In this document: one piece after another, positions 1 to 19,377 of the stretch
Layout of the letters: the number at the start of each line of letters is the position of its first letter
Position numbering within the stretch: position 1 is the stretch's first letter
Origin: a virus
Lineage: Duplodnaviria > Heunggongvirae > Uroviricota > Caudoviricetes
Strand: one strand, 5' to 3'
DNA: 19,377 nt
Virus record (IMG/VR): IMGVR_UViG_3300028886_000075
Position numbers and translations under genes: made by a program
The notes under the pieces: model-generated
Told to the model about the DNA's origin: nothing
The model's input: only the letters and a program-made list of their open reading frames with translations
The model's database searches: none

Positions 1-24
1 CCTGATGGGTTAGATTTATTTTAA
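1..24 (+). CDS. Possible 3' end of an upstream gene (...PDGLDLF*)
   Basis: Frame 1 is open to TAA at 22-24 and a terminator follows at 70-96; too short to identify. Confidence 0.3.
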   Translation, partial: PDGLDLF

Positions 25-69
25 TAAATCTTAAAAATAAATATATGTAAATCAAAAATAAAATAACTT

Positions 70-96
70 AAGGAACTATTAAATTAGTTCTTTTTG
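70..96 (+). terminator. Intrinsic terminator
   Basis: AAGGAACTA-TTAAAT-TAGTTCTTT stem (6 bp core plus G-U/A-U extension) followed by a T run. Confidence 0.65.
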
Positions 97-100
97 TTTT

Positions 101-114
101 CTATATTATATTTA
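101..114 (+). promoter_or_regulatory. Putative phage promoter motif CTATATTATATTTA
   Basis: Identical 14-mer at 8391-8404; related copies at 11062, 13304 and 15659, all upstream of plus-strand gene starts. Confidence 0.45.
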
Positions 115-130
115 GAATATTTATATTTAT

Positions 131-1513
131 ATGGATAAAGTACAAAAGAGAACTATAACAAATTTTTTAAATACTGAATATCTTAATTATGCATTCAGTG
201 TTTTGGAGGAACGTGCGATTCCTTCAGTTATTGATGGATTCAAACCAGGTGCAAGAAAGATAATGCATGCAAGTTTATCAGGTACAACAAAAGACGGTAA
301 GTTATATAAGTTGTTAGCATTATCTGGAGATGCAATGCGTGTATCCCTCTACGCACATGGTGACATTTCTTTGAATGCGACAATTGTTAATATGTGTAAA
401 TCATTTAATGATAATCTTAATCCATTAGAATCTGACTCACAGGTTGGTTCATTAAGAGATCCAGATTCTGCTGGTGCTCCTCGTTATCTTTATGTGAAGC
501 ATTCAAAATACATGGACTTAATCTATAAGACTGACTATGACTTATTAGATTTTGTTTTTGAAGAAGGACAATATGTTGAACCAATGACATATCTTCCAAT
601 TATTCCAACCATATTATGTAAGAACAATATTGGTGTTGCCGTAGGTTATTCAATGCATAATCAGGCATATGATCCTATTGATATTATTGACGCATGCAAA
701 GAAGTTATTGAAGCACGAGCTGACAAGAAAGACAAGATTAAAACACAGATTCGTCCATATCTTAAGGGAATTAAGAAATCAAACTGGAGATATGAAGATG
801 TAGCATGGTTTAATTATGGAGAATGGAAATTGAACCAAGCAAAAGATTTTATGAATGTAACAGATCTTCCTGCTGATGTATCATACGAAGATTTTGAAAA
901 ACTGTTAAATAAGTTTGAGGAAGAAGACTATATAAAAGGTTGGAAAAACAAGTCAGTGGATGGTGGAGTCAACTATGAGATAACATTCCCAAAGAAACAG
1001 TTAGCTATTGAAATGAAAAAGGATCGTTCAGGAAAACGTATAGCTAATAAGTTCAAATTGATTAAGCAACTACCTAATGATCTACTTTGGTTATTAGATG
1101 AAAACCATAAGTTGAAGTATTTCCAGAATAAGAATGAAGTAGTTGAGTATTTCGTAAATTATAGATTAGGAATCTATACAGAACGTAAGAAGAAATTAGT
1201 AAAGATTCTTGAAGAAAGAATTAAAAAGAATGACGAATTGGTAAAGTTTATTGAATTAGTATGTAAAGGAAAACTTAAGATTCGTAATAGGGCTAAAGCA
1301 GAAATCAAGATAGATATGGATGGATATAAACTTCCAATGGAATTGATTAGTACTCCAATGTCTAAAGTGACTATTGAAGAACGTGATGAACTATTGAAAC
1401 AGAATCAGGAAATGAAAAAAGAACTTGAATATATCAGGAATACAACAGAAAAACAAATGTATTTGAATGATCTGAATAATCTAAGAAAAGAAATTGAAAA
1501 AGATTTTAAATAA
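131..1513 (+). CDS. Type IIA DNA topoisomerase, GyrA/ParC-like subunit (T4 gp52-like)
   Basis: RAIPSVIDGFKPGARKI (DGLKP motif), YAHGD, and AGAPRY with the catalytic Arg-Tyr; 460 aa with no GyrA C-terminal pinwheel, as in phage gp52. Confidence 0.93.
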   Translation: MDKVQKRTITNFLNTEYLNYAFSVLEERAIPSVIDGFKPGARKIMHASLSGTTKDGKLYKLLALSGDAMRVSLYAHGDISLNATIVNMCKSFNDNLNPLESDSQVGSLRDPDSAGAPRYLYVKHSKYMDLIYKTDYDLLDFVFEEGQYVEPMTYLPIIPTILCKNNIGVAVGYSMHNQAYDPIDIIDACKEVIEARADKKDKIKTQIRPYLKGIKKSNWRYEDVAWFNYGEWKLNQAKDFMNVTDLPADVSYEDFEKLLNKFEEEDYIKGWKNKSVDGGVNYEITFPKKQLAIEMKKDRSGKRIANKFKLIKQLPNDLLWLLDENHKLKYFQNKNEVVEYFVNYRLGIYTERKKKLVKILEERIKKNDELVKFIELVCKGKLKIRNRAKAEIKIDMDGYKLPMELISTPMSKVTIEERDELLKQNQEMKKELEYIRNTTEKQMYLNDLNNLRKEIEKDFK

Positions 1514-1538
1514 GGAACCATATTAGGTTCCTTTTTTT
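1512..1538 (+). terminator. Intrinsic terminator overlapping the topoisomerase stop codon
   Basis: AAGGAACC-ATATTA-GGTTCCTT perfect 8-bp stem plus T run. Confidence 0.85.
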
Positions 1539-1576
1539 ATTTTTATATATATACAAATATATTATAATTATAATAG

Positions 1577-1975
1577 ATGAAAACTGTTTTAAAACATGAA
1601 TATAAACTAAAGAAAATTATTGCAGATAATTTAGAAAATGCAATTAATAATAGATATATTGAAATAGCTGATGACGAATATGAAAGAATAAATACAGCAA
1701 TAGAATCTTATAGTAATGCAATACAAGAAGTATATGATAATTTACAAGATGTTGCATTTACTGAACCACAGAAATCTAAGTTATTATCTGATTTAGAAAA
1801 ATTAGAAGCAGATATTTTAGCACTTAAACAAGATACAATATACACTATAGAAGATGGATTATATTTCACTGATGAAAATGGTAATATTGCTGCTAAATTA
1901 GATTCAAACGGATTACGTGCTGTTAATATTGGTGGATCAACTAGTTCTGGTGATATAACTGCATCTGACTATTAA
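1577..1975 (+). CDS. Hypothetical coiled-coil protein, probably virion-associated
   Basis: 132 aa; helical N-terminal half and a C-terminal GLYFTDENGNIAAKLDSNGL motif of the kind seen in fibre/decoration proteins of Bacteroidota phages. Confidence 0.7.
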   Translation: MKTVLKHEYKLKKIIADNLENAINNRYIEIADDEYERINTAIESYSNAIQEVYDNLQDVAFTEPQKSKLLSDLEKLEADILALKQDTIYTIEDGLYFTDENGNIAAKLDSNGLRAVNIGGSTSSGDITASDY

Positions 1976-1993
1976 AAAAATTAATTAATTAAA

Positions 1994-3670
1994 ATGGGAA
2001 AAGTTAGAATAATACCTAACATATCTTATGTTTCAGATAACTTAGGAAAATTATTAGGAATTAATGTAAATATATCATCAGGTAAAGCAATTATAATTCG
2101 TAATGCTTCATTTGCATCTAATAATTTAGGACAAGTTGAATTTATGGGAAATGAAGTTGGTGATGAATTGAAAATTACTTCTACAGAAAATATAACAATA
2201 TCATTCCCAAATAATCTTGAATATAAATATGATGCTAATGTTTGGGATAACTGGGAAACATATATAACTAATGAAACTTTAAATATTGCTTCTGGAAAAA
2301 GCATTATATTTAGAGGCAATTTAACTCCTAATGAAAATACAGGAATAGGAACATTTGCTATATCTGGTGATTGTAATGTATCTGGTAATCCATTATCACT
2401 TATTAATTATGGGAATATTTCTAGTTATGCATTTAAATATTTGTTTAAAGATTGTACATATTTATTAAATACAGAAGATTTAATATTACCTAATACAACT
2501 GCTATAAGTTGTTATGAAGGTATGTTTAAGAATTGTTCTTCATTAGAAACTGCTCCTATATTACCTGCAATTACATTAACCGAAAATTGTTATAAAGAAA
2601 TGTTTTATAACTGTGAATCATTAAATTATATTGAAATAAAATCAACAACATTACTTGGTGAAAACTATTCTCTTAACTGGGTATATAATGTTGCGTCTGA
2701 AGGTGAATTCAAACAACCTACAAATATTTCTAATGCATTTAATGTAAATGCCATACCTATAGGATGGACAACTCCTATAGATTATTCTCAAATGTATTTC
2801 ACAATTGAATCATTAGTAGATAATAATGAAATTAAAATGAATAGATCAGGTTCCCCAAATAATCCAACAATAGAATATTCATTGGATAATGGAGAAACTT
2901 GGACTACTAAGAATATAACGGGATCAACTACATTCGCAACAATTAATTCTGGAGATACTATAATATTTAAAGGAAATAATACGCAGCTTTCAATTGCATA
3001 TAATAAATATAATTATTTTACTGCTACTAAAAATTTTAAAGTATATGGTAATGTAATGTCGTTATTAAATGGAGATGACTTCAAGACAAACTATGAATTC
3101 AATAGCAGTGTAACAGATCATTGTGATGGAATATTAAGATCGGGGGCTCTTGTAGATGCAAGTAATTTAATATTACCTGCGACTACATTATATGAATCAT
3201 GTTATAATGGTATGTTCAGAGATGCAGGACATCTTGTTTATGGGCCAAAGTTATTGCCTGCTTTAGATGTTCCTCATGATGCATATAGTTCAATGTTTGA
3301 AGGTTGTGTAAAATTAGTTGAAGGTCCTGAAATTAACGCAATAACGGCAAGTGGTGACGGAGCATTAAATAGAATGTTCTGTATGAGTAGAAGCAGTAAA
3401 GTTACTTCTGCTATGACAAAATCTCCTATATTAAGAATAACAAATCCAAGTGAATATTCAAATGTATATCAACAATTGTTCTGTGGTAATGGAAATATAA
3501 ATGAAGTAACGATACTTGCTGAGGGTACAAATTTAAGTTTTACTAACTGGTTAAATTATCATGGGGGTAGTGGTGTAATTAAGAAGTTGTCTAAAACAAC
3601 TCTTACTAATGGGATTAGTGGAGTACCTTCAGGTTGGACAACGGAAACATATGTAGAATCTAATTTATAA
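1994..3670 (+). CDS. Surface/adhesin-like protein with BspA/LRR-like repeats (LPAxTLxxxCYxxMF) in two tandem modules
   Basis: Repeats LILPNTTAISCYEGMF, ILPAITLTENCYKEMF and LILPATTLYESCYNGMF; each module has IIF(R/K)GN...V(S/Y)GN(P/V)(L/M)SL and ends in PxGWTT. Confidence 0.75.
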   Translation: MGKVRIIPNISYVSDNLGKLLGINVNISSGKAIIIRNASFASNNLGQVEFMGNEVGDELKITSTENITISFPNNLEYKYDANVWDNWETYITNETLNIASGKSIIFRGNLTPNENTGIGTFAISGDCNVSGNPLSLINYGNISSYAFKYLFKDCTYLLNTEDLILPNTTAISCYEGMFKNCSSLETAPILPAITLTENCYKEMFYNCESLNYIEIKSTTLLGENYSLNWVYNVASEGEFKQPTNISNAFNVNAIPIGWTTPIDYSQMYFTIESLVDNNEIKMNRSGSPNNPTIEYSLDNGETWTTKNITGSTTFATINSGDTIIFKGNNTQLSIAYNKYNYFTATKNFKVYGNVMSLLNGDDFKTNYEFNSSVTDHCDGILRSGALVDASNLILPATTLYESCYNGMFRDAGHLVYGPKLLPALDVPHDAYSSMFEGCVKLVEGPEINAITASGDGALNRMFCMSRSSKVTSAMTKSPILRITNPSEYSNVYQQLFCGNGNINEVTILAEGTNLSFTNWLNYHGGSGVIKKLSKTTLTNGISGVPSGWTTETYVESNL

Positions 3671-3697
3671 GAAATAAAATATAAATAATTAATATAA

Positions 3698-6001
3698 ATG
3701 AAAACTATACAATTACAAAAAGATAGCATTAAAGCTAGTCCATTAACATCAATAGAATCAATATATAATATATATCCTTTATTAAGATCATCTGAGCCAG
3801 TTGGCCCATGGATATATAATTTGAATGAAATAGAATTACCATATTCATGTAATGGATTAGATGGACATTGGGGTAGTATGAGAGGAGCCAATACTTGGAC
3901 TTTCAATTCTACATTTACAATACATAAAATTCAACCAACATATTTATGGTTTACTTATGCTACGATTTATTCTACATTATACATTAATGAAGTTTTAGTA
4001 GGCACTCATACTGGAGGTTATAATGCATTCTTTTTTGATATAACAGATTATATTACAAAAGGAACAAATACAATAAAAATAATATTAAATAATCAAAGAA
4101 ATAGTTCAACATATCTTCCTAAAGAAGGTGATTTTAATTTTAATGCAACACTTGGTGAAGTAAGATTATTGACTAGTCCAGTTTTACCTGATAAAAAATA
4201 TGGATATGATGGTTTTCATATTACTTCAACAGTTACATCATCAGTAGCAACAATAACAATTGAAACATCAGTTCCTAATTATGCAGATATTATATGTCAT
4301 ATTAAAGATGGAGAATATAACTTTACAGCAAGAAAATTTGGAAAGGGTGTTATAACATTTGAAACAACTATTGATAATCCACATCTTTGGAATGGTAAAT
4401 TAGATCCTCATCTTTATGATGTAACTCTTGAAATATATTATAATGGAGAATTATATCATAAATTAAATAGAGGATATGGATTTAGATATTATGAATATGT
4501 AATTAATGATACTGAAAAGGTTGGTACTGTTTCTGAACCATATACAGGTTTTTTATTGAATGGACAAAAATATTTACTTAGAGGTGTAAATACTCATCAT
4601 GATTTAGTAGGAAAGGCTAATGCATTGGAACCTTTAGATGTTGATAATGATTTTGATATTATAAGAGAACTTGGTTGTAATTTCTTACGTCTTGCACACT
4701 ATCCACACCCTAAACAAGTATATGATTATTGTGATAAATTAGGAATCATTGTTCAAACTGAAATTCCTTGGGTTAATACTGCAGAATCTACTTTAACAGA
4801 TAATCAAAAAACAAGTGCACATGAACAAGTATATGATATGGTTATGGAACATTATAATCATCCATCTATTATATTTTGGGGTTTATGTAATGAGGTAACA
4901 ACAGGTTCTGCAGCAAATACAAAAGTGTTCATGGAAGAACTTAGAACATATATAAGAACATTAGATACATCAAGATTGGTTGGTGGTGTTATGAGTGCAT
5001 CAGGTTCTGCACCATCGTATTGGGGAACACCTAATTTAGATTGGTTTGGCTGCAACATATATGTTGGTTGGTATAGTGATCAAACATCAAATAATCCAAC
5101 ATCACAACTTAATAATAGAAAGACAAATTTCATAACAAACAATAATAAGCCATTTGCATATTCTGAATATGGATGTGGAGGTAATATGATATGTCATTCT
5201 AATGATCCAAGTTCAACAACAACAAGAGGTAATAATCCAAGACATGATATAGAATATCAAATGTGGTTACATGAAGGTCACATTGCAGCAATTAAAAATT
5301 TCCCAGAATTAATATTTAGTTCAATGTGGATGTTATTTGATATAGCAGTATATAATAGACAAGAAGGATACAAAGTATGTTTAGATGGAAGTGATATTGT
5401 TGTTGATGATGATAGATTTAAGTATCTTAATGATAAAGGATTAGTTGAAAGAGATCATAAGACAAAGAAAGATACATTCTATTTATATAAAGCATGGTGG
5501 AGTGATGAAAAGTTTGTACATATTTGTCAAAAGAATTATGTAAAGAATGTAGATAGAGTTATAAAATGTTATTCTAATGATGGTGATACATTCAAGCTTT
5601 ATGTTAAGGGAATTAATGATGAATCTGAACAACTTATTGAAACAGTAACAGCAACAAATAATATTGTATTATTTACTGCAAGAACATTTACTGAAGGTGA
5701 TATTATTAGAGTTGAGGGAGAAACAACAAGTGATTCATATACATTTACTACAAAATTCTTACATATTTGTCAACATGAAGTAATAGCAAACACATCTGGT
5801 GATAACAAAACAATAAAATGTTATTCTAATGATGGCGATACATTTAAACTTTATGTTAATGATGTTGAGATTGAAACTGTAACATCTACAGATAATGTAG
5901 CAACATTTACCCAAAGAAAGTTTTATGGAAATGATATTGTAAGAGTTGAAGGTGCAACATTAACAGATACATTTAAATTTATTTATCCTAAAAGATATTA
6001 A
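3698..6001 (+). CDS. Glycoside hydrolase family 2 (beta-glucuronidase/beta-galactosidase-like)
   Basis: LRGVNTHHD, NFLRLAHYPH, DYCDKLGI, NHPSIIFWGLCNE (acid/base Glu, nt 4892), SEYG (nucleophile Glu, nt 5165), NIYVGWY and NDKG (NxKG). Confidence 0.93.
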   Translation: MKTIQLQKDSIKASPLTSIESIYNIYPLLRSSEPVGPWIYNLNEIELPYSCNGLDGHWGSMRGANTWTFNSTFTIHKIQPTYLWFTYATIYSTLYINEVLVGTHTGGYNAFFFDITDYITKGTNTIKIILNNQRNSSTYLPKEGDFNFNATLGEVRLLTSPVLPDKKYGYDGFHITSTVTSSVATITIETSVPNYADIICHIKDGEYNFTARKFGKGVITFETTIDNPHLWNGKLDPHLYDVTLEIYYNGELYHKLNRGYGFRYYEYVINDTEKVGTVSEPYTGFLLNGQKYLLRGVNTHHDLVGKANALEPLDVDNDFDIIRELGCNFLRLAHYPHPKQVYDYCDKLGIIVQTEIPWVNTAESTLTDNQKTSAHEQVYDMVMEHYNHPSIIFWGLCNEVTTGSAANTKVFMEELRTYIRTLDTSRLVGGVMSASGSAPSYWGTPNLDWFGCNIYVGWYSDQTSNNPTSQLNNRKTNFITNNNKPFAYSEYGCGGNMICHSNDPSSTTTRGNNPRHDIEYQMWLHEGHIAAIKNFPELIFSSMWMLFDIAVYNRQEGYKVCLDGSDIVVDDDRFKYLNDKGLVERDHKTKKDTFYLYKAWWSDEKFVHICQKNYVKNVDRVIKCYSNDGDTFKLYVKGINDESEQLIETVTATNNIVLFTARTFTEGDIIRVEGETTSDSYTFTTKFLHICQHEVIANTSGDNKTIKCYSNDGDTFKLYVNDVEIETVTSTDNVATFTQRKFYGNDIVRVEGATLTDTFKFIYPKRY
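5515..5995 (+). repeat. Tandem duplication of the C-terminal ~80-aa beta-domain of the GH2
   Basis: HICQ...IKCYSNDGDTFKLYV...IETVT...DI(I/V)RVEG occurs twice; DNA 5561-5607 is nearly identical to 5813-5859. Confidence 0.9.
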
Positions 6002-6028
6002 TATATACTATAAAAACGAAATTAAATA

Positions 6029-6060
6029 AAAATGGATATGGTTAAACCCATATCCATTTT
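6029..6060. terminator. Bidirectional terminator between convergent genes
   Basis: AAAATGGATATGG-TTAAAC-CCATATCCATTTT perfect 13-bp stem; the minus-strand gene's TAA lies in the loop. Confidence 0.85.
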
Positions 6061-6437
6061 GTTTCTGATATTGTAGTTATTCGCATATTCTCCAAGCCTT
6101 GTGATATATATTCTTTCATTATTTGATGTACTTCATCACTTGTTTTTGCAAACACAGGTAAAGTATATTTAATTGTTTTTATAGTACCATCTTCCTGAAA
6201 TATATCTTCTGCTACTTTAACTGCAAATATTTTACTATCTTCATACCATTCATTTGCTGCAGGTTTGAAACTTTTCATTAAACATATATCTTCAATTTCA
6301 ATTCCTTTACCTATTTTATTAATTATTTTAATACTTGCTTCAGCGAAATGAACAGCTTCAGTAAAATATGTTTCTATAACTCTTTTATCTTTACCATGAA
6401 GATTAACAGTTCTATTTAATTTAATCTTAAAATACAT
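6042..6437 (-). CDS. DUF4494-like protein (Bacteroidota family)
   Basis: YFKIKL...GKDKRVIETYFTEAVHFAEA...ISETK pattern resembles DUF4494 (KKVTEQYxVDALSFTEAE...IAETK). Confidence 0.65.
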   Translation of the reverse strand: MYFKIKLNRTVNLHGKDKRVIETYFTEAVHFAEASIKIINKIGKGIEIEDICLMKSFKPAANEWYEDSKIFAVKVAEDIFQEDGTIKTIKYTLPVFAKTSDEVHQIMKEYISQGLENMRITTISETKWIWV

Positions 6438-6475
6438 AATATTATTTTAATATAATTTAATCTTAAAATACATAA
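6417..6475 (-). repeat. 23-bp direct repeat (36-bp period) creating in-frame upstream mini-ORF MYFKIKLY* (6447-6473)
   Basis: TAATTTAATCTTAAAATACATAA at 6417-6439 and 6453-6475. Confidence 0.9.
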
Positions 6476-6507
6476 CCTCTATATATTTATCTTTAATTAT
6501 AATTAAA

Positions 6508-6975
6508 TTATTCACTAAATTCAACTACTTTTGATCCACCATAAGGTCCATACATCCCTAATAGTTTTTCTGAAGCACTTGCATCAAAACGTAAACTATC
6601 TTTTTTGAATAATATTTCTTTATCTTCTGCATCACTAATAAAACTGTTTCTATTCATAACAGACATATTATTTTTTTTAAAGTCTTTAGCTATTTTATTA
6701 TCTTTAAATTTATAACCTGCAAGAATAAAATATTTAAATTTAGTAGCATCCCATTTATTCTTTGATAAGAAATCTTCAATTTTTTTTATCATTTCCTTTC
6801 CTTCTTCTTCAGTTAAAAATGGTTCTTTTTCAAGTCTCCCACTATCAGGTTCATATAACTTATCAATTTCAAAATGATCCCAGATACTTTGCATTTCTGG
6901 TGACATTGAATTATTAACTTTAGTATCCTTATTAATTACTAATTTTTCATTTATAATGTCTTTAAGGTTTTTCAT
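6508..6975 (-). CDS. Hypothetical protein with T4-type capsid-targeting-like N-terminus
   Basis: Starts MKNLKDIINE|KLVINKDTK; ATGA overlap with the upstream gene. Confidence 0.75.
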   Translation of the reverse strand: MKNLKDIINEKLVINKDTKVNNSMSPEMQSIWDHFEIDKLYEPDSGRLEKEPFLTEEEGKEMIKKIEDFLSKNKWDATKFKYFILAGYKFKDNKIAKDFKKNNMSVMNRNSFISDAEDKEILFKKDSLRFDASASEKLLGMYGPYGGSKVVEFSE

Positions 6976-7301
6976 AATATAAAATCTTTTATTTCTTTAT
7001 ATAATTTATCATTATATGCTTCTATATAATCAACAAGTTCTTGATACTTTATTCCTACTTCATTATATAACTTTGGATAATCACCTAACCTATCTAATAC
7101 ATCACATATTTTATTATTAAATTTTTGTTCCAATAAATCTAAACCTGGTTTGTATTTTACATTTTTATATTCAAGTGTTCCTTGAAAATATCTGCATAAT
7201 ACTTCAGAAATTTTATCCTGTTCCTTTTGTGATAAGTAATCAAACTTAGTATTTTTATTGATAATTAGTTTTTCTGTTATAAAATTAGTTATTTGTTTCA
7301 T
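6972..7301 (-). CDS. Hypothetical protein with T4-type capsid-targeting-like N-terminus
   Basis: Starts MKQITNFITE|KLIINKNTK, sharing an N-terminal motif with its neighbour. Confidence 0.75.
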   Translation of the reverse strand: MKQITNFITEKLIINKNTKFDYLSQKEQDKISEVLCRYFQGTLEYKNVKYKPGLDLLEQKFNNKICDVLDRLGDYPKLYNEVGIKYQELVDYIEAYNDKLYKEIKDFIL

Positions 7302-7311
7302 ATTATTTATT

Positions 7312-8364
7312 TTAATTTAATATATTATCTAATTCATAAACTCCATCTTTAGGTTTGTTTGAAATAACATCAATTACTTTTTGTTCTATTTCTTCTAATA
7401 ATTCAGGATTATCATTTAATAAATCAATGACAGCTTGCTTGCCTTGTCCAAGTTTTACTTCTCCATAACTGAACCAAGATCCCGATTTATGTATGATATC
7501 ATATTCAATTGATTTGTCTATTATTTCTCCAAATCTATTAATACCTTTACCAAACACAATTTCAAATTCTGCTTTTCTAAATGGAGGCGCACATTTGTTT
7601 TTTACAACTTTTACTTTTGTAAGATTCGCTATAGCATCTTCTCCATCTTTTACTTGAGAAGACTTTCTAACTTCTAATCTTATTGATGCATAGAATTTCA
7701 ATGCATTACCGCCAGTTGTTGTTTCAGGATTACCAAACATAACACCAATCTTTTCTCTTATCTGATTAATGAATATACATAAGCAGTTTGATTTTTTGAT
7801 AATACCTACCATCTTACGTAATGCTTGTGACATTAATCTAGCTTGAAGACCAATTCTTGCATCTCCCATAGCACCTTCCAATTCAGCTTTAGGTATCAAT
7901 GCTGCAACAGAATCAATAACACAAATACCTATTTTTCCTGAACTTATTAATTTTGTTGCAATTTCCAAACAGTCTTCACCACAGTCAGGTTGAGCAAACA
8001 ATAACTTATCTACATCAACACCAAGATTTGCTGCATAATCTCTATCAAATGCATTCTCGGCATCTATGTAAGCAGCCTTAAGACCCATCTTTTGTGCTTC
8101 AGCAACTGCATGAATTGCAAGTGTTGTCTTACCGCAACTTTCAGGTCCATATATTTCAACTATTCTCCCTTTTGGGTATCCTCCAATACCTAAAGCAACA
8201 TCTAAAGATAATGATCCTGAAGGAATAGTTTCAATATCCATAACTTCCGATTCTCCCAAAAGCATAACTGTTCCTTCCCCATATTGTTTTTTAATTTCCT
8301 TCAATACAGATTCTAATTCATTATCTATACCAAATTCTTTATCTATAATATCTTTCTTTGACAT
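7312..8364 (-). CDS. recA: Recombinase A, bacterial-type
   Basis: [82 protein letters not shown] and [11 protein letters not shown]. Confidence 0.97.
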
Positions 8365-8390
8365 AGGTATTAAACAAAAATTTTAATTAA

Positions 8391-8404
8391 CTATATTATA
8401 TTTA
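8391..8404 (+). promoter_or_regulatory. Putative promoter motif CTATATTATATTTA
   Basis: Identical to 101-114; lies in the divergent intergenic region before a plus-strand block. Confidence 0.45.
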
Positions 8405-8444
8405 ATAATATAAATTAATTTTTATAAATATTATATAAATATAA

Positions 8445-8597
8445 ATGAGAGAATTTTTTGAACTAGTAAATGAATATCCATTGACTACAGTATTTTTAGT
8501 TTTTGGTTGTTGTTTTATACTGCAATATATAGGAGAAGCTATTCATGGTCCTAAAAAAATAATCATTATTGATAATGATAAAAAGAATAAAAAATAA
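8445..8597 (+). CDS. Small single-pass membrane protein, 50 aa (not in ORF track)
   Basis: MREFFELVNEYPLTTVFLVFGCCFILQYIGEAIHGPKKIIIIDNDKKNKK*; fills the gap and its TAA is 1 nt before the next ATG. Confidence 0.65.
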   Translation: MREFFELVNEYPLTTVFLVFGCCFILQYIGEAIHGPKKIIIIDNDKKNKK

Positions 8598-8598
8598 T

Positions 8599-8793
8599 AT
8601 GTATAAAAAAGAAACAACATGTAAATGTATTAAAGATTTAGAATTTGAAGATATTCAATTTCATAAAGGACGTGAATACCAAGTAGATATATATCCTCTA
8701 TATTATCAAATATATCAAAACGGTGGATGGAATGATTATATATTTATGGAAGGAGAAGATAAATTTAATGAATATTTTAAAGAAATTAAATAA
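8599..8793 (+). CDS. Hypothetical protein, 64 aa (ATG at 8599 preferred over 8569)
   Basis: MYKKETTCKCIKDLEF...; ATG directly follows the upstream stop. Confidence 0.65.
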   Translation: MYKKETTCKCIKDLEFEDIQFHKGREYQVDIYPLYYQIYQNGGWNDYIFMEGEDKFNEYFKEIK

Positions 8794-8799
8794 ACATAA

Positions 8800-8889
8800 T
8801 ATTCATCTTCTAGACCTTTAAAAATTCACAAAATTTTCACAGTAATAAATTATATTAAAAACTAATTTTATAAGCTTAGAAGATGAATA
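8800..8889. repeat. 13-bp perfect inverted repeat with a 64-nt interior in non-coding DNA (candidate structured RNA)
   Basis: TATTCATCTTCTA (8800-8812) / TAGAAGATGAATA (8877-8889). Confidence 0.7.
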
Positions 8890-8950
8890 ACCGCTATCTA
8901 TGAATGAATTTTAATATAGTTTATCATAAAAAATATTTTACATAAAATTA

Positions 8951-9226
8951 ATGATTAGAGAACATATAAAAAATAAGGTTTATGAATGCGTTAGAAAAAG
9001 ATTTTATGACCCTAAGATATTTAATAATTTAATAAGTATTTATCCTGATAATGGAGAAGATTTACTAATATATTCTGAAATTGGTTTTGATAGTTTAGAT
9101 GTAGTAGAATTTATTTTATCATTAGAAGAAACATTTAAAATTGTTTTACCAGATTATTTATTTAATTCAGAAGTAACTTTAAGAATAATTATAGATTATA
9201 TATATGAACAAAGAAAGAATATTTGA
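8951..9226 (+). CDS. Acyl carrier protein-like (phosphopantetheine attachment site)
   Basis: EIGFDSLDVVEFILSLEETFKIVLPD...TLRIIIDYI matches the ACP helix II-IV pattern; DSL serine is residue 48. Confidence 0.85.
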   Translation: MIREHIKNKVYECVRKRFYDPKIFNNLISIYPDNGEDLLIYSEIGFDSLDVVEFILSLEETFKIVLPDYLFNSEVTLRIIIDYIYEQRKNI

Positions 9227-10301
9227 ATCATTTAAAAACTTTAATAGTCATAGTGATGATTATTTAGGTGCATTTTTTATTAATTGTTTTAATGAATTTC
9301 CACAATTATATAGAGTATATTTTGATGAATTAGGAAATATTGTATATCATAATGGGATGAATTCATTTTATAATATTAGAAAAAATATTAAATACCGAGT
9401 TGATAGTCGTAAGACAATTATAGAAATTAATAAAGATAAAGAAAAATTAAATTTAGAAGTATTTAATTATTCTGCTAATGAATATTTTATATTAGGGTAT
9501 TTTGAAAATATTCCTATATTAATTAATATTACATTAGGACAAGATGGTGAGATGGCAGATTATTATGAAGAGATATATACAACAAATATTGAAGTAGTAT
9601 TTGAATACGTTAAAAAATATTTCTTTAAAGCTGAACATAAAAATAATACAGAATTTGGTATTGCAGCTTCTGATGCAACTCGTCAATTATATACTTCATG
9701 GTTTGAATATACACCTCAAGAAGTAGATATCAAAACAAATTATAATGATGATCTTCCTTATGATAGAATTTGTAATATATTAGAACAGGAACATAAACCA
9801 GAATTATTATTTTTTTATGGACCTGCAGGTACAGGTAAGACTACTTTTATAAAACATCTTATTGGAAAGTATCCCGATAGAGATTTTGTATTTATAGATG
9901 GATCATTATTATATGAATCGTCACAAGAAAAACTCATGACATATTTCTTAGAAAATCAGAACACAATATTTATATTAGAAGACTGTGAAAAAATATTAAT
10001 GAGTAGAGAAGATGGATTTAATCCTGTTATGCCAATACTATTAAATATTACTGATGGAATTATCGGAGATGTTTTAGGAATTAAGATAATTTGTACATTT
10101 AATACAAATATAAATAAAATAGATGATGCATTAAAACGTAAAGGACGACTTTCACTAAAATATGAATTTAAGAAATTAAATAAAGATAAGGTTAAAAATA
10201 TATTACCTGATGAAAATCAAGATATGACATTAGCAGATATTTATAATATAAAGATTGAAAATGATTATAGTAAAAAAGAAACTAGAAAAATAGGATTTTA
10301 A
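9204..10301 (+). CDS. AAA+ ATPase (single domain, Bacteroidota-type)
   Basis: Walker A FYGPAGTGKT, Walker B IFILEDCE, sensor ICTFNT, Arg finger DALKRKGRL, C-terminal RKIGF; start overlaps the ACP gene end by 23 nt. Confidence 0.88.
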   Translation: MNKERIFESFKNFNSHSDDYLGAFFINCFNEFPQLYRVYFDELGNIVYHNGMNSFYNIRKNIKYRVDSRKTIIEINKDKEKLNLEVFNYSANEYFILGYFENIPILINITLGQDGEMADYYEEIYTTNIEVVFEYVKKYFFKAEHKNNTEFGIAASDATRQLYTSWFEYTPQEVDIKTNYNDDLPYDRICNILEQEHKPELLFFYGPAGTGKTTFIKHLIGKYPDRDFVFIDGSLLYESSQEKLMTYFLENQNTIFILEDCEKILMSREDGFNPVMPILLNITDGIIGDVLGIKIICTFNTNINKIDDALKRKGRLSLKYEFKKLNKDKVKNILPDENQDMTLADIYNIKIENDYSKKETRKIGF

Positions 10302-10306
10302 TATTT

Positions 10307-10846
10307 ATGGAAGAAAATATTTTATTAGGTAAAATAGAAAATGATAATAAAACTTGTTCATGGCCAACACCTGAACGTGAAGCTAAGACAATAGAAATTA
10401 TCAATAACATGCAGCAACAAATACCGCAAGAATTATTAGATAATATAAAAAATTCTGATTTAATGAAAATAAAATCTAAATCTTTATATCAATGGGGTTT
10501 AGAAACTGCATTAACATTAGAAAATATTGATAAAGAAATTAATTTATTTATGATTGCTCAAGATCCAAAAACAGGAGAGATCACTCATATATGTCATTCT
10601 TGCGATACTGATGATCTTGAGAAAAGAATAGATAAATTAGTAAGAATGATTAATAATGCATGTTATGGGGTAAGAGAACATAATAATGAACCAGTTGCAA
10701 ATGAAATATTTACTATTATAGCTAATGTTTGTGCTGCATATTGTGCTCAGTCTGAAGATACATTCAAAAGTTTTATGCATGTAGTTAAATATTTTATAGA
10801 TATTAATAAAGAAGCAGAAGAAAAAACTAAAGAATCTCAAACATAA
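10307..10846 (+). CDS. Hypothetical protein, 179 aa
   Basis: ORF tightly packed after the AAA gene, with phage-like codon usage. Confidence 0.7.
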   Translation: MEENILLGKIENDNKTCSWPTPEREAKTIEIINNMQQQIPQELLDNIKNSDLMKIKSKSLYQWGLETALTLENIDKEINLFMIAQDPKTGEITHICHSCDTDDLEKRIDKLVRMINNACYGVREHNNEPVANEIFTIIANVCAAYCAQSEDTFKSFMHVVKYFIDINKEAEEKTKESQT

Positions 10847-11054
10847 GATTTTTCATATTTGAACCTATAGTAAGATGCTTATTAGATGGATATACAATAA
10901 CTTCAAATAATATTTCATTATTTTTTTGATGTATATCCATTATTTTGCATTTAATATCAAATTTTGGAAAAAACTCACAATCTGATTTAAATCTTACTTT
11001 TTTTAATAAAAGACTATATATAGTTTCTAATGATAAATCTTTTATAAATTTCAT
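10827..11054 (-). CDS. Hypothetical protein, 75 aa
   Basis: MKFIKDLSLE...; fills the gap, ends in TAG and has a 20-nt convergent overlap with its neighbour. Confidence 0.6.
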   Translation of the reverse strand: MKFIKDLSLETIYSLLLKKVRFKSDCEFFPKFDIKCKIMDIHQKNNEILFEVIVYPSNKHLTIGSNMKNLMFEIL

Positions 11055-11098
11055 ATTATATCTATATTATATATTATATTAATTTAAAAATAAAATAA

Positions 11099-12283
11099 AT
11101 GGAACAAGAAGAACGTTTTTGTAGTTTTTGTGGTAAATCAATTAATGAAACAGATATTTTGTTTAGTGGTAATGATGGATATATTTGTGCAAATTGTCTA
11201 AAAAGATGTAATGATGAATTAGAAAAAAATTCAAGAACAGTAAATAGTCATACATTAGCAGGTGTACCTAAACCTAAAGAAATTAAAGAATTTTTAGATA
11301 AATATGTAATTGGACAAGATAAAGTTAAAGAACGAATATCTGTAGCAGTATATAATCATTATAAACGTATTAATACTGAAACAGAAAATGATGTTGAAAT
11401 TGATAAATCAAATATACTAGTTGTAGGTCCAACAGGTTCTGGAAAAACACTTATTGCAAAAACTGTAGCAAAACTTCTTAATGTACCTTTTACTATTGGA
11501 GATGCAACGGTTTTAACTGAAGCAGGATATGTTGGTGAAGATGTTGAATCACTTTTAGTTAATCTTTATCAAGCTGCCGATTATGATGTTGAAAAAACAG
11601 AAAGGGGAATTGTATTTATTGATGAAATAGATAAAATTGCACGTAAAGGAGATAATGCTTCAATATCTCGAGATGTATCAGGTGAAGGTGTTCAACAAGG
11701 TCTTTTAAAACTTCTTGAAGGATCTATTGTTTCAATTCCTCCTAAAGGTGGTCGTAAACACCCAGATACTCCATTAGTAAAAATTAATACAAAGAATATA
11801 TTATTTATATGCGGTGGAGCTTTTGTAGGTATTGAAGATAAAGTTAAGAATAGATGTAATAAACAGATAATTGGTTTTAATAGTCCAACAAAAAATGATT
11901 TAGATGAAACAGATTATTTAGATATGTTAAATCCAATTGATTTAAAGTCGTTTGGACTTATTCCTGAAATTATTGGACGATTACCAATTATTACTCATAC
12001 AAATGAATTAGATAGAAATGCATTAATAAAAATTCTTAAAGAACCAAAAAATGCATTAATTAAACAATATAAAAAATTATTTTCTCTTGATAATGTAAAT
12101 CTTGAATTTACAGATGAGGCATTGGAATATATTGTAGATAAAACACTTGAATATAAACTTGGTGCTCGAGGACTTAGAAATGTTATGGAAGATATAATGA
12201 ATTCAGCAATGTTTAATAGTCCTTCATCAGACGTCAAAGAAATAATAGTTGATATTGATTATGTAAAGAATCAAATAGGGTAA
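11099..12283 (+). CDS. clpX: ATP-dependent Clp protease ATP-binding subunit ClpX
   Basis: N-terminal zinc finger CSFC...CANC, VIGQ, GPTGSGKT, GYVGEDVE, FIDEIDK, RDVSGEGVQQGLLK, GGRKHP, IGF loop, PEIIGRLP and GARGLR. Confidence 0.97.
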   Translation: MEQEERFCSFCGKSINETDILFSGNDGYICANCLKRCNDELEKNSRTVNSHTLAGVPKPKEIKEFLDKYVIGQDKVKERISVAVYNHYKRINTETENDVEIDKSNILVVGPTGSGKTLIAKTVAKLLNVPFTIGDATVLTEAGYVGEDVESLLVNLYQAADYDVEKTERGIVFIDEIDKIARKGDNASISRDVSGEGVQQGLLKLLEGSIVSIPPKGGRKHPDTPLVKINTKNILFICGGAFVGIEDKVKNRCNKQIIGFNSPTKNDLDETDYLDMLNPIDLKSFGLIPEIIGRLPIITHTNELDRNALIKILKEPKNALIKQYKKLFSLDNVNLEFTDEALEYIVDKTLEYKLGARGLRNVMEDIMNSAMFNSPSSDVKEIIVDIDYVKNQIG

Positions 12284-12303
12284 CTAATGTTACCCTATTT
12301 TTT
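12273..12303. terminator. 12-bp hairpin between convergent clpX and lectin-like genes
   Basis: AAATAGGGTAAC-TAAT-GTTACCCTATTT followed by a T run; includes the clpX stop codon. Confidence 0.85.
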
Positions 12304-12314
12304 ATGTATATAAA

Positions 12315-13274
12315 TTAATAAGTAATCATAGCAACAACATAGTAGCCAATGCTCTTATAGTTGCTGCCGATGGCGCCATTATAAGTATAGACGTAGTATG
12401 CGTTATAACTATCATACGCAGTAGAGCTCCAATAGTAGTGACTAGCTAACGAAGTAACACAATCAGTTGAATATATTGCAGAAATTTGTGCTAACTTAGT
12501 ATTTATATCGTTACGTAAAGCAACTATCATACTCATTTCACCACCCGCACCAAGATACCAATCTCCTGCATTTGTTCCTACAGTATGATAGCGAGCACAA
12601 CAACAAGCAGCAGGAGCATAGTTTTCATCTGAATTATTTGTTATTGATGTATCTGTCATCCATGTTGACTGTGCTGTAGCCGTAGCAAGAATCTTATCTG
12701 TTTTGTTTTTACCATCTATATCTGTTACTACATATTGGTTTGCTGTACCTAATACAGATGTATTCCATTCGTTATTTGCATCAAATACAGATGGAATTAA
12801 ACTATATGTTTGTGTTTGCCATGATGTAGTTAGATAACCATAATTATATCCACCATGATGAGTATATTTTATATTAGCAATAGTAGATATGTTTATTCCA
12901 CTATTACCCCAACCCATGTCTTGTACTGTTAATGATCCAGTTTCTGGTGTTGTATAGTTCATATATTTAAGTGACATAAAACGAGCAGGTTCATTCTCAC
13001 CAAAGAATCCAGTTTTAGCAACGCAGATACCAATAGGAGTATAACCCAAGCTTGGATCTAATATAGTTGAATCAACTTTCTTTTCTCCATTAGCATTAGC
13101 ATAAAGTATATCTAATATATTATATGATGGCGGTGCAATATATGTATTATAGTGTACTTCATTTTGTTGTTTACATAATGATACAGTTGGTTTACCTTCA
13201 GTTTCTGGAAATTCAGAACCAACTAAATATTCCTCATATAAAGAATGTTCAGAAAAATGTTTAAGATATTTCAT
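12315..13274 (-). CDS. Virion-type protein with C-terminal C-type-lectin fold (DUF1566/Mtd-like); probable DGR target
   Basis: GDWYLGAGGEM...YYWSSTAY...NAYYV...G...YK...YYVVAM matches WYLPSxGEL...YWSSTE...AWxV...G...K...YVRAV; N-terminus MKYLKHFSEHSLY...PTVSLC...EVHY. Confidence 0.8.
   Translation of the reverse strand: MKYLKHFSEHSLYEEYLVGSEFPETEGKPTVSLCKQQNEVHYNTYIAPPSYNILDILYANANGEKKVDSTILDPSLGYTPIGICVAKTGFFGENEPARFMSLKYMNYTTPETGSLTVQDMGWGNSGINISTIANIKYTHHGGYNYGYLTTSWQTQTYSLIPSVFDANNEWNTSVLGTANQYVVTDIDGKNKTDKILATATAQSTWMTDTSITNNSDENYAPAACCCARYHTVGTNAGDWYLGAGGEMSMIVALRNDINTKLAQISAIYSTDCVTSLASHYYWSSTAYDSYNAYYVYTYNGAIGSNYKSIGYYVVAMITY
12318..12446 (-). mobile_element. Putative DGR variable region (VR)
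   Basis: 29 of the 33 codons in 12342-12440 end in C/T and 16 end in C, unlike the rest of the gene; conserved STE appears as ACT GCG (STA). Confidence 0.65.
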
Positions 13275-13303
13275 ATAATATTTGAATATTATTTATTTTT
13301 TTA

Positions 13304-13317
13304 CTATATTAAATTTG
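13304..13317 (+). promoter_or_regulatory. Putative promoter: CTATATTA motif overlapping a Bacteroidota -7 element TAAATTTG
   Basis: CTATATTAAATTTG; 13310-13317 fits TAnnTTTG. Confidence 0.4.
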
Positions 13318-13418
13318 TAATTAATTTAATAATTATAATTAAAAATAATCAATGATATTAATAATTTTTCTGAGTTGTAATCTTGATAAAATTATGTAAA
13401 AGTAAATAAGAAGTATAT

Positions 13419-13664
13419 ATGAAAATATCAAATGGTTCTAAAGATCGATGTCGACAAAAGTTTCAGTATAAAGGTATTGGTAAAATTATAAATAGAGTTT
13501 GTAATTTGTTTGAAAATGAAGATATTGAAGCCATTATATCTGAATGTATTTATGATTCAGATAATCCAATAATGTATAATGTTTTACTTTATTTAATTAG
13601 AGAAAATTGTAAAGATAGTAAAATTATAAATGAATTAAAAGATTTTCAATACATCTATGAATAA
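13419..13664 (+). CDS. Hypothetical protein, 81 aa
   Basis: ORF whose end overlaps the mnmA start by 8 nt. Confidence 0.65.
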   Translation: MKISNGSKDRCRQKFQYKGIGKIINRVCNLFENEDIEAIISECIYDSDNPIMYNVLLYLIRENCKDSKIINELKDFQYIYE

Positions 13665-14817
13665 GATAGCACTTTTACTTTCAGGTGGTGTTGATTCTTC
13701 AGTTGCATTACATATACTTTGTTCAACTGGAGAAAAGCCTGATTGTTTTTATATACATATTGGTCCTGATGAGAAGGATTCATATAGTTGTACATCTGAG
13801 GAGGATATTGAGATGGCTTCAGCAGTTGCTGCAAAGTATGGGTGTAAGTTTGAGATAATTGATTTACATAAGGAGTATTGGGATAATGTAGTATCATATA
13901 CAATGGATAAGGTAAAAAATGGTTTTACACCTAATCCTGATGTTATGTGTAATACATTAATTAAGTTTGGTGCATTTTACGATAAGGTTGGATATAAGTA
14001 TGATTATATTGCGACTGGACATTATGCAACTAAAGTGGGATATGCAAATGGTAAATGTAAAGATGTACCAGATTGGGTAACACCTAATCATTTTTTACCA
14101 AGTGAAGTCGAGTGGTGGATTTGTCCTGCAAAAGATCCTGTGAAGGACCAAGTTGATTTTATTGCAAATATTGATACAAAGAAAATTCCTATTTCAAAGA
14201 TTATATTTCCTATTGGTAATCTTATGAAGGATGAAGTTCGAAAGATTGCTGAGGAAAATCATTTAATTAATGCTAAGCGTAAGGATTCACAAGGTATTTG
14301 TTTTTTAGGCAAGATAAATTATAATGAGTATATTAAGAAGTATCTTGGTACAAATCCTGGTGATATTATTGATATAGATACTAATAAAAAAATAGGTATT
14401 CATTATGGACATTGGTTTCATACAATAGGTCAACGTAAAGGTTTAAATCTTTCAGGTGGTCCATGGTATGTTGTATTTAAGGATATAAAAACAAATATTG
14501 TTTATGTATCTAAAAATAAGGAATGTATGAATACAAATGAATTCTATATTAGAGATATAAATTGGTTAACAAAAAATTTATGTGAAAATATTGAAAATAA
14601 TTCAAAATTTATTTGTGATATTAAATTTAAGGTTAGACATTCTCCTGAAGTATATAATGGAAAATTGATGTTAACAGATGAATCAAATATATTAAAAATT
14701 ATTTGTGATACTCCTATGAAAGTTGCAAATGGTCAATTTTGTACATTATATGATAAAGATTATTATCATTGTTATGGAACAGGTGAAATGATTCAAAAAA
14801 TACAAATAAATCAATAA
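13657..14817 (+). CDS. mnmA: tRNA-specific 2-thiouridylase MnmA
   Basis: LLSGGVDSSVA (PP-loop), NPDVMCN, IATGHYA, DPVKDQVDF, KDSQGICFLG, TIGQRKGL and GQFCTLY. Confidence 0.96.
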   Translation: MNKIALLLSGGVDSSVALHILCSTGEKPDCFYIHIGPDEKDSYSCTSEEDIEMASAVAAKYGCKFEIIDLHKEYWDNVVSYTMDKVKNGFTPNPDVMCNTLIKFGAFYDKVGYKYDYIATGHYATKVGYANGKCKDVPDWVTPNHFLPSEVEWWICPAKDPVKDQVDFIANIDTKKIPISKIIFPIGNLMKDEVRKIAEENHLINAKRKDSQGICFLGKINYNEYIKKYLGTNPGDIIDIDTNKKIGIHYGHWFHTIGQRKGLNLSGGPWYVVFKDIKTNIVYVSKNKECMNTNEFYIRDINWLTKNLCENIENNSKFICDIKFKVRHSPEVYNGKLMLTDESNILKIICDTPMKVANGQFCTLYDKDYYHCYGTGEMIQKIQINQ

Positions 14818-14826
14818 AATATTATT

Positions 14827-15117
14827 ATGAATAAAGAGAAAAAGATGCAAATTGCAAAAAATATAGCTAAGTCTATATTAATAGCATTAAAAAATGAAAA
14901 CTGTTTTGATGCTTTTGTTACAAGATTTTATACAAAAATAAAATGCATCAATTATCTTTCAGATAATATTAGTAAATATTTTCAAAAAGGTAATTCTACA
15001 TTAGTAAATTGGAATAAGAATACTTGGTTTGATATATTTGATGATAAAATAATTGTAGAAGCTTTAGTATTCTATATGACTGATTTTAATCTTAATAAAG
15101 AATTTGAAGAATCATAA
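14827..15117 (+). CDS. Hypothetical protein, 96 aa
   Basis: Tightly packed ORF in the plus-strand block. Confidence 0.65.
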   Translation: MNKEKKMQIAKNIAKSILIALKNENCFDAFVTRFYTKIKCINYLSDNISKYFQKGNSTLVNWNKNTWFDIFDDKIIVEALVFYMTDFNLNKEFEES

Positions 15118-15134
15118 ATATATAAATTAATATA

Positions 15135-15377
15135 ATGAAAAAATTTTTATTTACATTAATTTTATGTTTAGTATTAAGTTTTGGTTATACTGGGTGTAAT
15201 AAACCTGACCAAAAAATAAAAGGATATCCTAAAGCCGTGTATAAAGGAGTTAAATGGGATATGGTACAAGTTAATGAAAGTATTTATACATTAGTTCCAG
15301 GAATTAATGTAGATAATTCAGTTAAACCAATTGTATTTAATACTAAGCATTTTAACGTTTCAGAAATAATGGAATAA
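15135..15377 (+). CDS. Putative lipoprotein, 80 aa
   Basis: MKK + hydrophobic FLFTLILCLVLSFG + YTGC lipobox-like site. Confidence 0.65.
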   Translation: MKKFLFTLILCLVLSFGYTGCNKPDQKIKGYPKAVYKGVKWDMVQVNESIYTLVPGINVDNSVKPIVFNTKHFNVSEIME

Positions 15378-15378
15378 T

Positions 15379-15639
15379 ATGATTGAAAGAATAGAGGAAC
15401 GAGTTAGAAATATGATGAATCCGTTTTATACGGTTATTCAATTAATTAATGAAAATAGTAATGGACGTCTATCTGATGAAAATCTTTTGAAATTTATTAA
15501 ATCAAAAAATATGCAATCATCAATGGATACGTCCATTACTTATTTAATTGATATGTCTAAAATTATTGATGAAAATCTACCTGAAAATTTCGATATTAAT
15601 AAACTTTTAGATAAATCAAAATATTATAGAAAAAATTAA
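15379..15639 (+). CDS. Hypothetical protein, 86 aa
   Basis: ATG 1 nt after the upstream stop. Confidence 0.65.
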   Translation: MIERIEERVRNMMNPFYTVIQLINENSNGRLSDENLLKFIKSKNMQSSMDTSITYLIDMSKIIDENLPENFDINKLLDKSKYYRKN

Positions 15640-15694
15640 TATAATTTAGATATTTGTACTATATTTAAATATGAAATAAATTTCATAAATATTA

Positions 15695-15916
15695 ATGAAA
15701 TATAAATTTAAAGAAATTGATAATATAATTAATATATTAGATGGAGATAATGTAATTGCAAAATATATAATAGATTATCATTGGGTAGAAAAAAATATAT
15801 CCGTAAAAAACGATATAATAAGTATACGATTATTTAATAGATTAAAAGGTTATAGAGATTGTATAATTAAATTGAATAGTGATATAATACAGAAAATTCC
15901 AGAAAATGAAAAATAA
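15695..15916 (+). CDS. Hypothetical protein, 73 aa
   Basis: ORF overlapping the start of the next gene. Confidence 0.6.
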   Translation: MKYKFKEIDNIINILDGDNVIAKYIIDYHWVEKNISVKNDIISIRLFNRLKGYRDCIIKLNSDIIQKIPENEK

Positions 15917-16529
15917 ACAATTCATATATACAGAAAAGGACGCTGAAAAAATGTTCTTTACGTCTGATACACATTTCTGTCATGAAAATATTATTAAATA
16001 TTGTAAGCGACCATTTAAGACTGTAGAAGAGAATGATGAAGAATTAATCCGTCGTTGGAATGAAAAAGTTCCTAAGGATGGTATTGTTTTCCATCTTGGT
16101 GATGTGGCATTTGGAGATCCTGACCGTGTTGATAATATTCTTGAACGTCTTAATGGTACAATTTATTTAATTATTGGTAATCATGACTGGAGAAGAATCG
16201 TATCTCAACATGCATGGAGATTTGAAAAGATGACTCAGCAAATTAATATGAAAATCGGTAAGCGTCATATTATTTTGAATCATTATCCAATGCTTGCGTT
16301 TTCAGGAGCATGGCGTGGCGAAGATGCAACATATCAATTATTTGGACATGTTCATACATCTCCATATACTGATGAAGGTCTTGACCAAGCTCGTATGAAA
16401 ATGTTGTTTACTTCTCAATATGATGTAGGTGTCGATAACAATGATTTTACTCCAGTATCATGGAAAGAGGTCGATAAAATTATTAATAATCAAATGATGA
16501 GTTTAGGAATGTGTCGTAATACTATTTAA
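15906..16529 (+). CDS. Calcineurin-like metallophosphoesterase
   Basis: All five motifs present: SDTH, HLGD, IGNHD, NHYP, GHVH. Confidence 0.92.
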   Translation: MKNKQFIYTEKDAEKMFFTSDTHFCHENIIKYCKRPFKTVEENDEELIRRWNEKVPKDGIVFHLGDVAFGDPDRVDNILERLNGTIYLIIGNHDWRRIVSQHAWRFEKMTQQINMKIGKRHIILNHYPMLAFSGAWRGEDATYQLFGHVHTSPYTDEGLDQARMKMLFTSQYDVGVDNNDFTPVSWKEVDKIINNQMMSLGMCRNTI

Positions 16530-16530
16530 T

Positions 16531-16668
16531 ATGAATAAGAAAATTGAAAATTTTAAAGAATGGTTATATTTGAAATATAATGCATCAAAAGAATATGGTA
16601 ATGTTGAAGAGTGGAATATTTGGGAAATTGTAATTGATAAATTTAATGAAGTATTTGATGAAAGCTGA
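16531..16668 (+). CDS. Hypothetical protein, 45 aa (not in ORF track)
   Basis: MNKKIENFKEWLYLKYNASKEYGNVEEWNIWEIVIDKFNEVFDES*; ATG 1 nt after the upstream stop, and its end overlaps the next ATG. Confidence 0.6.
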   Translation: MNKKIENFKEWLYLKYNASKEYGNVEEWNIWEIVIDKFNEVFDES

Positions 16669-16900
16669 AGATTATAAAATAATTAATAATGGACTATGGA
16701 TTTCTGAGAAGGAATTAAATAGATTATTGAAAGAAAATATTAAGCTTAGAGATGAATCACCTGATTGGCAAATTAAAAAGAATTGGATGCATCAAGGTGC
16801 GGAATATATTTGGTTTAATCCGTGGAATAGACATTTAAATGGTCGTATAGGAATATTACAAGAACTAAAAAAGAAATATGACGATAATAAAGTAAGATAA
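16658..16900 (+). CDS. Hypothetical protein, 80 aa (ATG at 16658 preferred over TTG 16634)
   Basis: MKAEDYKIINNGLW...; in frame with the track ORF. Confidence 0.6.
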   Translation: MKAEDYKIINNGLWISEKELNRLLKENIKLRDESPDWQIKKNWMHQGAEYIWFNPWNRHLNGRIGILQELKKKYDDNKVR

Positions 16901-16960
16901 AATTTTTAAAGATAAACAATATATACTTTAAATAATTAAATATTTATTAAAATAAGTATT

Positions 16961-17269
16961 ATGAAAAAAATAATTATAATTTTACTTTTTATATTAGTTA
17001 CACTTACTTCGTGTTATAAAATTAATTATCAGACTCGTATTGTATATGATGTATGTTACCCTGATACAACAATTCGTTATGATACAATAGTAAATTGTAT
17101 ATATGTTGGAGATGTTATTTCAGATAATCTTTTAAACATAGATACTACATCTGCGGTAAAACTTTATTCATATAAAGGTAGTAATAGTATTAGTATTAGA
17201 CCAGGTAATAACTATATAATGGAGACAACTGCACCAATTAGATTATATTATTATAAAAGAATTAAATAA
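16961..17269 (+). CDS. Putative lipoprotein, 102 aa
   Basis: MKKIIIILLFILVTLTSC: signal peptide with LTSC lipobox. Confidence 0.72.
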   Translation: MKKIIIILLFILVTLTSCYKINYQTRIVYDVCYPDTTIRYDTIVNCIYVGDVISDNLLNIDTTSAVKLYSYKGSNSISIRPGNNYIMETTAPIRLYYYKRIK

Positions 17270-17298
17270 AATATGAATAAAATTTATGTAATATTATA

Positions 17299-17439
17299 AT
17301 GATTTATTGTAGCTTAACAGATAATATTAAATGTCCTAAATGCGGATCTTATCATGTTTATATTAAATCAGGAATGATGACTGATTTATATATATGTATG
17401 GATTGTGGATTTGAATCTCGAGATATTGAAAATGGGTAG
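17299..17439 (+). CDS. Small zinc-ribbon protein, 46 aa (not in ORF track)
   Basis: MIYCSLTDNIKCPKCGSYHVYIKSGMMTDLYICMDCGFESRDIENG*: CPKCG-x16-CMDCG. Confidence 0.75.
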   Translation: MIYCSLTDNIKCPKCGSYHVYIKSGMMTDLYICMDCGFESRDIENG

Positions 17440-17455
17440 ACTTAAGTCTACCCAT
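17432..17455. terminator. Perfect 24-bp palindrome at a convergent junction
   Basis: ATGGGTAGAC-TTAA-GTCTACCCAT; includes the TAG of the zinc-ribbon gene. Confidence 0.75.
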
Positions 17456-17504
17456 ATATATTAGATTTAATTCCAATTTAATTTTTCTATTTTATCTTTA
17501 ATAT

Positions 17505-17900
17505 TTAAATATCTTTATAAAATTGAATCCAATTTTCTGGTTCATCTTCAACTTCTTGTAAAAACTCTTCAACTTTATCTAATGTTAATACAATAGCTTT
17601 AGCAAAATTATCTGTTTTTAAATCACAATAAGGGTCATCATCATAATTTATTGCACCAATTTTACCTATCCAAAGTTTCCATGTTTTTTCTTTATCAACA
17701 TAACCTAACAAGAAATGAATAAATATATTCTTTTCTTTATCTTCATGTTTATATTCTATTTTCTGATATTGTTCACCATTATTAAGCCATGTTACTTTTT
17801 TATCTGGAGATTTCCAAATAGTAAATTTTATATTGCCACGACGTGTGGTTTTCTTTTCATCTTCATCAGATTCTCTAATGTATTGTATGATTGATTTCAT
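17505..17900 (-). CDS. Hypothetical protein with capsid-targeting-like N-terminus
   Basis: Starts MKSIIQYIRE|SDE. Confidence 0.72.
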   Translation of the reverse strand: MKSIIQYIRESDEDEKKTTRRGNIKFTIWKSPDKKVTWLNNGEQYQKIEYKHEDKEKNIFIHFLLGYVDKEKTWKLWIGKIGAINYDDDPYCDLKTDNFAKAIVLTLDKVEEFLQEVEDEPENWIQFYKDI

Positions 17901-17905
17901 AAAAA

Positions 17906-18178
17906 TTATCTATCACCTTCTTTTTCATCTGGAGCTAAACGAACTTTAAATTCAATACTATCGCCAACTCTTGTTAAATCTTCTAAACTACGTAATGCTG
18001 ATGTGATAATATGAAAACGATTTTCATCAGCTTCTAAATCAAATTTAATTGCTTTAGCACCTTCACGAATACAATTACAAAATTCATCTAATTCATCAAC
18101 ATTACAAAGTATTGTTCCATTAGATTTATATCTTTTTGCTTCTCTACGTTCAGATATTAATTCTTTAATATTTTTCAT
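17906..18178 (-). CDS. Hypothetical protein with capsid-targeting-like N-terminus
   Basis: Starts MKNIKELISE|RRE. Confidence 0.72.
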   Translation of the reverse strand: MKNIKELISERREAKRYKSNGTILCNVDELDEFCNCIREGAKAIKFDLEADENRFHIITSALRSLEDLTRVGDSIEFKVRLAPDEKEGDR

Positions 18179-18306
18179 ATTTTACTAAATTGTATTAAGT
18201 AACATGCAGAGTTATCTTCTCTTACGGTACCAATAATATTTTTTTTACAGTTATTAAATTTTTTTTCTTTTATATAGTATTTGCAATTAATGCATTTATC
18301 TTCCAT
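18175..18306 (-). CDS. Small Cys-rich protein, 43 aa (not in ORF track)
   Basis: MEDKCINCKYYIKEKKFNNCKKNIIGTVREDNSACYLIQFSKI*; TGA overlaps the next ATG (ATGA). Confidence 0.6.
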   Translation of the reverse strand: MEDKCINCKYYIKEKKFNNCKKNIIGTVREDNSACYLIQFSKI

Positions 18307-18384
18307 TTTATTTATCTAATCATTATATTTGATTATATATTAAAAAATAAACATTTTAATATTTTTTTATAATGATTTATAATA

Positions 18385-19377
18385 TTAAATTGTAAAATTT
18401 GAATCTGCTAATATATAATTTAATTTAGTTTCATATTTTTTACTAAGTTTTTTCATTGTAGCATTATCATTATTTGTAATGAATTCAATCATCCCATCAA
18501 TATTTTTTATAAATTTATCGATTTCTTTTTCATTAATATCAAATTCAGCATCAGTTATAATAACATTTATAAGATATTCTTTTGTATGATCTTTCATATA
18601 TTCTAATAATTGATGGAAAGGCATTGTTCCACCTCCAACATTAGTTTTCTTACCAAATTGAATTTCTATCATACTAGTATCAAATGCATATATCTTAAAT
18701 GTTACATCATCAACAATAGTTTCTTTAGAATATTGTTTCTTTAATGATTCAGCTATTGTATATAATGCTTTAAATACATTATTTATTGAACTACCCATTG
18801 AACCAGATCTATCAATATAAAATGCAACATTAATTGTAAATTTTTCTTCTTTAATTTTTCGTCCAGGTTGAATAGGTTGTCCATATTTTATAAATCCTGA
18901 ACCACGTTTAACTCTTGAATATGTTGATTGATATTCACGTTTCTTTTGAAATACTTTCTTTTTAACAAATGTATTAATAGATGAATTCATTTGTTTATTC
19001 CAACCACCTATTCCATTATTTGTATTTGTAGCTAATCCAGATTCTTTAAGTTCTACAGATTTTTTACACTTAGATATAAATGTTCCTAAATCACCACTTA
19101 ATTTATTTTTATATTTTTCAATTATTTTATCAGCCTTTTCTTTAATCTTTTTTAAATCAGCATCAGATAATTTAGCTTCTTTATGACCTTTACCTGCTTT
19201 ATGTCCTTGAGCTTCTTTATTACCTTTTTGATCGTTTCCTTGACTTTCCTTACCTTGACCTTCTTTACCTTGACCTTCTTTACCTTGACCTTCTTTACCT
19301 TGACCTTCTTTACCTTGACCTTCTTTACCTTGACCTTCTTTACCTTGACCTTCTTTACCTTGACCTTCTTTACCTTG
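18385..19377 (-). CDS. VWA-like domain protein (DUF2201-type architecture), 5'-truncated by the window edge
   Basis: MIDAS VAFYIDRSGSM...GGGT...IITDAE; manual translation shows the frame stays open from 18990 to 19377, so the track start is an internal Met. Confidence 0.8.
   Translation of the reverse strand, partial: QGKEGQGKEGQGKEGQGKEGQGKEGQGKEGQGKEGQGKEGQGKESQGNDQKGNKEAQGHKAGKGHKEAKLSDADLKKIKEKADKIIEKYKNKLSGDLGTFISKCKKSVELKESGLATNTNNGIGGWNKQMNSSINTFVKKKVFQKKREYQSTYSRVKRGSGFIKYGQPIQPGRKIKEEKFTINVAFYIDRSGSMGSSINNVFKALYTIAESLKKQYSKETIVDDVTFKIYAFDTSMIEIQFGKKTNVGGGTMPFHQLLEYMKDHTKEYLINVIITDAEFDINEKEIDKFIKNIDGMIEFITNNDNATMKKLSKKYETKLNYILADSNFTI
19246..19377 (-). repeat. 15-bp tandem repeat (CAAGGTAAAGAAGGT)n encoding QGKEG
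   Basis: Perfect periodicity over 19250-19377 (about 8.5 units), with one degenerate unit before it; runs off the window. Confidence 0.95.

What the first reader, a model, noticed from the sequence alone, without database searches (positions are those of the whole stretch)
12273..12446. Orphan DGR target: lectin-fold gene with a hypervariable-type 3' end and downstream hairpin, no template or RT nearby
Seen: the last ~43 codons switch abruptly to NNC/NNT codons (CAC TAC TAT TGG AGC TCT ACT GCG TAT GAT AGT TAT AAC GCA TAC TAC GTC TAT ACT TAT AAT GGC GCC ATC GGC AGC AAC TAT AAG AGC ATT GGC TAC). 16 of 33 end in C and only one in A, in a genome dominated by A/T third positions. STE to STA (GAG to GCG) is an adenine-position change. 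A 12-bp stem with a 4-nt loop lies 14 nt past the stop. Known: DGRs (Bordetella BPP-1 mtd) mutate adenines of AAY-rich templates into C-terminal CLec variable regions and use a downstream hairpin for targeting. Inference: a remote, trans-diversified receptor-binding protein sitting among metabolic genes, implying a multi-target DGR network in this jumbo phage.
Basis: partly seen in the sequence, partly recalled or inferred. Interest (0 to 1): 0.8.

Follow-up and report, generated by a model that had tools for sequence, protein, structure and literature searches.

The report
DGR-written variable tip, template missing
The last 36 codons of a lectin-fold gene in this huge gut/rumen phage carry the clear signature of a diversity-generating retroelement (a reverse-transcriptase system that rewrites a binding site), but no template or enzyme is in reach, so it is an ordinary kind of phage hypervariable gene that is probably an orphan copy here.

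Summary
Gene 12315-13274 (-) encodes a 319-aa C-type-lectin-fold protein of the Lcl_C/DUF1566 type. Its codons 277-312 (12339-12446) switch to NNY codons: third-position C is 16/36, against 14/276 in the rest of the gene.

The DGR reading of this region is strongly supported by relatives:
- In the two nearest 90%-identity protein clusters, members differ about 70% at 19 fixed sites and 3-5% elsewhere.
- Three members carry all-Asn, template-state versions.
- 99.6% of residues at those sites are NNY-encodable.
- Related phages carry reverse transcriptase (RT) and template repeats (TR) whose mismatches to the variable regions (VR) fall at adenines. One complete 554-kb phage serves six scattered copies from one template.

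The "targeting hairpin" is the shared bidirectional terminator of two convergent genes.

Neither RT nor TR is in the window. The DGR cassette is absent from the site where a syntenic relative carries it. No RT of the cognate clade is recorded on the window's 289,687-nt contig. The gene looks like a swapped-in allele.

I lean towards a frozen orphan VR (about 0.5) over an active remote target (about 0.3). The whole genome was not available. The scan's first readers flagged the same pattern on other DNA.

The parts
12315..13274 (-). Target-type gene, 319 aa. It has a portable N-terminal module of about 45 aa, followed by one expanded C-type-lectin-like domain (Lcl_C/DUF1566 type).
   Evidence: ORF and translation. 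Pfam Lcl_C: E = 1e-6, 29.4 bits, below the 34.9-bit cut-off. AF2 model: pLDDT 89.7. VIA-align: 4eps Z 14.7, Lcl C-terminal domain 8q4e Z 11.4, TvpA 2y3c Z 6.4, Mtd 1yu0 Z 5.8. At least 196 homologs on huge-phage contigs of up to 717 kb.
12339..12446 (-). Variable region (codons 277-312). Its 19 template-Asn sites are codons 279, 280, 288, 290, 291, 294, 296, 298, 299, 301, 303-306 and 308-312.
   Evidence: All 19 sites are NNY codons. C3 enrichment: p = 1.6e-9. Column entropy exceeds 3 bits at these sites only. Within-cluster pairwise difference is 0.69-0.73 at these sites against 0.03-0.05 elsewhere, and 99.6% of residues are NNY-encodable. Nucleotide identity to L001 is 64.8% here, against 94.8% just upstream and 91.7% just downstream.
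12318..12338 (-). Conserved 3' tail of the gene (VVAMITY), directly after the last variable codon. This is the candidate region where template and variable-region homology would end (IMH-like). Inferred.
   Evidence: It is conserved at DNA level in DGR-state relatives. In relatives with tandem paralogs, the sequence after the VR is identical for about 40 nt past the stop. In G002 and G004, TR/VR homology runs through this tail.
12273..12300 (.). Bidirectional intrinsic terminator between the convergent ClpX-like gene and the target-type gene. It has a 12-bp stem and a 4-nt loop.
   Evidence: Scored as a terminator on both strands, with a T-run on the + strand. The stem contains the ClpX stop codon at 12281-12283. 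A matching 13-bp hairpin lies between the other convergent pair, at 6029-6060. In relatives, hairpin position and sequence are not conserved, and hairpins are absent after internal tandem paralogs.
13140..13274 (-). N-terminal module of about 45 aa (MKYLKxF..H..Y ... VSLC..E.EVHYN.Y). It has low model confidence and is shared with proteins that carry other binding domains.
   Evidence: pLDDT is about 50-60 for residues 1-50. M1, K2, H10, Y13, C34 and H41 are nearly invariant. The same module heads a different Fib_succ_major-like CLec protein at G002:98107 and an LRR_5 fusion, P0119.
1514..1576 (.). Empty junction between the GyrA gene and the next ORF. The syntenic relative G002 carries its whole DGR cassette at this position (RT, TR and a 413-aa target).
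   Evidence: Synteny by tblastn: GyrA 90%, RecA 95%, ClpX 78%. G002 cassette coordinates.
11099..12283 (+). ClpX-like ATPase gene, convergent with the target-type gene (context).
   Evidence: Pfam AAA_2, zf-C4_ClpX and ClpB_D2-small.

Best explanation
Gene 12315-13274 (-) encodes a soluble binding protein: a portable 45-aa N-terminal module followed by a C-type-lectin-fold domain of the Lcl_C/DUF1566 type, with no signal peptide.

Its last 36 codons form a variable region written by a diversity-generating retroelement. In that mechanism an Asn-codon-rich (AAY) template RNA is reverse-transcribed with random misincorporation at adenines, and the cDNA replaces the 3' end of the gene. This gives NNY codons at 19 fixed positions on the ligand-binding face. 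This part is shown by comparison with relatives.

In this genome the copy is most likely an orphan. It appears to be an allele that came into the fast-swapping ClpX-MnmA slot by recombination from a phage that had the RT and TR next to it, and it is now frozen in one diversified state. This part is inferred.

The hairpin 14 nt past the stop codon is simply the terminator shared with ClpX.
For: DGR origin of the variable region:
- NNY codons at 19/19 sites, and C3 at 44% against 5% in the rest of the gene.
- The nearest relatives (69-71% identity, clusters of P0005 and P0008) vary at exactly these sites: 0.69-0.73 pairwise difference against 0.03-0.05 elsewhere.
- Those clusters include all-Asn template-state members (P0121, P0129, P0133).
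- 99.6% of residues at these sites lie in the NNY-encodable set, against 82% elsewhere.
- Working DGRs on the same scaffold exist in relatives. In G002, 22/22 TR-VR mismatches fall at TR adenines. In G004, the six VRs give 16/16, 17/19, 19/21, 24/25, 22/24 and 26/33.
- The fold is CLec.

Orphan status:
- No RT or TR lies in the window.
- The cassette is absent from the GyrA junction where syntenic G002 has it.
- The G002 and G004 TRs do not fit this VR: only about half of the mismatches fall at A.
- RTs of the clade linked to the nearest alleles sit on contigs of the same lengths as those alleles (9259, 11220, 4009 and 3384 nt), which suggests they lie within a few kb of them.
- No RT cluster at 53% identity or more has the window's 289,687-nt contig as its longest contig.
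- An unrelated phage, G001, shares only this gene with the window (86% nt). It has no RT or TR in 236 kb, and its copy has an in-frame TAG although that phage uses the standard code.
Against: - The whole 289,687-nt genome could not be searched. About 200 kb is unseen, so a remote TR/RT cannot be excluded.
- The open reading frame is intact, and the VR shows no decay. There are 16 C-ending codons in a genome with 4% C3, which argues for recent writing. That fits a recent transfer, but it fits an active remote target equally well.
- Remote targets more than 100 kb from the RT are real in a phage of this group (G004).
- The links between RTs, alleles and contigs rest on equal contig lengths and on cluster-level 'longest contig' values, which are circumstantial.
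- Only the best 120 RT hits were listed per search.
Confidence: 0.5

Rival explanations
1. This is an active remote target. The genome carries one TR-RT cassette elsewhere, more than 7-12 kb from this gene, and that cassette rewrites this gene in trans, possibly together with paralogs, as in the six-target network of G004.
For: - In G004, one TR next to one RT matches six VRs at 2 kb to about 350 kb, with mismatches almost only at adenines.
- The window VR is pristine (19/19 NNY, C3-rich) and the ORF is intact.
- It differs from the 79%-identical L001 copy at 38/108 VR bases, against about 5% in the adjacent DNA, so diversification happened after the two copies split.
- Relatives carry several paralogous targets with identical post-VR tails.
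Against: - No RT of the cognate clade is recorded on the 289,687-nt contig.
- The cassette is absent at the syntenic site.
- The nearest alleles appear to have their RT within a few kb, whereas this copy has none within 7-12 kb.
- The first-stage notes on a further window of about 60 kb of the same genome mention no RT.
Confidence: 0.3
2. This is not a DGR product. The tip is a fast-evolving binding loop shaped by ordinary point mutation, diversifying selection and recombination among paralogs, and the codon pattern reflects amino-acid preference for Tyr, Asn, Ser and Gly.
For: - Many distant family members have variable tips containing K, E, Q or M and A/T-ending codons, with no sign of DGR action.
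- The gene is clearly exchanged between phages.
Against: - Ordinary evolution does not fix the third position as C/T at 19/19 sites in a genome with 4% C3.
- It does not produce all-Asn alleles inside 90%-identity clusters.
- It does not exclude K, E, Q, M and W from 99.6% of 570 site observations.
- Bona fide TRs with the same scaffold exist.
Confidence: 0.05
3. The hairpin at 12273-12300 is (also) the DGR target-recognition cruciform, as downstream of the VR in Bordetella phage BPP-1, rather than only a terminator.
For: - It has a 12-bp stem and a 4-nt loop, 14 nt after the stop codon.
- Hairpins also follow several verified VRs in relatives: the L109 VR and some G004 VRs.
Against: - It overlaps the ClpX stop codon, is followed by a T-run, and sits between convergent genes exactly as the hairpin at 6029-6060 does.
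- In relatives, hairpins lie 14-50 nt away with unrelated sequences, and they occur only after the last gene of a run.
- Three tandem DGR-state paralogs in L032 have none, and the verified G002 VR has only a weak one.
Confidence: 0.1

Closest known systems
Legionella pneumophila DGR target LdtA and the 'CLec2 / category d' DGR targets (DUF1566, DUF823, Fib_succ_major) of Wu et al. 2018 (PMC5758913)
   Same: Both have a C-terminal VR on the YWSST...A(W/Y).V....G.I....K.....V scaffold of a DUF1566-type lectin fold, with an AAY-rich template in relatives. About half of the known targets are short, single-domain proteins.
   Different: This protein has no lipoprotein signal. It is encoded by a huge phage with 26% G+C, has its own portable N-terminal module, and no TR or RT is in reach in this genome.
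Bordetella phage BPP-1 Mtd / Brt / TR (the founding DGR)
   Same: A phage CLec-fold protein with a C-terminal VR, adenine mutagenesis and AAY-to-NNY codon logic. The fold matches 1yu0 at Z 5.8.
   Different: In BPP-1, the VR, TR and RT are adjacent, with a GC-rich IMH and a dedicated hairpin. Here nothing is adjacent, the VR tail is AT-rich, and the hairpin is a terminator. The protein is not a trimeric tail-fibre tip by any evidence obtained here.
Treponema denticola TvpA DGR with seven non-adjacent targets (cited in PMC5758913)
   Same: In both, one TR/RT serves several dispersed paralogous CLec targets. This is seen here in relative G004, which has six VRs. The fold matches 2y3c at Z 6.4.
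   Different: The Treponema system is bacterial and chromosomal with FGE-sulfatase-type CLec targets. Here it is a phage genome and an Lcl_C-type CLec. Wu et al. expected no targets more than 100 kb away for phage DGRs.
Bacteroides type V pilus / fimbrial tip proteins with DUF1566-like heads (PDB 4eps), which are diversified by DGRs in gut Bacteroides according to the abstract of bioRxiv 10.1101/2024.11.15.621889 (listed)
   Same: This is the best structural match: Z 14.7, 197 residues aligned, Foldseek E = 4e-5. The habitat (gut) is the same, and both are adhesin-like.
   Different: This protein has no pilin stalk domains. It is phage-encoded and only 18% identical.

Membership tests
DGR target gene (variable region) | A template repeat in the same genome that differs from the VR essentially only at template adenines | tested here: inconclusive
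   No such repeat was found in the window or in any fetched locus: the best candidate has 19 non-adenine mismatches. The G002 and G004 TRs do not fit. The rest of the 289,687-nt genome could not be read.
DGR target gene (variable region) | A DGR-clade reverse transcriptase in the same genome | tested here: inconclusive
   No RT is in the window. No RT cluster related to the G002 or P0224 RTs has a longest contig of 289,687 nt. This look is indirect and incomplete.
DGR target gene (variable region) | VR at the C-terminal end of a C-type-lectin-fold (or Ig) domain | tested here: met
   The VR is residues 277-312 of 319. They fall in the last beta-hairpins of a CLec domain.
DGR target gene (variable region) | Variable codons of NNY type (from AAY), with residues limited to the 15 NNY-encodable amino acids and no stops | tested here: met
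   All 19 sites are NNY in the window. 99.6% of 570 site observations in 30 close relatives are NNY-encodable.
DGR target gene (variable region) | Hypervariation confined to the VR among otherwise near-identical copies | tested here: met
   Met in the nearest relatives: 0.69-0.73 pairwise difference against 0.03-0.05 elsewhere, with all-Asn alleles present. Window against L001: 64.8% identity in the VR against 94.8% next to it. The window's own population was not testable, because no reads were available.
DGR target gene (variable region) | IMH and a dedicated hairpin or cruciform just 3' of the VR | tested here: inconclusive
   A conserved tail follows the VR. The hairpin behaves as a shared terminator and is not conserved in position or sequence among relatives.
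Pfam Lcl_C (PF07603, formerly DUF1566) | HMM score at or above the gathering threshold | tested here: not met
   The score is 29.4 bits against a cut-off of 34.9 (E = 1e-6), over residues 203-314. The protein database's precomputed annotation does list PF07603 for this protein.
Pfam Lcl_C (PF07603, formerly DUF1566) | Fold of the solved Lcl C-terminal domain | tested here: met
   8q4e: VIA-align Z 11.4, rmsd 2.7, 126 of 131 residues aligned. Foldseek probability 0.99.
Multi-target (remote) DGR network | Two or more dispersed VRs in one genome that match one TR | not testable with these tools
   Shown for relative G004, which has six VRs and one TR/RT. The window's genome is not held.
Rho-independent (intrinsic) terminator | G+C-containing stem-loop followed by a T-run at the end of a gene | tested here: met
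   12273-12300 has 12 pairs (4 G-C) and a 4-nt loop, with TTTTTT after it on the + strand. Ten such sites were found against 3.4 expected.

The most novel reading that the evidence does not exclude
Huge gut and rumen phages may run genome-wide DGR networks. In such a network, one TR-RT cassette rewrites several dispersed paralogous lectin-fold genes more than 100 kb away, and these genes are built on a portable N-terminal module. Wu et al. 2018 expected no such distances for phage DGRs, and I found no huge-phage paper in the library that mentions them. On this reading the window's gene is one such remote, still-active target, and VR-bearing alleles hop between unrelated phages.
Probability: 0.3. 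Interest if true: 0.6.

Novelty: new member of a known kind. Interest (0 to 1): 0.45.

Why it matters
The finding marks the probable ligand-binding face of an abundant, unannotated protein family: about 200 or more members on contigs of up to 717 kb from uncultivated huge phages of gut and rumen.

It also shows three broader points:
- Large DGR surveys miss such genes when the template is far away or lost. Roux et al. 2021 state that their approach could not detect remote targets.
- In at least one complete 554-kb phage, a single retroelement serves six genes spread over the genome.
- Diversified alleles travel between unrelated phages.

For this window alone, the result is a good annotation rather than a new mechanism.

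Tried and rejected
Access that failed:
- The whole genome is not held.
- The window has no near match in GenBank phages.

TR searches:
- blastn with word size 7 against the window and L001 found nothing.
- DNA and degenerate-pattern searches of the 236-kb G001 found only the VR itself.
- An adenine-tolerant sliding scan of all fetched loci gave at best 19 non-adenine mismatches.
- All-AAY pattern scans of IMG/VR found only the G004 TR.
- A scaffold pattern of the nearest-relative (P0005/P0008 cluster) type found nothing.
- The same pattern in bacterial genomes found an unrelated GC-rich bacterial DGR with two TRs.
- The family is absent from GTDB genomes.

RT searches:
- PF00078 and tblastn with four related RTs against the window, G001 and 33 metagenome loci were all negative.

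Readings rejected:
- That the G002 DGR, about 10 kb from the syntenic ortholog, templates that ortholog or the window VR. Only 23/62 and 24/54 mismatches fall at adenines.
- TAG recoding as an explanation for the in-frame TAG in L001. G001 uses the standard code, whereas G003 and G004 are recoded.
- That the N-terminus is the T4-like capsid-targeting tag seen on neighbouring small ORFs. It is similar over the first 7 residues, but the family keeps His10 rather than Glu10.

Not found:
- No Avd homolog by Pfam next to the G002 or G004 RTs.
- No tRNA or Rfam match in the window.
Full report
**What is there.** The finding lies at the 3' end of a minus-strand gene, 12315-13274, 319 aa, stored as P0001. 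The window is very AT-rich (26% G+C). In its other ORFs only 3.9% of third codon positions are C.

In codons 277-312 of this gene (12339-12446), third positions are C16, T16, G3 and A1. In the rest of the gene they are C14, T132, A107 and G23. The hairpin is real: 12273-12300, a 12-bp stem with a 4-nt loop, 14 nt after the stop codon.

**The protein.** Pfam gives a sub-threshold Lcl_C (DUF1566) match over residues 203-314 (29.4 bits, cut-off 34.9). PHROGs gives only an unnamed family.

An AlphaFold2 model built on 33 homologs is confident: mean pLDDT 89.7, with only residues 1-50 low. Residues 45-319 form one expanded C-type-lectin-like domain. The structural matches are:

| PDB entry | Protein | Score |
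|---|---|---|
| 4eps | Bacteroides fimbrial protein | Z 14.7; Foldseek E = 4e-5 |
| 8q4e | Legionella Lcl C-terminal domain | Z 11.4, 126/131 residues aligned |
| 2y3c | DGR variable protein TvpA | Z 6.4 |
| 1yu0 | DGR variable protein Mtd | Z 5.8 |
| 5vf4 | DGR variable protein TaqVP | Z 4.9 |

Many animal C-type lectins also match. 'Lectin-fold gene' is therefore correct. The variable codons fall in the last beta-hairpins of this domain.

**Evidence that the tip is a DGR variable region.** The protein has at least 196 homologs of similar length, on contigs of up to 717 kb.

Across 94 full-length members, column entropy exceeds 3 bits at residues 277-280, 287-291, 294, 296-299, 301, 303-306 and 308-312, and Asn is the commonest residue there. 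Between these sit conserved W282, S284, T285, E286, G300, I302, K307 and V313. This is the known DUF1566-type DGR scaffold.

The decisive test came from the 90%-identity clusters of the nearest relatives (P0005 and P0008, 69-71% identical to P0001):
- Their members differ from one another at the same roughly 20 positions.
- Three members (P0121, P0129, P0133) carry Asn at all of those positions. That is the unmutated, template-state sequence.
- At the 19 sites defined in this way, mean pairwise amino-acid difference is 0.69 and 0.73 in the two clusters, against 0.05 and 0.03 at all other sites.
- 99.6% of 570 site observations are residues an NNY codon can encode, against 82% elsewhere.
- In the window all 19 sites are NNY codons.
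- The Ala at position 286 (GCG) replaces a Glu that is nearly universal in the family, through changes at adenine positions. The closest relative has GAA.

Against the closest DNA relative, L001 (79% aa), nucleotide identity is 94.8% in the 229 nt before the VR, 64.8% inside it and 91.7% after it. Twenty-eight of the 38 VR differences fall at first and second codon positions.

More distant clusters have fixed tips containing K, E, Q or M and A/T-ending codons. The family therefore holds both diversified and non-diversified lineages.

**Working DGRs on the same scaffold in relatives.**

G002 is a 116-kb contig. Its gene order is syntenic with the window: GyrA 90%, RecA 95%, ClpX 78% and the phosphoesterase 88% amino-acid identity. 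It carries the following:
- a 439-aa RT (PF00078);
- a 413-aa paralog of the family;
- a 181-nt TR/VR pair in which all 22 mismatches lie at template adenines.

G004 is a complete 553.7-kb phage that reads TAG as a sense codon. It has one RT and one TR directly upstream of it (354,870-355,035). Six VR copies lie at the 3' ends of family paralogs, at about 6.9, 8.1, 133.6, 218.0, 357.2 and 529.1 kb. Mismatches at template adenines are 16/16, 17/19, 19/21, 24/25, 22/24 and 26/33. Five of the six lie more than 130 kb from the RT.

A 52-kb contig (L109) has a distant full-length homolog (26% identity, same architecture) beside its TR and RT.

**The hairpin.** It lies in the 31-nt gap between two convergent genes. 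It contains the stop codon of the ClpX-like gene (12281-12283) and is followed by a T-run on the plus strand. It scores as a terminator on both strands. The window's other convergent gene pair has the same kind of 13-bp hairpin at 6029-6060.

In relatives, hairpins after the gene differ in sequence, lie 14-50 nt away and appear only after the last gene of a run. Three tandem DGR-state paralogs in L032 have none, and the verified G002 VR has only a weak one. I read it as an ordinary bidirectional terminator. A second role in retrohoming cannot be excluded, but nothing requires it.

**Is this copy served by a DGR in its own genome?** This could not be settled.

What can be said about the window and its syntenic relative:
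- The window holds no RT (Pfam on 20 ORFs, tblastn with five related RTs).
- The window holds no TR-like copy.
- In G002 the DGR cassette sits between the GyrA gene and the next ORF. In the window these two genes are 63 nt apart.
- Neither the G002 nor the G004 template fits this VR. The G002 template does not fit G002's own syntenic ortholog either: only 23 of 62 mismatches fall at adenines.

What the protein database adds:
- The RT clade closest to G002's includes P0224.
- Members of the P0224 cluster lie on contigs of 9259, 11220, 4009 and 3384 nt. The nearest alleles of the window gene (P0006, P0004, P0005, P0124) lie on contigs of exactly these lengths.
- So in those phages the RT appears to lie within a few kb of the gene.
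- All ten window proteins that I looked up lie on a 289,687-nt contig.
- None of the 11 RT clusters at 53% identity or more to P0224 has that contig as its longest. Nor does any other of the listed RT hits from the two searches (120 each).

What suggests that the allele moves:
- Contigs of 5525 and 5735 nt carry ClpX and AAA proteins at 90% identity or more to the window's.
- G001 (236 kb, 83% complete) is otherwise unrelated. It shares with the window only this gene (86% nt, from about 30 nt upstream of the start to the stop) and a small intergenic element.
- G001 has no RT and no TR, and its copy has an in-frame TAG at a conserved Trp although that phage uses the standard code.

Together this suggests that the allele moves between phages and can end up without its retroelement. 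I therefore lean towards 'orphan, frozen VR' (about 0.5) over 'active remote target' (about 0.3). Two caveats apply. The contig links are circumstantial. And the pristine NNY, C-rich codons and the intact frame show that the last rewriting was recent.

**Function.** There is no signal peptide. The first 45 or so residues are conserved across the family but poorly ordered in the model. They also head other binding proteins: a Fib_succ_major-like lectin at G002:98107 and an LRR_5 fusion, P0119.

That fits a modular protein made of a docking module and an exchangeable binding head. Such a protein could be a virion-borne adhesin. No evidence obtained here places it on the particle, and its neighbours are replication and housekeeping genes.

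**Literature.**
- DUF1566-type CLec targets and non-adjacent targets are known. However, Wu et al. 2018 expected targets more than 100 kb away only for non-phage DGRs (PMC5758913).
- Roux et al. 2021 state that their survey could not detect remote targets (PMC8144416).
- The Lak, Jug and huge-phage papers I checked do not mention DGRs.
- DGRs as such are very common in gut phages (PMC8241571).

**Earlier notes of this scan.** First readers flagged the same three patterns on other DNA: an orphan DGR-type tip, a paralog that does not match the local TR, and a single in-frame TAG in a 320-codon gene. My results agree with these notes. I did not count them as evidence.

**Verdict.** The region is a genuine DGR-type variable region in a lectin-fold gene, and so a new member of a known kind. 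The hairpin is a terminator. Orphan versus remote target stays open, with a lean towards orphan. The more interesting by-product is the six-target, genome-wide DGR network in the 554-kb relative.

Noticed in passing
L065/L067-L073 (G004 = IMGVR_UViG_3300045988_166570, 553,716 nt): This complete, TAG-recoded megaphage has one RT and one TR (354,870-355,035). Six adenine-mismatched VRs lie at about 6.9, 8.1, 133.6, 218.0, 357.2 and 529.1 kb, so five targets are more than 130 kb from the RT. Several VRs differ from the TR by in-frame 3- or 6-nt indels.
   Followed up: partly
L014:2300-6310 (G002 = IMGVR_UViG_3300021255_003058, about 102.3-106.3 kb): A complete DGR cassette is inserted between the GyrA gene and the next ORF of a phage syntenic with the window. 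It holds a 439-aa RT, a 413-aa family paralog, and a 181-nt TR/VR pair with 22/22 mismatches at adenines. Pfam found no Avd in the two small ORFs between the target and the RT.
   Followed up: partly
window 8792-8952: An intergenic element of about 160 nt with a 14-bp terminal inverted repeat (fold z = -4.0). It is present in 4-5 copies (72-93% identity) in the otherwise unrelated phage G001, one of them 3.7 kb from that phage's copy of the target-type gene. It could be a small mobile or regulatory element. It has no Rfam or tRNA match.
   Followed up: partly
L001:10001-10960 (G001 189,677-190,636): The 79%-identical copy of the gene has one in-frame TAG at a conserved Trp codon, in a phage that uses the standard code. 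Its VR also contains a few non-NNY codons (CGA, TGG, ACA). It is probably a decaying orphan copy.
   Followed up: partly
L032:1-3658 and L038:2389-4399: These rumen metagenome contigs carry three (L032) or two (L038) tandem family paralogs. Their DGR-state VRs differ, but the 40 nt following the VR, past the stop codon, are identical. This is as expected for several targets of one template.
   Followed up: no
window 6508-7301 (-), 17505-18178 (-): Four small ORFs start with T4 capsid-targeting-like leaders (MKNLKDIINE, MKQITNFITE, MKSIIQYIRE, MKNIKELISE). This matches earlier notes on this genome.
   Followed up: no
window 18385-19377 (-): An ORF that runs off the window end, with a long run of perfect QGKEG pentapeptide repeats.
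   Followed up: no
G002 98,107-98,766 (L088): The family's 45-aa N-terminal module is fused to a different, Fib_succ_major-like lectin domain (219 aa). In P0119 the module is followed by LRR_5 repeats and then the family lectin domain. The module is portable.
   Followed up: partly
L008 (G003) 10001-10963 and neighbouring paralog: Two tandem family paralogs in a TAG-recoded phage have in-frame TAGs at columns that are Gln in relatives. Their tips are not in a DGR state.
   Followed up: no
L097:4400-6250 (gut MAG contig CABUUO010000021.1): An unrelated GC-rich bacterial DGR with two near-identical AAY-rich template copies, 327 nt apart, upstream of its RT. It uses the same DUF1566 scaffold.
   Followed up: no
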